Source of the DNA: Candidatus Uhrbacteria bacterium | Lineage (GTDB): Bacteria > Patescibacteriota > Patescibacteriia > 2-12-FULL-60-25 | NCBI GenBank assembly: GCA_903893445.1 | Contig: CAITMG010000030.1 | Location: 1 to 51,523 of the forward strand | Reading direction: 5' to 3' | DNA length: 51,523 nt | Part shown: positions 1 through 51,523 of the stretch, in pieces | Numbering within the stretch: position 1 is the stretch's first letter | Layout of the letters: every line of letters begins with the position of its first letter | Notes under the pieces: generated by a model | Seen by the model: only the letters and a program-made list of their open reading frames with translations | Told to the model about the DNA's origin: nothing | Database searches by the model: none | Translations under genes and position numbers: made by a program

Positions 1-1
1 G

Positions 2-67
2 TTCATCAAGAGCATCACCCTCACCTCAACGATGGGCCCAGCCGTCCACGTTGAAACATCGATCTAA
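2..67 (+). CDS. 3' end of an unidentified CDS entering from the left edge (..FIKSITLTSTMGPAVHVETSI*)
   Basis: Frame open from the window edge to TAA at 65-67, with a strong terminator hairpin about 20 nt downstream. 21 aa is too short to name the product. Confidence 0.3.
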   Translation, partial: FIKSITLTSTMGPAVHVETSI

Positions 68-84
68 GCACAACCAACGGTTCG

Positions 85-116
85 AAAAAAAAGACGGCAT
101 CCGCCGTCTTTTTTGT
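85..116 (+). terminator. Rho-independent terminator (bidirectional shape)
   Basis: aagacgg/ccgtctt 7-bp stem with a 6-nt loop, an A-run upstream and a T-run downstream. Confidence 0.7.
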
Positions 117-127
117 ACCTCCTCGAT

Positions 128-156
128 TTGCCGTCATCCGCGCAGGGGCATACAAT
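128..156 (+). promoter_or_regulatory. Sigma70-like promoter TTGCCG-N17-TACAAT
   Basis: -35 ttgccg at 128-133, a 17-nt spacer and -10 tacaat at 151-156, about 35 nt upstream of the ATG at 190. Confidence 0.5.
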
Positions 157-189
157 TTGCACGCCGTTTTTTATTCTATTTTTATCTCT

Positions 190-846
190 ATGTCGGAACG
201 CATGAGCCAATCCCACCCTACCGAGCAGTCACGCAACGAACAGCCACCGGAAAAAGACTTCTCACAAATGGATTACGCAGAAGCTCAACGAGAGATAAAA
301 AAGCTCATGACAGATCCTGGGACCTCTCCCGAACTTTTAACACACCTTGGAGACGTCTTTGTTGCAAAAGCAAAAGCTGAAGGAAAATCGGAAAAATTCA
401 TTGCCAGCTTTGAGGCGGCGCTCACAAAACGAACCGGGATCGAAAAAACCACGTCTGCAGATGTATCACCAACAGCACCGGAAACATCATTAACCGAGGA
501 AGAGCACGCCAACCTCCAGGAGCTCTTCAAGAAAACAATCGAGGACGGCTTTTCAACCATCAAGCATCAGTATGAACAGAATTTTTCTCACTTTGAGGTC
601 AGTGATCTCGAAGCCATCCAGCGAGCATCGGACGAAGAAGCAGCGTATATTCAATCTGCGAGCTTGGAAGACCTCAAAACCAGCATGGCAACCGAATTCA
701 ACCTTCCGCAACAAGACGTTCACAAACTGAGCAATGCAGACCTAGAAAAGATGCGCTCAACGTTAGTGAAGGCGGCAAAATGGAAAATTCAGCTTGCTTT
801 TCAGGTCGCTCGGGAACGCGGAGAGCATTTGCCAGCATCGATCTAG
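190..846 (+). CDS. Hypothetical acidic, helical protein
   Basis: ORF 157..846 trimmed to the first ATG (MSERMSQSH..) because the -10 box overlaps the 157 start. No recognisable motif. A terminator follows. Confidence 0.6.
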   Translation: MSERMSQSHPTEQSRNEQPPEKDFSQMDYAEAQREIKKLMTDPGTSPELLTHLGDVFVAKAKAEGKSEKFIASFEAALTKRTGIEKTTSADVSPTAPETSLTEEEHANLQELFKKTIEDGFSTIKHQYEQNFSHFEVSDLEAIQRASDEEAAYIQSASLEDLKTSMATEFNLPQQDVHKLSNADLEKMRSTLVKAAKWKIQLAFQVARERGEHLPASI

Positions 847-856
847 TTCTCCATTC

Positions 857-886
857 AAAACACGGGTTTTTGCCCGTGTTTTTGTC
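857..886 (+). terminator. Rho-independent terminator
   Basis: aacacggg-ttttt-gcccgtgtt hairpin followed by tttgt. Confidence 0.75.
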
Positions 887-939
887 TCCCAGATATACAC
901 ATTGCGCCAAGGAAAAACGTTCGGTAAGGTTCTCGCAAT

Positions 940-2049
940 ATGACCGATCGACCAGGTGCCATCCCCCGCCAATTGATCGCCGAAATGGCCGAAGCTGGCT
1001 ATATCAAAGGTTCGTCTCCGGAGACGCTTCAGCCGTCGTCTTTGGACCTTCGCATTACGGATGAGGCGTATCGCATGCGCGGCTCGTATCTGCCAAAGAT
1101 CGGTGAAACGATTGAGGAGATTATCACCCGTGGCGCGCTGTACAAGCAGGACTTGAGCCGACCTCTTGAGGTCGATGGAACGTATCTCATCAAGCTCAAC
1201 GAGTCGCTCGCCTTGCCGATGGGCATTCACGCCACCGTGAGCAGTAAGTCATCGAGCGGTCGCATTAATTTGCGTACGCGACTGTTAGCGGATCGTGTCC
1301 CGCGTTTTGATAGCGTCCCGCGCGGATATACCGGATCGTTATGGATCGAGATCATGCCAAAATCGTTTCCGGTTTTATTGCATCCAAATGATCGATTAAA
1401 TCAGATGCGATTTTTTCATGGTGATGCCGAGCTTTCGAGTCTTGAGCATCGCATCGCGTTTGATAAATTTCGCCTCCTTCGCAACGCGGATGGTTCCGCG
1501 GTTCCGGCAAGCGACAACGTTGTGAGCAACGGCGTCACGATGACGGTGGATTTAGCGAGCACGGACATTATTGGCTGGCGCGCCACGAGCGGCGGATGGA
1601 ATGTGCTCGATACCGCAAAATACGATCATGATCCGCGCGACTTTTTTGAACCCATCACGCAACCAAAAAGCGGCGAACTTGTTTTGCGTCATGGGTCGTT
1701 TTACATCCTTGTCACCAAGGAACGCATCATGATTCCGCCAAATTACGCCGCAGAGATGGCGGCGTATGATCCGACCAAGGGTGAGTTTCGATCACACTAT
1801 GCGGGATTTTTTGACCCGGGTTTTGGATGGGCAGAGAAAGATGAAGACCGAGGCTGGCAAGCCGTGCTCGAAGTCTCTATGCACGGACATGACTTTATCC
1901 TGCGTGATGGTCAGCCGATTTGTTTGATGGCTTTTGAAAAACTCCTCCTCAAGCCAGACATGCTCTACGGACGTGACATTAAATCCAACTACGGCGGACA
2001 GTCTGGACCAAGACTGGCAAAGTGGTTTAAGACGAAAAGTAGCTCGTAG
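940..2049 (+). CDS. dcd: 2'-deoxycytidine 5'-triphosphate deaminase, long (about 370 aa) DCD family
   Basis: 369 aa. The N-terminal ..LQPSSLDLRI..AYRMRGSYLP.. and ..SSKSSSGRINL.. segments match my memory of the long DCD family (Pfam DCD). The operon context is dTTP synthesis. Confidence 0.85.
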   Translation: MTDRPGAIPRQLIAEMAEAGYIKGSSPETLQPSSLDLRITDEAYRMRGSYLPKIGETIEEIITRGALYKQDLSRPLEVDGTYLIKLNESLALPMGIHATVSSKSSSGRINLRTRLLADRVPRFDSVPRGYTGSLWIEIMPKSFPVLLHPNDRLNQMRFFHGDAELSSLEHRIAFDKFRLLRNADGSAVPASDNVVSNGVTMTVDLASTDIIGWRATSGGWNVLDTAKYDHDPRDFFEPITQPKSGELVLRHGSFYILVTKERIMIPPNYAAEMAAYDPTKGEFRSHYAGFFDPGFGWAEKDEDRGWQAVLEVSMHGHDFILRDGQPICLMAFEKLLLKPDMLYGRDIKSNYGGQSGPRLAKWFKTKSSS

Positions 2050-2067
2050 TTAGTAGCTAGTAGCTAG
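2041..2067. repeat. GTAGCT-type repeat, left arm flanking the four-helix-bundle gene
   Basis: agctcgtagttagtagctagtagctag overlaps the dcd stop codon and is the reverse-complement pattern of 2474-2510. Confidence 0.8.
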
Positions 2068-2119
2068 ATGGTTGACGAGTGCAGAGATACCTGGCAGCTG
2101 TAGATGCATGGAGCAGCGA

Positions 2120-2485
2120 ATGAAAATCAAAAACTTTACTGACTTGTTCGTTTGGAACGAAGGGCATCAATTCGTCTTAAGTCTCTATCGACTGACAAAA
2201 TCTTTCCCAAGCGACGAGCAGTTCTCACTCACAAACCAGATGAGACGTGCGGCAGTATCAATTACTTCAAATATCGCAGAAGGGTTCGGGCGAAGATCCT
2301 ATGCTGAAAAAAGACAGTTTTATAACATCGCCTCTGGTTCAATCACGGAAATACAGAGTCAACTTTACCTCGCACGAGATCTTGGGTATTGTCCTACAGA
2401 CACATGGGATCAATTGAATAGTAAATCGGAATTTGTTTACAAACTTCTAAACGCTCTCATCGCCTCACTCCCCAGCTCCCGCTAG
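2120..2485 (+). CDS. Four-helix-bundle protein (23S rRNA intervening-sequence protein / Avd-like family)
   Basis: MKIKNFTDLFVWNEGHQFVLSLYRLTKSFP..EQFSLTNQMRRAAVSITSNIAEGFGRRS..F..IASGSITEIQSQLYLA is the classic signature of this family. The start was trimmed to the ATG at 2120. Confidence 0.9.
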   Translation: MKIKNFTDLFVWNEGHQFVLSLYRLTKSFPSDEQFSLTNQMRRAAVSITSNIAEGFGRRSYAEKRQFYNIASGSITEIQSQLYLARDLGYCPTDTWDQLNSKSEFVYKLLNALIASLPSSR

Positions 2486-2510
2486 CTACCAGCTACAAGC
2501 TACCAGCTAC
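2474..2510. repeat. GTAGCT-type repeat, right arm (AGCTAC orientation)
   Basis: cagctcccgctagctaccagctacaagctaccagctac lies directly after the ORF and ends at the next gene start. Confidence 0.8.
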
Positions 2511-2525
2511 TTGATTACCTCCCCT

Positions 2526-3077
2526 ATGCCCAAACATATTATCGGACTCGTTGGTCGCCAGGGTTCCGGAAAAGGGACAGTCGCAAAAATTCTTCAAGAG
2601 AAGTACGGCGCTGTCCTTTTTCGTTTTAGCGCCGTGCTCGGAGATATTCTCGATCGCGTTGCCGTGGAACGAACGCGTGAAAATTTAATTAAAATCTCTG
2701 AAGCGCTTCGTGGCTCGTTCGGCGAAGACGTTCTCGCCTTTGCGATTGAAAAGGACGCCGCCTCCACGGATGCAGACATCGTGGTGATTGATGGGATTCG
2801 ACGATTGGAAGACATCGTTGCCTTGGAACCACTGGAACAATTCACGCTCGTCAGTGTCCACGCACCAGCCGAACTGCGATTCCAACGCGTTCAAGGACGA
2901 TCGGAAAAACCAGGCGAATCCGGCGTCAGTTTTGAAGATTTTTTGAAGGTCGAAGATACCGCACCGACGGAAATCACAATCCCGATGGTCGAAGAACGCG
3001 CCATGATCACGATCAATAACGATGGATCACTCGAACAATTGCAAGATCAAATCTCAACCCTCATGAACGACTTATGA
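2526..3077 (+). CDS. P-loop nucleoside/nucleotide kinase-like protein (AAA/dNMP-kinase fold)
   Basis: Walker A GRQGSGKGT near the N-terminus, about 180 aa. It sits between dcd and thyX-like, and its stop overlaps the next ATG (ATGA). The substrate is unknown. Confidence 0.65.
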   Translation: MPKHIIGLVGRQGSGKGTVAKILQEKYGAVLFRFSAVLGDILDRVAVERTRENLIKISEALRGSFGEDVLAFAIEKDAASTDADIVVIDGIRRLEDIVALEPLEQFTLVSVHAPAELRFQRVQGRSEKPGESGVSFEDFLKVEDTAPTEITIPMVEERAMITINNDGSLEQLQDQISTLMNDL

Positions 3078-4381
3078 CACACGAACCATTGGTTATCATC
3101 GAAGACTCGTTGCCGCCGGAGAGTATCGCGATGGTCGCGGCACTCTATTCCCGCGATCCAAAAAGCGTGACCGAGCATCTCAAAAAAGTTGCGGAGGTCG
3201 GGGCGGATAAGTTTATGGCCAACTACTACGTTGGCTATGGTCATGCGTCGATCGGTGACTGCGGATCCACAAGCATTTTCGTCGAACAAATCAGCATGCT
3301 TGCGGCCAAGGCGATTCAAGACTGGTCACTCTATAGCGGACAGGAAGCGTCTACGCGCTATATTGATTTTTCCTCACAGCCGATGATCGATCCGACAGAT
3401 TCGGACGCGGGAAAAGCGATTCAGGAAAAGTGGCGTGCATTTTATGTGACGTATCTCCCACGCATTCAGGAACACGTCGCATCACTTTACCCGCGACGCG
3501 ACGGTGAGGACGAAAAAGTCTACGCCAAGGCCGTGAAGGCACGCGCGTTTGATATCATGCGCGGCTTTTTGCCAGCTGGTGCCGCAACGCTTGTTGCCTG
3601 GCACACCAACCTTCGCCAAGCCGCGGACAAAACACAGCTCTTACGTCATCATCCCCTGCCGGAAATTCGCGCGATCGGTGAAAACGTTTTGACGGCTTTG
3701 CAGACACGCTATCCGAATAGCTTTAGTCATCAACGTTTTGAGAACACGGAAAATTATATTGAATCGTATTCCGCGGCGTTCACCTATCTTGATCCAGAGG
3801 CGCATCCGGAAAAACCTGTTTTAACAACAACGATTCAAAACGGCGATCTCGAAGCGTACTCCGATCTGTTGCAGAATCGTCCGATGAAAACCGGCCTCCC
3901 AACATTCTTGAATGAACTTGGTCAGTGTACGTTTGAATTCTTGCTCGACTTTGGGTCGTTTCGCGATTTGCAGCGTCATCGGAATGGCGTGTGCCGCATG
4001 CCGCTTTTGTCGACGCGATGGGGATTCCATCCATGGTATCTCGCGCAATTGCCGGAAGACGTTCGTGCCGCAGCAGAGACACTTCTTGCCGAGCAAAGCG
4101 CTGCGATCGCGGCACTCAACCTTTCGCCAGAAGTGCAACAATATTTTATCGCCATGGGATATCGCGTGCCGTGCCGCGTGACGTACGGACTCATGCCGAC
4201 CGTGTACACGATCGAGCTCCGCTCTGGAAAAATGGTGCACCCAACGTTGCGCAGTCTCGTGCATGACATGGTGCGTGAGATGCAAGCCAAACTCCCGCTC
4301 GTCAAACTGCATGTGGATATGGATTTGGATGACTGGGATGTTCGACGCGGGACGCACGACATCATCAAAAAAGACGCCTAA
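3074..4381 (+). CDS. ThyX-like FAD-dependent thymidylate synthase, long divergent form
   Basis: 435 aa with ..AALYSRDPKS.. and ..FRDLQRHRNG.. (RHR core). It is flanked by dcd and tmk. The serine spacing after RHR is non-canonical. Confidence 0.6.
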   Translation: MTHEPLVIIEDSLPPESIAMVAALYSRDPKSVTEHLKKVAEVGADKFMANYYVGYGHASIGDCGSTSIFVEQISMLAAKAIQDWSLYSGQEASTRYIDFSSQPMIDPTDSDAGKAIQEKWRAFYVTYLPRIQEHVASLYPRRDGEDEKVYAKAVKARAFDIMRGFLPAGAATLVAWHTNLRQAADKTQLLRHHPLPEIRAIGENVLTALQTRYPNSFSHQRFENTENYIESYSAAFTYLDPEAHPEKPVLTTTIQNGDLEAYSDLLQNRPMKTGLPTFLNELGQCTFEFLLDFGSFRDLQRHRNGVCRMPLLSTRWGFHPWYLAQLPEDVRAAAETLLAEQSAAIAALNLSPEVQQYFIAMGYRVPCRVTYGLMPTVYTIELRSGKMVHPTLRSLVHDMVREMQAKLPLVKLHVDMDLDDWDVRRGTHDIIKKDA

Positions 4382-4385
4382 CGGT

Positions 4386-5066
4386 ATGCCGTTCATTGTC
4401 ATTGACGGAACCGACGGCTCAGGAAAAGGCACACAAACAAAATTGCTCGTTGAACGGCTTCAACGCGAAGGTCGAACCGTGGAACAGCTCAGCTTTCCGC
4501 GGTATGGCAATCCGAGTGCACATTTTGTTGAACAGTATTTGAATGGACGGTATGGGACAGGGATGGATGTTGGCCCGCACCGATCGTCACTCTTTTACGC
4601 ACTGGATCGATTTGACGCGGCCGCGGGTATTCGAGCGGCGCTTGCCGCTGGAACTGTTGTGATCTCGGATCGCTATGTATCCGCCAACAAGGGACACCAG
4701 ATGGGAAAAATCACCGACCCCGCAGAGCGACAAGCGTTTCTCGATTGGATTAATGATCTGGAATATCGTGTGCTTGGGATTCCAAAACCAGATCTGACGA
4801 TTCTCCTCCACATGCCGTCGGAAATCGCGTATGAACTGATTGCAAAAAAAGATGACCGCGGATATTTGAACGGCAAAAAACGCGACATCCACGAAGCAGA
4901 CCCAGGACATCTCAAAGCTGCGGAACAGGCCTATCTCGAGATTCCATCGATGGACGTGGTTGAAAACTGGGAAGTTGTTTCCTGCATGGATGGTGGGAAT
5001 CTCATGAGCATTGAGACGATTCACGAAAAACTGTGGCAGCGCATCCTTCCACTCCTCAACGCGTAA
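4386..5066 (+). CDS. tmk: dTMP (thymidylate) kinase
   Basis: MPFIVIDGTDGSGKGTQTKLL..SFPRYG..DRY.. signature. The start was trimmed to the ATG at 4386, just after the thyX-like stop. Confidence 0.9.
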   Translation: MPFIVIDGTDGSGKGTQTKLLVERLQREGRTVEQLSFPRYGNPSAHFVEQYLNGRYGTGMDVGPHRSSLFYALDRFDAAAGIRAALAAGTVVISDRYVSANKGHQMGKITDPAERQAFLDWINDLEYRVLGIPKPDLTILLHMPSEIAYELIAKKDDRGYLNGKKRDIHEADPGHLKAAEQAYLEIPSMDVVENWEVVSCMDGGNLMSIETIHEKLWQRILPLLNA

Positions 5067-5070
5067 ATAT

Positions 5071-5104
5071 AAAAACGTCCTGGCTCTCGCCGGGACGTTT
5101 TTTG
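5071..5104 (+). terminator. Rho-independent terminator
   Basis: aacgtcc..ggacgtt stem followed by a T-run. Confidence 0.75.
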
Positions 5105-5139
5105 AAATCCGTGATATCGTCCTAACCATCAAAACACCT

Positions 5140-5901
5140 ATGTTTACCCCTCTTCCAGGTTCCATCGATCTCGTGAAACGCACATGGAACATTTACACGA
5201 AAAAGTGGAATGAATTCATTACCCTTTCGTCCTGGTTTATCTACTTTGGGATTGCGAACTTTGCATTGGCGATTTTCATGCACTACATGCCGGTTGGCGG
5301 AGCGTTTATCGCGATTCCGCTCCAGATCGTCATGGCTCTGCTCTCCGTCTGGGCGGTTATCCGCTTGATGCAGGCGGCCTTGAATGCCATTGATGAGAAG
5401 CCAGTTCTCTTGGCCCCGGAGGACAGCGCCAAGTCCTGGAACTTTTTTTGGCCATTATTGATCACCGGGCTCCTCCAGTTTGTCATCATCCTTGGTGGAA
5501 CAATCTGCTTGATCATTCCAGGCATCTACCTGGCCGTCGCGCTCGCCTATTCGTCGCTCCACATCATCGATCGTAACATGAAGGGTATGGAGGCCATCAA
5601 AGCCTCCTATCGCCTCGTTAAAGGCCGCTGGTGGTCTGTGTGGTGGCGTGAGACCGCATCCGGTGTCTTGATCGGACTTGGGATGCTGATCGTCGTCGGA
5701 TTGATTGAAGCGATCGTGTCATCTATCGCGCTTGGCCCAGCCGGACTGACATCCAGCCTCGCCGATCCGAGCAACACGAATACGATGTATCAGGCAACGA
5801 TGGATCTTTTTACGTCCATCGCCGAAGCGGCAACCATGCCACTCTTTATCATCCTTCGTGCCGTGATCTATCGCAACCTGCAAAAGACGCAGTCAGAATA
5901 A
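5140..5901 (+). CDS. Multi-pass membrane protein, hypothetical
   Basis: Start trimmed to MFTPLPGSIDLVKRTW.. Several long hydrophobic segments. No enzymatic motif seen. Confidence 0.65.
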   Translation: MFTPLPGSIDLVKRTWNIYTKKWNEFITLSSWFIYFGIANFALAIFMHYMPVGGAFIAIPLQIVMALLSVWAVIRLMQAALNAIDEKPVLLAPEDSAKSWNFFWPLLITGLLQFVIILGGTICLIIPGIYLAVALAYSSLHIIDRNMKGMEAIKASYRLVKGRWWSVWWRETASGVLIGLGMLIVVGLIEAIVSSIALGPAGLTSSLADPSNTNTMYQATMDLFTSIAEAATMPLFIILRAVIYRNLQKTQSE

Positions 5902-5982
5902 CGGATTCGCAAAAAGATTCGGCAGACACGCTTCGCAGAGGGGACCCAAACTCTGCTCAGCATGCCAGCCGAATCTTTTTGC
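5902..5982 (+). repeat. Conserved extended-hairpin element, copy 1
   Basis: Outer stem gcaaaaagattcggc/gccgaatctttttgc encloses the core cacgcttcgcagaggggacccaaactctgctcagcatgcc. A near-identical core occurs at 22562-22638. Confidence 0.8.
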
Positions 5983-6014
5983 TATTTCAACAAAAATAGT
6001 CTAATTTATGGACT

Positions 6015-7535
6015 ATGCGTTACATCACTATTATTGGCCTTGAGGTCCACGTTCAGCTCAAAACCGCGTCCAAGATGTTTTGCTCCTGCAAAAACGTTGG
6101 TGACGATGCTCCGCCAAATACGGCGATCTGCCCGGTCTGTACGGGTCAACCTGGCGCGCTCCCGGCATTGAACGCCAAAGCGATCGAGCTTGGTATGACC
6201 GCCGGCCTGGCACTCAACTGCACGATTCCGGATCAGTCTGTTTTTGATCGCAAAAACTATTTTTATCCGGACTTGTCCAAAGGATATCAGATTTCCCAGT
6301 TTCATCTCCCAATTGCCATTAATGGCCGCATTGATTTTGATGTCCCCAATGGCATGCCGCAACGCGAACACGTTGTGATTGGCATTACGCGCGCGCATCT
6401 TGAGGAAGACGCGGCAAAGAATTTCCACGCCGCAAGCACGGGTGATGATGGACACGCCACCTACGTTGACTACAATCGATCCAGCACGCCGTTGCTTGAA
6501 ATCGTCAGTGAACCAGATATTCGATCGGCACAGGAAGCTAAAGCGTATCTCCAAGAGCTACGGAGTATTTTGCGCGCCGTCGGGGCATCAGATGCTGAGA
6601 TGGAAAATGGCCAGATGCGCTGTGATGCCAATGTCTCGCTGCTGCCAATCGGAGATGACAATTTGCCATTGATCCAAGGACTCAATCCAAAAGTGGAAAT
6701 CAAAAACCTCAACTCCTTTCGCGCGGTTGAACGTGCCATCACGTACGAGATTCAACGTCAGGGCGAGATGTATGAAGCCAACGAAGTCCCGATGGGCGCA
6801 ACGCGCGGATGGGATGAAGATCGCGGTGTGACGTTTGAACAGCGCACCAAAGAAACATCTGCGGACTATCGCTATTTCCCGGAACCAGATCTTCCGCCAC
6901 AGGATTTGCGTGCCATGCGTGAACATCTCTCAACGCGACTCCCAGAGCTGCCAGCAGAAAAGCGCGCGCGCTTGATGGAGGAATTTCTCTTCTCCCCTTC
7001 TGATGCGGCGTTCCTTGTGGCCAACGAAGGTTGGTCAGATTATGCGGATCACGTCATGGGCGAACTCAGCGAATGGATCGGCGGCGAATCAACGGAAGAG
7101 AAAAAGAAAAAATATGCGAAGCTCGCCGGAGGCTGGCTAACCACAAAACTCGCTGGTTTGTTGACGGAAAAAAATCTCACCATCACCACGCAAAAAATTG
7201 ATCCGGAAAACTTTGCCGAGTTTTTGCATCTCTTGGAGGCCGGCGAAATCAACAGCTCCAACGCACAAAAGTTGCTCGCGCTGATGCTCGAAAAAGGAAC
7301 AGATCCGTCACACATCATGGAGGAACACAATCTTGGGCAGAACATGCCAGATGCAGAACTTCTTGAAATCGCACAACGACTTGTCTCGCAAAATCCAGAT
7401 CAGGTCGCGCAGGTGAAGGCTGGGAAAGCTGGCGTTCTCAAATGGTTTGTCGGTGGTATCATGAAAGCCACAGAGGGCCGCGCCAATCCTGCCAAGGCCG
7501 AAGACATGGTGAAGACGGAAATCGACAAGCTATAA
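6015..7535 (+). CDS. gatB: Asp-tRNA(Asn)/Glu-tRNA(Gln) amidotransferase subunit B
   Basis: MRYITIIGLEVHVQL..MFCSC..CPVC.G.PGALP..DRKNYFYPDL.KGYQISQ.. is unmistakable GatB. Confidence 0.97.
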   Translation: MRYITIIGLEVHVQLKTASKMFCSCKNVGDDAPPNTAICPVCTGQPGALPALNAKAIELGMTAGLALNCTIPDQSVFDRKNYFYPDLSKGYQISQFHLPIAINGRIDFDVPNGMPQREHVVIGITRAHLEEDAAKNFHAASTGDDGHATYVDYNRSSTPLLEIVSEPDIRSAQEAKAYLQELRSILRAVGASDAEMENGQMRCDANVSLLPIGDDNLPLIQGLNPKVEIKNLNSFRAVERAITYEIQRQGEMYEANEVPMGATRGWDEDRGVTFEQRTKETSADYRYFPEPDLPPQDLRAMREHLSTRLPELPAEKRARLMEEFLFSPSDAAFLVANEGWSDYADHVMGELSEWIGGESTEEKKKKYAKLAGGWLTTKLAGLLTEKNLTITTQKIDPENFAEFLHLLEAGEINSSNAQKLLALMLEKGTDPSHIMEEHNLGQNMPDAELLEIAQRLVSQNPDQVAQVKAGKAGVLKWFVGGIMKATEGRANPAKAEDMVKTEIDKL

Positions 7536-7946
7536 GTGAACTGGTTTGAGGTGACGATAGATCGCGAACGACGCCACAAGAACGCTTTGGAGCCCCCACA
7601 AAACAAGCATCTCCGGAGAAATTGCGGTGGAGAATGTCACGACCGCCATCATCCCAAACTGTAGAACAATCCCAAAGACGCCGCGCACCAAAAGTTGCGT
7701 GGCGTTTTGTTTTCGAACGGAAATGAGCCACACGACTTCGAGCGCCAGCGGAAGAACGACCAGCATCACGAGTGCAATCAAAAATCCGATCACAAACCCA
7801 AATTCCCCATTCTCAATCAGGGAAAATCGGCTGAGCAGAGCAACGAGCGCACCCGTAACAACAAGGGAAAGTGGAATGGAAAGGATCCATAACACGTACC
7901 GCCACTTTTGCGACCTGGTGCTTTTTTCAAACGTTGGAAGTTTCAT
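7530..7946 (-). CDS. Membrane protein, hypothetical
   Basis: Start trimmed to MKLPTF.., 5 nt after the miaA stop. About four hydrophobic helices. Its 3' end overlaps the convergent gatB stop by 6 nt. Confidence 0.55.
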   Translation of the reverse strand: MKLPTFEKSTRSQKWRYVLWILSIPLSLVVTGALVALLSRFSLIENGEFGFVIGFLIALVMLVVLPLALEVVWLISVRKQNATQLLVRGVFGIVLQFGMMAVVTFSTAISPEMLVLWGLQSVLVASFAIYRHLKPVHL

Positions 7947-7951
7947 GGAAA

Positions 7952-8899
7952 TTATTCGTTTTCTTTGAGCCACTCCTCCGTCATTGCGACAGCTTCGTTT
8001 TCATCTTTTGCCCAGCGAATGCGGATGTCGCGTTTAAACCATGTGATTTGTCGTTTTGCGTACTGTCGAACCGCTTGTTTTGTTTTCATGATCGCCTCTT
8101 CGAGCGACAGCGACCCTTTCACATACTGCAACATATCGCGATATCCGATCGAGCTCATGGCTGGTGAATTTTCCAGAACACCTGCTTTGAGAAGATCACG
8201 AATCTCATCTGCCCAGCCGCGCAGGACCATTTCCCCAACGGTATCTTCGACGCGCGCGTAAATATCTTCGCGATCACGACTAATCCCAACTTGAAAGACA
8301 TCAAACTCTGGTCGAGCAACGGCCTTTTGTTCCGTAAACGGCTTGCCTGTAAATGTCGTCACCTCAAGTGCGCGAATGACGCGACGCGGATTTTTGAGAT
8401 CAATCAATTGCGCCGCCTCTGGATCGAGTGTCAGCAGCACTTGCACGAGTTCGCGGAGTGGCTTTTTTTCAAATGCCGCTCGCAGTGTTGGATTTGGGGG
8501 AACTTTTGGAAAATCAAAATTATCGACTAGCGCGCTAATATACAGACCCGTGCCCCCAACCACGATCGGCAGATGGTGACGCTTTGAGATTCCCTTGATT
8601 GCATCTGTCGCTTTTTCGCGCCACTCAACGACCGTAAATAATGCATTTGGATCCAAAAAATCCATCAGATAGTGCGGGATACCATCAACTAAAAAAGCGC
8701 GGTGGCCATCAAAGACCCCGCGCGCTCCGTCCGGTTTACCGGTTCCAATATCAAATTTTTTGTAGATCTGACGGGAATCAGCGTTAATAATTTCCCCGTT
8801 GAGCATTTTTGCGAGACGGATCCCCAGCGCGGTCTTGCCCGATGATGTCGGACCGACCACGCACACGATACGAGGCAGTTTCGTCCCCTTGTGCGGCAT
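7952..8899 (-). CDS. miaA: tRNA dimethylallyltransferase
   Basis: GPTSSGKTALGIRLA..INADSRQIYK..DIGTGKP.. signature. Confidence 0.95.
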   Translation of the reverse strand: MPHKGTKLPRIVCVVGPTSSGKTALGIRLAKMLNGEIINADSRQIYKKFDIGTGKPDGARGVFDGHRAFLVDGIPHYLMDFLDPNALFTVVEWREKATDAIKGISKRHHLPIVVGGTGLYISALVDNFDFPKVPPNPTLRAAFEKKPLRELVQVLLTLDPEAAQLIDLKNPRRVIRALEVTTFTGKPFTEQKAVARPEFDVFQVGISRDREDIYARVEDTVGEMVLRGWADEIRDLLKAGVLENSPAMSSIGYRDMLQYVKGSLSLEEAIMKTKQAVRQYAKRQITWFKRDIRIRWAKDENEAVAMTEEWLKENE

Positions 8900-8902
8900 A
8901 AT

Positions 8903-10282
8903 TCAGGATACCATATCCCCCATTAATTGCCATTCTTGAACGATCTTGATGGCAACTGGGACAATCTTTCCGATCAGAGATGCATCTGTTGTTTTGAAGC
9001 GAACAAGCTTCATTTCACGCGAAAGACCGGACGCAAACCCTGCTTCCACACGCTCAACGAGCACGGAAACGGTCTTGCCGATATAGGTCTTGTTTCTTCG
9101 CAACGTGGTTTGTTCCATCTGTTTTTGGAGAACGTCCCAACGACGACGTTTCTCCTCCTTTGTGACGTCATCTGGAAAAAGCTTGACACCGAGCGTCCCA
9201 GATCGCGGGCTGTACTGCGCCGTGTAGCTAATATCAAAGTCACACGCCTCGTAGAGCGAAACCGTTTCCTCAAATTGTTCTGCGGTTTCGCCAGGAAAGC
9301 CAACGATGATATCTGTTCCCAAGGCGATCTCCGGACGCTTTGCTTTCACTTTTTCGATCACCTCTAAAAACTTTTCGCGCGTGTACTTGCGATTCATGCG
9401 GCGCAACACTTCGCTGCTCCCAGCTTGAACTGGCAAGTGGAGATAGTTCACTTGCTTTGGCAACGTCAACGCATCAATCACCTCGTCGGTCATGGAGTTA
9501 GGATGTGGCGCGGTCCAATGAATACGCTCCAAGCCGTTGATCTGATTCAACTCCCACAGCAATGCGGCGAATCCATCTTTGTACGGATTGCTCGGCGAAA
9601 AAGATTCGGGATCTTTTGCTTTGAACGAATTGACGGTTTGGCCGAGCAACGTGATTTCGATGACGCCATGTGCGGCGAGTTCTCGCACTTCATCAATCAC
9701 ATCTTTGACGAGACGATTTTGCTCAAGTCCACGCGCATACGGCACGACACAATAGGTGCAAAATTTATTGCAACCGGTCTGGATCGTCACAAACGCTTGG
9801 ACCGATGGCACACGCAACGGCGCAATCTTGAGATAGTCGGCTTCAAAATCATCAGAGTTCACCAAATCCGGACGAAGCTCGGAAATCCATTTTGGCAACT
9901 TCGTCATCTCGTGCGTTGGGAAAAAGAGATCCGCCGCCGGAACCTTTTTTCGCATCGCGCCATCTTTGTCACGACCAGCCATACAGCCCGTGATACCGAC
10001 AATCAATTTAGGATTTTTTTCTTTCATCCGCATCACGTCTTCCATCTTGCCATAGATGCGCTCTTCGGCACTTTGACGGACTGAGCAGGTATTGAACAGC
10101 AACAGATCAGCCTGGTGTTCATCATCGGTCGACGTAAAGCCCAAACCCGCCAAAATACGGGCGATTCGCTCGGAATCGTTTTTGTTCATTTGGCAACCAA
10201 AGGTCGTGAGACAGTACTTTGGTTGGGTTGCCGTGACCTGATTCATGGCCGGCAGATTAGCATGGGTCTCAAAATTTGTCAT
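8903..10282 (-). CDS. miaB: tRNA-2-methylthio-N6-dimethylallyladenosine synthase (radical SAM)
   Basis: ..TFGCQMNKNDSE.. and the radical-SAM box GCNKFCTYCVVP, with a TRAM-like C-terminus. The start was trimmed to MTNFETH (10282). The upstream extension has no homology. Confidence 0.92.
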   Translation of the reverse strand: MTNFETHANLPAMNQVTATQPKYCLTTFGCQMNKNDSERIARILAGLGFTSTDDEHQADLLLFNTCSVRQSAEERIYGKMEDVMRMKEKNPKLIVGITGCMAGRDKDGAMRKKVPAADLFFPTHEMTKLPKWISELRPDLVNSDDFEADYLKIAPLRVPSVQAFVTIQTGCNKFCTYCVVPYARGLEQNRLVKDVIDEVRELAAHGVIEITLLGQTVNSFKAKDPESFSPSNPYKDGFAALLWELNQINGLERIHWTAPHPNSMTDEVIDALTLPKQVNYLHLPVQAGSSEVLRRMNRKYTREKFLEVIEKVKAKRPEIALGTDIIVGFPGETAEQFEETVSLYEACDFDISYTAQYSPRSGTLGVKLFPDDVTKEEKRRRWDVLQKQMEQTTLRRNKTYIGKTVSVLVERVEAGFASGLSREMKLVRFKTTDASLIGKIVPVAIKIVQEWQLMGDMVS

Positions 10283-10311
10283 GGTGTTTTTGGGTAAAAA
10301 AAGACCGGGGC

Positions 10312-10440
10312 TCAGAGGCTCTGGTCGGAGGACACGCGTGAAGCGGGTCGTTTGCCGGCGCTGATACAGCTCCCGACGAATGCCACGAGAAACATGGCAA
10401 GAAACGCAATCGTCCCAAGGTTGTCGATCACTCTTTGCAT
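10312..10440 (-). CDS. Candidate 42-aa hydrophobic/lipoprotein-like mini-ORF (MQRVIDNLGTIAFLAMFLVAFVGSCISAGKRPASRVSSDQSL)
   Basis: Not in the ORF track because it is under 60 aa. A-G-rich stretch 7 nt upstream, one hydrophobic helix ending in VGSC, and a stop inside a GC hairpin followed by T7. Confidence 0.3.
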   Translation of the reverse strand: MQRVIDNLGTIAFLAMFLVAFVGSCISAGKRPASRVSSDQSL

Positions 10441-10529
10441 ATGAATCCCTTTCATCCGGTGAATGTCGAGGCTTCTCTTTTATCAATACATTGTCCGTTT
10501 GTCAATCCAACTGATATCATCTGTGAGAT

Positions 10530-10700
10530 ATGTCTCTTACGTCGGAGCAACAAGAAAAAATCAAAGAAATTCTCACACGATACGCACATGACGTGCAGGA
10601 AATCGTGACGCAATACAAAGGTGACGTAATTCACGCCATCGAAGAGTCAGATAAGAAAAAAGCCGATGAACTCCATCGGCTGATCTCACAAACAAACTGA
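10530..10700 (+). CDS. Candidate 56-aa helical mini-protein (MSLTSEQQEKIKEILTRYAHDVQEIVTQYKGDVIHAIEESDKKKADELHRLISQTN)
   Basis: Clean ATG..TGA frame, absent from the track for being under 60 aa. Its 3' end overlaps the eno terminator hairpin. Confidence 0.4.
   Translation: MSLTSEQQEKIKEILTRYAHDVQEIVTQYKGDVIHAIEESDKKKADELHRLISQTN
10655..10680 (-). terminator. Rho-independent terminator of eno
   Basis: On the minus strand: gccgatg-gagtt-catcggc followed by tttttt. Confidence 0.75.
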
Positions 10701-10725
10701 GGAACAGGGCGGGGAAACCCCACCC

Positions 10726-11982
10726 CTACTCGACCTCGATCGCCATGAGGCGATTGTATTTTTCGACACGCTCGGAGCGCGAGAGTGAACCGGTTTTGAT
10801 ATATTCGGAACCAGAAGCCACCGCAAGATCCGCGATCGTTGTATCATCTGTTTCGCCGGAACGGTGCGAGATGATGGTTGCGAACTTTGCGTCTTGTGCC
10901 ATTTTGATCGCATCGACCGTCTCGGATAACGTGCCGATTTGATTCAACTTAATCAAAATTGCCGTTGCGGCTTTTTCCTTAATCCCCCGCTTTAAGCGCG
11001 TCACATTGGTCACAAAAAAGTCATCACCAACGATGAGCGCCTTCTTCTTTAGCGCAGGAACAGCCTTTTTCCACGCTTCCCAATCATCTTCCGCAAACGG
11101 ATCTTCGATGGAAATGAGCGGGTATTTTTTGAGCCAATTTTCGTAGCGTTTCAATAACTGTGCGGCGGTGAATGTCTTTCCTCCTTCGGCTTTAAACACG
11201 TACAACTTCTTTTCCGCATCATAAAATTCGCTGGATGCCACATCGGTTGCCAATGCGATATCAATCCCCGGCTTGTATCCCGCTTTTTTGATCGCGGCCA
11301 CAAGCAATTCAAATGCCGCTTCCACGTTTTTCAATTTTGGCGCAAAGCCGCCCTCATCACCGACTGTTGTCACGAACTTTTTTTGTTTTAATAGTTTAGC
11401 AAGGACATGAAAGACCTCTGACCCTGCGCGGACGCGTTCGCTGAATGTTTTTTGTCGCGGGATCAACATGCACTCCTGCACATCCAATGACCAGTCTGCG
11501 TGCGCACCACCATTGAGGACGTTCATCATCGGCAACGGTAATGCTGGCTTCCGATCAAAGTGATACGTTTGGCGCAAGGACTTCCAGAGCGGCATTTTGC
11601 GATGAATTGCCAATGCCTGCGCGCATCCGAGCGACACGGCCAAGATCGCATTGGCGCCAAATTTGGATTTATTTGGCGTACCATCCAGCCCGATCATCAA
11701 CTCATCAATCTCGCGTTGCTTTGCGGCATCCATCCCCTTTAATTTTGGCGCGATATCTAAATTGACATGGCTCACGGCTTTGCGCACGCCTTTTCCCCCA
11801 TAGCGCTCACCGCCATCACGCAACTCAAGAGCTTCATGTGAGCCGGTCGATGCACCAGATGGGACCTTTGCTTCTGCCGATGCGCCAGATGCTAGCGTGA
11901 CACGACAGGCCACCGTTGGGTTGCCCCGAGAATCAAGAATTTCACGTGCGACAACAGATTTGATTTTGGAAGTTAAAAACAT
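10726..11982 (-). CDS. eno: Enolase (phosphopyruvate hydratase)
   Basis: ..VVAREILDSRGNPTV.. and ..SHRSGETDD.. signatures. The start was trimmed to MFLTSKIKS. Confidence 0.97.
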   Translation of the reverse strand: MFLTSKIKSVVAREILDSRGNPTVACRVTLASGASAEAKVPSGASTGSHEALELRDGGERYGGKGVRKAVSHVNLDIAPKLKGMDAAKQREIDELMIGLDGTPNKSKFGANAILAVSLGCAQALAIHRKMPLWKSLRQTYHFDRKPALPLPMMNVLNGGAHADWSLDVQECMLIPRQKTFSERVRAGSEVFHVLAKLLKQKKFVTTVGDEGGFAPKLKNVEAAFELLVAAIKKAGYKPGIDIALATDVASSEFYDAEKKLYVFKAEGGKTFTAAQLLKRYENWLKKYPLISIEDPFAEDDWEAWKKAVPALKKKALIVGDDFFVTNVTRLKRGIKEKAATAILIKLNQIGTLSETVDAIKMAQDAKFATIISHRSGETDDTTIADLAVASGSEYIKTGSLSRSERVEKYNRLMAIEVE

Positions 11983-12022
11983 ATTTCGAACAAATAATAG
12001 CACGGAGGAGAAACGTACCCAT

Positions 12023-12057
12023 AACTCCCCCAACCCCCTCTTTAGCAAAGAGGGGGA
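12023..12057. repeat. Left terminal inverted repeat of the DUF559 cassette
   Basis: aactcccccaa + ccccctcttt-agca-aaagaggggg. The reverse complement of 12474-12508 differs only at 1 nt plus the loop. Confidence 0.85.
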
Positions 12058-12413
12058 TTTCTGAGAATCAGAAGAATTCTCCGCCTAACACCATCCATAT
12101 CTTTCAACAGCTCTTTGTTGGAAAAACGAATAACTCGTATCTGAAGGGCATTTAATTCCTTCGTTCGCTCTTCATCGTATCTTTTCTGTTCTGGTGCAGA
12201 ATGATATTCACCATCAGCTTCAATACAGAGCCTCTTTTTTGGAGCGTAAAAATCCAAAACATATAGCCCCACACCAAATTGTCGAAAAAATTTTATTCCT
12301 TCGATTTGTTTTCTTCGAAGAAGGTTCCACAGCATATCCTCAGCGAACGTCTGTTTTCTCCGAAGCCCCTTTCTTCGGTCTTTGAATTGGAAACGATTAT
12401 ACAAAATCCCCAT
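12042..12413 (-). CDS. DUF559 (Vsr-like) endonuclease domain protein
   Basis: ..FAEDMLWNLLR..I.G.KFFRQ..VG.YVLDFY.P..RLCIEADGEYH......YDEERTKELN..IRVIRFSN.E.. is the typical DUF559 pattern. Confidence 0.88.
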   Translation of the reverse strand: MGILYNRFQFKDRRKGLRRKQTFAEDMLWNLLRRKQIEGIKFFRQFGVGLYVLDFYAPKKRLCIEADGEYHSAPEQKRYDEERTKELNALQIRVIRFSNKELLKDMDGVRRRILLILRNPPLC

Positions 12414-12473
12414 TCTTCACCGCTACATTGTTTTATCATTTTTTTCAATACTGATTCAGCGTTAAAACAAATA

Positions 12474-12508
12474 CCCCCTCTTTGGTTAAAGAGGGGGTAG
12501 GGGGAGTT
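12474..12508. repeat. Right terminal inverted repeat of the DUF559 cassette
   Basis: ccccctcttt-ggtt-aaagaggggg + tagggggagtt. Confidence 0.85.
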
Positions 12509-12527
12509 TTACTGTGACTCTTATCGC

Positions 12528-13283
12528 TTATCTCACCTCAAACGTGACACTGACATCGGACGTCACATCCAACGACCCGGATTGAATCTGTGGGGACGGA
12601 GCCGGTGCAGCTGCAACCGCATCATATGCCTTTGCCATCATTGGATAGACGATTGGTGATCCACCCTGATTTTCTGAGAACGTCACCACTTTCACAATCG
12701 TGAGTCCAAGTTGCTTTGCTAACGCGCTCGCCTTTGTCCGTGCGTCATCAATCGCTTTTCCACGTGCCTGTGCCTGCAAGGAGGTCGGGTCATCAATCGT
12801 AAACGTGATGCCGCCAACCTGATTCGCGCCGAGTTCGCCACCCTTTGCGAGCACTTCACCAACGGAATCGAGATTTCGCACCTTCACATCAATATTTTGC
12901 GTCACGGTGTAGCCGATGATCTTAGATGTTCCATTTGTCCAATCCATTTTTGGCTGGATATTGTAGTTGGACGTTTGAATATCTTTTGCGGCAACCTGAA
13001 GCGCTTTGACGGCGCTAATGATCGCGTTCATCTTTTGCGTATTTTGCGCCTGCGCATCTTTCACCGTGAGCGCATCCGTTTGCACGCCAAGACTCACCTG
13101 TGCGAGATCTGGCTGTGACGTCACCTTCCCTTCCCCACTCACCACAATCGTATCGCGATCATGCGCGACTTTGCCGATGTAGTTATATTGCTCTGAAGCG
13201 TTTCGTGCCAACAACCCGACATACACAATAAGGGCGAGCGCCAAGAGACCAAGCACGCCGCCAAGAAAACGATTGTCTTTCAT
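12528..13283 (-). CDS. SIMPL (DUF541) domain periplasmic protein
   Basis: N-terminal TM followed by ..GEGKVTSQPDLAQVSLGV.T.A.T...A...N...M..I..A.. which is typical of the SIMPL / 26-kDa periplasmic immunogenic protein family. Confidence 0.85.
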   Translation of the reverse strand: MKDNRFLGGVLGLLALALIVYVGLLARNASEQYNYIGKVAHDRDTIVVSGEGKVTSQPDLAQVSLGVQTDALTVKDAQAQNTQKMNAIISAVKALQVAAKDIQTSNYNIQPKMDWTNGTSKIIGYTVTQNIDVKVRNLDSVGEVLAKGGELGANQVGGITFTIDDPTSLQAQARGKAIDDARTKASALAKQLGLTIVKVVTFSENQGGSPIVYPMMAKAYDAVAAAPAPSPQIQSGSLDVTSDVSVTFEVR

Positions 13284-13301
13284 AAAAAAAATGAAAAGGA
13301 A

Positions 13302-13601
13302 TTAATCTTTTTTTAATCTTTTCTCCGCAGATCGCGTGAGTCTGGCCATGCGGCTCCCAAACCACACGATGATAATTGTTAAAAGAATGGCGTACAAAAA
13401 CTTTGCCACAAGCGTGTTCGATGGACCGAAAACACGAAGGAACAATGACTGAATCGCATCATTCCATGCCAACGCCGCAACAAAGGAAAAGGCAGCCGTT
13501 AAGAGGTCGTAGGTCCGTCGTAGCACCGCGAGACGGATGTCTTCATCTTTCTTTTCGTGCATCTCTGCGGGCTGAAACGATGTCGCGTCCGTTGGTTTCA
13601 T
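13302..13601 (-). CDS. DUF5654-like small membrane protein
   Basis: 99 aa with ..FSFVAALAWNDAIQSLF.. followed by a C-terminal TM, a pattern I associate with DUF5654. Confidence 0.6.
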   Translation of the reverse strand: MKPTDATSFQPAEMHEKKDEDIRLAVLRRTYDLLTAAFSFVAALAWNDAIQSLFLRVFGPSNTLVAKFLYAILLTIIIVWFGSRMARLTRSAEKRLKKD

Positions 13602-13612
13602 GTCTTTACAGG

Positions 13613-14818
13613 TTACGCTGACTTGCGCTGAAGAGCAACGATTCCCGGGAGCGCACCCTTTTCGGTCAAAAATTCGAGCATTGCGCCACCTCCCATCGAC
13701 ATGTGGTCATACCACTCACTCATCCCCGTCGCGAGGGCAACTGGCAGCGTGTCTCCTCCACCAATGACACCAAAAGCCTTTCCTTTACTCCGAACCGCGA
13801 TCGCCTGCGCGATCACAAGCGAACCGTGCGAAAATGACGGGAACTCTGACACACCAAGCGGACCATTCCACACGATCGTCTCCGCCTCTCGAATATCTGC
13901 GCTCCATGCTTGCATAGTCAACGGACCAATGTCGCCAATTGCTTCGTTCTTTTTCACTTTGTCTGTCAATGCGGTTGTGGCTTTGGCGTTTTTATCAATC
14001 TTCTTTTTTGCGACAACAACATCGATTGGCAAGATAATGTTTTTATTTTTCAATAATTTTTTTGCCATTGCAACGCCCTCCTTTTCAACATACGACGTAC
14101 CGATCTCCCATTTCTTTGCCTTGAAAAAAGCGTTGGCCATCGCTCCGCCGATATAGACTTTTGACGCTGTCTTGAGCAACGCTTCAATCACGCCAATTTT
14201 CGTCGAAATTTTTGCTCCACCGATGATCGCCACGAATGGCTTTTTTGGTTTGGTGATGAGTTTTTGCAAAGCCTCCACCTCGGCAACAAGTTGTGGTCCG
14301 GCGTAGCTCGGAAGCAGTTTTGCGATTCCCACAACGGATGCATGTTTGCGATGACAGGACGCAAACGCATCATTCACAAAGACCTCGGCGAGTGAGGCGT
14401 ATGCCTTTGCTAACGAGGGCGTATTTTTTTCTTCACCCGCATAAAAACGAACGTTCTCTAAAAGGAAAACAGTCCCTGGAGATGCCTCAGTGATGATTCG
14501 CTGCGCTTTTTCCAATCCGGTCTTCGTATCCAATACGGCATCAATAAAATTCACATTCACATTGTACTGCCACGTGATCTGCTCTTCGAGTTTTTTGGTG
14601 CTGTATTTCATCTCGCGTCCGGTTGGTCGACCGAGATGCGTCGCAACAATCACAACCGCGCCGCGCTTTGCGAGACCAATCACCGTCTCCATACTCCGAC
14701 TCACCTTGAGGGAGTCCACCGCATCCATCGCGCTCAGTGGAATATTCCAATCAACGCGTAAAAAAATGCGCGTGCCTTTGATGTTTTGTTTTGGCGAGAG
14801 AACGTGAATCGTGGCCAT
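13613..14818 (-). CDS. pgk: Phosphoglycerate kinase
   Basis: ..RVDWNIP.. and ..HLGRP.., length 401 aa, C-terminal ..GGGD..A.. Confidence 0.95.
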   Translation of the reverse strand: MATIHVLSPKQNIKGTRIFLRVDWNIPLSAMDAVDSLKVSRSMETVIGLAKRGAVVIVATHLGRPTGREMKYSTKKLEEQITWQYNVNVNFIDAVLDTKTGLEKAQRIITEASPGTVFLLENVRFYAGEEKNTPSLAKAYASLAEVFVNDAFASCHRKHASVVGIAKLLPSYAGPQLVAEVEALQKLITKPKKPFVAIIGGAKISTKIGVIEALLKTASKVYIGGAMANAFFKAKKWEIGTSYVEKEGVAMAKKLLKNKNIILPIDVVVAKKKIDKNAKATTALTDKVKKNEAIGDIGPLTMQAWSADIREAETIVWNGPLGVSEFPSFSHGSLVIAQAIAVRSKGKAFGVIGGGDTLPVALATGMSEWYDHMSMGGGAMLEFLTEKGALPGIVALQRKSA

Positions 14819-14836
14819 ATCACCACTAGGATATCA

Positions 14837-15742
14837 TCAAATCCCCACGTCGACGACCGTAATTTCCGGTGGTGAAAAAAGACGCATGCGACCGTCTGTT
14901 TCACCGAGGCCATTTGAAATGATGCACGGGACGCCATTCCTGACTTTTCTTCCCATATCTGCGGCTCGACCGAGCTTCGTTGGAATTGGCCACAAGGGAC
15001 CGATCAACGGCAAGCGAATTTGACCGGCGTGCGTATGACCACAGATGACAAGATCCGCATCGCCCTCTTTGAGATCGAGTAAAATATCTGGTTCATGTGA
15101 CAGCAAGAGATGTGGAATTGTCGCGGATGATCGTTTTTCGCGCTTGACGGCACCAAACCACAAATCATCAATCGCCGAGAGCTCAAGTTTTTTTCCTTCG
15201 CGTTCGATGGTGATCACCCGATTGGAAAGATCCTCATATCCAAATGAGGCCACAGCATCACGAATGCGTTGCGGATCATCCATATGATCGTGATTGCCGA
15301 TGACGAAATATTTTCCCAGCGGCGCAACAATCTGCGACACGCTTTTCATGTCCATAATGGGATCATGTTTATCCGTCACAAAATCACCACCAAGAAGCAT
15401 AAGATCAGGCTTGATCGCAATCACCTCTTGAATCACACGCTCATACCATTCCGCCTTTTTAAATGAGCCCGTGTGCATGTCGGAGATCAACACAACACGC
15501 AACCAAACGGACGGCTCACGAACCAATGGTTCACGATACCGTTTTACGACAATGCGTTTTGGTTCAATGAACACGCCGTATCCCAACAATGCTTCGCCAA
15601 TCAGCGCGAGGGCAGACAGGATTAGCCAGGCACCGCCATGTGACACGCCAAACCACGTCGCCCACGCCCCAAACAGGGCAAGCCCGATCAAAAAGAGATC
15701 AAAGCCGCGTGAGCGATCGTGTGATTTGCGAAGATCAATCAT
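14837..15742 (-). CDS. Membrane-anchored metallophosphoesterase (YkuE-like)
   Basis: N-terminal TMs followed by the DMHTG, GGDFV, GNHD and GHTH motifs. Confidence 0.85.
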   Translation of the reverse strand: MIDLRKSHDRSRGFDLFLIGLALFGAWATWFGVSHGGAWLILSALALIGEALLGYGVFIEPKRIVVKRYREPLVREPSVWLRVVLISDMHTGSFKKAEWYERVIQEVIAIKPDLMLLGGDFVTDKHDPIMDMKSVSQIVAPLGKYFVIGNHDHMDDPQRIRDAVASFGYEDLSNRVITIEREGKKLELSAIDDLWFGAVKREKRSSATIPHLLLSHEPDILLDLKEGDADLVICGHTHAGQIRLPLIGPLWPIPTKLGRAADMGRKVRNGVPCIISNGLGETDGRMRLFSPPEITVVDVGI

Positions 15743-15745
15743 TTT

Positions 15746-16753
15746 TTATTTTGCCACCTTGCCAACCATGATCGCGAGATCTGCCAAGCGGTGCGAATAG
15801 CCCCACTCGTTGTCGTACCATGCCAACACTTTGACCATGTCGCCATCAACAACTTGGGTAAATGGCAGATCAACAATGGACGATGCTGGGTTGCCGATAA
15901 AATCACTCGAGACGAGCTCTTCTTCCGTCACATCCATGATCCCTTTAAAGCGCGCGCTCTTTGATGCCTTTTTAAGTGCGGCATTAATCTCCTCTTTCGT
16001 TGTTTTTCGTTTAAGCAAAAAAGTAAAATCCGCAAGAGAGACGCATGGCGTTGGAACGCGAATGGAAATGCCATCAAACAGTCCTTTGAGCTCTGGAATG
16101 ACTTCGGTCGTAGCGATGGCCGCGCCCGTTGTTGTTGGGATCATGTTTTGTCCTGCGGCGCGTGCGCGACGAAGATCCTTATGCGGTCCGTCCTGCAAGA
16201 CTTGATCCGCGGTGTAGGAGTGCACCGTGCTCATCATGGCTTTTTTTACCCCAAACACTTCGTGCATCACGGCGGCGACAGGGGCGATACAGTTTGTAGT
16301 GCAGGAGGCGTTGTTAATGACCTTGGCTGTTTTACCCGCTCCTTTTTCATTGACGCCAATCACGTGCGTCGGGACGTTTCCACCTTTTGCTGGAGCACTA
16401 ATAATGACGCGTTTTGCACCCGCCGTGACATGCTGCATGGCGCCATCTTCCGATGTAAAACGACCGGTGCACTCTAATACCACATCAACTTGCATCTCTT
16501 TCCATGGCAATTTGGTTGGATCTTTTTCGGCAACAACGGGAATCTTTTTTCCATCAACAATAATATTCTTTGCGTCGTAGGAAACAGTTTTGTTCCACGC
16601 GTGATAGGTGGAATCATGCTTTAACAGGTGTGCGAGTGTCTTTGCATCCGTTAAATCATTGATCGCAACAACCTCAAATCCTGGCTTATCAAAACCGGCT
16701 TTAAACGTATTTCGACCGATGCGGCCGAATCCATTAATCGCAATGCGTGGCAT
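15746..16753 (-). CDS. gap: Type I glyceraldehyde-3-phosphate dehydrogenase
   Basis: INGFGRIGR.. and the NASCTTNCIAP active site, plus ..WYDNEWGYS.. Confidence 0.97.
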   Translation of the reverse strand: MPRIAINGFGRIGRNTFKAGFDKPGFEVVAINDLTDAKTLAHLLKHDSTYHAWNKTVSYDAKNIIVDGKKIPVVAEKDPTKLPWKEMQVDVVLECTGRFTSEDGAMQHVTAGAKRVIISAPAKGGNVPTHVIGVNEKGAGKTAKVINNASCTTNCIAPVAAVMHEVFGVKKAMMSTVHSYTADQVLQDGPHKDLRRARAAGQNMIPTTTGAAIATTEVIPELKGLFDGISIRVPTPCVSLADFTFLLKRKTTKEEINAALKKASKSARFKGIMDVTEEELVSSDFIGNPASSIVDLPFTQVVDGDMVKVLAWYDNEWGYSHRLADLAIMVGKVAK

Positions 16754-16768
16754 AGTGAGGAGACAAGA

Positions 16769-16795
16769 GTAGCTCGTAGCTGGTAGCTCGTAGCT
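16769..16795. repeat. GTAGCT-type tandem repeat, solo copy
   Basis: gtagctcgtagct-g-gtagctcgtagct lies 16 nt upstream of the gap start. Same word family as 2041-2067 and 2474-2510. Confidence 0.75.
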
Positions 16796-16844
16796 TGGAA
16801 GCGAATAAATGAAAAGACAACAAAAGGATAACGCATCCGCATGA

Positions 16845-16880
16845 AATACAAAACTCCTCCGGCAATGGGCCGGAGGAGTT
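16845..16880 (-). terminator. Rho-independent terminator
   Basis: aactcctccgg/ccggaggagtt 11-bp stem, with ttttgtattt on the minus strand. Confidence 0.75.
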
Positions 16881-16885
16881 GTTGA

Positions 16886-17749
16886 TTACAAGCTGACTTT
16901 GAGTGTTTCGACTTTTTGCGTTTTTGTTCCGTCCGCATTCTTGTAGATCACATCGTACTCGATGGTGGAATTGTCCAACCACCGAACGGACATACTGGAT
17001 TCCTGCGGCAACCCGAGACCCGATGACTGCGTCTTTGGGTTGAATGGAACGACGAGCGAAACGCTTGGCGTGCCAACGGCCTCAATGGCCACACCTTTCT
17101 TTCCAACAGTCACGACATCGTATCCCGCATATCGCGTGCCATCTGGGGAAAATGAGCCTCGGACCAATGCGCCGCTCGGACTTGTTGGTGCGGCAACGGA
17201 TTTTTGCATAGCGACCGGCAATCGACCGGTTGATGTTGCATTTGATGCTGACGTTGATGTTGCGGTTGCTGGCGTTGACGTTGGCACAACGGACGCGGTC
17301 TCCAGATTTGTTACGCGCTGATCAATATCTTCGACACGATTTTGGAGATTGACAAGATTGCGCTGAACGTTGAGCTGAGACTCGCGTGCGGTGTTGGATG
17401 TGGCGGATAATCCATCGATCTGAACTGTTTGGATGTATGCGATTAATGCCCCCGCGAGTAAACAACTCACTAAGAGAATTGTTAATACGGAAATAACCGT
17501 TTCATGCGACATCACGATGCGACGCAAATTTGTGAGCGCATTTTGCGGTGCTGGCTCAGGCGACGGCTCGACGTCTGGTTCTGGTTCTTCGAGTGGCGTC
17601 GACATTCGCATGCGCTTGATCTCCGGTTCTTTTTCTTGAATCGGTTCATCAATTTGTGGAGCATCGGCAAAAACGATGTTCGTTGGTTTTGGAACGGATT
17701 TTGAAGCACTTGTTTTGCGCGTTGTGCTACGCGAGGTGCGAGGAGGCAT
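16886..17749 (-). CDS. Hypothetical single-pass membrane protein with basic then Pro/Glu-rich N-terminus
   Basis: 287 aa with a TM at ..VISVLTILLVSCLLAGALIAYI.., a short coiled coil and a beta-rich C-terminus. No known motif. Confidence 0.6.
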   Translation of the reverse strand: MPPRTSRSTTRKTSASKSVPKPTNIVFADAPQIDEPIQEKEPEIKRMRMSTPLEEPEPDVEPSPEPAPQNALTNLRRIVMSHETVISVLTILLVSCLLAGALIAYIQTVQIDGLSATSNTARESQLNVQRNLVNLQNRVEDIDQRVTNLETASVVPTSTPATATSTSASNATSTGRLPVAMQKSVAAPTSPSGALVRGSFSPDGTRYAGYDVVTVGKKGVAIEAVGTPSVSLVVPFNPKTQSSGLGLPQESSMSVRWLDNSTIEYDVIYKNADGTKTQKVETLKVSL

Positions 17750-17780
17750 AAGAGCTTTTTCTAGTATATCATATCTTCAA

Positions 17781-20429
17781 ATGTCCATGTCATCTCTTTC
17801 TTCGCTCGCTTCACTCTCACCGCGTGAGACCGCATCACTTTCAATACATGAAACGATTCAACGATTCTCGACATCCCTCAATGGATTAACAAATGATGAA
17901 GCGGAACAGCGTCGATCGCTTGGAGAAAATATCCTTCCGAAAAAAAAGGAACCGAATTTTTTCTTTCGCGTGCTTCGTCAATTTTGCAGTCCACTTATTG
18001 CGATCTTAATGATTTCCGCTGCACTGATGCCGTTCGTCGGAAGGCCGGAAGATGCATACGTCATTCTTGCCATCCTTATTTTAAATGCCGTTGTTGGCGC
18101 GCTTCAAGAAGGACGCGCGTCTCGAGCCCTTCAACTTCTCGAATCACACAGTACGCCGATTGTTGATGTCTTACGCGGAGGCGTCGAGCAACGCATCTCG
18201 ATTTTCGATCTTCGATTGGGAGATCTTCTTCCGCTCCGCGAAGGGGTGATTGTTCCGGCCGATGGCCGCATCATTCAACACGTTGGACTGCGCATCGATG
18301 AATCAACCCTGACCGGAGAATCTTCTCCGGTTGGAAAAACATCCGATCCTCTACCAACAAACAATCATGCAGCGCTCGCCGATCTCCGCAATGCGGCGTT
18401 TCGCGGCACGCATGTCGTTGCCGGCCATGGACTCATGCTTGTAACGGCTATCGGTTCGGAAACGGAAATCGGGCGCATCGCGCTTTCGATCGTTCAACGC
18501 GGAACAGAACCGCCGCTTGCAAAAAAAATCGCGCACATTAGTCGCATCATTGCCATCATTGTCGGAGTTTTTTCCGTCTGCTTATTTGGTATTGGATTGC
18601 TTGTTGGACGACCGATCGTCTTACTTTTCGCCACGGTCGTCACTCTCGCTGTTTCGATCATCCCGGAAGGTCTGCCTGTTGTCCTGACGATCGTCTTGGC
18701 ACGTGGCGTTCGTCGAATGGCGCGTCATCATGCGGTCGTTAAACAACTCAATGCGGTTGAAGGTCTTGGGAATGTCGATGTCATTTGTACGGATAAGACC
18801 GGAACATTGACGGTCAATGAACAAAATATTCTCCATGTCCTTACGCCAAAGACGCGATATACGGTCGAAGGACACGGATATGAACCGCACGGCCATATTT
18901 TGTCGCACGGAGAACGTGTTCGTTTTGGTGATCATTCGGATCTTGATCGCATCATTATTGCCGCGGCGGCGCTTGGTGAACATGCTATTCGCAAAGAGCA
19001 CAACGAATTTGTTCCGATCGGCGATCCGGTGAATTCTGCCTTTTTGGCACTTTCGCAACGAGGCAGCTTTCATTCGTCACCCTGGCGGATTATTGATGAA
19101 CGACCGTTCTCTTTTGAGGAACGCTGTCGGTATATTCAACTCGAATCTAAAACTGGTCAGATCACCTCCTACATGGCTGGTTCGCCGGAAACAGTTTTCG
19201 CAAAATGTATTGATGACGGTTTTGAACAAGAGTTCGCCTTTGAAGAGTACGCGCGTCATGGACTCCGCGTTGTGGCACTTGCCTATCGTGATGGCGACAT
19301 CCCTTTTTCCAACACCACAACACCTTGGCACTGCGCTGGGTACGTCGCAATGGGTGACACACTCCGTCCGGATGCGGCGACGAGCGTTGCGTGGTGTCAC
19401 CAAAATGGGATCCGTGTCGTCATGGTCACCGGCGATCATCCTGAGACGGCACTTGCGATCGCAAAAGATGTCGGACTCGCCGCAACATCCGACAATCTTC
19501 TTCGCGGAGATGAACTCGACGCGATGGACGATGCCGCACTCACGGCGCGCCTCACGAACATCACCGTGTTCGCGAGAATCACCCCTGCGCACAAGCTACG
19601 AATCGTGAATGCGTATCGCGCGAACGAACTCATCACGGCGATGACGGGCGACGGTGTCAACGATGCACCAGCATTGCGCGCTGCGGATATTGGGATCGCT
19701 ATGGGGAAACATGGAACAGATGTTGCCCGTGAAGCGTGTGATCTTGTCCTGCTTGATGATCGCTTTGCCACGATTGTCGCCGCGATCCAAGAAGGACGCT
19801 CCATTTCCGGCAACGTCCGAAAAGTGATCTCGTATCTTTTTTCCACAAACATTGCCGAGGCGATTGTTCTTGCGGTCACGCTCCTAAGCGGCGCGCCAAT
19901 TCTCTTGCTCCCCGTGCAAATTTTGTGGCTCAATCTCATCACGGATGGATTCTTAGATATCTCGCTCGCAATGGAGCCGCCGCATAAACGTGGAAAGCCA
20001 CGCGCTGGTGGTTTTCTCGATACAACGTCGTTGTTCCGCATCTTTCTCCTTGGCGGCGTCATGGCCGGCGGAACACTCTTTGTCTATTTTCTGTTCATCG
20101 ATCGACCTGCGGCTCAGCTTCAAACACTGACGCTTCTCGTTCTCGCCGTGTTCCAGTGGTTTAACGCATGGAGCGCGCGTAGCGAAAGCACGTCGCTCAC
20201 ACGACTCTCGCTCTTATCGAATCCGTATCTCATTATTGCGACGTGCATTATTTTTGTTTTGCAACTTGCTGCGCTGTATAGCCCACTCTCTTCCTGGTTA
20301 CATACGGCGCCACTTCCGATGCTCGACTGGATTCTTGCTGCGCTCATCTCGCTGACCGTTGTATTAGCGGACGAATGGTGGAAGCATCGCTTTCGACGCG
20401 CACAACATCTCGCGCAACACACCGCATAA
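17781..20429 (+). CDS. Cation-transporting P-type ATPase (type II, Ca2+/Mg2+-like)
   Basis: Carries CTDKTGTLT, TGDGVNDAPAL and the PEGLP motif, with about 10 TMs. The start was trimmed to the ATG at 17781. Confidence 0.93.
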   Translation: MSMSSLSSLASLSPRETASLSIHETIQRFSTSLNGLTNDEAEQRRSLGENILPKKKEPNFFFRVLRQFCSPLIAILMISAALMPFVGRPEDAYVILAILILNAVVGALQEGRASRALQLLESHSTPIVDVLRGGVEQRISIFDLRLGDLLPLREGVIVPADGRIIQHVGLRIDESTLTGESSPVGKTSDPLPTNNHAALADLRNAAFRGTHVVAGHGLMLVTAIGSETEIGRIALSIVQRGTEPPLAKKIAHISRIIAIIVGVFSVCLFGIGLLVGRPIVLLFATVVTLAVSIIPEGLPVVLTIVLARGVRRMARHHAVVKQLNAVEGLGNVDVICTDKTGTLTVNEQNILHVLTPKTRYTVEGHGYEPHGHILSHGERVRFGDHSDLDRIIIAAAALGEHAIRKEHNEFVPIGDPVNSAFLALSQRGSFHSSPWRIIDERPFSFEERCRYIQLESKTGQITSYMAGSPETVFAKCIDDGFEQEFAFEEYARHGLRVVALAYRDGDIPFSNTTTPWHCAGYVAMGDTLRPDAATSVAWCHQNGIRVVMVTGDHPETALAIAKDVGLAATSDNLLRGDELDAMDDAALTARLTNITVFARITPAHKLRIVNAYRANELITAMTGDGVNDAPALRAADIGIAMGKHGTDVAREACDLVLLDDRFATIVAAIQEGRSISGNVRKVISYLFSTNIAEAIVLAVTLLSGAPILLLPVQILWLNLITDGFLDISLAMEPPHKRGKPRAGGFLDTTSLFRIFLLGGVMAGGTLFVYFLFIDRPAAQLQTLTLLVLAVFQWFNAWSARSESTSLTRLSLLSNPYLIIATCIIFVLQLAALYSPLSSWLHTAPLPMLDWILAALISLTVVLADEWWKHRFRRAQHLAQHTA

Positions 20430-20430
20430 C

Positions 20431-20461
20431 AAAACACCCCGGACGTACCGGGGTGTTTTTA
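20431..20461. terminator. Bidirectional rho-independent terminator
   Basis: aacaccccgg-acgta-ccggggtgtt with an A-run and T-run on either side, between convergent genes. Confidence 0.8.
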
Positions 20462-20485
20462 TTCTATCCATCCCTTATGGGCAAC

Positions 20486-21799
20486 CTAGTTGAGATGTTG
20501 GATTCCTCCGACGCCCGCATCAACACCAATGTTCGTGAGTAAGGAACTAAATGATCCGGTGACGCCTTTTTTCACATGGATTACCGTACTGTAATCATTT
20601 GTATTCATCTGTGATGTCATTCCTGGATAGAACTGATCAAGAATGACTGGATCCGTAATCAGATTCCCATCCATCCCACCAACAGCCCATTGGACGGGCA
20701 TACTCACCGGTCGCGCACCGGAAAAATCCTGCACCTGCGTTTGATTTGTGGAAACATCCAATGCTTGCGCAAGCGGATTCGCATAACTAAAGCTCGCGAG
20801 ATGCGAAGCGAAGTGCGTGGTGTCGACAGGCATCGTTTGTCCATTCCCCTCATTACTCGTCCATTCCGTCCCGTACAAATTAATGAATGCTTCGATATTT
20901 CCTTTTTGCGTGACCGTCACATTCCCGGCATTGTTGGCCGTATCAGAATCTGAACCTGGCGTCATCGGTCCGCCATTGAGCTTGTAAACAAGCGTGCCTG
21001 GGGAGGTATTTACCGTTGGCGCAACATCAATCGCAAGGAGCGGATCAACCGTGGCACGAATTGCCGTAATGATCGATTGATGATTACCCACAAAACACGT
21101 CATTGGATTTGTACAATACTGTGAAAACAGCATTTCATTCGAGAGATTCCCCGCCGCATCAACTGGATACATCGTCACCCGCACGATCCACTTGCCGGGA
21201 GCTGCGTAATACGGCAAGCGAAATGAAAGCTGCATCGTTCCATGCGTCCCGTCTCCCGGATCAACGGAGATCACATCTGACACTCGTGGGCCGCCGATTG
21301 GAGCCCAGCTTCCGAACCCCTTGGTCCAGCAGCTCGTCCCGTTATACACGTCATTCCCCTGCGAATCTTGTGCCGGTGAGCACCAGCTATCGCTGCTGCC
21401 TGATTCAATAAAATCCGCATCCAAGATCACACCCGCATTTTCCTGCAATAACGTATTCGCGACGCCATTCGGCTCAACGAAATGCATCGTGTAATTTACC
21501 GGAACGGACAACCCGCCCGGCGTCAAAATAATGGAATGCGTCGGCGTTGCATATTCCAATCCACCGACATCAACGAGGTCTCCGGCCTGAGCGGCACTCC
21601 CACCTTGCATCTGAGTCAAGGATTGATCAACGAATTCAATCGGCGCTGGCGCAGACGCGGTCTGTTGGTTCACTTGCTCGACAGCCGTCTGAGCGCGCGA
21701 GCGAACCATGACGAGACCAATTAACGCGACGACGGCGATTACTGTGAATAGCGCACCAAAAAATGTTAGCGCTCCATTTTGTTGTTGATTTTCTGACAT
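20486..21799 (-). CDS. Hypothetical secreted/anchored protein
   Basis: 437 aa with an N-terminal TM (ALTFFGALFTVIAVVALIGLVMV) and a beta-rich, Gly/Asn/Thr-rich body. No motif recognised. Confidence 0.6.
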   Translation of the reverse strand: MSENQQQNGALTFFGALFTVIAVVALIGLVMVRSRAQTAVEQVNQQTASAPAPIEFVDQSLTQMQGGSAAQAGDLVDVGGLEYATPTHSIILTPGGLSVPVNYTMHFVEPNGVANTLLQENAGVILDADFIESGSSDSWCSPAQDSQGNDVYNGTSCWTKGFGSWAPIGGPRVSDVISVDPGDGTHGTMQLSFRLPYYAAPGKWIVRVTMYPVDAAGNLSNEMLFSQYCTNPMTCFVGNHQSIITAIRATVDPLLAIDVAPTVNTSPGTLVYKLNGGPMTPGSDSDTANNAGNVTVTQKGNIEAFINLYGTEWTSNEGNGQTMPVDTTHFASHLASFSYANPLAQALDVSTNQTQVQDFSGARPVSMPVQWAVGGMDGNLITDPVILDQFYPGMTSQMNTNDYSTVIHVKKGVTGSFSSLLTNIGVDAGVGGIQHLN

Positions 21800-21849
21800 A
21801 TCAAAAAGAATGATTTTTCATCATTCTATCACATGTATCCAAATTAACA

Positions 21850-22539
21850 TTACGACGAACGCTTTTCGCGACGCCACGTTTCGATTTTTTTATGATCGCC
21901 GGAGAGTAAAATCTCTGGCACCTTCCATCCTAAATAGTCCTCCGGTCTCGTGAACTGCGGATACTCGGTTTGATCTTTATCGGACCACGACTCTTCCGCA
22001 AGTGACGCTTCTTTCCCAAGAACACCCGGACGCAATCGTGCAACCGCATCTGTCATCACGAGTGCTGGGAGCTCACCACCTGTTAAGACAAATTGCCCGA
22101 TGGACAGTTCTTCATCTGCGAGATATTCCGTCACGCGCTCATCAATCCCTTCGTAGCGACCGCATAAGAAAACTAAACGATCGTATTCACACAATCGTTT
22201 TGCGTCTTGCTGGGTAAACATTTTTCCTTTTGCGCTTGTGACGATGACACGCGTCTTTTTTGCCGTTGCCGTTGGTGTGCCTTTTTTTGTTCGGACCTTT
22301 AATGCGACGAGCGCGTCATGAAACGGCTGAATCTGCATCACCATCCCGGCACCTCCACCAAACGGCTTATCATCCACGTTGTTATGTTTATCTTTTGACC
22401 AGTCGCGCAGTTGATGAACGTTCAAATCCAACGCACCGGATTTTTGTCCGCGACCCAAAATAGACGCCTCGAGATACGGTGAACACGCCTCGGGAAAGAG
22501 GGTGAGAATATCGACGCGCAGAGCCTTTTGCTTTTTCAT
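21850..22539 (-). CDS. trmD: tRNA (guanine37-N1)-methyltransferase
   Basis: ..DILTLFPE.. and ..DDKPFGGGAGMVM.. The start was trimmed to MKKQKAL. Confidence 0.93.
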   Translation of the reverse strand: MKKQKALRVDILTLFPEACSPYLEASILGRGQKSGALDLNVHQLRDWSKDKHNNVDDKPFGGGAGMVMQIQPFHDALVALKVRTKKGTPTATAKKTRVIVTSAKGKMFTQQDAKRLCEYDRLVFLCGRYEGIDERVTEYLADEELSIGQFVLTGGELPALVMTDAVARLRPGVLGKEASLAEESWSDKDQTEYPQFTRPEDYLGWKVPEILLSGDHKKIETWRREKRSS

Positions 22540-22561
22540 ACAATATTGATAACACAGAACG

Positions 22562-22638
22562 CGGATTATCAAAATAGTCGGTCAGCACGCTTCGCAGAGG
22601 GGTACCAAACTCTGCTCAGCATGCCGACCGACTATTTT
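22562..22638 (+). repeat. Conserved extended-hairpin element, copy 2
   Basis: Outer stem aaaatagtcggtc/gaccgactatttt around cacgcttcgcagaggggtaccaaactctgctcagcatgcc. Same orientation as copy 1. Confidence 0.8.
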
Positions 22639-22655
22639 ACTGTTTAACCTTTTGA

Positions 22656-23027
22656 CTAGATTCCGAGATCAGCGAGATCGCTGTCGCTCACGAGGCCGGC
22701 ATCGCCGTGGGATGCTGGTGCGGACGGGGCGGCGGACTTTTCTCCGGCGCGGCGTTCCTGATGTTCGCGGCGGGCTTCCTCCGGCTCGTAGATCACGAGG
22801 CTGACGCGAGCGTCGTCCTTTGCACCAACGATCTTGAGCAAGATGCGGAGCGCACGAGCTGTCTGGCCTTGGCGACCAATGACGTAGCCCATGTCCTCTG
22901 GGTTCACGTAGAGGGTGATTTTGACTCCGCGGTCGTCGATGACGCGCTCGGTTCGGACATCCTCTGGATGATTGACGATTGATTTAACGACGTACTCAAC
23001 AAACGCTTGATCTTTCAATTCGGCCAT
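22656..23027 (-). CDS. KH-domain RNA-binding protein (YlqC/UPF0109-like) with acidic/Ala-rich tail
   Basis: ..VKSIV.HPEDV.....DDRGV.I.L.V.PEDMGYVIGRQGQTARALR.. in the classic position between rpsP and trmD. Confidence 0.85.
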   Translation of the reverse strand: MAELKDQAFVEYVVKSIVNHPEDVRTERVIDDRGVKITLYVNPEDMGYVIGRQGQTARALRILLKIVGAKDDARVSLVIYEPEEARREHQERRAGEKSAAPSAPASHGDAGLVSDSDLADLGI

Positions 23028-23139
23028 ATCGGCTGACGTTTCCCCCACCTTTGGTTGTTCCGGGGGGAATGGTTAAGAGTAGGTGGGGAAAGTATAGCCC
23101 ATCCCCCCTTTTTGGAGCAAGGCTAAAAAAAGAACCGCG

Positions 23140-23451
23140 TTATGCGGCCTTCTTTTTTTCGATCTTGGCTTTACGTTTTGCCGTAATGCTGACCTTTTTG
23201 CTTTTTTCTCCTTCAATGACTTTTTGGTCGATGAGGAGGTTGCGCACCGTGTCAGATGTCTGGGCTCCCTTGGAGATCCAGTATTTGATGCGGTCGGTGT
23301 TCAAGTTCACGAACGCCGGGTTGGCGAGCGGGTTGAAAACGCCGAGGAGTTCGAGGCAGTCGCCCCACGGATCCTTGGTCTTTTCGGAAACAATGAGCCG
23401 ATAGGACGGCTGTTTGGTCTTGCCGACGCGGCTGAGACGAATGGTTAACAT
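23140..23451 (-). CDS. rpsP: 30S ribosomal protein S16
   Basis: MLTIRLSRVGKTKQPSYRLIV....DPWG...E.LG.FNP.. The start was trimmed to the ATG at 23451. Confidence 0.93.
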   Translation of the reverse strand: MLTIRLSRVGKTKQPSYRLIVSEKTKDPWGDCLELLGVFNPLANPAFVNLNTDRIKYWISKGAQTSDTVRNLLIDQKVIEGEKSKKVSITAKRKAKIEKKKAA

Positions 23452-23502
23452 GGTGATTGGTAAATGTTGGGGTGAGCAAAACCCCTTATAAACGGTGCGG
23501 CA

Positions 23503-23531
23503 AGGATAGGCAAAAATGCGGAATCCGTCAA
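23503..23531 (-). promoter_or_regulatory. Sigma70-like promoter TTGACG-N17-TATCCT for rpsP
   Basis: Read on the minus strand, about 50 nt upstream of the rpsP ATG. Confidence 0.5.
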
Positions 23532-23541
23532 GTGGTCGGAT

Positions 23542-23570
23542 TTGACAAGCTCCTCTTTTCCCCATATTAT
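23542..23570 (+). promoter_or_regulatory. Near-consensus promoter TTGACA-N17-TATTAT for tRNA-Glu
   Basis: -35 at 23542-23547 and -10 at 23565-23570, 46 nt upstream of the tRNA 5' end. Confidence 0.65.
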
Positions 23571-23616
23571 CCTGCGCACGTGGCCTGCCGCGTGGCAGAC
23601 AAAATCTGCTTTACGT

Positions 23617-23691
23617 GGCCTCTTCGTCTAATGGTTAGGACAGCGGCTTTTCAAGCCGTTAACAGGGGTTCAATTCCCCTAGAGGCTACCA
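23617..23691 (+). tRNA. tRNA-Glu (anticodon UUC), CCA encoded
   Basis: Cloverleaf readable by eye: ggcctct / tcgtctaatggttaggac / gcggc-ttTTCaa-gccgt / aggggttcaattcccct / agaggct-a-cca. It aligns with E. coli tRNA-Glu. Confidence 0.9.
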
Positions 23692-23695
23692 TCGA

Positions 23696-23724
23696 AAACA
23701 CTCCGAGTCATCGGGGTGTTTTTG
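23696..23724 (+). terminator. Rho-independent terminator after tRNA-Glu
   Basis: acactccga-gtca-tcggggtgt followed by ttttt. Confidence 0.75.
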
Positions 23725-23736
23725 TTATCCAATAAG

Positions 23737-23768
23737 AAAAGCCGCATTCTGAGAAAAAATGCGGCTTG
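23737..23768 (-). terminator. Rho-independent terminator of the HTH-like gene
   Basis: aagccgcat..atgcggctt stem, T-rich on the minus strand. Confidence 0.6.
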
Positions 23769-23782
23769 GTGGCGGTGTCGTG

Positions 23783-24043
23783 TCATTGTGCGACTTCCCC
23801 ATTGAGTGGGCGAAGTGCATCGCCGCACAGACTGAGAATGAACCGACGAAAACCCGGCGTAGGCGGAAGCGTAATCCCTTCCGCCCACAATCGAAGGTAC
23901 CCCGGTGCCAAACCAATCCGCGCACTGATCCGCGCAATCACATTTGGCTCGCACACGATTGCGCGTTGAAGGTATTCCGTAAAAAGATCCGAATCCGACG
24001 TCCCGTGATCACACAATTTTATCAGTTGTTCGCGTTCGGTCAT
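23783..24043 (-). CDS. Small putative helix-turn-helix protein
   Basis: Trimmed to MTEREQLIKL.., which has GGAGG 4 nt upstream. ..VIARISARIGLAPGYLRLWAEG.. looks like an HTH. Family not identified. Confidence 0.5.
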   Translation of the reverse strand: MTEREQLIKLCDHGTSDSDLFTEYLQRAIVCEPNVIARISARIGLAPGYLRLWAEGITLPPTPGFRRFILSLCGDALRPLNGEVAQ

Positions 24044-24129
24044 CTGCCCTCCCCTTCCTTGTTCACCGCGGTACACGGTCAACATTCCATTTCTTACACA
24101 GTCTGTCAACAGAAGGTGGCTCATCCGTC

Positions 24130-24158
24130 TTGTTCGGCTTGCCCGGATTCCTTATGAT
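24130..24158 (+). promoter_or_regulatory. Promoter TTGTTC-N17-TATGAT giving an essentially leaderless mRNA
   Basis: The -10 ends 6 nt before the ATG at 24165. No SD sequence is possible in that space. Confidence 0.45.
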
Positions 24159-24164
24159 GCACGT

Positions 24165-24635
24165 ATGATCCGCGTTTTTCTGAGACAACTTGGCTGGGCA
24201 GGAGCTTTTGGTCTCTTCTTTGGCGGCTTTGGTCTTGTCATGTTCTTTGCCGCATCCTTCTTTTGGCTGATGAATGGCGAATATTTTCCGGGATTTTTAA
24301 CACTGGTCGTTGGTATTCTTTGTTGCACGTTGGTGTGGGTCGCGATTCTTGCGCCAGCGATCTTGTTTGCGCGACTCGCGATCTATGGCAAACCAGCTGT
24401 CGCAAAAATCCTTCGCGTGACGGAATCTGGGATAACGCTTCGATCATCCGGCAGTCCGCAAAGTCGCGTCACTCTTCACCTCGAAGTTCAGCCACAAAAT
24501 GGCAGACCCGCTTATCCAGCAACCATGAAGCTCTTTGTTTCGATGTTTGACGCGCCATCGGTTCAACCGGGCAATCTGATCGACGTGCTGGTTGATCAAC
24601 GCAATCCAAAACGCGTGGGCATTTTACGATCATGA
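24165..24635 (+). CDS. DUF3592-like two-TM membrane protein
   Basis: Two N-terminal TMs followed by a beta-rich soluble domain (..GKPAVAKILRV..VTLHLEV..). The stop overlaps the helicase ATG (ATGA). Confidence 0.6.
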   Translation: MIRVFLRQLGWAGAFGLFFGGFGLVMFFAASFFWLMNGEYFPGFLTLVVGILCCTLVWVAILAPAILFARLAIYGKPAVAKILRVTESGITLRSSGSPQSRVTLHLEVQPQNGRPAYPATMKLFVSMFDAPSVQPGNLIDVLVDQRNPKRVGILRS

Positions 24636-25993
24636 ACTTGGAACGCACACCGGAATTTGATGAAGCTTTGCAAAAAATGGAATATGGCAAAGCGTTTGTT
24701 TTTATTACCGGACGCGCTGGGACAGGGAAAAGTACGTTGCTCCGACATTTTATTGAGACGACGACGATTAAAGCTCCGGTGCTTGCACCCACCGGCGTCG
24801 CGGCATTGAACGTGCAAGGCGAAACGATCCATCGATTTTTTAAAGTGCCGCCATCTGTGGATTTGTTGACCGCGCGCATGGAAGCGATGAGCCGCAAACG
24901 TCCGGACATCTACCGACAAATTCAGGCGCTCGTGATTGATGAAATCTCCATGGTGCGTGCAGATTTATTTGATGCGATGGATGTGTTTTTACAAATTATT
25001 CGCAAAAGCAAACGACCGTTTGGCGGCGTGCGCATTATTGGGATTGGTGATTTGTATCAGCTTCCTCCGGTGGTGACGACATCGGATCATGGCGAGTTTT
25101 CACAAAAATATCCGACGCCGTATTTCTTTTCATCGAACGTCTATCAAAAGCTCCAACGCAGCGGACAGATTGATTTTGCAGAACTCACGACGATCTATCG
25201 GCAGAAGGATCAAAAATTTATCAAACTCCTCAATGCGATTCGTGATCGCGATATCACCACACAACAACTAGCGACGGTGAACAAGCGCGTCATCACGACT
25301 CCCCCGCCGGAAGATTCCATCGTCCTTACGCCGACGAATGAAGTTGCGAATGCCATCAATCAGGGCAAACTCGAAACGATTACCTCGCAGATCCACATTT
25401 TTGAAGGACGCACCGAAGGGACGTTTAAAGAACGCGACATGGCGACAGATCCGTCGCTTGTTCTCAAAGTTGGCGCTCGTGTGATGTGCGTGGCGAATGA
25501 TCCAAAAAGCAAGTACGTGAATGGAAGCTTGGGTTGGATCGTTGGGATCAATGAAGGCGAAGGAGATACGAATGTCACGGTTCAGCTTGATGATTTGAAC
25601 GAGCCGATTTTTATCGAGCCGTACACCTGGAACATCCATCGATCGAAGTTCAACAAAAAAACGAACGAGCTTGAACAGGAACCGGTCGGGAGTTTTACGC
25701 AGATTCCATTGCGACTTGCCTGGGCTGTCACGATACACAAAAGCCAAGGAAAAACATTCGACAAGGTCACGCTTGATTTGGGCCGCGGTGCTTTTGCCGC
25801 GGGTCAAATCTATGTCGCGCTCAGCCGATGTCGCACACTGGAAGGATTAAGCCTCATCAAGCCGATCACGGCGTGGCAGCTTAAACCGAACGCGCACTTG
25901 GCAGAGTTTTTTCATCACCTCCTCAATCCACCAGCTGAAGGTGATGCGCAGTACGTGGATGAAGACAGCCAATTGACGATTCATTCGTTATAA
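24632..25993 (+). CDS. PIF1/RecD-like SF1 DNA helicase
   Basis: Walker A GRAGTGKSTLL, Walker B LVIDEISMV, GDLYQLPPV and VTIHKSQGKTFD motifs. 453 aa. Confidence 0.88.
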   Translation: MNLERTPEFDEALQKMEYGKAFVFITGRAGTGKSTLLRHFIETTTIKAPVLAPTGVAALNVQGETIHRFFKVPPSVDLLTARMEAMSRKRPDIYRQIQALVIDEISMVRADLFDAMDVFLQIIRKSKRPFGGVRIIGIGDLYQLPPVVTTSDHGEFSQKYPTPYFFSSNVYQKLQRSGQIDFAELTTIYRQKDQKFIKLLNAIRDRDITTQQLATVNKRVITTPPPEDSIVLTPTNEVANAINQGKLETITSQIHIFEGRTEGTFKERDMATDPSLVLKVGARVMCVANDPKSKYVNGSLGWIVGINEGEGDTNVTVQLDDLNEPIFIEPYTWNIHRSKFNKKTNELEQEPVGSFTQIPLRLAWAVTIHKSQGKTFDKVTLDLGRGAFAAGQIYVALSRCRTLEGLSLIKPITAWQLKPNAHLAEFFHHLLNPPAEGDAQYVDEDSQLTIHSL

Positions 25994-26036
25994 AAAAAGC
26001 CCGGCGACGAGCAGAGAAACCTGCTGTTGCGCGGGC
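25992..26036 (-). terminator. Hairpin terminator (T-run on the minus strand), between convergent units
   Basis: gcccggcgacgagcag / ctgctgttgcgcgggc imperfect long stem, with ttttttt on the minus strand. Confidence 0.6.
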
Positions 26037-26042
26037 GAGGAT

Positions 26043-26204
26043 CTACAAGCACCGAGATTGGCGCCAGTAGACCATTTTGATGTCCTCGATGACCTCGTCG
26101 AGGAGACCGAGGAGCCAGATGAGACCGGAGAAGAACTCGATCATCATCTGTACCTGTCCAAGAAACACGCTATAAGCGTCGTTTGCCTTTGGCGGGGATG
26201 TCAT
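26043..26204 (-). CDS. Candidate 53-aa hydrophobic peptide (MTSPPKANDAYSVFLGQVQMMIEFFSGLIWLLGLLDEVIEDIKMVYWRQSRCL)
   Basis: Under 60 aa, so not in the track. AAGGA lies 8 nt upstream, the ATG is 3 nt after the upstream stop, there is a strong NNC codon bias, and a terminator follows. Confidence 0.5.
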   Translation of the reverse strand: MTSPPKANDAYSVFLGQVQMMIEFFSGLIWLLGLLDEVIEDIKMVYWRQSRCL

Positions 26205-26207
26205 CCG

Positions 26208-26684
26208 TCACTTCCTTTCCCACCTATTCCCATACGCTTCGGTGAGGAGACCGAATGCTTTGATCTGACTAATGTCCGGTGACGGCGCGCGAGATCGCCG
26301 ACCCAACCGATGTGTCAGCACGGCGGCAAGAGCATTGAGCCCTGCGGTCGTGTCGACATGCCAGTGACTGCATCCATCCTTGCGGACACTCGCGCCATTG
26401 GATTCACCATAGACGCGCGTCACGTCACCAAAGAGGATGTTCACGGCATTGGCAAGCTCGGGATCCAGCTTTGCGCTGGCGCGCACTTTCCAAAATACGT
26501 TTTCACGAACGAAAGTGACCAAGCGGCCGTTGTCGAACATCTGCAGTCCGATGATCGGAATCAAGACGTTCACGAGCCGAGGCTTGATGATTGCTACCGA
26601 CACGATACGGACGCCAGCGCGCTCGAGTTCACCTCGGGCGATCCGCGTCGCTTTGCGTATTTCCATCCCATTCAAGTTTCTCAT
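26208..26684 (-). CDS. Hypothetical protein, paralog 1 of a tandem pair
   Basis: GGAGG 5 nt before the ATG. It shares ELERAGV / GRLVTFVRENVFWKV / GCSHWHVDTTAGLNALAAVLTHRLG blocks with the next gene. Confidence 0.65.
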   Translation of the reverse strand: MRNLNGMEIRKATRIARGELERAGVRIVSVAIIKPRLVNVLIPIIGLQMFDNGRLVTFVRENVFWKVRASAKLDPELANAVNILFGDVTRVYGESNGASVRKDGCSHWHVDTTAGLNALAAVLTHRLGRRSRAPSPDISQIKAFGLLTEAYGNRWERK

Positions 26685-26716
26685 CCTGTCCTCCGCATGA
26701 ACTGTGATGCGCCTGT

Positions 26717-26745
26717 TTCCTATCCCCTTTTCCCCATGTTGTCAA
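26717..26745 (-). promoter_or_regulatory. Promoter TTGACA-N17-TAGGAA for paralog 1
   Basis: Minus strand. The -35 context ccgttgacaa is duplicated at 27229-27257. Confidence 0.45.
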
Positions 26746-26754
26746 CGGTGCGGA

Positions 26755-26784
26755 TAAAAAAATGCACCCGAGATGTGGGTGCAC
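26755..26784 (-). terminator. Strong rho-independent terminator after paralog 2
   Basis: tgcaccc-acatctc-gggtgca followed by T7/T8 on the minus strand. Confidence 0.8.
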
Positions 26785-26800
26785 GATGAACGGTTGCGGA

Positions 26801-27202
26801 CTAGCCGCAGATGGCGGAGCTCACCATCTCTTGCGTAGCCAGCCACTCGAGTGACGGCAGCGAGAGCGGGATGGCGATTTCGCCGAAATGTGCCTTGAGA
26901 TTTTGAACGAGAGCGTTGAGGTCTTCCTGCGTCTCGACTTCCCAGGTCGAAAATCCATCGATCGTCACGCTTAGCTTGACGACCCAGGACGTTCGCTCGC
27001 GGCAAAACGTTGCGATGGTCCCATCACGAAACTCGATGCACCCAAGGTACATACTTGGTACGTCGGTCCGGACGGCGACCTCTTTCGCAATTTTGAGTCT
27101 GGGGATGTTTGCACGTTCCAATTCGTCGAGCGTAAACATGCTCGCACAATCGACGTCCAATTCGCTCAGGTCTTTCACACAACCCTCCCAAAGAGCAACC
27201 AC
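26801..27202 (-). CDS. Hypothetical protein, paralog 2 of a tandem pair
   Basis: Shares ELERANI / GTIATFCRERTSWVV / GFSTWEVETQEDLNALVQNLKAHFG blocks with paralog 1. The start is uncertain (GTG at 27202 or ATG at 27139). Confidence 0.6.
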   Translation of the reverse strand: MVALWEGCVKDLSELDVDCASMFTLDELERANIPRLKIAKEVAVRTDVPSMYLGCIEFRDGTIATFCRERTSWVVKLSVTIDGFSTWEVETQEDLNALVQNLKAHFGEIAIPLSLPSLEWLATQEMVSSAICG

Positions 27203-27228
27203 ACGACGGTACGTCGCGTGGGGTATCT

Positions 27229-27257
27229 GTTTTACCGGCTTCTCCCCCTTTTGTCAA
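27229..27257 (-). promoter_or_regulatory. Promoter TTGACA-N17-TAAAAC for paralog 2
   Basis: Minus strand. The -35 contains the TGA stop of the upstream Cys-rich ORF. Confidence 0.45.
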
Positions 27258-27508
27258 CGGGGCGGTCGTTGCTTTGCCCGTCGGGCGATCCAGCGATAGA
27301 TTGGTCGCGATGATTGTTTGTCGTAGATTTTTGGACAGCCTTTACACGCCACTTTCCCTTTGAGATAGGACTCGCAACACACGGCCTTCACCGTGCGCAA
27401 ACGAAGCACTACAAGGATATTGACCCACCATCGCTCCAGACGCGGCCGATCGACGAATTGCGGTGGGAGTTGGTTCCAGGTGGGAGACATGAACGCATTC
27501 TGACGCAT
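27254..27508 (-). CDS. Small basic Cys-rich hypothetical protein
   Basis: 84-aa ORF with CC-x10-C-x2-C (..AVCCESYLKGKVACKGCPK..). There is no room for its own promoter after the GNAT terminator, so coding status is uncertain. Confidence 0.4.
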   Translation of the reverse strand: MRQNAFMSPTWNQLPPQFVDRPRLERWWVNILVVLRLRTVKAVCCESYLKGKVACKGCPKIYDKQSSRPIYRWIARRAKQRPPR

Positions 27509-27522
27509 GAACCGAATTCACG

Positions 27523-27553
27523 CAAAAAAGAAAAACTCCGGTTTGTGGCCGGA
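27523..27553 (-). terminator. Rho-independent terminator of the GNAT gene
   Basis: ctccgg-ccacaaa-ccggag followed by tttttctttttt on the minus strand. Confidence 0.8.
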
Positions 27554-27566
27554 GCAAAAGGGAGAA

Positions 27567-27998
27567 CTACAGCTCACGTCGGAACACGTTCGTCTCGCGC
27601 TGGATGTACCCGAGCGAACGATAGAGCTGATTCGCTCGGGCTCGCGTGGGGTGACTCGTCAACTCGATGCGCGAGCATCCCATTGCTTGGGCGCGCTCGT
27701 GCACTTCATCCATGAGCAAACGTCCCACATGTTGACCACGCGCGGAGTCGTGACGGATCACCTCTTCGACGCGCCCTTCGGTTGAGAGCATCTTGGTGAT
27801 CACCACCAAGATCGCCATGCCAATGACGCGATCCGCATCATCACGTGCAAGGAGCACCGTATTTGCACGAGCGACCGTCATAATGCGACGTAGACAGATC
27901 GTTGGTGCCTCGGAATTGAGCAGCTTGAGCATCTCATTGATGCGCGTGACATCATCTTCGGAAATCGGAAGATCTGGATTCAATCTCTCAATGTACAT
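27567..27998 (-). CDS. GNAT family N-acetyltransferase
   Basis: ..GRVEEVIRHDSARGQHVGRLLMDEVHERAQAMGCSRIELTSH..ANQLYRSLGY.. (acetyl-CoA motif A). Trimmed to MYIERL.., which has GGAGG 5 nt upstream. Confidence 0.85.
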   Translation of the reverse strand: MYIERLNPDLPISEDDVTRINEMLKLLNSEAPTICLRRIMTVARANTVLLARDDADRVIGMAILVVITKMLSTEGRVEEVIRHDSARGQHVGRLLMDEVHERAQAMGCSRIELTSHPTRARANQLYRSLGYIQRETNVFRREL

Positions 27999-28046
27999 GG
28001 CAACCTCCACCGTCCGCAGGTTGTACCAATCATCTTTTGAAACGTC

Positions 28047-28072
28047 AAAGGCCGCCCGTGGGCGGCCTTTTT
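28047..28072. terminator. Bidirectional hairpin terminator closing the efflux operon
   Basis: aaaggccgcc-cgtg-ggcggccttttt. Confidence 0.7.
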
Positions 28073-28089
28073 GTTTCACGCTGCTCTGA

Positions 28090-28569
28090 CTATTTCGTTG
28101 ATGTGGCTGTTGGTGCCGGTGACGTCGAAGTTACTGATCCCGGAGCCTGCCCAAACATTCCCGCTGGTCGGATCTGCACCGCAGTCGCTGTCACACTTCC
28201 ATCCGAGTTTGTCGCTCCCATCACCGTCACGTTAGATTGCGGCAAGATATCTCCGACTGCACCGTCCACCATTTTTTGAACCGTGGTGGATGGCGTCACA
28301 AATACGACCTTTGAGCTCCCATCGCGCAATTGAAGCGTTAATCCCTGGTTATCAACGGACAAGACGGTGCCCGCCGTTGCACCGCCGCCAGCCGCGCCGC
28401 GTGCGCCGCCCGCACCAGCAAAGGCACGACGCGCCGCACCACCCGCAGCACCCGCGGAGGCTGTCGCGCTCGTCGCATCCTTACTGCCCTGATATTGCAT
28501 CCCACCGTAGAACGAACCACCAGCAACGAGAACCAAGATCACCGCGAACAAGATGTAGGTATTTTTCAT
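28090..28569 (-). CDS. Secreted Gly/Ala-rich protein with beta-barrel-like C-domain (DUF5666-like)
   Basis: Signal/TM MKNTYILFAVILVLVAGG, a G/A-rich linker, then ..GTVLSVDNQGLTLQLRDGSSKVVFV...T.V.. It is the last gene of the efflux operon. Confidence 0.6.
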   Translation of the reverse strand: MKNTYILFAVILVLVAGGSFYGGMQYQGSKDATSATASAGAAGGAARRAFAGAGGARGAAGGGATAGTVLSVDNQGLTLQLRDGSSKVVFVTPSTTVQKMVDGAVGDILPQSNVTVMGATNSDGSVTATAVQIRPAGMFGQAPGSVTSTSPAPTATSTK

Positions 28570-28602
28570 AGAGTAAAAATAATGAATAGAGAAAACGTCG
28601 AG

Positions 28603-29826
28603 TTATTCGAACCGTAACGCCTCAATTGGATTTAATCGTGCCGCACGACGAGCTGGATAATATCCGAACACAATTCCGATGCCGGCCGAAACCCCAAATG
28701 CCAGACCAACCGACGATGCTGTCATTTGTGCCGGCAGACCCGCGAAGGTTTGCCCGATCCAGGAGATAAACCATCCGAGTACTACGCCGATGATTCCTCC
28801 GATGAACGTGAGCGAGATGGCTTCCATCAGGAACTGCGCACTGATATCGGCGCGTTGTGCGCCAATGGCTTTGCGAAGACCAATTTCACGCGTTCGCTCG
28901 GTGACCGTCGTGAGCATCATGTTCATAATCCCGATCCCACCGACCACGAGTGAGATGCTCGCGATCGCGGCAAGCAACGTCGTAAAGGTGTTTGTCACAC
29001 TAGAGGCGGTTGCTAAGATGTCCGCCTGATTCAACACCTGAAAATCCGCTTGTGCCACGTTGGCGATGTTGTGCCGTTGGAGCAAGAGGTCTGTCACCTG
29101 CTGCTGAACAGCGGCGATCGATCCGGCGTCTTTTGCTTCGATACCGATGTCGGAGACAAACGTTGTTCCAGCAAGCAATTTTTGTGCGGTTGAAATCGGA
29201 ACGTACACGGCGTCATCTGGATTGGAAAATCCCGAACCGCCTTTTGCTTTTGTAATTCCGATGACACGAAACTGAATGTTATTGATCCGGATCGTCTGAC
29301 CGATGGCAGAGGCATCCTGTCCAAACAAATCATCTCGCGTTGTTGGACCCAAAACGGCAACACGGCCCATCGAAGAAATATCTGAATCCGTTAAAAAGAC
29401 ACCTTGATCCATTTGAAAGTTGCGCACTTCGGTATAGGCCGATGTTGTCCCAATGACCTGAGTGTTTGTATTGGCACCGGTCGCACGGATTTGATAGCGC
29501 TTTGTTAATTCCGGTTCAACGGCTTTTGCTAACGTGACCTGCGCGGTCACCGCATCTGCATCACCCTGTGTGAGCGTTTGCGCATTCCCACGACCGCTGC
29601 TGACCTGCGTCCCGACGCCGCGCGGTGCACCAGGCATGACAATCACCAGATTTGATCCGACCGACGCAATACTTGCCTGGATATTTCCCTGCGCACCACT
29701 CCCAATCGCCACCATCGCGATCACCGAACCAATCCCAATCACAATCCCCAGCATGGTGAGCGATGAACGCACTTTGTTTGCGGAAAGTGCGAAATAGGTT
29801 TCTTCGAACAAATCTTGAATTTCCAT
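28603..29826 (-). CDS. ABC transporter permease, MacB/FtsX type
   Basis: 407 aa with an N-terminal TM, a large periplasmic domain and three C-terminal TMs ending in ..YPARRAARLNPIEALR.E. Confidence 0.9.
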   Translation of the reverse strand: MEIQDLFEETYFALSANKVRSSLTMLGIVIGIGSVIAMVAIGSGAQGNIQASIASVGSNLVIVMPGAPRGVGTQVSSGRGNAQTLTQGDADAVTAQVTLAKAVEPELTKRYQIRATGANTNTQVIGTTSAYTEVRNFQMDQGVFLTDSDISSMGRVAVLGPTTRDDLFGQDASAIGQTIRINNIQFRVIGITKAKGGSGFSNPDDAVYVPISTAQKLLAGTTFVSDIGIEAKDAGSIAAVQQQVTDLLLQRHNIANVAQADFQVLNQADILATASSVTNTFTTLLAAIASISLVVGGIGIMNMMLTTVTERTREIGLRKAIGAQRADISAQFLMEAISLTFIGGIIGVVLGWFISWIGQTFAGLPAQMTASSVGLAFGVSAGIGIVFGYYPARRAARLNPIEALRFE

Positions 29827-29829
29827 AGA

Positions 29830-30537
29830 CTAGGTTGCGGATTGGATTCGACGCTGATGGTTCACTTCTTCTTTTTGCATCTGACCATCGCGAATGACTA
29901 AAATGCGCTTTGCATGTTCCGCAACATCTCGCTCATGCGTGATCAAAATAATGGTATGCCCCTCGTCGTTTAATCGTTGAAATGTTCCGAGAACAAATTC
30001 TCCTGTTTTTGTATCTAAGTTTCCTGTTGGTTCATCCGCCAAGATGATTGCCGGGTCGTTGACGAGCGCACGCGCGATTGCGACACGCTGCATCTGCCCA
30101 CCGGACAACTGATTGGAAAGATGATTAAAGTACTGCTCATCCAGACCAGCGGATTTGAGCGCTTTGATTGCGCGATCTTTTCGCTGTTCCTTTGGAACAC
30201 CGGCGTACATTAACGGCAGCATGACATTACGTAGAACTGTCGCACGACGCAACAGATTAAACGACTGAAAGACGAATCCAATCTTTTTGCTCCGCATGTC
30301 AGCCAAATCATGCTCGTTCATGGTTGAGACGTCCTTCCCATCGAGACGATACGTGCCGCTCGTTGGCGTATCGAGCGCGCCCAAAATATGCATCAACGTC
30401 GATTTTCCAGAACCAGATGGACCCATGATTGCCACAAACTCCCCTTTTTCGACCTGAAACGTCACGCCTTTGAGGGCGAGAAATTCGACATTCTCATTTG
30501 AATATAACTTTGTGACGTCCTTCAGTTCAATCATCAT
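29830..30537 (-). CDS. ABC transporter ATP-binding protein (MacB/LolD-like)
   Basis: [24 protein letters not shown] and [11 protein letters not shown] motifs. Trimmed to MMIELKDV. Confidence 0.93.
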
Positions 30538-30541
30538 ACAT

Positions 30542-32542
30542 TTAACGACCGGCTGCTGCGCCCCCCGCACGAACAGCACCGCCACCAGCGGCACCGCCCG
30601 CAAATCCACCGCCGCCGCCCGCACCACCCGTTGTCAGACCAGGAATGCGAATGGAAGAGCTACTTCCAGACGACGTTGGTGTTGATTTTGTTGTTGGCGC
30701 AATCGTTTGCGTGACCACAAATTCACCGCCGGTTAATCCACTCGTGATCACGGTCACCGTGTCATTTGCAGAACCAACCTGAACCGCCTGCTGTCGTGGC
30801 GTGCCCGTAACCGGTGTCGCTGATGTGGACGTCACACTGTCCAAAATCAACACATACTTTTGCGTTCCTTGTGTTTTTACTGCGGCGTTTGGTGCCAAGA
30901 TTGCGTCTGCGATCGTCTCGGTCACGATCGATGCGCTCACGCTCATCCCAGAGCGGATACGCGTATCTTGAGAATCAAATCCAATCTTCACGTCGTAATT
31001 CACCACACCTTGCGTCACCACGCCAAGCGGCGAAATCACATCGACTTCTCCGGCAATGGTTAATCCCGAAATCGCATCAAACGTGAGCGTCACCTTATCA
31101 CCTACTTTTACCTTTGCGGCATCAACTTCGTTGAGCGTCACGTCGGCAAATTGTTTTTGCGCGATGAGCGTCGCTACCGATGAACCCGTTTGATCCCCTT
31201 TTGTTGCCGCAAGTTTGGCAATCACTCCATCAAACGGAGCGGTCACGGTGTAATTCGCTAATACCTGTTGCGCATCGGCCAATTTATTTTGTGCGGCAAG
31301 TAACGAAGAGACGCGCTGGTCAACATTGTTTTGTGAAATCTGAATATCAATTGGCAATGCGCCGGCTTTCACATCTGCTAATTTTTGTTGCGCTTCTTTG
31401 AGCGATTCTTGCGCAGCCTGAATATCTCGCGCATCTGGGTGCAAGACCTTATTCAATGACGTCTGAGCCTGTTCAAGTTGGATCGCGGAATTAGCTGCGC
31501 TTGTTTTTGACGAATTAATTGCCTGCATCTGCGACACCATTGTTGTCTGTTTTGATGCGATGGAGGCGCGATCGTTTTGAATGGTCGATCGTAAACTATC
31601 CAGGCTAGACTGGCTAAAGTTGGATGAGGTGATGGTGTTTGAAAGCGCGTTGGAGGTGTAGGTTAACAGCGTCACTAATTTATCCAACGTCCCCTGCATT
31701 GATGTTACAGCGGCATCGATTGCCTGCGGATCTGCATTTTGCAGAGACAGCGCATCAACGAGCGTTTTTGTTGCGGCGATCGCCTGTTTTGCTGCGCCGT
31801 AGTTACTCGTTGCCATCGTTTTTTGACTCATGTCCAAAACGGACAACAAGTTGGAAAAACTTGCGTTTGCTCCGGAGTTATCAATCGCTAAAACATTATC
31901 CGAATCCGACAACGCATACGTCAGCGTTGGCATCGTTGTTTTTAAAATTGCCGCCGTGTTGTCATACGCACTCCGAACAACAACAGGCGTTTTTCCATCC
32001 GACGAAATGGCGGCGTTCTGCTGCGCCGAAGTTACCTGAGCCTGCGCCTGATCAATGTCCGACTGCGCAGGATTTTGTAATTTATCGACATTGCGCTGAG
32101 CGGTATTCACGACATCTTGTGCCTGCAAAATCGTGATCGTTGTCGCAGGCTGTTTGAGTTTTGATAATGATAATCGCGCGGCATCCAAGCTCGTCTGTGC
32201 ATCGCGTACAGATTGGGATGCATCACGAATCGTAATCATCGCATCCTTTGGATCAATCGCCGCAATCTTGTCTCCTTTTTTCACTGTCTGTCCTTCGGCG
32301 ACAAAAATATCCGTAATCTGACCGGAAGCGAGCGGCTTCACGTCTACCTGGCTATCTGATGATACCTGACCCGTCCCGCTCAATGAGCCCACGAAAAATC
32401 CCTTCTCCACTTGAGAGGTCATGTACGTTGTCGGTCCGACCGCGGTTGAAACCGTGTGATACCACCAATATCCACCCGCGACAGCAAGAATGATGCCGCC
32501 GACGATGATCCGTTTTTTCGTAAAGATGTTTTTGATATTCAT
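30542..32542 (-). CDS. Efflux periplasmic adaptor (HlyD/MacA family) with very long coiled coil and Gly-rich tail
   Basis: N-terminal TM, lipoyl-like ..VKKGDKIAAIDP.., a Q/A/S-rich coiled coil of about 350 aa, a beta-barrel and the C-terminal tail GGAGGGGGFAGGAAGGGAVRAGGAAAGR. Confidence 0.8.
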   Translation of the reverse strand: MNIKNIFTKKRIIVGGIILAVAGGYWWYHTVSTAVGPTTYMTSQVEKGFFVGSLSGTGQVSSDSQVDVKPLASGQITDIFVAEGQTVKKGDKIAAIDPKDAMITIRDASQSVRDAQTSLDAARLSLSKLKQPATTITILQAQDVVNTAQRNVDKLQNPAQSDIDQAQAQVTSAQQNAAISSDGKTPVVVRSAYDNTAAILKTTMPTLTYALSDSDNVLAIDNSGANASFSNLLSVLDMSQKTMATSNYGAAKQAIAATKTLVDALSLQNADPQAIDAAVTSMQGTLDKLVTLLTYTSNALSNTITSSNFSQSSLDSLRSTIQNDRASIASKQTTMVSQMQAINSSKTSAANSAIQLEQAQTSLNKVLHPDARDIQAAQESLKEAQQKLADVKAGALPIDIQISQNNVDQRVSSLLAAQNKLADAQQVLANYTVTAPFDGVIAKLAATKGDQTGSSVATLIAQKQFADVTLNEVDAAKVKVGDKVTLTFDAISGLTIAGEVDVISPLGVVTQGVVNYDVKIGFDSQDTRIRSGMSVSASIVTETIADAILAPNAAVKTQGTQKYVLILDSVTSTSATPVTGTPRQQAVQVGSANDTVTVITSGLTGGEFVVTQTIAPTTKSTPTSSGSSSSIRIPGLTTGGAGGGGGFAGGAAGGGAVRAGGAAAGR

Positions 32543-32555
32543 ATCGGTTGGATTG

Positions 32556-33053
32556 TTAGTGCATCATGCTCGGTGACGGTAAGAGTGGAACGTGAGACGG
32601 AACTTGGTCAAAGACCCGGATCATTTTTGCTTCAACACGACCATCATCATCAGGCTCACCAATGATCACGATGCGCATCTGAGGGACAACTTGATGAAGG
32701 GTCAATGTTTGCATCTGACGACGAATGACGGTTTCGGGAGTCGTGATCACAATCTTCTCCGTTCCGTCTTTGTCTCGCATGGCGATTTCATTTCCACGCA
32801 CTTCGAGCACCTCACCAAATAATCCATGCGCATCTACAAAACCGTGCCCGTCGAAATCATCCAAAAATCCCTTTGCCGGACCACCAAACATTTGATGATA
32901 TTGATCACCCCAGTGAAACGAATATTCGGCTCGCTGATACCCGACAAACATCCCGATGCGTAACACAATCAACACCGCGACAAACGCGAGCAAGACGAGC
33001 ACGACCAGCTTTAACGACTGGCGCGGACGCGGAGAAGTGGGAGATGTTTCCAT
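32556..33053 (-). CDS. Single-pass membrane protein, hypothetical
   Basis: Trimmed to METSPTSPRPRQSLKLVVLVLLAFVAVLIVL.. It overlaps the upstream gene by about 43 nt, so the start is uncertain. Confidence 0.5.
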   Translation of the reverse strand: METSPTSPRPRQSLKLVVLVLLAFVAVLIVLRIGMFVGYQRAEYSFHWGDQYHQMFGGPAKGFLDDFDGHGFVDAHGLFGEVLEVRGNEIAMRDKDGTEKIVITTPETVIRRQMQTLTLHQVVPQMRIVIIGEPDDDGRVEAKMIRVFDQVPSHVPLLPSPSMMH

Positions 33054-33412
33054 ACACGACGATATTCGCGAAGCACGAACGACAATGACCCAACCGCAAT
33101 CGCTGCGATCATGGCACACGCGATTGTTTCGGTGACAGGAAAGGATTCGAGCAACGAATATCCGACATCCTGCCAATGCAACACCGCATTTGTCGTATCT
33201 GACAATGCCAGAGACGTGAAGTCGAAAAAGCCTGTCAACTGAGCCGTCTCGACCCAGGCGATCACGGCAAATGGGAGTGCGACGACCGAAGAAACCAATG
33301 CTAAGAATAGCACCGTAAACCGACGACGGATACGTAAATACTGAGCCTCTTCGCGAAGGCTCAGGATGATGCGCTGCTGCAGGTCAGCAGACGGTTCCGT
33401 CATCTCAATCAT
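33011..33412 (-). CDS. Putative anti-sigma factor (membrane protein downstream of the ECF sigma)
   Basis: 133 aa with a short cytoplasmic N-terminus and 2-3 TMs, directly after the sigma gene. Assigned by position only. Confidence 0.5.
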   Translation of the reverse strand: MIEMTEPSADLQQRIILSLREEAQYLRIRRRFTVLFLALVSSVVALPFAVIAWVETAQLTGFFDFTSLALSDTTNAVLHWQDVGYSLLESFPVTETIACAMIAAIAVGSLSFVLREYRRVWKHLPLLRVRASR

Positions 33413-33444
33413 GCCGATACTACGATGGGCAATGGGAGATTGGT

Positions 33445-33999
33445 TCAGGTTCGAACAAGCTTCTTTTTGAGCAATGCGACGGCGCGACGATGGCGCGTTT
33501 TGACGGTATCTAAAATTTCGCCTAATTCTAGCCCAATTTCACGAAATGTGAGGCGCTGGATGTAGCGTAACGAGAGAACATTCCGATACTGTTCTGGAAG
33601 TCCGGCAATCGCCTTTTCGACACGTGCGGCCTCGATGCGGATTTCCGCGGTTTCGCTTGGCGACAATGCCGGATCTGGGATCTGGTCTAACCAAGATTCA
33701 TCCTCATCTTGCATGGCGGAAAATGCGAGTGGACGTTTTTGCTTTAACACATCCAAGGCACGATTACGCACGATCTGGAGCAACCACGGTTTAAATGCGC
33801 GTGTCGCATCAAACTGTTTGATATTTTTAAACGCATTCAAAAATGCGTCTTGCGTGACGTCTTCGGCATCCTCGGCCGAGTGCACATACCGCAAGGCAAC
33901 CGTATATGCCAGCTTGGTATACCGGCGCACAAGCAAATCAAAGGCGTTGGAAGCGCCCTGAGACATTGCCTCGATCACTTGCTGGTCTGTGAGTTCCAT
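33445..33999 (-). CDS. ECF-type RNA polymerase sigma factor (sigma-70 family)
   Basis: Region 2 ..DAEDVTQDAFLNAFKNI..F......KPWLLQIVRNRALD.. and region 4 ..LSLRYIQRLTFREIGLELG...DTVKTR..RA. Trimmed to MELTDQQ. Confidence 0.88.
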   Translation of the reverse strand: MELTDQQVIEAMSQGASNAFDLLVRRYTKLAYTVALRYVHSAEDAEDVTQDAFLNAFKNIKQFDATRAFKPWLLQIVRNRALDVLKQKRPLAFSAMQDEDESWLDQIPDPALSPSETAEIRIEAARVEKAIAGLPEQYRNVLSLRYIQRLTFREIGLELGEILDTVKTRHRRAVALLKKKLVRT

Positions 34000-34117
34000 G
34001 AAATTTACGATAGCATGCTTTATCCCTTTCTTCAACGCTCTGACCTGCGTGTAACGTTTGGATATTTTTTCCCGTACTATTACACTACCAACACTTTCAT
34101 TCATTTGTTACACGCCT

Positions 34118-35425
34118 ATGCAGACAAAAAATATCTCTCTTAAAGGCGCGGCGATCACTTCGTTGATCGTTCTTGTCGCTCTTACCCTTCTTGGTTCCGC
34201 TGCGTTTGCATTTCATTTGAAGCCATCATCATTTCGACCACCGGAAGTATCCGCGGTCGCATTTAATCCTCTTCAAAAAATTCAACAGTGGCTTTCCCCA
34301 CCACCAACACCCGCACCAACACCAGCTCCGACAGAAATTAAAGTCGTTTCAGAAGAATCTCAAGTGATTGACGTGGTAAAAAAATCCACGGGCGCGGTTG
34401 TGAGCATCGTCGCATCAAGTGACGTTCCAAAAATGGAACGATGCGTTCAGCAAATGCCGGGTATCGAAGGACTTCCCCCGGAGTTTCAGCAGATGATGCA
34501 GGTTCAAGGACTCTGCCAAAATGGCACACAAAAACAACGCACCAGCGCAGGGAGCGGATTCCTCGTCACTGCGGATGGGTACATCCTCACAAATAAGCAT
34601 GTCGTTCAGGATGAGAAAAGTTCGTACACCGTTGTCCTTAATGACGACAAACATTCGGGACAAAAGTTCCCAGCAAAAATCCTTGCACGCGACAGCGTCA
34701 ACGATATTGCGGTTTTAAAAATCGAAGGAACGGATCTCCCCTTTTTGACGTTTGGCGATTCCAGCAAACTGCAGGTCGGACAGACAGCCATCGCCATCGG
34801 GTATGCGCTTGGTGAGTTTGATAACACTGTCAGCCGTGGCGTTGTCTCGGGGTTATCTCGTTCTATTCATGCACAAGATGGCATGACTTCCGAGCAACTT
34901 CGCGGACTCATTCAAACGGATGCCGCGATCAATCCAGGCAACTCCGGCGGGCCATTGCTCGACATCGGTGGCAACGTGATCGGAATGAATACCGCGGTTG
35001 CGGATGGGCAAAGTATCGGCTTCGCGATCCCGATCAATGCCGTGAAGGATGACTTTGAACAGGTGAAACAATCCGGGAAAATCACCGAGAAAGATCATGC
35101 CTATCTTGGCATTCGTTTTCTCCCTGTGACAACGGAGATGAAAGACACGAATAATCTTCCGGTTGATTACGGCATGCTCGTTTCACCAGACAACACGCCA
35201 AACGCCCTTGCCGTTGTCCCAGGCTCTCCAGCAGATAAAGCCGGCATTCAACAAAATGACATCATTCTGGAAATCGACGGCAAACAATTGAACGAAAAAT
35301 ATCTGTTGAATGATGTGATTGACGCGCATTCACCAGGCGACACCATCACGCTCAAGATCTATCACAAGGGTGACACCAAGACGATTCAGGTCAAGCTCGA
35401 CAAGCGTCCGACACAAAAAAACTAA
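34118..35425 (+). CDS. htrA: HtrA/DegP-family serine protease with PDZ domain
   Basis: Catalytic TNKHV / DIAVLKI / GNSGGPL triad and a C-terminal PDZ (..GSPADKAGIQQNDIILEIDG..). N-terminal TM. Confidence 0.92.
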   Translation: MQTKNISLKGAAITSLIVLVALTLLGSAAFAFHLKPSSFRPPEVSAVAFNPLQKIQQWLSPPPTPAPTPAPTEIKVVSEESQVIDVVKKSTGAVVSIVASSDVPKMERCVQQMPGIEGLPPEFQQMMQVQGLCQNGTQKQRTSAGSGFLVTADGYILTNKHVVQDEKSSYTVVLNDDKHSGQKFPAKILARDSVNDIAVLKIEGTDLPFLTFGDSSKLQVGQTAIAIGYALGEFDNTVSRGVVSGLSRSIHAQDGMTSEQLRGLIQTDAAINPGNSGGPLLDIGGNVIGMNTAVADGQSIGFAIPINAVKDDFEQVKQSGKITEKDHAYLGIRFLPVTTEMKDTNNLPVDYGMLVSPDNTPNALAVVPGSPADKAGIQQNDIILEIDGKQLNEKYLLNDVIDAHSPGDTITLKIYHKGDTKTIQVKLDKRPTQKN

Positions 35426-35440
35426 TTCCATTTTGGGATC

Positions 35441-35476
35441 AAAAAAACGGCACATGTGAGAACCGCATGTGCCGTT
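35441..35476. terminator. Bidirectional terminator between htrA and the orphan gene
   Basis: aacggcacatg..catgtgccgtt 11-bp stem with an A7 run upstream (T7 on the minus strand). Confidence 0.75.
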
Positions 35477-36623
35477 AAACGTATTTACTCCAACTGACCG
35501 TCGGACGACCGTTATTTTTCCACTGATCGGAAAAGTTTACGTCGATGAGCCGACCGGGTCCGAATGGACGCATGACGTGCGTGGCAAAATCACACCGCCG
35601 CACTTCGCGCATCACCTCGGCCTCGTACGACCTGATGCCAACAGATCCCGTCATTGTCTCGAGAAGACTCCGTGCCTCGTTGGACGTGAGGAGAAGGACG
35701 ATGCGCTTCTCATCGGTCGATGAGCGCACGGACTCCCACCACATTTCCATCTCTTCGTTGAAGAAGTCTCGGTCGTTGCGCATGACGGGCGCCGGCAGCT
35801 CTGGCAAGGCAATGACCGCGCCAAGCGCTGTCTTTATCGATCCGTTGATCGGATCGCGGACAAGACCGTTCGACAGGCGAACGGTTTTTACCGGCTTGAG
35901 ACCGGTCATGCGTTCTTTCTTCGCCCTCTTCCACAGATACTGCTTGAAGGGCCGGATGAGCTGTGCGCCGTCATACCAGACGTCGATCACTGCCATCGTC
36001 AGCAACGATCCCGACTCAAAGAGCCAGACCGGTGACGGAAAGGGATCAAACGTCTTGAGGGTATCGACGGTCAAGAGGATCTTTGCCCGCTCGCCGGACT
36101 CGTTGGATCGCAGCAGCTTCCGATACTTGATCGGAAGGCGCGTCCGCAGCGTCAGCTGTTGCAGGTTATTGGGATCGACGCGTTCGATACCAATCAGCGT
36201 CTGGACCTGCGTCTCTGTGACATGAATCGCGGTGATCACCGCGCTATCGGAAATCACATAACAGATGCGATCACACCAGATGTAGACGGAGCCCGTATTG
36301 ACCCGCTCAACTTGCCCATTGGGGGCATGAATCAGCAGGTCACGACGCGGATCCATGAGGAGCTTCCGTCCATCTGCGGACAGTACTTTCCCCATAGCCA
36401 ACTCTTCGCGGATTCCACGCTCAACGATGGCGAATGCCTCTTGGTCGCGAATGATCTCGGGGATCAACGGACCTTCGACGGGGTCGTCTTGTTGCAGTTC
36501 AAGCTCCAGGCGACGTGCGCCCGCATAGTACGTGACCATGCGGGGCTCGGCCCGACCGGTGTCCGATGCAACGCTTGCGGCCACGGTTCCTCTCTTTCTT
36601 TTGTATGTTGAAAAGGTTTTCAA
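35475..36623 (-). CDS. Orphan hypothetical protein (about 350-382 aa)
   Basis: Long uninterrupted ORF, visibly G+C-richer than its neighbours, with no motif I recognise. The start is ambiguous (TTG 36623 / GTG 36584 / ATG 36539). Confidence 0.6.
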   Translation of the reverse strand: MKTFSTYKRKRGTVAASVASDTGRAEPRMVTYYAGARRLELELQQDDPVEGPLIPEIIRDQEAFAIVERGIREELAMGKVLSADGRKLLMDPRRDLLIHAPNGQVERVNTGSVYIWCDRICYVISDSAVITAIHVTETQVQTLIGIERVDPNNLQQLTLRTRLPIKYRKLLRSNESGERAKILLTVDTLKTFDPFPSPVWLFESGSLLTMAVIDVWYDGAQLIRPFKQYLWKRAKKERMTGLKPVKTVRLSNGLVRDPINGSIKTALGAVIALPELPAPVMRNDRDFFNEEMEMWWESVRSSTDEKRIVLLLTSNEARSLLETMTGSVGIRSYEAEVMREVRRCDFATHVMRPFGPGRLIDVNFSDQWKNNGRPTVSWSKYV

Positions 36624-36652
36624 GCTTCGTTTGTTCGAAAGCCTGATATCCC

Positions 36653-36691
36653 AACCTATCCCGTTCCGAGCTATCTGTCAAGACAGATAGC
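36653..36691 (-). promoter_or_regulatory. Promoter TTGACA-N17-TAGGTT with a perfect 10+10 palindrome over the -35
   Basis: gctatctgtc-aa-gacagatagc (36670-36691) is centred on the -35 hexamer. No T-run follows on either strand. Confidence 0.5.
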
Positions 36692-36721
36692 CCGACACCG
36701 AACAGCTGAAATGTTTCTTTT

Positions 36722-37333
36722 TTAGAGACAAACTTCTGGAGCGGCGGACATTTCCATGCGAGCAAATCGCTTGATCACGATCTTTTCACCAATCTTAGCG
36801 ATCGATGCATTGATCAAATCTTCGATGGTCATGGATTCTTCTTTGAAGAAGGCTTGCTTAGTGAGACAGACTTCGCTGTACCACTTTTGCAATTTTCCTT
36901 CGACGATCTTTGCCTTGATTTCTTCCGGCTTATTCTCGGCAGCGACTTCGGCCGTAAAGATCTCGCGTTGCTTGGAGAGAATATCGGCTGGAATTTCTTC
37001 CGGGGAAACGTACTCTGGATTGATCGCTGCAACCTGCATCGCGATATCGTTTGTCAGTTCCTGAAAATCAGAGTTGCGTCCGACGAAATCGGTTTCGCAC
37101 TGGACTTCAACCATCGCTGCCAATTTCTTGGTGTGGTGGAGGTAGACCGCAACGATCCCTTCGGCCGTTGAACGTTCGGCTGTTTTCTTTGCCGCCTTCA
37201 ATGCACCCTTCTTTTTTAACACTTCGATGGCTTTTTCAATGTCGCCCCCTGCTTCATCGAGAGCGTTCTTTGCGTCAACGATGCCCGCGCCAGTTCGGCC
37301 GCGGAGCTCCATGACGAGTTTTGCATCTGCCAT
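36722..37333 (-). CDS. tsf: Elongation factor Ts (short form)
   Basis: ..LRGRTGAGIVDAKNAL.EAGGDIEKA...L.. followed by ..VEV.CETDFV.. Confidence 0.93.
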   Translation of the reverse strand: MADAKLVMELRGRTGAGIVDAKNALDEAGGDIEKAIEVLKKKGALKAAKKTAERSTAEGIVAVYLHHTKKLAAMVEVQCETDFVGRNSDFQELTNDIAMQVAAINPEYVSPEEIPADILSKQREIFTAEVAAENKPEEIKAKIVEGKLQKWYSEVCLTKQAFFKEESMTIEDLINASIAKIGEKIVIKRFARMEMSAAPEVCL

Positions 37334-37354
37334 ATTTTTTGGGTAAAGGACAAA

Positions 37355-37410
37355 GGCTGTAGGCGGTAGGCAGTAGCTTTTCGAGCTACAACCTACTGCC
37401 TACTGCCTCG
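37355..37410. repeat. GTAGGC/GTAGCT-type long imperfect hairpin between rpsB and tsf
   Basis: ggctgtaggcggtaggcagtagc-ttttcga-gctacaacctactgcctactgcc. It shares aggcggtaggca and taggcagtagct words with 41605-41635. Confidence 0.75.
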
Positions 37411-37419
37411 TTTTAATTA

Positions 37420-38160
37420 TTATTTCGTTTCTGCTTTGACGAGCGATCCGCCGAGACGTGCGCGGGCCGTTTCCCATTCATTGCGACCTTCCTGACATGC
37501 GCCAGAAACAAGGTTCGCGATGAGTGTGATGGACTTCACACCGTCGTCGTTACATGGGATGACGTAGTCCACATCTGTCGGATCAACGTTCGTATCACAC
37601 ACAGCAACGATCGGGACGCTGCGACGAAGAGCTTCTTCGACGGCGGTCTTATCTTTGCGGATGTCGAAGACGAACATCGCGTCTGGGATGCGAGCAAGGT
37701 CCTGGATACCACCGACCTTCTCATCGAGTTTTTCGATTTCTTCCGTAAACTTGAGCTGTTCGAACTTGGTGTATTTGCCGAGTTCGCCCTTCTCCTGCTT
37801 GCGCTTGAGATCCTTAAACTTGCGAAGCACCTGCGAGATCGCAGAGTAGTTGGTCAATGTGCCGCCGAGCCAGCGCTTGTTGACGTATGGCATGCCACAC
37901 GCTTTTGCCGCAGCTTCGACGATCTTTGCCGACTGGCTCTTGGTGCCGACGAACAAAACCACACCGCCGCGAGCGGCAATGGACTTGAGATACGGGAGGG
38001 CCTTGTCGAGCGCCTTTTGCGTTTCCTCAAGATTCAAAATATGGATGCCGTTGCGGCTTCCGAAGATGAACTTTTTCATGCGCGGGTGCCACTTGGACGT
38101 CTGGTGTCCAAAGTGAGCTCCAGCAGAAAGAAGCTCTGGGAGTGTTGGCGTTTTCGCCAT
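37420..38160 (-). CDS. rpsB: 30S ribosomal protein S2
   Basis: ..LLSAGAHFGHQTSKWHPRMKKFIFG.RNGIHI.NL..T.. Trimmed to MAKTPTL. Confidence 0.95.
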   Translation of the reverse strand: MAKTPTLPELLSAGAHFGHQTSKWHPRMKKFIFGSRNGIHILNLEETQKALDKALPYLKSIAARGGVVLFVGTKSQSAKIVEAAAKACGMPYVNKRWLGGTLTNYSAISQVLRKFKDLKRKQEKGELGKYTKFEQLKFTEEIEKLDEKVGGIQDLARIPDAMFVFDIRKDKTAVEEALRRSVPIVAVCDTNVDPTDVDYVIPCNDDGVKSITLIANLVSGACQEGRNEWETARARLGGSLVKAETK

Positions 38161-38302
38161 AATTGGATTGTGCCTTTTAACCTCTTCACGCCCGATCCGG
38201 ATCCCGACACTCCTGCCAGGAAGGCCCCGAACCTGCTTGATCCGCCACAATGGCGAATCTGCGCGAATGGGAGATGAATAACAACGAGTGGCCGGACAAT
38301 AT

Positions 38303-38334
38303 CAAAAACCGCTCCCGTTGGCAAGGGAGCGGTT
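38303..38334 (-). terminator. Rho-independent terminator
   Basis: aaccgctccc..gggagcggtt 10-bp stem, with ttttgat on the minus strand. Confidence 0.75.
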
Positions 38335-38355
38335 CCTGTTTGATTCTTTGCTTGG

Positions 38356-38895
38356 TTACGCTTGTTTTGGCACTTCGATGGCAGATTCCGACTTCACCTC
38401 TGAATGGCAGCAACCGCCCATCTTTTGCTTCTTTACTTTGAACCACAAGACCTTGATGCTGAGAATGAGAAACGCCCACACGAGCAGCATGGTGAAACCT
38501 CCGACGAACATGCCGACGATGCTCCCATGCGGACGGCGTGCGCCCGTCGATCGCACTTGCATTGGAAGCTGTTGGACAACGACCTGCTGTGGCTGCGCTT
38601 GGCGCTGATAGCCCTGCGTGTAACCACCAAACTGAACGTTTCCTCCGCGAACAGATCGGCCCATCATCCCGCTATTTCCACCCATCATCCCTCGACCAAC
38701 ATATCCCCCATCCACCTGAACCGGCTGACTTGTCTGTACCCACGGCTGTACATCCGCCTGAACCTGCTGAGGCGCTTGCTGCACCTGTCGCATCATCTGA
38801 CGCGGCTGAACAGCGGCTGTCGGGCTGGCCGCGTAAACCGCACCAGCAAAAAACAGACTCGTAAACACCATCATGACGTAAAATGATTTTTTCAT
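38356..38895 (-). CDS. Secreted Gln/Gly/Met-rich protein with C-terminal TM anchor
   Basis: Signal peptide MKKSFYVMMVFTSLFFAGAVYA, Q-rich low complexity, a C-terminal TM ..FVGGFTMLLVWAFLILSI.. and a basic tail. Confidence 0.6.
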   Translation of the reverse strand: MKKSFYVMMVFTSLFFAGAVYAASPTAAVQPRQMMRQVQQAPQQVQADVQPWVQTSQPVQVDGGYVGRGMMGGNSGMMGRSVRGGNVQFGGYTQGYQRQAQPQQVVVQQLPMQVRSTGARRPHGSIVGMFVGGFTMLLVWAFLILSIKVLWFKVKKQKMGGCCHSEVKSESAIEVPKQA

Positions 38896-38933
38896 AGGGT
38901 TGTCCGTATTACGACCAGACCGAGGAGATTGGT

Positions 38934-39680
38934 TCAGATCGCCTTTTTGACCAATTTCATCCCCTCCTCCAAAAACCACTCATATCCTCGTCCATTTTTT
39001 ATGGATTGTTTGTAGAGCTGATTAATGACAACAGGTGCGCATCGTCCATCTATTTTTATTTTTCGATGTTCTTTGTACGGTTTTTCACGCATCCCAACGA
39101 CGGTTCGTATACGCGGATCATTTAATACCGCCACTGCAGCCAGCTCACTTAATAACCACTCACGATGCGGAGCTTCGAATGTTTGCGAGTCAGCCTCGGG
39201 GTGCATTTCGCGCCATTTTTTAAAATGAAGAAAGTGAGTAACTTCGTGCGTAACGATGCGTCGAACATTTGCTTGATCTTCGCAACGCAGGTAAACGGAA
39301 AAACTCCACGACGGCAAAAATCTTGGACAGACCGGATTCTGTGAAATAATTGCCTCGATTCTTTTTCGTGTTGCTGGGAAATCCGTTCCAATAATCTGCA
39401 CTAGTGTAGGTAATATCTTTTTCTCAATGCGATCCCAATCTTTTTGGAAATTCTTTTTTGTTCGTTGGAATTCGTTCGCGTTTGTTTTTAAAAATGCCGT
39501 TACAGATTTTTTAAGTTGTGTTTTTTGCTTCTTTCCATCACTCATTTCCTGAATCGTCCGCAACTCGGGGTACAAGTGCGTTATTTTTTCTCCCCAAGAA
39601 CCCTCTAAAAATATTCCGATGATATCGGCTTCAAAAGCGGCCGTTGCGACCACAAACTGGACGCGTGGAATCGTTTTCAT
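38934..39680 (-). CDS. Hypothetical protein with HExxH zinc-metallopeptidase motif
   Basis: ..RRIVTHEVTHFLHF.. AT-richer than its neighbours. Family not identified. Confidence 0.6.
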   Translation of the reverse strand: MKTIPRVQFVVATAAFEADIIGIFLEGSWGEKITHLYPELRTIQEMSDGKKQKTQLKKSVTAFLKTNANEFQRTKKNFQKDWDRIEKKILPTLVQIIGTDFPATRKRIEAIISQNPVCPRFLPSWSFSVYLRCEDQANVRRIVTHEVTHFLHFKKWREMHPEADSQTFEAPHREWLLSELAAVAVLNDPRIRTVVGMREKPYKEHRKIKIDGRCAPVVINQLYKQSIKNGRGYEWFLEEGMKLVKKAI

Positions 39681-39693
39681 ATCACTAGCATAA

Positions 39694-39731
39694 CAAAAAA
39701 GCTCCGCGGTCGTCGTGTGACGAAGCGGAGC
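39694..39731 (-). terminator. Rho-independent terminator
   Basis: gctccgc..gcggagc stem with tttttt on the minus strand. Confidence 0.65.
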
Positions 39732-39737
39732 GAGACG

Positions 39738-40430
39738 CTAAGGAGCGATTTCGAATTTCTCGGTCGTACCCCACTGGTGGAGCTTGCCCGTGAAACCGGT
39801 GGCTGAATTGTATGAGCCGATTTGCGACTCACCGATGCAGACGAGAACCGTCCCGATGGCGGAGAAGGACGAGCCTGAACCATTGGAGAGCGGCAATCCC
39901 GTGTTGAGCTTGAAGCCGCCCGCCGAGATAACGCCGACGATGAAGTGCACCGTATTCGGTCCACCGAAGGTGCAGGCGATCGTGTTGGCGCTTGGATCAG
40001 ATCCTGCACAACTTGGGTACGGATCCCACCAGTCCCCAACACCGACGGAACCCGCAAACGCGAGCGTGCCGGTTGGTCGTCCTGGAGGCGCAGGCGTCGT
40101 GTACAACACGCCGAGCTGACCCGACGGAAACCCCTTCCCGACACATGGATCCGTCACCACATCTGGCACGACATCCGGTGCGACATCGAGGCTCGCATCC
40201 GTGTCCCCCGCCGTGTCCGGTGGTGTGGCGTCGATCGACGTTTCCACCGTGCTGACATCGAGCGCTCCTTCGGAGCCCGTGTCGATGAGAGATGCCTCGG
40301 GCTGAGACGTTGCGACGTCCGCGCCCGCGTCATCACTCCCAAGACCGCTCAGATCCGATCCGAAACAGGATGTCGTCCCGCTCATCACGATGAGCACTGA
40401 CCAACGTCGCAGAATTCTTTTTACCTTCAC
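39738..40430 (-). CDS. G+C-rich putative lipoprotein with Asp/Pro/Thr-rich linker
   Basis: GTG at 40430 with GGAGG upstream. VKVKRILRRWSVLIVMSGTTSC resembles a signal plus lipobox, followed by an acidic linker and a Gly-rich beta domain. Confidence 0.55.
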   Translation of the reverse strand: MKVKRILRRWSVLIVMSGTTSCFGSDLSGLGSDDAGADVATSQPEASLIDTGSEGALDVSTVETSIDATPPDTAGDTDASLDVAPDVVPDVVTDPCVGKGFPSGQLGVLYTTPAPPGRPTGTLAFAGSVGVGDWWDPYPSCAGSDPSANTIACTFGGPNTVHFIVGVISAGGFKLNTGLPLSNGSGSSFSAIGTVLVCIGESQIGSYNSATGFTGKLHQWGTTEKFEIAP

Positions 40431-40511
40431 GTGACCTCCCCACCAAAAATTGTTGCGAATGTGCACAAACAAAAAACCACGAAATCGTGGTTTTGTCAAT
40501 CCGTCAGATGC

Positions 40512-41600
40512 TTATTCGTCGCTGGAATCGTCTTCCTCTGTGCCGCGTTTTCCGGTGCGAACGGCGGTGATCACTTCATCTAATTCTCCATCCAAAATCA
40601 ACGGAATATTGTGCCAAGAGTGCTTGATGCGATGATCTGTAATGCGATCTTGCGGATAATTGTATGTGCGAATTTTTTCGGAGCGATCACCATTGCCGAT
40701 TTGCGCGCGGCGCTCGGCGTCCAACTCGCTCCGTTTTTTTGTTTCTTCAATCTCCCACAATCGCGCGCGCAAAATTGTCATGGCGCGATCGCGATTTTGA
40801 AGCTGTGAACGTTCGTCCTGACAGTTCACCGTTGTACCCGTTGGAAGATGCGTGATACGCACTGCCGACTTGGTCGTGTTCACGCTCTGTCCACCTTTTC
40901 CCCCGGCACAAAACGTGTCGATGCGAAGATCTTTTTGCTCGATGCGAATATCCGTTTCTTCGAGTTCCGGGAGCACGGCGACGGTCGCGGTGGAGGTATG
41001 AATGCGTCCGGCCTTTTCCGTAGCTGGTACGCGTTGGACGCGGTGCACGCCCATCTCGCCTTTGAGCAGCCCATATGCGCCATCCCCCTGAATCACAAAC
41101 ACAACTTCCTTGTACCCACCGTGTTCGGACATCGAATCGGAGACGAGCGCCATCTTCCAGCCTTTGCGTTCGGCGTATCGCGTGTACATGCGCAACAAAT
41201 CACCGGCAAACAACGACGCTTCGTCACCGCCGGTGCCAGCACGGATTTCGACAATGACGTTATTGCGGTCATGCGGATCCGGTGGAACAAGCGCAACTTC
41301 AAATGCCTGCTGAGCTTCTTCCAGCTCCTTTTGGGCGGCAGGTAATTCTGCGGCGCCTAATTCTTTCATGTCTGCGTCATCTGACACAATGGCTGCCTTT
41401 GCGTCGTCATATGCGCGCAAAGCCGCGTCATAGCGATTGGCGAACTCGCTCAATTTTCGCGCATCATCATAGGCACGCGAAACATCCCGAAATTTCTTTT
41501 GGTCGGCGATGACGTCAGCACTGGAAACTTGCTGTTCCAGCTCATGGAGTTTTTTTCGTGCTTCGAGCACGGATCGTTTATAGTCGGACATATGGGACAA
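40512..41600 (-). CDS. prfA: Peptide chain release factor 1
   Basis: [10 protein letters not shown] (GGQ) motif, ..RIDTF.A.G.GGQ.. context, 362 aa. Confidence 0.95.
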
Positions 41601-41604
41601 GACA

Positions 41605-41635
41605 GGCGGTAGGCAATAGGCAGTAGCTGGTAGCT
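41605..41635. repeat. GTAGGC/GTAGCT-type repeat, solo copy
   Basis: ggcggtaggcaataggcagtagctggtagct, 5 nt upstream of the prfA start. Confidence 0.7.
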
Positions 41636-41656
41636 TGCGGCGAAAAAATTGATAAC

Positions 41657-41680
41657 AAAAATCCCGCTTTGAGACGGGAT
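41657..41680 (-). terminator. Rho-independent terminator of rpmE
   Basis: atcccg-tctcaaag-cgggat followed by ttttt on the minus strand. Confidence 0.7.
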
Positions 41681-41695
41681 CCTTGTTTCAAACAG

Positions 41696-41998
41696 CTACG
41701 CTTCGTTTAAAGCGGTTGGGCTCTTTTGAGACTTTTTTGCTGCCTTTTGAGCGGCGCGCTTATCTGCCTTTTCCTGCTTGGAAACGGCGGTTGTCGCTTT
41801 CGCTGCGGTGCGGCCAACAAATTTTTCGACGCGGCGGGCCGTGTCGACAATCTTTTGTTTGCCCGTGTAGAACGGATGGCACTTTGAGCAGATTTCAATA
41901 TGGATTTCCGGGATCGTTGAACCGGTCACGGCAACGTTGCCGCAAGCGCAGATGATCTTCGCGTCTGGGAAATACTTCGGATGGAGGTCGGATTTCAT
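41696..41998 (-). CDS. rpmE: 50S ribosomal protein L31 with Lys/Ala-rich C-terminal extension
   Basis: MKSDLHPKY....I.C.CG.........[18 protein letters not shown].. Confidence 0.93.
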
Positions 41999-42082
41999 AC
42001 GACAAATGTGCGAGGAGCATAGCAGAGACTGGAAATTTGGGCAAGGGAGTGCTATGGTAGCGCTTCGATTCGTCGAAAAACC

Positions 42083-43099
42083 ATGAAAACCTCCGATTTT
42101 GATTACATCCTGCCGGAAAGCTCAATTGCGCAGACCCCCGCAGAACCCCGCGACTCCTCGCGGCTCCTTGTGATGAACCGCCAGACCGGCGAGCTCACGC
42201 ACAAGCATTTTTCCGATTTGGGCGACGTTTTGCGTCCAGGCGACCTGCTCGTCGTCAACGAGAGCCGCGTCTTTAAGGCCCGTCTCAAGGGCATTGCGAC
42301 GCACGCCGGACCGTCACGCACCAAGGGTGGCATCATGGCCGAAGTCTTTCTTCTCCGCGCTGACGGCCCGTATTGGATCGCCATGGCCAAGCCAGGCAAA
42401 AAGCTGCGCATTCGATCCGTCATTACGTTTGCCGATGGCACGTATTGCACGGTGGAGGAAAAGTTTGAAGACGGCACCGTCCGCTTAGATTTTCAGCAGT
42501 CCGCTGAAGCGATTTTGGCTTGGACAGATGCGAACGGCGAAGTTCCGCTCCCCCCATATATCAAACAGTCTGCCGAAGCGGATCGCTATCAAACGGTGTA
42601 CGCAAAAGATACTGGCTCCGTTGCCGCGCCAACCGCAGGTCTTCATTTTACGCCAGAGTTGATTGAGGCATTGAAAGCAAAAGGTATCCGATTTGCCAGC
42701 GTCATTTTGCATGTCGGTCTTGGGACATTTCGCCCGATGAAAACCGAGACGCTCGAAGAGCACGAGATGCACGCCGAGTGGATCGACGTTTCCGATGACA
42801 CCGTTCATGCGATCGAGGAAACAAAAAAGAATGGCGGACGCGTGATCGCTGTCGGCACCACATCCGTTCGTGCGCTTGAGAGTCACATCCGACACGGCTT
42901 TACGAATATTTTCATCACACCGGGCTACACCTTTAAGGTCGTAGACGCGATGATCACCAACTTTCATCTTCCAAAGTCTACATTGCTTGTTCTTGTCTCG
43001 GCATTTGCCGGACGCGAACACGTTTTATCCGCATATTCACAGGCGATTAGCGAAGGATACCGATTCTATTCGTTTGGTGATGCGATGTTGATTGCGTAG
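42083..43099 (+). CDS. queA: S-adenosylmethionine:tRNA ribosyltransferase-isomerase
   Basis: [15 protein letters not shown]...RD.SRLLV.. and ..PLPPYI.. and ..YQTVYA...[13 protein letters not shown].. Confidence 0.95.
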
Positions 43100-43108
43100 G
43101 AAAATTTC

Positions 43109-43468
43109 TCATAAGATATTTTCAATCAGATAATATTCCGGCGGTTGTCCCGGGATGATTGTGATGGCTAATGCATGCACATGAACGCGATCCGGAATGT
43201 GCGCATGACGGCTCAGATAGACTTCGATCGTGCGCGCGAGATGTCGTAACTTTTTGCCGGTGATGGATTCTTCCGGATATCCATACGTGAGTGATCGACG
43301 CGTTTTGACTTCGACAAAATGCAGCTCGCTACGACGCTCAAGAATGAGATCGATTTCACCGAGTCGGCACAACCAATTTCGCTCCACGATGCGATAGCCG
43401 CGCAATTCAAAATAGGCGAGCGCGAGCGCTTCGCCGGAATCTCCAAACATTCGTCGTTCGTGCGGCAT
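43109..43468 (-). CDS. YraN family (UPF0102) endonuclease-like protein
   Basis: ..GE.LA..YF...GY.IVERNW.CR.GEIDLI......L.FVEVKTR.. Trimmed to MPHERRMFG. Confidence 0.85.
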   Translation of the reverse strand: MPHERRMFGDSGEALALAYFELRGYRIVERNWLCRLGEIDLILERRSELHFVEVKTRRSLTYGYPEESITGKKLRHLARTIEVYLSRHAHIPDRVHVHALAITIIPGQPPEYYLIENIL

Positions 43469-43531
43469 ATCCCCTTCTCTACCGCTGCCATATCTTTTTG
43501 CATTCATCAAGACCGGAATCACGCGCATAAC

Positions 43532-43558
43532 AAAAAGGGCAGACACGAGGTCTGCCCT
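43532..43558 (-). terminator. Rho-independent terminator
   Basis: agggcagac-ctcgt-gtctgccct followed by tttttg on the minus strand. Confidence 0.75.
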
Positions 43559-43576
43559 TACACGAACAAGAACAAT

Positions 43577-44023
43577 TTATTTCTTTTTCTTTTTTGGCAA
43601 CCACTTTTCGTACTGGTCGCGTTCGGCACGGGCTTTGCGAACTTCTGGAACGGTTTTGAATGCGAATTGATAGATCTGCCAGTTCTTCCAGATCACCCAG
43701 ATGAGCAACGGGAGCCAAAAGATGCGCATGCTGAGATACGCGACGCGTTCATACGCAAATGCGTAGAGCATCAAGCCGGTGATCCCAAATGTCAGCCACA
43801 CAAAGCCAAGACGCTGAACGATCTGACGATCGAGCTTGTCCATGGACTTGAGTCGCGGCAATGCATACGCCACGATCCCGCTCACAAAGGATGCGGCAAT
43901 AAAGGCGATGATCACGATATTGATCACGGAGATAAACGCTGGTGGGTTTGGGTTGAACCAAAACGAAAGGGTGAGTAACGGTGGGAGTGTCATACGGTTG
44001 GGCAGATGTTGCCAAAAAAACAC
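43577..44023 (-). CDS. Membrane protein, hypothetical
   Basis: Three to four hydrophobic helices and a Lys-rich tail. The start is uncertain (44023 or 43993). Confidence 0.55.
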   Translation of the reverse strand: MFFWQHLPNRMTLPPLLTLSFWFNPNPPAFISVINIVIIAFIAASFVSGIVAYALPRLKSMDKLDRQIVQRLGFVWLTFGITGLMLYAFAYERVAYLSMRIFWLPLLIWVIWKNWQIYQFAFKTVPEVRKARAERDQYEKWLPKKKKK

Positions 44024-44047
44024 AAAAGACGCAATAACGCGTCTTCT

Positions 44048-44614
44048 TTATTCGACAGGGACCTCGGTGCGGAGATAAATAAGGCCGTAATGGTAGGGCC
44101 CCGCTTCGAATTCGTCGTAGTACTTGATAAGGGGCGATTGAAGCTCTTTTTTGGCGTCCTCCTTGCTGATTCGCGAGGCTTGGGGTGGCCCGAGCGGCGT
44201 TGCCTCGGTCTTCCACTCCACCACGACAATCCGCCCATTTGGACGCGTCAGGCGTGCCATCTCGCGTAGCAGTTGGGGTCGATTTTGGGAAAGAAACAAA
44301 TTATTAATGAGGAGCGTAAGGTCGAGCGACTCTGGCTCAACGTGCGTTGCGCGATAGACGTCGATATCGGACCAGACCGGATACACGTTCCAAAACTGTT
44401 GTTCCTTGGCGCTCTTTTCGATCTGCTCGAGGACAGAGCGTTGGATGTCCACGGCATAGACCGCGCCCTTTCCGCCAACAAGCTGCGCCGCTGGAAATAC
44501 AAAGTGACCCAACGAGCCACATCCGAGATCTGCCACGCGTTGGCCATCACGAATACCGACCCGTTCAAGCAACTTGAACGGGTTGATCAATTCTGTGCCA
44601 CTACGGACGTACAT
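44048..44614 (-). CDS. Class I SAM-dependent methyltransferase
   Basis: Motif I ..VADLGCGSLG.. followed by ..AVDI.. 188 aa. Confidence 0.85.
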   Translation of the reverse strand: MYVRSGTELINPFKLLERVGIRDGQRVADLGCGSLGHFVFPAAQLVGGKGAVYAVDIQRSVLEQIEKSAKEQQFWNVYPVWSDIDVYRATHVEPESLDLTLLINNLFLSQNRPQLLREMARLTRPNGRIVVVEWKTEATPLGPPQASRISKEDAKKELQSPLIKYYDEFEAGPYHYGLIYLRTEVPVE

Positions 44615-44617
44615 AGA

Positions 44618-44863
44618 TTAATGCGGAAGGACGGAACCGAGCGTTGCATTTAAAAATGCATTCCAGAGATTTGTCGCCCACATGAATCCGACAAGACAAA
44701 TCACTAAGCCAATCATCTTGTACATAAGAGATGTGCCGCCGCCGCCAAGATGCTGATCTGCCCACGGGATTGGACCGGCGATATCAATAATGTTGCGCGT
44801 CTTCCACACGATCAAAAATCCAAACGCGGCAATCAGGAGACCAATAATAATGCGAGAAATCAT
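44618..44863 (-). CDS. Small two- to three-TM membrane protein, hypothetical
   Basis: 81 aa, hydrophobic, with tight 3-nt spacing to the next gene. Confidence 0.55.
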   Translation of the reverse strand: MISRIIIGLLIAAFGFLIVWKTRNIIDIAGPIPWADQHLGGGGTSLMYKMIGLVICLVGFMWATNLWNAFLNATLGSVLPH

Positions 44864-44891
44864 AGGACTGCACAGAGTATATCACGTCGCG

Positions 44892-45707
44892 TCACCATTT
44901 TGCTTCCTGCATGTCTTTGGCGACAAACGTTTGACCAAAGTATCCTGCCGCGCGGACCTCGGACAGCATCACATCTGCGGAATCAAAATGAAAATAATGC
45001 GTGAGCCACAACTGTTTCACATTGGCATGCAATGCGAGCTCGCCGCACTGACGCGGGCCCATGTGTCCGTAGCCGCCGGTGTACTCTTGCCCAACGCGCG
45101 TACTGCAATCGGCGATCAATAAATCTGCGTCTTTTGCGAGGATACGTGCGCCTTCGCAGATCCCCGTGTCGCCCGTATATGCAACGATGCCGTATGGTGT
45201 TTCGATGCGAAAGCCCATGGCTGGATGACGACCAAAACCATGATAGACGTTAACAGCGGTCAGTTTGACGCCTGGCAAAATTTCTTCGACGTAGCCATCG
45301 TCCATCCCGACGATATCTGGTGCAAACTCGTTCCAATATCCCCCATCGTTCTCGGGTTGATGCCAGTTCCACACTTGCGGAAAATCTCGCGCTAACACCT
45401 TTGGCAAATACACGCGCAGCTTTCCCGAGCTCAGATCTTTGGAATCAAATAAATGCCGACAAAATTTGGATTGAATGAATTGTGGGAGCGCCGCGTGATC
45501 TGGATGCGAGTGACTCACCGCAACATGTGACACCGAGGCGATATCAATCCCAGCGGCAACCAGACGAAAACGAATCCCCTCACTGCAATCAAGCAACACG
45601 TGCTGACCATCAACTTCAATTAAAAAACCCGGCGGCTGCCGTAACGTTCCAACTTGCGTTGTTGAAAGGCACACACCGGTGCCAAGAGCGAGAACACACA
45701 ATCCCAT
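44892..45707 (-). CDS. MBL-fold metallo-hydrolase
   Basis: HxHxDH motif ..VSHSHPDHAA.. 271 aa. Confidence 0.88.
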   Translation of the reverse strand: MGLCVLALGTGVCLSTTQVGTLRQPPGFLIEVDGQHVLLDCSEGIRFRLVAAGIDIASVSHVAVSHSHPDHAALPQFIQSKFCRHLFDSKDLSSGKLRVYLPKVLARDFPQVWNWHQPENDGGYWNEFAPDIVGMDDGYVEEILPGVKLTAVNVYHGFGRHPAMGFRIETPYGIVAYTGDTGICEGARILAKDADLLIADCSTRVGQEYTGGYGHMGPRQCGELALHANVKQLWLTHYFHFDSADVMLSEVRAAGYFGQTFVAKDMQEAKW

Positions 45708-45716
45708 GCGGACAGT

Positions 45717-46187
45717 TTACGCGATGTGCGATGAAGAGGAAAGATCCTCATGTCGCAACATCTTTCCCGTGTCAGAAAAAAAGAATCGTTTGTTGACCAC
45801 ACCCCCGTGCAACACGTCCATGAGCCACACGGCATCATCTTCCCACATTTCGTTGAGCGGAATTTTATCCAGCGCATACCACTGCGGACGCATCTCCTCG
45901 GTCTCCACAGGTTCACCGGACACATCCGTGGTCACAAAAATGGTGCAGGAATTATCCCAATCTGGTTTGTTCTCAAACACAAACTCCACCACACCGCGAT
46001 TCTCCAAAACACCAACATTTACGCCTGTTTCCTCGCGGGTTTCGCGACGGCAGGCGTCTTCAACGGATTCGCCGGGTTCAATTTTTCCACCTGGGCCGTT
46101 CCATTTCCCTGCGCCAAATCCACGCTTTTTCATCGCGAGTAACACCTTGCCGTTGACGATCGGATAACAGAGCGTTGTGTATTTCAT
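45717..46187 (-). CDS. NUDIX hydrolase (MutT-like)
   Basis: Nudix box GGKIEPGESVEDACRRETREETGV. Confidence 0.9.
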   Translation of the reverse strand: MKYTTLCYPIVNGKVLLAMKKRGFGAGKWNGPGGKIEPGESVEDACRRETREETGVNVGVLENRGVVEFVFENKPDWDNSCTIFVTTDVSGEPVETEEMRPQWYALDKIPLNEMWEDDAVWLMDVLHGGVVNKRFFFSDTGKMLRHEDLSSSSHIA

Positions 46188-46194
46188 AGAAAAA

Positions 46195-46734
46195 TTATTT
46201 AATCACGGCCTGTAAAATTTCGGGAACTTCAAATGCTAATTCGACGGGTGTCAGATGTCCGCGATGACTATGCGTTTCAATCAGCGGCACGCCCAACCCC
46301 TCTGCCATCCACTCCCCTTCGCGAAATGGAACCAGCGGATCAAAGCGACCATGTAATACGCGCCACGATGCCGCGCGCGAACGCACCACGTTCAAATCAA
46401 TTCTTGCCTCACCAAACCAATGTTCCAATAACGGAATTTGAAACAGCCGTGCAAAGCCTGCGACCAACACGACACGCGCCAGCGGCGGACCGTCGTACGA
46501 TTGCAATGCCAATAAAATCGACGGACAGCCAAGTGAGTGACCGATCAAGACCGTGTCCGGTGAGGTGATGGACGCTTTGATGTGATCAACCCACACCTGA
46601 CGATCCGGAAACGCCGGATGCGGCATCACGAGCGCTTCGGTCGTGTATCCGCGCGACTCCAGCTCACGCCGTAACCACGGAAACCACGCATTTTCCGGCG
46701 AACCCTTCCAGCCATGAACCAGAATGACGTGCAT
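46195..46734 (-). CDS. Alpha/beta hydrolase (YdeN/RBBP9-like serine hydrolase)
   Basis: MHVILVHGW.GSP...WFPWL followed by the nucleophile elbow GHSLG. Trimmed to the ATG at 46734. Confidence 0.8.
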   Translation of the reverse strand: MHVILVHGWKGSPENAWFPWLRRELESRGYTTEALVMPHPAFPDRQVWVDHIKASITSPDTVLIGHSLGCPSILLALQSYDGPPLARVVLVAGFARLFQIPLLEHWFGEARIDLNVVRSRAASWRVLHGRFDPLVPFREGEWMAEGLGVPLIETHSHRGHLTPVELAFEVPEILQAVIK

Positions 46735-46795
46735 ATGAAAAAATCGTAGCACGTAGACATTTTCCCTTCCATGAATTATCGTGCGCGTCATCCAT

Positions 46796-46888
46796 GGACG
46801 CTAAGCTCCACGATGTCGCTTTGCTCTTCGGGGCAGGCAGCTGGTTAGAGCGAGCCGATGGACATCGGCTAGGTCGCGGGCTCGATTC
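46796..46888 (+). pseudogene. Decayed tRNA-Val(GAC)-like sequence with D-loop insertion and no 3' acceptor strand
   Basis: ggacgctaagctc + a 30-nt insert (UUCG hairpin) + agctggttagagc + agccg-atGGACat-cggct + aggtcgcgggctcgattc. It parallels the neighbouring tRNA-Val but lacks the T-stem 3' strand and the acceptor 3' strand. Confidence 0.7.
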
Positions 46889-46905
46889 AATGCATCAACA
46901 ATCTT

Positions 46906-46982
46906 GGACGCTTAGCTCAGCTGGTTAGAGCGCCTCGTTTACACCGAGGAGGTCGCGGGTTCGATCCCCTCAGCGTCCACCA
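46906..46982 (+). tRNA. tRNA-Val (anticodon UAC), CCA encoded
   Basis: ggacgct/agcgtcc acceptor, gctc-agctggtta-gagc D arm, cctcg-ttTACac-cgagg anticodon arm and a gcgggttcgatcccctc T arm with one mismatch. Confidence 0.9.
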
Positions 46983-47049
46983 TGAAAACAACTCCTCCTT
47001 GGGAGTTGTTTTCGTTTCCGAAGAAGACGTTCCCTGCTATCCTTTTTGG

Positions 47050-47634
47050 ATGTCGAGATTCTTCTCTTTGTCAGCCGCTGGATTCATTTTTTCGATGTTC
47101 TTTTTTGTGATGCCAGCACATGCGGCAACAACCACGACGATTGCACTTCCGCTTGATCATGCGTTGGATCGTGTGACGAAAAAGACATTTGGATTATTTG
47201 TTGATCCGACGCATTCCCCTGTTTCACCCGAACGCTTTCGCGGATATCACACAGGAACCGATTTTGAGACAACGCCCGAAGAGGCAACGCCAACGGTCGC
47301 GGTGCATGCGATGTGTGGTGGCACGTTATTGCAGAAACGAACGGCAAGCGGGTATGGCGGAATCGCCGTCCAGTCGTGCGTCATCAACAAACAACGCGTC
47401 ACGGTGCTGTATGGCCACTTAAAACTCGCGAGCATTACGCCGCGTATTGGCGCCAAACTTGTCGCTGGACAGGTTATTGGTGCGCTCGGAAAAGGATATA
47501 GCAAAGAAACTGACGGCGAGCGCAAACATTTACACTTGAGCATCCACAAAGGCGCAACGATCAACGTCGCAGGCTACGTTCAAAAAAAATCATCGTTGAA
47601 AAATTGGATTGATCCAATGACCGTATTGAAATAA
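47050..47634 (+). CDS. M23 family (LytM-like) metallopeptidase
   Basis: Signal peptide, then HTGTDFE (HxxxD) and HLHLSIH (HxH). Confidence 0.88.
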   Translation: MSRFFSLSAAGFIFSMFFFVMPAHAATTTTIALPLDHALDRVTKKTFGLFVDPTHSPVSPERFRGYHTGTDFETTPEEATPTVAVHAMCGGTLLQKRTASGYGGIAVQSCVINKQRVTVLYGHLKLASITPRIGAKLVAGQVIGALGKGYSKETDGERKHLHLSIHKGATINVAGYVQKKSSLKNWIDPMTVLK

Positions 47635-47655
47635 AAAAGCTGCCGATTGGCAGCT
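47633..47655. terminator. Bidirectional hairpin terminator
   Basis: aaaaaa-agctgcc-gatt-ggcagct between convergent genes. Confidence 0.65.
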
Positions 47656-47663
47656 GAGACGCA

Positions 47664-48029
47664 TCAGATTCCTTCACCATCACGACCACAGAACACCCAC
47701 GTTCGCGTATTGGCGAACGCGGGATTCATCCGAATCCACTCGTTGCGTCGCTGCGAGAGCTCCTCCTGCTTCTCCGGCGAAATACGCAGATCGACCGATC
47801 TCACCACTTCACCATCACGCGTGATCGAATGAATGGTTCGACCATCCCCTTCGGCAGGCAACCACTTGATGCAACGCGTACGCTTGTCCGGGATTACCAT
47901 CGTATCATCTTCGATGGCGCCGCCCACCTCTTTTGGTGACGTTGGAGTCGCGGCAGGACAGGTCGTTCCCGATGCAGGCGCACATCCGATCCACAGCATT
48001 CCGATGACACAAAGGGCAAATACCTTCAT
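47664..48029 (-). CDS. Putative lipoprotein, hypothetical
   Basis: MKVFALCVIGMLWIGC (signal plus lipobox-like Cys), with GGAGGGAG upstream. 121 aa. Confidence 0.65.
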   Translation of the reverse strand: MKVFALCVIGMLWIGCAPASGTTCPAATPTSPKEVGGAIEDDTMVIPDKRTRCIKWLPAEGDGRTIHSITRDGEVVRSVDLRISPEKQEELSQRRNEWIRMNPAFANTRTWVFCGRDGEGI

Positions 48030-48045
48030 AACTCCCTCCGCCAGG

Positions 48046-48074
48046 ATATCAACGTGTTTTTATGAGATTGTCAA
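48046..48074 (-). promoter_or_regulatory. Promoter TTGACA-N17-TGATAT
   Basis: Read on the minus strand, about 17 nt upstream of the lipoprotein ATG region. Confidence 0.55.
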
Positions 48075-48089
48075 TCACCATTCCCAAAC

Positions 48090-48114
48090 AAAAAATCCCC
48101 GTTTGGGGATTTTT
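48090..48114. terminator. Bidirectional hairpin terminator
   Basis: aaaaa-atcccc-gttt-ggggat-tttt. Confidence 0.75.
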
Positions 48115-48116
48115 CG

Positions 48117-48148
48117 TGTGGTGCATCAGATGCTACAAAGCACGAACT
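48117..48148. repeat. 32-bp perfect direct repeat, left copy
   Basis: tgtggtgcatcagatgctacaaagcacgaact is identical to 51382-51413 and contains the small palindrome gcatc-a-gatgc. Confidence 0.9.
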
Positions 48149-48155
48149 CGTTCGG

Positions 48156-48368
48156 CTACCGCACCTGACGACAGTGATACCGATCTTTGATGAACTGTGC
48201 CAGATAGGATCCCTTCGAAGCTGCCGACATCATTGCGGCATAGACGCTGCTCGGGACCGCAAAGTACTGATAGATGGATCCACCGTGAAACTCGACCTCG
48301 AGGGTCGAGCTCAATGAATCGTAGCCGACGCTGGCGACGTTTGACGAGCTGACTCGCGTCCTATCCAT
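48156..48368 (-). CDS. KTSC domain-containing protein
   Basis: ..VSSSNVASVGYD..S.TLEVEF.GGSIYQY..VP..VY..M..A.SKG.Y....I.. is the typical KTSC pattern. 70 aa. Confidence 0.8.
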   Translation of the reverse strand: MDRTRVSSSNVASVGYDSLSSTLEVEFHGGSIYQYFAVPSSVYAAMMSAASKGSYLAQFIKDRYHCRQVR

Positions 48369-48448
48369 AGTCGCCCAACTCTACCATTCCCGTTGCTGCT
48401 TGCAAGACCCTATGAACCCGGACGTGCGGCAGGCGAGGACGGCACTTG

Positions 48449-50086
48449 TTAAGTTTCGATTGGCACGACCACGGATTCCTGACTCGGAGGACTACTCGAA
48501 GCCGCGGGCGGGCACCGCACAGAAGCGGCAAAACCAAGGATCGAGCTGACAGCGACACAAAGCGGAGTGACCACGACACCCTTTGATCTAAGCTTGTCGA
48601 GCACGTAGCCGATGAAGATCGCATTCTTGTCCAGGCCGCTCTCCTGGAGACCTTCCTCTGACCGCACCTCATTCTCCGTCTCTTTGTATGTGTTGCCAAC
48701 TGAACCGCGCACCGTGGCGCCGATGTTGTCCTTCCAGACAATCAAGTTCTGCGACACGTGCGTATCGACTGGGAAGCTCTGGCACGACGCTCCGCACAGC
48801 GAGATGATGGCATCGTTTTCGGGCTTGTGTTGGCCTCGCGCACTCGCTGCCTTATGTTCGACATCCGGCGTCGCTCCAGCAGGCGCGGAACAGAGGTTGC
48901 CGTCGGCGTCGAACAGAGTGAACACAGGAATGTCGAGACACTTCGCCACGGCCCTCAACTGAACGAGACGCGACTTCCCATCGGCAGGAACGATGTGACA
49001 GCCGAGGCGACGAAACTCCTCCTCCTTTCCATCCAAGACCATCTGAGAGGTGAGAAACGCCGCGTCCTCAAGACCCTCAACAAGCACCAAGATTGGCGTA
49101 AAGAACATCTCGCTCGCAGCGGGCTGGAGCAGCTGATGGAGTTTGGCCCGCGCGCCTTCTGCGTTCTTGGGTCCGCTCACGCCGACGCTCTTGAGTAACG
49201 TGGCTACATCGCCATGCGTCGCCGCCCGAATGTTCGAGGATGGGCCGTTGGCATCGCGCCTGACCACGCGAATATCCGGAAAACCGTTGCCCGACACGAA
49301 CAGTGGGCTATGGGAACAGACGAGAACCTGCGCGCCCGACCGCGCGAGCTCGCTCATGCAGGAAGCCATGTGTCGCGCCTGAGGCGGATGCTGGTACAGC
49401 TCGGGCTCCTCGCAAGCGAGAATCAACTTCGGCGCATCGTCCGCTCCAGTCGCAACAACTTCCTGAATGAGCGCGAGGAGGTAGGAGCGCTGAAATCCAT
49501 GCCCTTGACGCGCGAGCGATCCCTCAAAGGACGCATCGCCGGCAGCGACTGCCACGTATGGCTGTTTGACCGTGACAGGCGCCTTTGGATCTCCTTCCCA
49601 TCGCAGGCGCAGCAACGCATCCGGATGCGACCATCGCGCGAGCCTCTGGCTGAGCGAACTCGACAAATCCGTGAGAGATTGCTGGCGCTCCGCCAGAATC
49701 GCATCGTATCTTTCGGCGGCGTCGGTTTCCAGCGCCTTGATCGCGTCATCGAACTTGACCTTCGAACGCGCACGCGCGCAGCTATGAGGGCATCGTTCAG
49801 TCGCTTCGTTGCGTCCCCGCCCTCCATGGGCTCGGGCGGAGCGGTGCCATCGCCATCTTGCCGCCAGACGCCTCCAACCCGAACCGTCGAAGGGCCGAGT
49901 CCTGGCGGCGGCGGTGGCGGCGGGGGCAGCCTGCCCCCGGCGGCCGGCGGCGGCCACGACGACGGCGCGAAGTCCCCAGCGACGGGCGGCGGTGGTGGCG
50001 GCGGCGCGAAGTCCCCGAGCGCGACGAGAATTCGCTTGCCGGCGCCAAGCGTGCCGCGGAAGCGGAACTTCGCTCGGTCGAAACAC
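48449..50086 (-). pseudogene. OLD-family ATP-dependent endonuclease, 5'-truncated (signature, Walker B and Toprim retained; no Walker A)
   Basis: Carries RQGHGFQRSYLLAL, LILACEEPELYQHP, VLVCSHSP, LVLVEGLEDAAFL and TLFDADG. Recognisable similarity stops near 49765; upstream the frame reads Arg/Ala-rich junk through GC-rich DNA. Confidence 0.7.
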
Positions 50087-50679
50087 AGCTCGAGCGGTTG
50101 ACCGACCTGGTCGTCCAGGGCCACATCGACACTCCCGAATTCGAGCGACGAAAGGCGCGGCTCACTGCGCGCCGGCTCGAACTGAACGAAGAACTCGCAG
50201 ATCCGGCGAAGAGCATCGACGCGTGGCGTCGGAGGATCCAGGACGGCATCCGTCTCCTCACCGCGCTCTCGACGGCCTTCGCAGCAGCCTCCTTCGAGCG
50301 AGTGGTGAAATTCCTTCAGGCGAGAGGCGGTGTCGAGTTCCTCGAGCACATTGAAGTCTTGGAGCCGAATAGTTCGCAGCACGCATATCGCGGCACCATC
50401 CTTCCACCCGCGACCCTGCTGCAAGCGCGGAACGATCGGAAGATGGAATGGAAGCTCATGTGGACGGCCGGTATCGCCGGTCTTCTCCTCCTTCTTCTCA
50501 CGCTTCTCATGGCGATCATGACGCACTGGCTTGAATGGACGTTCGGCAAGTGGCTCCTGGGAGTGGTGGACCGACTCGGCACGGCAGCTCTCGCGACTGC
50601 CGGCGTATCTCTGGCCAACGTGTTGATCTACTACTTTGAGATCAAGCGTACGGCGGGCATCCGCTGGACTCTCGAATAA
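49858..50679 (+). CDS. Chimeric-looking ORF: Arg-rich N-terminus, recombinase-like coiled coil, two C-terminal TMs
   Basis: Strong G/C third-position bias in this frame. ..AEAELRSVETQLERLTDLVVQGHIDTPEFERRKARLTARRLELNEEL.. resembles the C-terminal coiled coil of large serine recombinases. An internal ATG at 50443 could give a 78-aa TM protein. Confidence 0.4.
   Translation: MPPDASNPNRRRAESWRRRWRRGQPAPGGRRRPRRRREVPSDGRRWWRRREVPERDENSLAGAKRAAEAELRSVETQLERLTDLVVQGHIDTPEFERRKARLTARRLELNEELADPAKSIDAWRRRIQDGIRLLTALSTAFAAASFERVVKFLQARGGVEFLEHIEVLEPNSSQHAYRGTILPPATLLQARNDRKMEWKLMWTAGIAGLLLLLLTLLMAIMTHWLEWTFGKWLLGVVDRLGTAALATAGVSLANVLIYYFEIKRTAGIRWTLE
49925..50030. repeat. Extremely G+C-rich low-complexity tract with a 39-nt periodic element
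   Basis: ggcgcgaagtcccc recurs at 49964 and 50003. The line 49921-49980 is 51/60 G+C. At least four of the six reading frames have a track ORF running open across it. Confidence 0.8.
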
Positions 50680-50680
50680 T

Positions 50681-50703
50681 AAAACGACGCCTACGAGGCG
50701 TCG
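50681..50703 (-). terminator. Hairpin shared by two convergent mini-ORFs
   Basis: cgacgcct-acg-aggcgtcg 8-bp stem with tttt on the minus strand. Confidence 0.5.
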
Positions 50704-50713
50704 CGTGGGAGGA

Positions 50714-50839
50714 TTACGAGAAAACCCATGTGACGAGCAATCCTGCGGTGGCCATGAACACGAGCACCGCAAAGAGCAGTCCGACGACGGCGACATGCGG
50801 ACGGTCGTTCCAAAGCCGATCAATCCAACGGATGGTCAT
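50714..50839 (-). CDS. Candidate 41-aa single-TM peptide (MTIRWIDRLWNDRPHVAVVGLLFAVLVFMATAGLLVTWVFS)
   Basis: Not in the track. GGAG lies 7 nt upstream of the ATG, there is one clean TM, and a hairpin with a T-run follows directly. Confidence 0.45.
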   Translation of the reverse strand: MTIRWIDRLWNDRPHVAVVGLLFAVLVFMATAGLLVTWVFS

Positions 50840-51076
50840 GCCGATGCTCCACGCCCGCCTGCTCGTCACTCCACAAAAATGGAAATAGCGAGCACGCAGG
50901 CCGGATAAGGGTCCTGCTGCCCGCCGCGCCAGAATTGGAGCGATCGGATCTACGACGCCTACAAGTAAGGGACTGGCCCGACGTTACCCCATGTGGGTAT
51001 CGCGTCAAGTGGAGCTGGGCATAATGAACCTAAGAATAGTGGAAGCGTTCTCCGTCGAAGTGCAGTGTGTGTAGAT

Positions 51077-51340
51077 ATGGAGACTCCACCACTCACACCA
51101 GACATGATTCGATCCTTCAGAGAGGCCTTTCAAGCGGACTTCGGTCGCGAGATCACGGTCGCAGAATCCGAGGAGATGGCGAGTCGGGTTCTACGCGTCA
51201 CGCTGCTCGTTGCTGACACTCTCGACCGGAAGAAGCATCTGAGCCAATCGCCGGCATCGACCAAGTTCGAGTCGCCCGTGGTGTCGGCCGAACTTCCACA
51301 CTCAAAGAACTCGCGCAACGAACAACTTCGCTTCATCTAG
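51077..51340 (+). CDS. Hypothetical 87-aa protein
   Basis: Trimmed to METPPLTPDMIRSF.. A terminator follows. No motif recognised. Confidence 0.5.
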   Translation: METPPLTPDMIRSFREAFQADFGREITVAESEEMASRVLRVTLLVADTLDRKKHLSQSPASTKFESPVVSAELPHSKNSRNEQLRFI

Positions 51341-51349
51341 CCCAATAAC

Positions 51350-51382
51350 AAAACGTACCCGTTGTGTAACGAGTACTCTTTT
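51350..51382. terminator. Hairpin terminator abutting the right direct repeat
   Basis: gtacccg-ttgtgtaa-cgagtac followed by tctttt. Confidence 0.6.
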
Positions 51383-51413
51383 GTGGTGCATCAGATGCTA
51401 CAAAGCACGAACT
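51382..51413. repeat. 32-bp perfect direct repeat, right copy
   Basis: Identical to 48117-48148 and likewise placed directly next to a terminator hairpin. Confidence 0.9.
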
Positions 51414-51523
51414 TTCGCGGGCACCCAGCAGCACGATCGATCACGAGATTCGCCAGTCGAACTCGCTGCATGATTGTGGACATCTCGACTGACCCACATG
51501 TTCAGCGGCAAACGAGACCGAAA

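Follow-up and report, generated by a model that had tools for sequence, protein, structure and literature searches.

We found that the junction between dcd and a downstream kinase gene in a Candidatus Uhrbacteria bacterium is occupied by a cassette in which a four-helix-bundle gene lies between two inverted arrays of heptamers, and that this cassette is very probably a discrete insert of conserved design. The window, by which we mean the whole stretch of DNA analysed, comprises positions 1 to 51,523 of contig CAITMG010000030.1. The cassette is the operon-dwelling counterpart of the intervening sequences (IVSs) of rRNA, and it belongs to a class that is widespread and barely described. IVSs of rRNA have been known since 1990, but where they come from, how they move and what their ORFs do has not been explained, and neither has the excess of heptamer repeats between the genes of bacteria. 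The present locus, together with the empty sites in related genomes, indicates that a module consisting of a gene within a heptamer hairpin enters ordinary operons, and that these are its usual home in the clade.

The cassette between dcd and the kinase gene

The gene order dcd-kinase-thyX-tmk is common to the relatives of this genome. In the window, dcd (940-2049, + strand) encodes a two-domain dCTP deaminase of 369 aa (Pfam DCD_N/DCD/DCD_C) and is followed, beyond the cassette, by a P-loop (d)NMP-kinase-like gene (2526-3077, + strand), thyX (3074-4381) and tmk (4383-5066). The initial annotation had the kinase gene starting at the last base of the right-hand repeat, but the TTG there (2511) is simply the first start of the open frame; because the orthologues begin with MPTHIIGLVG or MPKLIIGLVG, we assigned the start to the ATG at 2526, 14 nt past the right arm. 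Comparison of the orthologous junctions, which had been proposed as a way of finding empty sites, did reveal them: in four relatives, with DCD proteins 97% (L082-L084), 84% (L085), 79% (L086/87) and 73% (L088/89) identical, dcd stands directly beside the kinase gene with both the four-helix-bundle gene and the repeats absent, and none carries the gene there without repeats. Alignment with the empty site of the closest relative, L083, delimited the inserted DNA to 2031-2517 (about 487 nt, + strand), where it stands in place of approximately 13 nt (ATCCATGGAATAA); homology to L083 stops after GTGGTTTAA and is back at TCCYCCTATGCC. The final codons of dcd and its stop are supplied by the insert, so that the protein ends in KTKSSS* here and in KSME*, STERV*, KV* or KQT* in the relatives.

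The left (5') arm (2037-2067, + strand; AAGTAGCTCGTAGTTAGTAGCTAGTAGCTAG) consists of about four heptamers GTAGCTN in the G-first orientation, and the right (3') arm (2482-2512, + strand; CTAGCTACCAGCTACAAGCTACCAGCTACTT) of about four heptamers AGCTACN, the reverse complement of the left arm. Each arm is a period-7 array of 31 nt, and the two are 414 nt apart and 87% complementary, in agreement with the inverse array that the initial annotation had placed after the bundle gene. The dcd stop codon, TAG at 2047-2049, does lie within the left arm as first described, and the stop of the cassette gene, also TAG (2483-2485), lies within the first unit of the right arm. With at most one mismatch allowed, the window contains 11 occurrences of GTAGCTNGTAGCT, where 0.03 would be expected. 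When a 511-nt RNA was folded, the arms were paired in both the MFE and the centroid structure, which bears out the earlier suggestion that the gene sits in the loop of a long-range stem; the predicted stem has 28 pairs with a 1x1 mismatch at every seventh position, its arm duplex was calculated at -40.2 kcal/mol (-10.8 +/- 2.9 for shuffled arms), and the mean arm pair probability was 0.89, with values above 0.5 in 28 of 31 pairs. No promoter or terminator motif was found inside the cassette, which is therefore probably transcribed within the dcd-kinase-thyX-tmk message. Likewise, no terminator-like site was present in 2030-2520; the right arm is followed by TTGATTACC, and an intrinsic terminator was rejected since a U tract is absent after the hairpin.

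The gene in the loop (2120-2485, + strand) encodes 121 aa, or 125 aa if the alternative ATG at 2108 is used, rather than the 122 aa counted at first. Judged by profile searches, the product is a full-length, above-cut-off member of the PF05635/TIGR02436 family ('23S rRNA IVS protein'), the match to PF05635 (3.3e-37; 127.4 bits, with the cut-off at 33.8) covering positions 2-106 of the 106 in the profile, and that to TIGR02436 (1.5e-35) scoring 121.7 bits (cut-off 24). A conserved motif around S-x3-N-I-A-E-G-x2-R has been noted for the family (PMC3936711) and is present here as RRAAVSITSNIAEGFGR; residues S47, N51, I52, A53, E54, G55, F56 and R58 are invariant in the alignment of homologues, and homologues with 54-61% identity to the cassette protein share 26 invariant columns, the nearest homologue among the 5.8 billion proteins searched being only 64% identical. 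The protein also matched PDB entry 2gsc at 9.4e-31 and was similar to 2rld, both with five chains per entry, and Lin et al. (2006), as cited in PMC4990558, describe a homopentamer. The G+C content of the gene is 42.9% and its GC3 44% (neighbours, about 52% and 57%).

Several other identities of the gene were tried and rejected. Although the protein shares a fold superfamily with Avd of the diversity-generating retroelements (DGRs), and weak HMM similarity to it was observed (bAvd, 1.2e-4; DivGenRetAVD, 6e-4), the scores remained under both curated cut-offs (22.9 bits against 40 for bAvd and 20 bits against 80 for NF033474), and neither an adjacent reverse transcriptase nor a template/variable repeat was found beside the cassette, its neighbours being dcd, the kinase gene, thyX and tmk. 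An anti-phage defence gene was rejected on the basis of the PADLOC models, none of whose families matched at E <= 0.01. Viral contigs contained one weak relative only, giving no sign of a phage vector. The bundle protein is the sole ORF of the cassette, which carries no transposase, and no second identical copy that would show movement was found.

Conservation of the design in other genomes

The arm-gene-arm design was recovered at the loci of the closest relatives in other genomes, where complementary flanking arms were present at 79 of 79 testable loci, with z >= 6 in 65 of them. Inverted-repeat scores of at least 30 were obtained for 74 of 78 cassette genes, compared with 12 of 260 other genes of the same loci. 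The heptamer word of the arms is specific to each genome, whereas the architecture is constant: period 7 prevails (170 arrays versus 19 of period 8), an arm typically comprises 4.4 units (median; interquartile range, 3.9-5.0), and the left arm contains more G than C in 77 of 80 loci. The variable seventh position is complementary between the arms as well (63% versus 28% expected). Among arm mismatches, 57 were G.U and 94 A.C; this wobble test showed no G.U excess and hence no signature of selection specifically on the sense RNA, and the complementarity could equally serve DNA or could merely reflect how the arms arise. The distance from the array to the ATG is 52 nt here and 0-25 nt in most relatives. 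A stop codon within a 7-nt unit could close every reading frame of an array. Stops in all three frames of the left arm were seen in 41% of loci versus 21% of shuffles, a modest trend; in the left arm of the present cassette, TAG occurs in all three frames. At another inverted array pair (L013), an 82-aa ORF lies between the arrays and has no Pfam match.

With regard to placement, co-oriented protein genes flank the cassette in 55 of 73 loci, the cassette filling the spacer, and an rRNA gene match was found at none of the 80 loci of the closest relatives, so that the operon junction is the rule in this clade. Of the initial proposal of an IVS-like cassette that had colonised an mRNA operon, the discrete insert and the IVS anatomy are thus retained, but not rRNA as its normal home. 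Cassettes of the same type occur in unrelated operons, including cas, suf, atp and others.

The design is shared by strains of Nostoc, Picosynechococcus and Riemerella that have been cultured. Picosynechococcus also provides the second pair of filled and empty sites, PCC 7003 being filled and PCC 7002 empty; the site lies between cmr2 and cmr3, and the anatomy of the junction is like that of the dcd-kinase junction; neither of these two mapped junctions showed a target-site duplication or microhomology. The family gene is also wedged among cas genes in Pseudanabaena, as it is in PCC 7003. 23S_rRNA_IVP genes in cas operons, for example between cmr2 and cmr3, have been reported before and were read as having a possible Cas-associated function (Zhang & Ye 2013, PMC3936711), whereas the PCC 7003/PCC 7002 pair shows an insert with heptamer arms. 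Annotators should therefore take a 'four helix bundle protein' in a cas, suf or nucleotide operon as an insert and not as part of the pathway. Since the PCC 7003/PCC 7002 pair is transformable, processing and binding are directly testable there. The Pseudanabaena copy has (AAAGCTA)15 and (AAAGCCA)10 in direct orientation, unable to pair, and the copy on the gamma plasmid of Nostoc PCC 7120 has similar direct, non-pairing arrays, suggesting that arrays rather than stems may be the constant feature and keeping alive a model in which the protein binds the repeats. The number of units differs between strains, as between Nostoc C052 and N. punctiforme.

Gene-less arrays in the same genome

The heptamer words of the cassette recur at three further intergenic sites in the window (16769-16796, 37354-37408 and 41609-41636), all unmentioned in the initial annotation. 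The site between rpsB and tsf (37354-37408, - strand) is a gene-less hairpin composed of GTAGGCN/GTAGCTN x3, a 5-nt loop and the complement; it folds at -37.0 kcal/mol with 1x1 mismatches every 7 nt, and is missing at the corresponding junctions of L210 and L211, whose S2 proteins are 94% and 86% identical, respectively. The other two sites are single arrays. One, (AGCTACN)4 on the - strand (16769-16796), ends 15 nt short of the start codon (ATG) of the gene that follows it on that strand, with a terminator-like hairpin and a degenerate G-form remnant upstream of it. The other (41609-41636, - strand) comprises AGCTACN x2 and GCCTAYN x2 and lies a short way ahead of prfA; a lone GTAGCTG unit contains the stop codon (TAG) of rpmE, a terminator-like hairpin separates that unit from the array, and the rpmE-prfA array is identical in four contigs, with no population polymorphism. 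The gene-less hairpins of the same words are probably related inserts minus the gene. Derivation by deletion from the dcd-kinase cassette itself received no support, as comparison by eye revealed no similarity between the internal sequences of the gene-less arrays and the cassette ends. In public metagenome contigs, GTAGCTN x3 was found at 80 loci of very mixed G+C content, from which relatives of the present genome were not recovered; a gene of the cassette's clade was nearby in just three of these loci, so the word by itself is not diagnostic.

Known systems and possible explanations

ORF-bearing IVSs of 23S rRNA are known from Coxiella burnetii and Leptospira, the ORF being S23p (Warrier et al. 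2016, PMC4990558; Ralph & McClelland 1993). The Coxiella IVS, in helix 45, is closed by a terminal stem of 28 bp; ahead of the S23p ATG it has the heptamer GACAGAT 3-4 times in tandem, and RNase III cuts at the first of these (PMC4990558). The cassette resembles the 23S rRNA IVSs in having the same protein family in the loop, an inverted-repeat stem of about 28-31 bp, a total length of about 430-480 nt, a 5' arm of 3-4 tandem G-first heptamers immediately before the ORF, and a sporadic distribution among relatives (the four empty relatives here; PCC 7003 versus PCC 7002). It differs from them in its location, which is a cistron junction of an mRNA operon instead of a helix of 23S or 16S rRNA. 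Excision by RNase III has been demonstrated for the IVSs and is suggested by analogy for the cassette. The ORF, too, is strongly conserved in the present clade, whereas that of Coxiella is in decay and probably not translated.

These data may be best explained by a mobile hairpin cassette of the IVS type, transcribed together with its operon, an account which, taken as a whole, we regard as about evenly poised between right and wrong. A unit of about 480 bp (heptamer array, PF05635 gene and inverted array) would have entered the short dcd-kinase spacer in this lineage, where its left arm provides the upstream gene with its stop codon. In the operon RNA, the arms would form the 28-pair stem with the gene in the loop, and RNase III would most likely cleave this stem, as it does in the 23S rRNA IVSs bearing the same gene family; rnc itself is not in the window. 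Cleavage would release the cassette RNA and leave the flanking cistrons as separate, translatable RNAs, which would account for the tolerance of these inserts both between cistrons and in surface helices of rRNA. That the arms serve as an RNA stem cut by a double-strand-specific nuclease rests on this analogy, and we place it slightly on the doubtful side of even.

Intergenic heptamer arrays have been described as the GGGAATC type in Xanthomonas and Nostoc (PMC4692102), as TAACTGA in Beggiatoaceae and cyanobacteria (PMC4679880) and as the cyanobacterial STRR. Like the arms of the cassette, they have 7-nt units, about four per array, lie between co-oriented genes, are frequently arranged as inverted pairs (Xanthomonas has 70-75 of these) or placed a short way before a start codon, and use genome-specific words whose arrays vary in length between strains. 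No associated gene family was named in those papers, whereas here the arrays frame a gene as its two arms, and a pair that encloses no gene is shown to be an insertion. The Coxiella heptamer IVS, the inverted arrays of Xanthomonas and Nostoc and the 'IVP' genes of cas operons then look like one phenomenon, and we found no published link joining the three in the literature searched. A more tentative extension, which may well prove wrong, is that a single widespread system has the PF05635 pentamers as one half and the tandem-heptamer arrays as the other: the gene would move with its inverted arrays, settle where an RNA break is harmless (cistron junctions and rRNA surface helices) and seed gene-less hairpins and arrays of the same word that the protein recognises, with rRNA IVSs and the excess of intergenic heptamer repeats as by-products.

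Alternatively, the pentameric bundle may bind tandem heptamers in RNA or DNA, each subunit taking roughly one unit, and the arms would be complementary only secondarily; the arrays beside the gene would then be its own sites, for autoregulation or array propagation, and the gene-less arrays further targets. Avd, a related protein, binds RNA together with the reverse transcriptase of DGRs. The median of 4.4 units per arm against the five chains of 2gsc and 2rld, the short distance at which arrays sharing the cassette's words precede the start codons of three other genes in the window, and the direct, non-pairing arrays around some cyanobacterial copies are in line with such binding. So is the genome of Xanthomonas, from which 2gsc comes: some 185 heptamer arrays of the GGGAATC type are known there, which usually have four units and in many cases form inverted pairs (PMC4692102). 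However, binding has no need of unit-by-unit complementarity that includes the variable position, GTAGCTN arrays lack a nearby clade gene in 77 of 80 unrelated metagenome loci, and unit number varies between strains of Nostoc and of Coxiella (PMC4990558). We consider this explanation somewhat unlikely.

We think it unlikely that the inverted arrays act at the DNA level, extruding from single-stranded DNA as hairpins or cruciforms to become substrates of a recombinase or transposase encoded elsewhere, in the manner of REP/REPIN-RAYT, IS200/IS605 ends or integron attC, with the gene as cargo or as the marker of a 'master' copy. In the REPIN/RAYT layout a gene is flanked by inverted copies of a dispersed repeat. 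The cassette shares with that system, and with MITEs and their parent transposons, a gene between inverted short repeats that are also dispersed without it and are lineage-specific; moreover, both the gene-bearing cassette and the gene-less hairpin are insertions lacking in relatives, members of a word family recur within the genome, and the arms have no RNA-specific wobble signature. Yet the protein is a helical bundle of 120 aa and not a nuclease or transposase, and the cassette's arms consist of tandem heptamers, not of one palindrome. Membership in REP/REPIN-RAYT was rejected because the layout fits but the protein is PF05635 without the HUH domain of a Y1 transposase, and membership among transposons or MITEs because inverted ends are present but target-site duplication and transposase are absent. 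Furthermore, no candidate mobility enzyme was linked to the cassette at the 80 loci, the two mapped junctions share no conserved target motif, and the orientation follows host transcription (the co-oriented neighbours and upstream G-first arm noted above), which a mechanism acting on DNA would not need.

A domesticated module, in which the stem-loop is kept for processing or stability, sets the ratio of dcd to kinase-thyX-tmk, and the protein has a host function, is improbable. The protein is strongly conserved, the cassette lies exactly between cistrons with neither damaged, and in the one lake-water study whose DNA runs contain the window sequence it is fixed in all four lake samples; however, the same operon runs without it in four relatives, the cassette type occurs in unrelated operons, and its base composition is foreign. 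Lastly, a chance repeat or an assembly artefact can practically be dismissed, for although short-read assemblies can break or mis-join at repeats and some contigs of one run end near the arms, contigs assembled separately from three runs of the lake study span the cassette whole and without differences, the repeat matches far exceed expectation, and the same design is present in complete genomes of cultured strains.

The dcd-kinase cassette and its empty counterparts

A discrete cassette, built to a conserved design, has very probably been inserted between two cistrons at the dcd-kinase junction. It overlaps the end of dcd (940-2049, forward strand) with a left array, or arm, of about four GTAGCTN units (31 nt, 2037-2067), continues through a 52-nt spacer and an ORF of 121 aa (2120-2485), and ends with a right array of about four units of the complementary word, AGCTACN (31 nt, 2482-2512). 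As the initial annotation had described, the arrays bracket a PF05635 ORF within the dTTP operon as reverse-complement arms (87% complementary), and the dcd stop codon, TAG, is enclosed in the left one; the cassette ORF likewise ends at a TAG, within the first right-array unit. That annotation gave the ORF 122 aa and placed the kinase start at the last base of the arm, whereas orthologues place the ATG of the P-loop kinase-like gene, which is followed by thyX and tmk, at 2526, 13 nt beyond the right array. At up to one mismatch, GTAGCTNGTAGCT (a pair of words) has 11 occurrences in the window versus 0.03 expected, and a motif scan revealed no promoter- or terminator-like motif inside the cassette. 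Because seven is not a multiple of three, a TAG-containing heptamer array provides a stop in all three frames. The dcd stop (2044-2049) is the TAG of a GTAGTTA unit, and the rpmE stop (41690-41700) is that of a lone GTAGCTG unit, a remnant of the G-form (GTAGCTN-type) word.

The cassette protein is a full-length member of both PF05635 (127 bits) and TIGR02436 (122 bits), falls short of the cut-off of the DGR Avd models, matches nothing in PADLOC and, in a search of 5.8 billion proteins, has a nearest homologue of 64% identity. Its gene has a G+C content of 42.9% (GC3 44%); dcd and thyX have about 52% (GC3 about 57%).

Empty sites, which the initial annotation had proposed to look for, were found in relatives whose dCTP deaminase (DCD) is 97%, 84%, 79% and 73% identical. 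In the closest relative found (loci L082-L084; DCD 97% identical at the protein level, flanks 86-88% at the DNA level), the gene order rplA ... dcd-kinase-thyX-tmk is that of the window and the kinase ATG lies 7 nt past the dcd stop, with neither a gene nor a repeat between them. Homology stops after GTGGTTTAA and resumes at TCCYCCTATGCC, with about 487 nt in the window (2031-2517) versus 13 nt in the relative, and the DCD C terminus, KSME* in the relative, is KTKSSS* in the window, the new stop being derived from the left array. No target-site duplication was seen at the junction in this alignment. Four DNA runs from a single lake-water study contained the cassette and showed no empty allele.

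A second filled site was found in Picosynechococcus PCC 7003 (L214 1100-1600), in which a type III-B CRISPR operon has, between cmr2 and cmr3, a four-helix-bundle gene armed with inverted arrays of GGAGATA units. The left array encloses the cmr2 stop, and the ATG of cmr3 lies one base past the right arm; the orthologous genes on plasmid pAQ6 of PCC 7002 are 11 nt apart, with no cassette (L219 1170-1300). The upstream stop (dcd or cmr2) thus lies in the left array in both the window and PCC 7003, two independent insertions, in distant phyla, having the same junction anatomy, and PCC 7003 and PCC 7002 constitute a filled/empty pair in transformable, tractable model strains.

The junction upstream of dcd was variable too, with a DUF3228 gene annotated in the rplA-dcd interval of L083 and L084 (L082-L084 2759-3385) and a 229-aa ORF, apparently unrelated to it, in that of the window (157-846). 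The thymidylate synthase slot of the operon is occupied by a long ThyX (435 aa; window 3074-4381) in the window and the relative with 97% DCD identity, and by ThyA in those with 84%, 79% and 73% (L085 2442-3783; L086 5143-6488; L088 5229-5776), with DHFR after it at 84% and 79%. The pattern suggests that one thymidylate synthase type has been exchanged for a non-orthologous one within a conserved dcd-kinase-X-tmk operon.

Predicted pairing and conservation of the arms

Computed folds agreed with the long-range stem that had been proposed initially. In a 511-nt RNA, the arms are predicted to pair stably across 414 nt in both the minimum-energy and the centroid structures, with pairing probabilities above 0.5 at 28 of the 31 arm positions (mean 0.89, whole-transcript ensemble), and the isolated arm duplex has an energy of -40.2 kcal/mol versus -10.8 +/- 2.9 for shuffled arms. 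The helix consists of runs of 8, 6, 6 and 8 bp separated by single mismatches, so that it is broken at every seventh position.

A profile of 26 homologues retrieved 595 relatives from contigs representing one genome per species, and the best 80 of these loci were analysed; the arm statistics that follow describe these closest relatives only. They are mostly from Patescibacteria, with others from Chloroflexota (L064, L081), a Bacteroidota, a Verrucomicrobiota and a SAR324 MAG. Complementary arms were present in all 79 loci with both flanks (130-150 nt each side), with z of at least 6 in 65, and inverted-repeat scores of at least 30 were found for 74 of 78 cassette genes, whereas only 12 of the 260 other genes of these loci reached that score. 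Arrays in 396 kb were most often of period 7 (n=170), followed by periods 6 (n=56) and 8 (n=19). The heptamer word is genome-specific (GAATTAN, GTATTTN, GATTTAN, GTAGTAN, AGTAAGG and others) and its polarity is constant, the G-containing word being upstream and its complement downstream (left arm G>C in 77/80). The median arm has 4.4 units. Complementarity of the arms extends from unit to unit and includes the variable seventh position, which is Watson-Crick in 63% versus 28% if independent, an excess that stems partly from best-register choice. Both neighbours share the orientation of the cassette in 55 of 73 loci. The spacer is taken up by the cassette: the upstream gene stops no more than about 20 nt from the left arm, and the downstream gene mostly begins 1-20 nt past the right one. 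One Uhrbacteria MAG (JACQXU01) has two cassettes, L014 and L043, with different words, GAAGNAA and GTAGTAN, and the second of these words also forms an array 2 kb away from the first cassette (L014 4585-4617).

Members of the gene family were also found on plasmids of cultured cyanobacteria and Bacteroidota. Inverted arms are made of TCAGGAG units in Nostoc punctiforme pNPUN01 and Nostoc sp. C052, the unit number differing between the strains, and of GGTTYAA units in Riemerella. On the Pseudanabaena galeata plasmid pPg_01, a member between cas6 and cas4 (L216 1090-1670) has about 15 AAAGCTA units upstream and about 10 AAAGCCA units downstream in direct orientation, making a stem impossible, and the arrays flanking the copy on the Nostoc PCC 7120 gamma plasmid are likewise unable to pair.

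Possible stem processing and relation to rRNA intervening sequences

The closest known counterpart of the window cassette is the ORF-bearing intervening sequence (IVS) of rRNA genes, every structural feature of which it shares except the defining one, location in rRNA. In the Coxiella 23S rRNA IVS, a gene of the same family lies behind 3-4 tandem GACAGAT heptamers within a 28-bp terminal stem, and excision by RNase III, with cleavage at the first heptamer, has been demonstrated (PMC4990558). The window cassette is probably transcribed together with the operon and, by analogy, its arm stem may be cut by RNase III, a reading that we advance tentatively. A cut without re-joining would be harmless between cistrons, as in surface helices of rRNA, which would explain why these are the sites occupied. 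The initial proposal of an IVS-like mobile cassette in an mRNA operon rather than rRNA is partly supported: the cassette is mobile and IVS-like, but rRNA is not its usual home, no rRNA gene being present in any of the best 80 loci (0/80).

Counting against stem processing are the lack of a G.U excess among arm mismatches in the best 80 loci and the non-pairing arrays that flank some cyanobacterial copies. The main rival is that the protein binds as a pentamer to arrays of some five heptamers, the arrays rather than the stems being its essential partner; the cassette protein is similar to the solved chains 2gsc and 2rld, whose entries contain five chains each. As a third possibility, the arms might be the DNA-hairpin substrate of an unlinked recombinase.

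Earlier papers reported four-unit heptamer arrays in inverted pairs in Xanthomonas, without naming a gene family (PMC4692102), forward heptamer arrays ahead of start codons in Beggiatoaceae and cyanobacteria (PMC4679880), '23S_rRNA_IVP' genes within cas operons, interpreted as possibly Cas-associated (PMC3936711), and, in CPR bacteria, a small number of such ORFs within rRNA insertions (PMC11270868). Our literature search, with most subscription journals outside it, found no paper joining the IVS, heptamer-array, cas-operon and CPR observations. New here are clean filled/empty pairs from two further lineages, with tractable model strains forming one of the pairs, evidence that a gene-less heptamer hairpin is likewise an insertion, and gene-less arrays that use the cassette's own word in the same genome.

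Gene-less arrays of the cassette word

Three more sites in the window are made of GTAGCTN/GTAGGCN. Between rpsB and tsf lies a complete gene-less hairpin with a 5-base loop (37354-37408; -37.0 kcal/mol), having a mismatch at every seventh position and the same polarity to transcription as the cassette. Relatives in which S2, the rpsB product, is 94% and 86% identical have ordinary rpsB-tsf spacers of 31 nt and about 37 nt, so that the hairpin too is an insert. The other two sites, at 41609-41636 and 16769-16796, are C-form (AGCTACN-type) arrays located from a few nt to 15 nt ahead of the downstream ATG, with a terminator-like hairpin and a G-form remnant of one unit on their upstream side. In addition, runs X1-X3 of the lake-water study contained further 33-36-nt AGCTACN array copies, with 2 differences, on other contigs of the genome, of equal depth, and one more array about 3 kb upstream of the window start, on the contig of the window. 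Among the related loci, L022, L031, L035 and L059 also have inverted pairs of arrays without a gene.

The window's lineage may initiate translation without a canonical Shine-Dalgarno (SD) sequence. Purine-rich SD sequences are absent from the leaders at 2513-2525, 16754-16768, 37334-37353 and 41593-41608, which are C/U-rich (CCTCCCCT-ATG, TCTCCTCACT-ATG, TTGTCCCAT-ATG), and leaders in relatives are alike (TCCTCCT-ATG).

Follow-up and report, generated by a model that had tools for sequence, protein, structure and literature searches.

A predicted DUF559 nuclease gene between inverted three-block repeats at the SIMPL-eno junction of Uhrbacteria-like Patescibacteria

The DUF559 family comprises a great many small nucleases; one structure has been solved (3HRL), and to our knowledge no function has been assigned. 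In the stretch of 51,523 nucleotides analysed here as a whole (the window), one gene of this family lies between two inverted hairpins, and the question raised by the locus is whether this unit is an ordinary chromosomal gene flanked by terminators or a cassette that has come and gone. A reading made from the sequence alone (the sequence-only reading) had proposed a minimal selfish element wedged between eno and the SIMPL gene, and Pfam matches of the neighbours confirmed that position.

Structure of the cassette and its ends

The cassette is a 486-bp unit (12023-12508) in which one intact DUF559 gene of 123 aa lies between two inverted ends of 34/35 nt, each consisting of a 10-12-bp hairpin and a 9-nt outer block. 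The features of the locus, from the SIMPL gene to eno, are as follows.

12528..13283, minus strand: SIMPL-domain gene, upstream flank (Pfam PF04402, E = 2.7e-58)
12509..12527, minus strand: spacer from the SIMPL stop to the cassette, 19 nt
12500..12508, minus strand: outer block at the end upstream of the gene, reading GGGGGAGTT on the plus and AACTCCCCC on the minus strand (scripted third-block classification)
12472..12499, minus strand: upstream hairpin, stem TACCCCCTCTTT / AAAGAGGGGGTA, 12 bp, loop 12484-12487
12414..12471, minus strand: DUF559 leader, TTGAAA and GTAGCGGT box 5-6 nt before the ATG (alignment)
12042..12413, minus strand: DUF559 gene, predicted nuclease, 123 aa (Pfam PF04480)
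12034..12056, minus strand: downstream hairpin, stem CCCCCTCTTT / AAAGAGGGGG, 10 bp, loop 12044-12046
12023..12031, minus strand: outer block at the end downstream of the gene, reading AACTCCCCC on the plus and GGGGGAGTT on the minus strand, AA/TT before the hairpin
11983..12022, minus strand: spacer from the cassette to the eno ATG, 40 nt, with a TATTAT -10-like box
10726..11982, minus strand: enolase gene (eno), downstream flank (Pfam Enolase_N and Enolase_C)

In direct reading the left end (12023-12056) is AACTCCCCC-AA-CCCCCTCTTT-AGC-AAAGAGGGGG and the right end (12474-12508) is CCCCCTCTTT-GGTT-AAAGAGGGGG-TA-GGGGGAGTT, the reverse complement of the latter being AACTCCCCC-TA-CCCCCTCTTT-AACC-AAAGAGGGGG. 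The inverted hairpin ends had been noticed in the sequence-only reading, and a repeat search returned the pair together with both hairpins (12-bp and 10-bp stems); the differences claimed between the ends, one spacer base and the loop (3 vs 4 nt), were also confirmed. The whole 35-bp repeat had been described as a hairpin, which held for the inner part, while the outer 9 nt of each end lie outside the hairpin and form at both ends a separate block mirroring the purine arm. With as many as 3 mismatches allowed, the 18-mer AACTCCCCCWACCCCCTC was located at two sites only in the 51.5-kb window, in inverted orientation, where shuffled sequences gave 0.02. Folded as single-stranded DNA, the downstream end reached -10.6 kcal/mol (z = -3.3) and the upstream end -12.4 kcal/mol (z = -4.0), and none of 200 shuffles folded as well. 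The inner hairpins of the two ends can also be read as direct repeats of 23-24 nt.

As had been claimed, the only long open reading frame inside the cassette is the DUF559 gene and its stop codon lies inside the left hairpin. The downstream hairpin contains the last DUF559 codons (NPPLC) and the TAA stop (12044-12042); the loop ends with the T of this codon, and its two A's open the 3' arm. The protein matched the DUF559 profile (PF04480) over residues 11-117 with 104.9 bits (cut-off 20.6, E = 2.7e-30) and the PDB entries 3HRL (E = 1.7e-31) and 3R3P, which is I-Bth0305I (E = 8.8e-5). Residues D54, E65, H71 and D80 were invariant and D67 nearly so among 17 homologues, and the window protein has all five; the catalytic roles of such residues (metal-binding Asp, E-x-D, His and distal Asp) have been described (PMC3239194). 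The gene is predicted to encode a Vsr-like nuclease of the EDxHD type, and the dN of 0.27 against a dS of 2.5 between the window gene and that of a relative (L008) points to purifying selection. With 54.5 bits against the YcjD equivalog (NCBIfam NF007294, cut-off 218), the protein is judged from its profile score to be a relative of E. coli YcjD and no equivalog of it.

BoxC, PIT and TMECO repeats were described as early as the 1990s, and no function or partner is known for them. They were treated as intrastrand triplex repeats by Holder et al. 2015 (PMC4666352, with earlier work by Bergler, Hoyne and Maher cited there), where the class (ITxF) is defined by three consecutive blocks, stems of 6-15 nt with at most 1 mismatch, loops of 1-6 nt and triad rules. 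Both cassette ends fall within this definition: the duplex stem measures 10 nt, the first loop 3-4 nt and the second 2 nt, and the third block, of 9 nt, has allowed triads at 9/9 positions. The outer block of the upstream end pairs with the purine arm at 9/9 positions through the allowed G.G, A.A and T.A triads and, since it is a mirror copy of that adjacent arm, could serve as a triplex third strand. Judged on their base order, the cassette ends belong to the BoxC/PIT-type three-block class and are predicted to be triplex-capable. The likeness extends from the succession of pyrimidine arm, 3-6-nt loop, purine arm, short second loop and G-rich block to the G/C-rich composition, intergenic location, occurrence in many bacteria, want of a known function or partner protein and, probably, multiple copies. 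The strict TMECO consensus (CCCTCNCCC N3-6 GGGNGAGGG N3 GGGNGAGGG) was not matched by the arms CCCCCTCTTT / AAAGAGGGGG / GGGGGAGTT, the second loop is 3 nt in TMECO and 2 nt in the cassette ends, and the cassette, unlike TMECO, has two inverted copies framing a gene. PMC4666352, the main survey of these repeats, states that mobility activity had never been detected in their vicinity, and DUF559 and ycjD are unmentioned in it.

The SIMPL-eno junction in relatives

Occupied SIMPL-eno junctions were found in the window, L112 and L008, which all belong to one Uhrbacteria-like clade of Patescibacteria, a host group of tiny groundwater and lake bacteria. Three sister lineages had an empty site, with a SIMPL-eno gap of 9 nt in L115, 8 nt in L203 and 6 nt in L204-206, and L113 and L114 were without the cassette and had an 82-nt spacer holding an unrelated terminator hairpin. 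In the SIMPL tree the cassette-less L113 was nested in the occupied clade (support 98/94 and 99/99). The cassette entered the SIMPL-eno junction, closely spaced until then, in the common ancestor of this one clade, and one descendant lost it. Presence and absence at this junction had been proposed as a check in the sequence-only reading, and because relatives with empty sites and one loss within the occupied clade were seen, the comparison supports a cassette that behaves like inserted DNA, in contrast to a housekeeping gene fixed at its site.

The flanks of the window and L112 were 98% (SIMPL) and 99% (eno) identical in protein, with a dS of 0.72-0.78 and a third-position identity of 0.66-0.67, and the DUF559 genes between them were 55% identical in protein with a dN of 0.37, a saturated dS that was not computable and a third-position identity of 0.415. 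A closer DUF559 allele (65% identity to the window) was carried by the more distant host L008, and the history of DUF559 conflicts with that of the hosts at the three junctions. The repeat arms kept 19-20 of 20 positions across the three alleles, and the TTGAAA and GTAGCGGT box of the leader were common to the divergent L008 and L112 alleles in the alignment. The 40-nt spacer between cassette and eno was shared with L008 and partly with the cassette-less L113, and it was missing where the SIMPL-eno gap is 6-9 nt, while the spacer between SIMPL and the cassette was unalignable among the occupied relatives (19 nt in the window, 3 nt in L112 and 7 nt in L008). In another descendant of the occupied clade, the cassette was replaced by a deeply divergent allele with the repeat arms almost unchanged.

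A single insertion without exchange would give a similar picture if mutation in place had been unusually fast and had surged once more in the L112 lineage; error-prone repair between the two repeats, induced by their structure, is one example of a cause. Variability is raised at triplex-motif loci (PMC4666352), and each DUF559 allele found was a lone lineage without close relatives, both of which are consistent with fast mutation. Point mutation, however, leaves the differing and unalignable spacers of the window and L112 unexplained when the window and L008 keep 33/40 positions of the eno-side spacer, and the almost unchanged arms, intact open reading frames and retained catalytic residues also argue against it. 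We consider fast mutation in place improbable and retain replacement of the allele.

The manner of entry was constrained by several searches. The relatives' empty sites held no solo repeat usable as a target, and homing into a pre-existing palindrome is therefore not what happened here. No target-site duplication was present, as the flanks (...cacagtaa / AACT and AGTT / atgggtac) share zero bases and those of L008 and L112 likewise, and no transposase, recombinase or integrase was in the gene list within about 4 kb of the cassette. Contigs that skip the cassette were not found among the assembled contigs of the source-lake metagenomes, which drop rare variants. A search reliant on shared 5-residue words returned no close homologues of the window or L112 allele elsewhere, and since near-identical DUF559 copies were absent from any other context there is no sign of recent movement; an active window copy today is improbable as well. 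The locus L006, which was considered as a second context, was rejected as a chimeric contig with 206 nt of high-GC foreign DNA fused to the same locus.

The hairpins had also been suggested to double as terminators. This was upheld for the upstream end, where the terminator scan identified 12499-12472 with the tail TTTGTTTTAA, and because TTTGTTTTAA comes after the hairpin on the minus strand this hairpin is terminator-like for SIMPL; the downstream end has no T-tail and the suggestion failed there. The same hairpin followed by a T-run was found in the Patescibacteria loci L034, L083, L100 and L105. The host has in part co-opted the cassette, its upstream end having the form of the SIMPL terminator, and DNA that arrived with the cassette sits where eno now needs its own promoter. 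The scan result and the T-runs at the four loci are also what would be seen around an ordinary chromosomal repair nuclease gene whose hairpins are rho-independent terminators, alike through favoured G/C-rich stems. Such a gene is not in keeping with the tail-less downstream end, the conserved non-stem block (AACTCCCCC/GGGGGAGTT) at both ends or the junction data, in which the gene is absent from most relatives and replaced in one, with empty sites and allele incongruence. PIT elements, moreover, were without terminator activity in E. coli according to PMC4666352. An ordinary repair gene is highly improbable, and the insertion reading is followed below.

DUF559 genes and hairpins in other bacteria

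Eighty DUF559 loci from metagenomes were chosen by protein alone. A pyrimidine-loop-purine hairpin lay no more than 120 nt upstream of DUF559 at 70 of these 80 loci, and hairpins were present downstream at 55 of 77 and on both sides at 49 of 77. Hairpin density was 7.3 per kb in the DUF559 flanks versus 0.34 per kb more than 200 nt away, a 21-fold enrichment, and arm similarity was 0.72 within a locus versus 0.60 between loci, which 0 of 5000 permutations reached. The junctions were stereotyped, with the DUF559 stop in the loop or overlapping AACTC and the ATG a few nt past GAGTT.

The 21-mer end motif AACTCCCCCNACCCCCTCTTT was found in 103 DNA stretches spread over many phyla, for the most part as palindromes standing alone between genes, and where a DUF559 reading frame was present in the loci so selected it directly abutted such a module (7/7). 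In 596 Gb, chance would give a random 20-mer about 1 match, as against the 103 stretches seen. Identity of the 21-mer across phyla was not accepted as proof of horizontal transfer, as convergence is possible given the small pyrimidine-only sequence space open to the arms and the great size of the collection. DUF559 proteins beside identical 21-mers were 43-48% identical to that of the window, no closer than proteins with other arms, which disfavours tight co-evolution of nuclease and arm sequence. Both matches of the end motif in viral contigs were without the hairpin and so gave no evidence of phage carriage, and no description of DUF559 in association with inverted repeats or palindromes was found in a search of the literature.

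Solo copies of the motif adjoined many unrelated genes, and because most copies are of this kind the repeat does not need the gene to exist or, perhaps, to spread. Dispersal of the repeat was seen in other genomes, such as OY970181.1 and Thermoanaerobaculia Bin_89R, and another copy of the left end was on a contig matching the depth of the window genome in three runs (18.5/18.2, 10/10.7 and 5.9/5.2). The sequence-only reading had looked to further copies with and without DUF559; these occur in other DNA, and within the 51.5-kb window there are only the two copies that form the cassette ends. It had also held that generic terminators after unrelated genes would speak against a selfish element, and the solo copies go part of the way in that direction, yet the repeats are more than plain terminators.

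In E. coli the stop codon of ycjD, a DUF559 gene, lies within a hairpin of this type, and a TMECO follows 170 nt farther downstream. Locus L089 has tandem 3' fragments of DUF559 with a repeat after each, and a similar remnant adjoins ycjD. The fabI-ycjD-sapF region was complete in 3346 of 5426 E. coli genomes, and UPEC 536 and an O157 strain have a TetR/RND module after fabI.

It is possible, though unlikely, that the repeats are the active entity and DUF559 a passenger or host-side partner. BoxC/PIT-type DNA would then be recombinogenic, unstable, multiplying or kept for reasons of its own, and DUF559 would have been captured at such sites or would process their structures for the host, like a domesticated RAYT with REPs. 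The prevalence of solo copies beside unrelated genes fits this account, as do identical arms accompanied by proteins of 43-48% identity, the L089 fragments and the ycjD remnant, which resemble recombination products at repeats, and the four-helix-bundle gene of the window, which is framed by a different inverted repeat. Rearrangement is likewise raised at TMECO loci, with no mobility genes nearby (PMC4666352). The abutment of 7/7 DUF559 reading frames in motif-selected loci and the 21-fold enrichment in a sample selected by protein are harder to place in a repeat-led account; the tight, stereotyped junctions are unexpected under random capture, and at the SIMPL-eno site the gene was gained and lost as one unit with both ends.

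Relation to known elements and biological meaning

We interpret the locus as an old cassette of the selfish type, in which a Vsr-like nuclease gene and its leader lie between inverted three-block repeats, and give the statement as a whole a probability of about 0.55. Membership of a family of cassettes that are mobile or exchangeable in the evolutionary sense is probable. The idea that movement is driven by the cassette's own nuclease is more tentative, at somewhat less than even odds. On such a mechanism the nuclease, probably a dimer like I-Bth0305I, would nick or cut the palindromic or extruded repeats, or the cassette-less allele, and recombinational repair from a cassette-bearing copy would then spread or exchange the gene in a homing-like manner. 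Recombination between the inner hairpins as direct repeats could delete the gene and leave a solo 45-nt palindrome, as is present in many genomes. The arms alone would offer only about 20 nt of homology for repair, the protein lacks a separate DNA-binding domain, and PIT elements were inactive in assays summarised in PMC4666352, all of which counts against the cassette explanation.

Homing endonucleases such as I-Bth0305I (PDB 3R3P; PMC3239194) have a homologous catalytic core with the E, D, H and D residues in common, and their genes likewise show patchy occupancy of one site and conflict between gene and host trees. I-Bth0305I has a separate DNA-binding domain (PMC3239194), whereas the 123-aa cassette protein is without one (neither NUMOD nor HTH). 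Unlike homing genes, the cassette is also without an intron or intein, and its ends are inverted and structured, a feature that homing endonuclease genes can do without.

The REP/REPIN-RAYT systems (REPtrons), reportedly the subject of work by Nunvar in 2010, Bertels and Rainey in 2011 and Ton-Hoang in 2012, are alike in having a single enzyme gene between inverted hairpin repeats; REP copies are also scattered solo or paired in intergenic DNA, a dispersal seen for the cassette repeat in other genomes. RAYT is a Y1 (HUH) transposase, whereas the cassette enzyme has a predicted PD-(D/E)XK/Vsr fold, and the third, mirror block of the cassette repeat is missing from REP. Terminal inverted repeats, small size and intergenic insertion recall MITEs and small IS elements, but a MITE reading was rejected for want of a target-site duplication, of near-identical copies in the search by shared 5-residue words and, within about 4 kb, of a transposase of a known family. 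Of the earlier proposal of a minimal selfish element, the insertion behaviour and divergent allele support one part, while the MITE-like part in the transposon sense was not sustained.

The attC sites of integrons have R''/R' boxes (RYYYAAC ... GTTRRRY), in which pairing extends outward from AAC/GTT, and are accompanied by an integrase. An integron reading was rejected, as the cassette ends pair inward from AAC/GTT, their outer flanks are non-complementary and no integrase lies within about 4 kb. The 23S rRNA intervening-sequence cassettes (PF05635) resemble the unit in that inverted repeats enclose a looped-out gene of about 120-140 aa, and they differ in protein fold, in GTAGCT-type repeat words and in having no third block; the four-helix-bundle gene of the window (2041-2510) is of this PF05635 family.

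The findings connect a family of uncharacterised nucleases with a family of repeats that has long gone unexplained, and because the linkage is tight, statistically strong and phylum-wide, the questions of DUF559 and of the repeat can be tested together. The SIMPL-eno locus offers the full evolutionary series of empty, occupied, replaced and lost sites. Such cassettes split operons, as here between SIMPL and eno, break metagenome assemblies, with contigs terminating inside the repeat, and give annotated proteins spurious C-terminal tails. It is conceivable, if on present evidence unlikely, that DUF559 with three-block ends is an unrecognised, phylum-spanning class of autonomous mobile cassettes, moved by a Vsr-fold nuclease on structured DNA. 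In that case the structure acted on would be a hairpin, cruciform or triplex-prone DNA, and orphan BoxC/PIT/TMECO-type repeats would be non-autonomous derivatives, footprints or targets of DUF559 cassettes, with DUF559 as the first protein partner of these repeats, as RAYT was for REPs. If the nuclease nicks or cuts the repeat and moves the cassette, the unit would represent a mobile element of a kind new to bacteria, and its enzyme a new structure-specific nuclease.

Anatomy of the unit and its triplex-type ends

Direct reading of the window confirmed the sequence and the 486-bp layout described in the sequence-only reading, in which one gene lies between two inverted hairpin ends:

12023-12056, left end, AACTCCCCC-AA-CCCCCTCTTT-AGC-AAAGAGGGGG
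12042-12413, minus strand, DUF559 gene of 123 aa (Pfam DUF559, E = 2.7e-30)
12474-12508, right end, CCCCCTCTTT-GGTT-AAAGAGGGGG-TA-GGGGGAGTT

The DUF559 ORF is the only real gene within the unit, which is wedged between a SIMPL-domain gene and the enolase gene eno, and its TAA stop codon spans the loop and 3' arm of the downstream hairpin, as had been proposed. Reverse-complemented, the right end reproduces the left except for one spacer base and the loop, and a repeat search recovered the inverted pair and both hairpins. When up to 3 mismatches were allowed, an 18-mer from the ends was located at only 2 sites in the whole window, namely both ends in inverted orientation (0.02 in shuffles), and the folding of both ends was far above that of shuffled sequences (z = -3.3 and -4.0). 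The G+C content was 0.38-0.42 within the unit compared to about 0.50 in its surroundings. An 8-nt box, GTAGCGGT, was located 5-6 nt ahead of the ATG in the window (leader 12414-12440) and in the DUF559 alleles of two loci fetched for comparison, L008 and L112, with TTGAAA about 25-35 nt upstream of the box in the leaders of all three highly divergent alleles.

The hairpin does not include the outermost 9 nt of either end. On the strand with the purine arm second, an end consists of the pyrimidine arm, the loop, the purine arm AAAGAGGGGG, two bases and GGGGGAGTT, which is the purine arm mirrored with T for A at the last two positions and therefore has all nine positions able to form G.G, A.A or T.A triads. 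The block layout is that of the "intrastrand triplex" repeats first named BoxC and later PIT elements and TMECO (Holder et al. 2015, PMC4666352), and both ends fall within the general definition of the motif in that study (stems of 6-15 nt, loops of 1-6 nt). The strict E. coli TMECO consensus, CCCTCNCCC N3-6 GGGNGAGGG N3 GGGNGAGGG (PMC4666352), was not matched, and by sequence the ends are classed as members of the general BoxC/PIT triplex-motif class and not as TMECO proper. Such repeats were described as intergenic, widespread and associated with locus variability, with no mention of DUF559 or ycjD (PMC4666352).

A profile of 17 homologues of the protein matched PDB 3HRL, a structural-genomics "endonuclease-like protein" (E = 1.7e-31), and 3R3P, the catalytic domain of the homing endonuclease I-Bth0305I (E = 8.8e-5). 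The latter enzyme is the defining member of the Vsr-like "EDxHD" homing family; it forms dimers and cleaves at a pseudopalindromic site to leave 2-base 5' overhangs, and its N-terminal NUMOD/HTH region (PMC3239194) is missing from the window protein. Catalytic residues D54, E65, D67, H71 and D80 were conserved, and the predicted protein is a DUF559 member homologous to EDxHD homing nucleases. The PADLOC library gave weak matches only, including one to a homing-endonuclease model, and a YcjD equivalog was rejected as the model score was far under its cut-off.

Gain, loss and replacement at the SIMPL-eno junction

From the names given to its SIMPL homologues, the host is a Uhrbacteria-like Patescibacteria member. 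The window's strain has been assembled many times (L001-L007, L202), and the comparison of the junction in relatives that the sequence-only reading had called for revealed empty sites as well as a cassette-free junction in L113/L114.

State of the junction in the compared loci, with SIMPL identity to the window
L112, 98% (eno 99%), cassette present, DUF559 55% identical
L113/L114, 88%, without cassette, 82-nt spacer with an unrelated terminator hairpin
L008, 81%, cassette present, DUF559 65% identical
L115, 73%, empty, 9-nt gap
L203, 71%, empty, 8-nt gap
L116, 71%, unrelated 293-aa ORF on the opposite strand (3300-4181)
L204-206, 68%, empty, 6-nt gap

No family match was found for the L116 ORF; as it is unrelated, at least two unrelated insertions have hit this junction. 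One contig of the window's strain, L006, is chimeric, with 206 nt of high-G+C foreign sequence (1-206) fused to the SIMPL gene, and was rejected as a second context. In the SIMPL tree L008, the window, L112 and L113 formed one group (support 98/94; inner node 99/99) with L115, L203 and L204 outside, and the L113 spacer was similar, in its 3' part, to the 40-nt spacer that precedes eno in the window. Read most simply, the cassette was gained once in the ancestor of this clade and lost once, in L113.

At least one DUF559 allele replacement has also occurred at the junction. Comparison of the window with L112 gave a dS of 0.72-0.78, a dN of about 0.012 and a third-position identity of 0.66-0.67 for the flanks, and a dN of 0.37, a dS beyond computation and a third-position identity of 0.415 for DUF559. 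The spacers beyond the ends were unlike in length and sequence between these two, while the window and the more distant L008 had 33 of 40 spacer positions in common. Fast mutation in place, with no replacement ever, would concern this one step only and is improbable. At this site the gene was gained and lost together with both of its ends, and the repeat arms are constrained in sequence, being unchanged at 19-20 of 20 positions across gain, loss and replacement. The nuclease gene is intact and, judged by the dN/dS between the window and L008 (dN 0.27, dS about 2.5), its product is under purifying selection.

The suggestion that the hairpins double as terminators held for the upstream end, which has intrinsic-terminator form directly after SIMPL, and a spacer with a -10-like box was located ahead of eno wherever the cassette interrupts the old junction. 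An ordinary gene furnished with terminators is very improbable in view of the empty, occupied and replaced junctions.

Repeats and DUF559 genes in other genomes

The 21-mer AACTCCCCCNACCCCCTCTTT was found in 103 stretches of DNA from a species-representative genome collection, where about 1 is expected for a random 20-mer, including Patescibacteria and Saccharibacteria, Planctomycetota, Acidobacteriota, Omnitrophota, Nitrospirota, Desulfobacterota-type MAGs, Gammaproteobacteria and Bacteroidia. This identity across phyla was not accepted as proof of horizontal transfer because the sequence space of the pyrimidine-only arms is small. A matching purine arm followed in almost all cases, and many copies were solo palindromes, complete at about 45 nt with a hairpin between two outer blocks, such as the perfect one at L033 1374-1418 that folds at -25.2 kcal/mol (z = -8.3). 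Whole families occurred in some genomes (e.g. OY970181.1, Thermoanaerobaculia Bin_89R), and the neighbours of most copies were ordinary, unrelated genes. By comparison with these palindromes, the window gene sits in a composite palindrome of this type between two copies of the inner hairpin. A left-end copy with 3 differences, followed by GTTTTTAG, was present on a different contig in 3 lake-water runs at a depth equal to that of the window's genome and is probably a solo copy in that genome.

The 1.19-Mb MAG OY970181.1 (L009, L021, L040, L062, L077, L081, L091, L101) contained a MITE-like family of 120-180-bp units ending in the 21-mer, with extended conserved flanks cgAACTCCCCC...GAGTGGGCTAAGA, and two such units flank a DUF559 gene at L062 5797-6159. 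In L110 a YbaK-like ORF (6161-6652) carried the repeat in frame (motif 6486-6506, reading ...TPPTPSLIKEGAKGAF...) in a stretch missing from the homologous L055 protein, a solo insertion of the same kind as the Rickettsia palindromic elements. Independent metagenome assemblies of the window's strain (L004, L005, L007, L202) are interrupted inside the upstream repeat or at its edge, with L007 beginning exactly at its outer base and L202 stopping 21 nt into it, which suggests that assembly graphs branch at this repeat.

All 7 DUF559 ORFs in about 800 kb of motif-selected loci directly adjoined repeat modules. In a sample of 80 DUF559 loci fetched from metagenomes by protein pattern and not by DNA motif, a pyrimidine-loop-purine hairpin was located within 120 nt upstream in 70/80, downstream in 55/77 and on both sides in 49/77. 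Hairpin density was 7.3 per kb in the flanks versus 0.34 per kb at distances above 200 nt, and a third mirror block accompanied the upstream hairpin in 60/83 loci. Arms were more similar within one locus (0.72) than between loci (0.60), a value reached in 0 of 5000 permutations. The commoner arrangement had the third blocks facing the gene (hairpin-GGGGAGTT, few bases, ATG ... TAA-CCCC...-hairpin; 16 complete cases), and the rarer had them outward (8 complete cases, among them those of the window, L008 and L112). No description of this linkage was found in the literature on DUF559 with inverted repeats or palindromes.

The TGA stop of the E. coli DUF559 gene ycjD lies within the loop of a CCCTCTCCC-type hairpin. 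In the K-12 fabI-ycjD-sapF region (L197 8040-8840) a second, leftover copy of the last ~60 nt of ycjD follows the gene, and past it, 170 nt downstream of ycjD, is a canonical TMECO. Among 5426 complete E. coli genomes, only 3346 contained at least 80% of this 1-kb region, and UPEC 536 and an O157 strain have a TetR/RND efflux module after fabI. In Thermoanaerobaculia Bin_89R (L089 3545-4440) three repeats with a 225-nt period each lie behind a DUF559 3'-end fragment, adjoined by one full DUF559 gene (4014-4400), and this tandem array suggests repeated recombination at the hairpin.

Mobility and proposed mechanism

We consider that the unit belongs to a mobile or exchangeable cassette family, with a probability of roughly 0.75. 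The MITE-like alternative in the sequence-only reading was not sustained, as the unit failed the MITE and IS tests, the cassette ends had no target-site duplication and no close copies were found elsewhere in a search by shared 5-residue words; the unit also failed the tests for an integron cassette. No close relatives of the window or L112 DUF559 alleles were found in other contexts, no solo repeat in the empty sites of relatives, no cassette-skipping contigs in the source metagenomes and no recombinase or transposase within about 4 kb. It is improbable that the window copy is active now.

The nuclease may act on the palindromic or extruded form of the repeat, or on cassette-less alleles, after which recombinational repair would copy or exchange the cassette. 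If the two inner hairpins recombined with each other, the gene would be lost and a solo palindrome would remain, and a circle bearing the gene and one hairpin, on recombining with the hairpin of a solo palindrome, would also give the window's layout. That the cassette's own nuclease drives this movement is a tentative proposal. Somewhat unlikely is the converse, in which activity or instability would lie with the repeats, abundant as solo copies beside unrelated genes, and the nuclease would be a passenger or host-side processor.

The window has another gene enclosed by inverted repeats, at 2041-2510, with a different repeat from that of the cassette and without the third block:

2041-2070 and 2480-2510, inverted arrays of GTAGCT-type words framing the gene
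2072-2485, ORF of 137 aa, 23S rRNA intervening-sequence protein, four-helix bundle (PF05635, E = 4.8e-37)

As a whole, the DUF559 cassette is similar to a free-standing homing endonuclease gene in evolutionary pattern and to a REP-RAYT unit in layout, the enzyme of the latter being unrelated. What this case adds is the stand-alone, outward-facing arrangement in a Patescibacteria genome, the empty, occupied, replaced and lost states readable as a series at one operon junction, and the association of DUF559 with the repeats quantified in a protein-selected sample.

Follow-up and report, generated by a model that had tools for sequence, protein, structure and literature searches.

What are two perfect copies of a 32-bp sequence doing at either end of a 3.3-kb cassette that is markedly richer in G+C than the DNA preceding it? 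The cassette lies at the right-hand edge of the 51,523-nt stretch that we analyzed (hereafter the window), which comes from a Candidatus Uhrbacteria bacterium (contig CAITMG010000030.1). A preliminary description of this DNA had seen in the repeats either attL/attR-like scars of an integrated element or the ends of a duplicated 3'-UTR module, and had proposed a nearby tRNA-Val as the hotspot. Our analysis places the cassette first in a stack of modules and suggests that the repeat is probably part of a recombinase attachment site.

Direct repeats at the joints of gene modules

The 32-mer TGTGGTGCATCAGATGCTACAAAGCACGAACT occurs twice in the window (48117-48148 and 51382-51413), exactly and on the plus strand both times, and the window holds no further copy with up to three mismatches, 0 being expected from 100 shuffles. 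It contains the palindrome GCATC-A-GATGC and by itself shows no significant fold (z = -0.45). G+C is 0.604 across 48149-51381 versus 0.51 across positions 1-48116. The preliminary description had been accurate on the two identical copies, the palindrome and the richer G+C, as it had on the hairpins beside the repeats and on the contents of the cassette: a KTSC gene, a 5'-truncated OLD gene, a G+C-rich tract, a recombinase-like coiled coil and an 87-aa ORF. It erred at the right edge, where the minus-strand frame said to run off the window is merely a 49-codon open stretch with its stop within the repeat; the gene truly called there in longer contigs is a plus-strand HTH_17 gene starting at 51498 (PF12728, E 4e-16, full-length in L005). 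The features are as follows.

48084-48116, no strand: hairpin, left (host-side) arm of site copy 1; A+T-rich, terminator-like, on the 50%-G+C side
48117-48148, plus strand: site copy 1, with the 30-nt unit TGGTGCATCAGATGCTACAAAGCACGAACT from 48119
48156-48368, minus strand: KTSC-domain gene, 70 aa (PF13619, E = 5e-25)
48449-49726, minus strand: OLD-family nuclease remnant, keeping the C-terminal end of the ATPase domain and TOPRIM
49904-50021, no strand: low-complexity tandem tract, G+C-rich, between the two truncated genes
50023-50256, plus strand: large serine recombinase (LSR) fragment, coiled-coil region only, about 80 residues
51077-51340, plus strand: called ORF of 87 aa with no assigned function
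51355-51376, no strand: hairpin, left arm of site copy 2, terminator-like (z = -2.3)
51382-51413, plus strand: site copy 2, exact 32-mer
51498-51523, plus strand: start of the HTH_17 gene (excisionase-type DNA-binding), which runs off the window and is the first gene of the next module

The 30-nt unit consists of a quasi-palindromic core, TGGTG|CATCA, and a right half-site. The hairpin of copy 1 (AAAAAATCCCC-GTTT-GGGGATTTTT; folding z = -3.6) coincides with a boundary in composition, G+C being 0.425 for 48030-48116, and copy 1 together with both flanks is 100% identical in contigs of several independent assemblies. The same population yielded a longer scaffold, which matches the window at 100% identity and carries three extra direct copies of the 32-mer, two with one mismatch and one with four mismatches. 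There are therefore at least five direct copies in all, at the joints of gene modules (L009 positions 700, 3965, 5746, 12843 and 14567), each preceded by a hairpin, with the shared sequence running from TGGTG to ...AACT between flanks that are otherwise unrelated. Some similarity does extend further: the hairpin arm of copy 2 has a near-identical counterpart at copy 5 and shares its last 11 nt with copy 3, the 87-aa ORF has a paralogue (43% identical) at the same position ahead of copy 5, and copy 2 from 51383 on, with its right flank, equals copy 4 and its right flank over 142 nt. It is because of this exact repeat, at which assemblers break, that contigs, and the window itself, stop at 51523, 141 nt on from copy 2; we considered these ends as a sign of excision variants and rejected the idea, since the repeat accounts for them. 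Exact matches of the 32-mer numbered 0 in JGI metagenomes, GTDB species genomes and IMG/VR. With a degenerate version of the site, JGI metagenomes and IMG/VR again yielded 0 hits, and these searches brought to light neither an empty site nor a wider distribution.

The repeats belong to a much larger foreign island. It starts at copy 1, and G+C-rich DNA extends at least 36 kb past that point (55-69% G+C for >30 kb right of copy 2), with a cargo of an intact LSR, caspase-helicase, HEPN-Toprim, NB-ARC and RHS genes. The first 14 kb are four head-to-tail modules, each of which opens with the 30-bp unit and closes with its own hairpin-bearing arm.

Module S1, copies 1-2: the cassette of the window
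Module S2: HTH_17, 95-aa and 285-aa genes
Module S3: a complete element with caspase-helicase, intact LSR, HEPN-Toprim and a 288-aa gene
Module S4: HTH_17, 229-aa and 87-aa genes

The LSR of S3 has 517 aa, the Resolvase, Recombinase and Zn-ribbon domains (PF00239, PF07508 and PF13408) and an N-terminal YARRST motif. An integrase had indeed been anticipated past the right edge; the one that is there is a serine recombinase, 5.4 kb further on and in another module. Following the island over 36 kb did not lead to its distal (attR/tRNA) end, and no tRNA was found along the way, nor any site beyond the five. On the host side the island is flanked by an M23 peptidase gene and a 121-aa gene, with no rlmH seen. 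ARAGORN and Rfam found no tRNA or tRNA fragment at any copy, and no Rfam family was found in the region or the related loci. The proposed tRNA-Val hotspot is not supported: this plus-strand tRNA is 1.1 kb off, separated by two 50%-G+C genes, and, given how the sites are oriented, a target tRNA would be expected at the distal end, which the contigs do not show. Two related ideas were discarded, namely a tRNA origin of the 32-mer, which when compared with tRNA 3' ends shows no T-arm, and an att scar in the pseudo-tRNA-like repeat ahead of tRNA-Val, where no tRNA is detected and which is unrelated to the 32-mer. When relatives were sought via the neighboring M23 peptidase, the nearest were only 62-64% identical (Uhrbacteria and Moraniibacteriota MAGs) and revealed no empty site; gene order near M23 is not kept in those MAGs, where the 121-aa gene was not found near it and, of the island genes, only the LSR was.

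The window cassette and its relatives

The KTSC gene ends 7 nt from copy 1. It has an intact counterpart in element L096, which is in a different host context and carries, in the equivalent position, a KTSC gene with 72% identity to that of the window. In L096 the order is KTSC, a full-length OLD gene (668 aa), an LSR 70% identical to that of the island, a 301-aa gene and a 286-aa gene. The OLD remnant of the window aligns to residues 301-608 of the L096 OLD protein, covers positions 252-374 of 374 of the AAA_15 profile plus TOPRIM, and matches the PADLOC Old profile over 187-454 of 578. About 190-300 N-terminal residues are missing, including the start of the ATPase, and without a complete N-terminal ABC ATPase this is not a complete OLD-family defense gene. 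The LSR fragment, which aligns with residues 369-450 of the intact LSR (P0001) at 35% identity, is inside an ORF called at 50098-50679 whose C terminus is hydrophobic, and this coiled-coil piece is the sole recombinase remnant between copies 1 and 2, where there is no working recombinase. The tandem tract between the two truncated genes is probably a deletion or rearrangement scar. Judging from these alignments, S1 is best read as a decayed, recombinase-dead remnant of a KTSC-OLD-LSR element, in line with the decaying defense or mobile cassette first suspected, in which an internal deletion would have taken the OLD N terminus, the divergent promoter region and the LSR catalytic domain. Since a site is kept at each end of S1, its mobilization by the intact LSR, which lies two modules off, would in principle still be feasible.

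Related elements also carry related ends. The left end of L096 has a hairpin followed by TGGTGCACCAGAGTGTATGAAGCACCAAC; this sequence agrees with the window unit at 21 of 28 positions and is located 8 nt from the KTSC stop. An opposite arm of about 100 nt (ATTTACAAAGTGGTCTC...GTGACTGAAACATACGA-AAA-CCGAGG hairpin) recurs in five elements with LSRs that share 62-83% identity with that of the island. What follows the conserved arm differs: it is the window-type 30-mer at copy 4, L101 and L097, TGGTG plus tRNA-Lys in L094, and in L096 TGGTGC and then an apparent tRNA 3' end, recognized by eye in a 45-nt stub with no Rfam match. L101 comes from an unrelated sample and has the LSR that is 83% identical; its k=31 contig begins exactly at the TGGTG of one site and ends exactly at the ...AACT of another, the latter matching the window unit at 25 of 30 positions. 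Because a k=31 contig breaks at those limits, a 30-bp unit with the same limits is repeated in the L101 genome too. Relatives of the island LSR do adjoin tRNA 3' ends, and in two Patescibacteria MAGs LSR homologues are found about 0.45 kb beyond the 3' end of tRNA-Gln.

Readings of the repeated site

The reading that we favor, and consider probable, is that the repeat is the crossover core and one half of an LSR att site, multiplied by tandem accretion as in SCC composite islands. The 32-mer would comprise the crossover core (TGGTG|CAYCA) and the right-hand attP-type half-site of an LSR family, and the stack would have been built by repeated LSR-catalyzed insertion of circular modules into a site already bearing the half-site. 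The repeat copies, the arrangement of the modules, their homology to intact elements and the recurrence of the site at equivalent places elsewhere are observations; LSR action on these sites, the crossover position and the order of insertion are what we infer from them. The att-type character is suggested by the core shared among the five island copies, the related 28-30-mers at the ends of L096 and L101 and the partner arm at five loci. Moreover, CGAAC/xAAC is at +25-29 in island-type half-sites versus +20-24 for the T-loop CGAAC in tRNA targets, and Rutherford et al. (2013) are reported to have found that an offset of about 5 bp sets attP half-sites of LSRs apart from attB. Dyad symmetry beyond the 10-bp core is at chance level, with 6-11 of 26 positions matching. 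Canonical LSRs, it should be said against an att site, recombine attP with attB only. As the modules all bear the same right half-site, the events would have been attP x attL-like or attP x attP-like, which is non-canonical. Furthermore, four perfectly identical copies amid unrelated flanks imply either strong selection or a recent common origin, as conservative recombination does not yield such identity. Precedents exist for both the repeats and the stacking. ECC and SCC elements moved by LSRs have att direct repeats of about 50 bp at their flanks, with multiple attR copies in 16/32 ECCs (PMC6222049), and in tycheposons successive integrations drive older, decaying elements deeper into the island (10.1101/2020.12.28.424599).

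A more dynamic version, which we regard as rather unlikely, is an active platform in which one resident LSR excises, shuffles and re-inserts modules, each with a single defense gene, at the identical 30-bp half-sites. If so, an ultra-small Patescibacteria genome would benefit from an integron-like swapping of defense genes from G+C-rich donors. Such a platform would take in modules devoid of a recombinase, such as the cassette of the window and the small modules with HTH_17 and 87-aa genes. It counts against tandem accretion as well that the contigs examined showed no excised circle, no empty site and no alternative junction; an 8,877-bp looped contig (L010) is accounted for equally well by the 142-nt exact repeat.

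Could the 32-mer instead be a regulatory or transcript-end module, such as an operator for HTH_17 or a hairpin-plus-box terminator, spread by duplication or gene conversion? A terminator-like hairpin adjoins every copy, copies 2, 4 and 5 are 85 nt upstream of HTH_17 genes or an HTH_17 remnant, and the perfect 5-1-5 palindrome is of the type used by dimeric DNA-binding proteins. However, neither transcriptional role suits all five copies: copies 1 and 3, just beyond the stop of a minus-strand gene, have no downstream plus-strand gene, and no minus-strand gene lies upstream of copies 2, 4 and 5, so the duplicated 3'-UTR module proposed earlier would likewise fit copies 1 and 3 only. In addition, the unit is found at the ends of L101 and L096 without HTH_17, and the meeting of the conserved left arm with a tRNA 3' end in L094 and L096 looks like an integration junction rather than an operator. 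We therefore view a regulatory origin as unlikely.

It is very unlikely that the sites are substrates of a tyrosine recombinase (either host XerC/D, with an IMEX-like array at a dif-like site, or some integrase whose gene lies elsewhere), with the LSR as incidental cargo. Tandem modules with directly oriented sites of about 30 bp recall IMEX arrays and pdif modules, and the site begins with GGTGC like E. coli dif, but the dif layout, in which a 6-bp spacer separates two 11-bp arms whose inner ends are palindromic, is not present as read by eye against the consensus. No Pfam match to a tyrosine recombinase was obtained among the called genes of about 36 kb of island, and in five unrelated contigs LSR homologues are accompanied by the site and its partner arm, which diverge along with them.

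The initial att-like interpretation survives to the extent that the repeats are best taken as att-type sequences for site-specific recombination at the borders of foreign G+C-rich DNA. That this pair of copies represents attL and attR of one 3.3-kb element inserted in the host chromosome near tRNA-Val, as a perfect direct repeat with copy 1 at a composition boundary might suggest, is highly improbable: there are three more copies past the window, foreign DNA continues to the right of copy 2, whose right flank recurs at copy 4, and the cassette has no functional recombinase. Finally, a chimeric assembly seeded by the 32-mer is hardly credible, despite the abrupt change from 50% to 60% G+C exactly at a repeat where k=31 Logan contigs break, since copy 1 and the flanks on either side of it are covered, at 100% identity, by contigs from k=141 MEGAHIT, whose graph cannot be misled by a repeat of only 32 bp, and from other assemblies of several samples.

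Comparison with known systems and significance

If the repeat is an LSR half-site multiplied by accretion, the closest parallels are SCC/SCCmec composites and enterococcal ECC elements, which are mobilized by the CcrAB LSRs, bounded by direct repeats holding integration-site sequence and stacked with several repeat copies delimiting the elements. SCC cargo is variable, and pseudo-SCC units without recombinase genes are thought to rely on a neighbor's enzyme. Nevertheless, the island would work like an SCC composite without being a member of that family: SCC targets the 3' end of rlmH (orfX) by means of a ccrAB or ccrC recombinase, the island is not located there and has a single LSR gene in place of a ccrA/ccrB pair, and the SCC core TATCATAA is unrelated to the island repeat. 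Also unlike SCC, relatives of the island insert against tRNA 3' ends, the host is a Patescibacteria bacterium and the cargo consists of phage-defense genes.

The clostridial Tn4451 (TnpX) and Tn5397 (TndX) have LSRs that insert at targets resembling the joint of their own circular form, and such relaxed attP-like targeting is the kind needed to build the island array. Unlike the island, these transposons are single units with short GA-centered ends, and we know of no tandem arrays with identical 30-bp half-sites described for them. With integrons the island shares accessory-gene modules separated by a recurring recombination site, but it is not an integron: it has no IntI tyrosine recombinase, attI or Pc promoter, its site is not an attC-type imperfect palindrome, and its modules are multi-gene and of mixed orientation. 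Tycheposons resemble the island in their successive integrations at one site, decay of older elements and integrase-less cargo modules, and a minority of them use LSRs (10.1101/2020.12.28.424599). By contrast, most use a tyrosine recombinase, their repeats are full or partial target tRNAs, which the island repeats are not, and no tycheposon-type replication module (primase or helicase) was identified in the island.

It is already well documented that islands grow by tandem accretion, with att repeats and with inner elements in decay, and no new principle is involved. What is unusual is that this familiar architecture, a stack of modules where a large foreign island begins, has a Patescibacteria genome as its host. 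Mobile elements seem to be little reported in these bacteria, and one literature search for serine-recombinase integrative elements in Patescibacteria returned nothing. If our reading is correct, a reduced Patescibacteria genome can accumulate such elements, which then undergo decay, and the site together with its paired arm provides candidate attP/attB substrates for a new serine integrase. It would also define a compact family of LSR elements of 4.5-7 kb, with a recognizable att site and a conserved arm, each carrying one defense system (OLD-KTSC, AbiEii or caspase-helicase). A more distant relative is found near an Abi_C gene.

Composition and boundaries of the array

Our verdict is that the feature is probably an accretion array of defence modules bounded by putative sites of a large serine recombinase (LSR), the first member of which has decayed. 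The 32-mer TGTGGTGCATCAGATGCTACAAAGCACGAACT occurs exactly twice in the window, at 48117-48148 (copy 1) and 51382-51413 (copy 2), and a sequence search, which confirmed this pair, detected no further near-copy in the window with up to three mismatches, none being expected by chance. Most of the preliminary description stood: each copy does lie beside a terminator-like hairpin, the interval between them is G+C-richer (60.4% versus 51% in the remaining window), and the cassette does contain a KTSC gene, an OLD remnant, a G+C-rich tract, an LSR piece and an 87-aa ORF. Of the OLD-family nuclease, just the TOPRIM domain and the end of the ATPase domain remain, and the LSR remnant is a coiled-coil piece of ~80 residues. 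The minus-strand frame said to run off the right edge is just a 49-codon open stretch with a stop inside the repeat; the called gene there is HTH_17, on the + strand, starting at 51498.

Non-coding features of the window cassette
48084-48116, terminator-like hairpin directly before copy 1
49904-50021, G+C-rich tandem tract
51355-51376, terminator-like hairpin directly before copy 2

Exact-protein look-ups place the window at the end of a 56.9-kb contig. An assembly artefact is excluded. Several independent assemblies of the same population span copy 1 and both flanks with 100% identity, which rules out a chimeric join at this copy. Sequence past the window was read from ERZ18661749 scaffold_487 (loci L005, L009 and L098; window position equals L009 position plus 47417), in which L009 carries five direct copies of the site with modules S1 to S4 between them.

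Site copies and modules in L009
Copy 1, start 700, 0 mismatches
S1, copies 1-2, 3,265 bp: KTSC (-), truncated OLD (-), LSR fragment (+), 87-aa gene (+)
Copy 2, start 3965, 0 mismatches
S2, copies 2-3, 1,781 bp: HTH_17, 95-aa gene, 285-aa gene
Copy 3, start 5746, 1 mismatch
S3, copies 3-4, 7,097 bp: caspase + Hachiman-like helicase (-), intact 517-aa LSR (+), HEPN_Toprim_N (+), 288-aa gene (-)
Copy 4, start 12843, 1 mismatch
S4, copies 4-5, 1,724 bp: HTH_17, 229-aa, 54-aa and 87-aa genes
Copy 5, start 14567, 4 mismatches

Identity among the copies runs from TGGTG to ...AACT, defining a 30-nt unit. In every copy a hairpin and then a T-rich tail form the left flank, and the right flanks are of three kinds. 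S3 terminates in a distinctive arm before copy 4. The HTH_17 of S4 is 76% identical to the first one, in S2, its 87-aa gene is 43% identical to that of the window, and homology links the junctions of copies 2 and 5: from the last part of the 87-aa gene, through hairpin and site, to the region upstream of HTH_17, they share 83% identity over 291 nt. The right end of the window cassette resembles that of these small HTH_17/87-aa modules.

Starting at its second base, copy 2 matches copy 4 and the right flank of copy 4 perfectly for 142 nt (90% over 387 nt). This repeat exceeds the k of 141 used by MEGAHIT, whose contigs therefore stop 141 nt past copy 2, as does the window; the contig break at 51523 was considered as evidence of excision and rejected, since the 142-nt repeat accounts for it. 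The piece from copy 2 to copy 4 (L010, equivalent to L009 3967-12984) was assembled as a looped k=141 contig of 9,018 nt with a 141-nt terminal overlap, which a chromosomal 142-nt repeat explains as well as a circle does. It would pass as an 8,877-bp circle with genes for HTH_17, the caspase-helicase, the LSR and HEPN-Toprim. Elsewhere, positions 832-1363 of the short scaffold L107 (ERZ18662244 scaffold_31365) are 100% identical to the stretch from the 87-aa gene through copy 2 to HTH_17; just past the stop of HTH_17 the match gives way to an amino-acid-kinase gene rich in G+C, reflecting either a different context for the HTH_17 module or a scaffolding error.

Relatives of the island recombinase

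The contigs of island-LSR homologues formed our comparison set, in which L096 (LSR 70% identical) holds an intact counterpart of the window cassette in a different host context. At its left end, host genes and a hairpin are followed by TGGTGCACCAGAGTGTATGAAGCACCAAC, which shares 21 of 28 positions with the window unit; 8 nt separate it from the KTSC stop, compared with 7 nt at copy 1. The genes follow in the order KTSC (72% identical), full-length 668-aa OLD, LSR, a 301-aa gene and a 286-aa gene, the last sharing 56% identity with the 288-aa gene in S3. At the right end, an arm homologous to that preceding copy 4 is followed by TGGTGC, after which the contig end reads, by eye only, as a reverse-complemented tRNA 3' end (acceptor strand, T-arm AGACG/TTCGAAT/CGTCT); this 45-nt stub received no Rfam score. 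In L094 (LSR 69%), the LSR stop codon is followed by the same hairpin arm and then by TGGTG with a tRNA-Lys on the minus strand, which ARAGORN confirms. L101, from an unrelated sample (LSR 83%), encodes AbiEii, the LSR and a 451-aa gene on a k=31 contig that begins exactly with TGGTGCACCAGAGTGCATAAAGACACAACT and ends exactly after the arm plus TGGTGCACCAGATGCTACGAAGCTCAAACT (25/30 positions matching the window unit). Repeated 30-mers terminate k=31 contigs, so that genome, too, holds more than one copy of a unit with equal limits. L097 (LSR 62%) has the arm and then a half-site of the same type.

Conserved ~100-nt non-coding arm
L009 12745-12842
L101 4385-4484
L096 13118-13216
L094 11478-11577
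L097 7758-7857

The arm is well conserved over these five loci and has a -35-like TTTACA, boxes GTGGTCTC and GTGACTGAAACATACGA, and a covarying CCGAGG/CCTCGG hairpin, with no Rfam match. It could contain accessory binding sites, or a promoter reading across the joint. Distant LSR homologues (33% identical) in two Patescibacteria MAGs lie ~0.45 kb past the 3' end of a tRNA-Gln, on the opposite strand, and suggest that LSR elements commonly target tRNA ends in Patescibacteria.

Distant LSR homologues
L089 5446-6954
L024 6817-8337

Each LSR relative adjoins one different defence gene, namely AbiEii in L101, OLD with KTSC in L096 and the caspase-Hachiman-like helicase fusion in S3, with transcription pointing away from the LSR gene in every case. 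The L102 candidate is Abi_C, ~2 kb downstream of the LSR. PADLOC has no model for KTSC, and the recurrent KTSC-OLD pairing may be an undescribed two-gene system.

Proposed attachment sites and growth of the stack

The simplest account of these joints is that the 30-mer would be the crossover core plus right attP-type half-site of an LSR-family attachment site, with the arm as its left half. The joint of arm and tRNA 3' end would then be attR, that of host hairpin and 30-mer (copy 1; left end of L096) attL, and that of element arm and 30-mer (copies 2-5, L101, L097) an attP-like site between neighbouring modules. In L096 and L101 the core, TGGTG joined to CACCA, forms a 10-bp palindrome without mismatch; in the window a single position deviates. 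The half-sites hold a CGAAC/xAAC motif at +25-29, versus a T-loop CGAAC at +20-24 in the tRNA targets. Such a 5-bp offset separates attP from attB half-sites in serine integrases; here it is no more than suggestive, given so short a motif and outer arms that lack clear dyad symmetry.

The att-site idea of the preliminary description is half right: the repeat is probably an LSR att-type site, but a single attL/attR pair is contradicted by the extra copies and by foreign DNA carrying on past copy 2. An operator or terminator box fails, because no one transcriptional relation suits all five copies and because, in other loci, tRNA ends adjoin the same arm. An Xer or other tyrosine-recombinase site has neither a supporting gene, no such domain being found among the island's called genes, nor a supporting layout, as judged partly against remembered consensus sequences.

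On the LSR account, the stack would have been built by insertion of circular modules into a site already holding an attP-type right half. Canonical serine integrases avoid such insertion; it is insertion of this type that has been invoked for composite SCC islands and TnpX-type LSR transposons. The analogy is supported by ECC/SCC elements, which are LSR-mobilised and flanked by att direct repeats of ~50 bp, often with multiple attR copies (PMC6222049), and by tycheposon islands, in which new integrations push older decaying elements inward (10.1101/2020.12.28.424599). Four perfectly identical copies with unrelated flanks are left unexplained by conservative recombination alone. In this interpretation the window cassette would be the outermost module, a dead KTSC-OLD-LSR element from which the N-terminus of OLD, the divergent promoter region and the catalytic domain of the LSR would have disappeared, the G+C-rich tract being the putative scar. 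Loss of S1 is predicted to leave an empty site reading ...GGGGATTTTTCGTG, TGGTGCATCAGATGCTACAAAGCACGAACT and TTCGCGGGCACCC in succession, and the S1 circle a joint reading ...GAGTACTCTTTTG, TGGTGC...GAACT and CGTTCGGCTACCG. Equivalent joints are predicted for circles of 8,878 bp (copies 2-4) and 7,097 bp (copies 3-4). The elements are a new family of a known kind in an unusual host, and active cassette shuffling, if true, would make the array of greater interest.

The island and its host

The part with 50% G+C belongs to a Patescibacteria bacterium. The M23 peptidase adjoining the island is 62-64% identical to proteins of Uhrbacteria and Moraniibacteriota MAGs, the GTDB species set holding no closer relatives. 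G+C-rich DNA (55-69%) extends from copy 1 for at least 36 kb, within which neither native DNA, a tRNA nor a further site copy was reached; this is large for so small a genome. At the far end of the island, the LSR account predicts the conserved arm, then TGGTG with a minus-strand tRNA, and after these DNA of 50% G+C. Beyond the array lie a metallophosphatase, AIRS and kinase-like cluster, an NB-ARC/TPR protein, another HTH_17 and an RHS/YD-shell toxin, the latter of 1,679 aa with small downstream ORFs (L098, L099 and L108; window-equivalent ~62,000-84,000). On the host side, a tRNA-like partial duplicate (46828-46900) immediately upstream of tRNA-Val (46906-46982) shares 15/15 nt (CAGCTGGTTAGAGCG) and 20/25 nt with it at a spacing of 79-80 nt, and is called as a tRNA by neither ARAGORN nor Rfam. 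A chromosomal metallo-beta-lactamase-fold gene (44892-45707, - strand) has a precomputed match to the anti-Pycsar Apyc1 family (PF23023) and is probably a housekeeping hydrolase sharing the fold.
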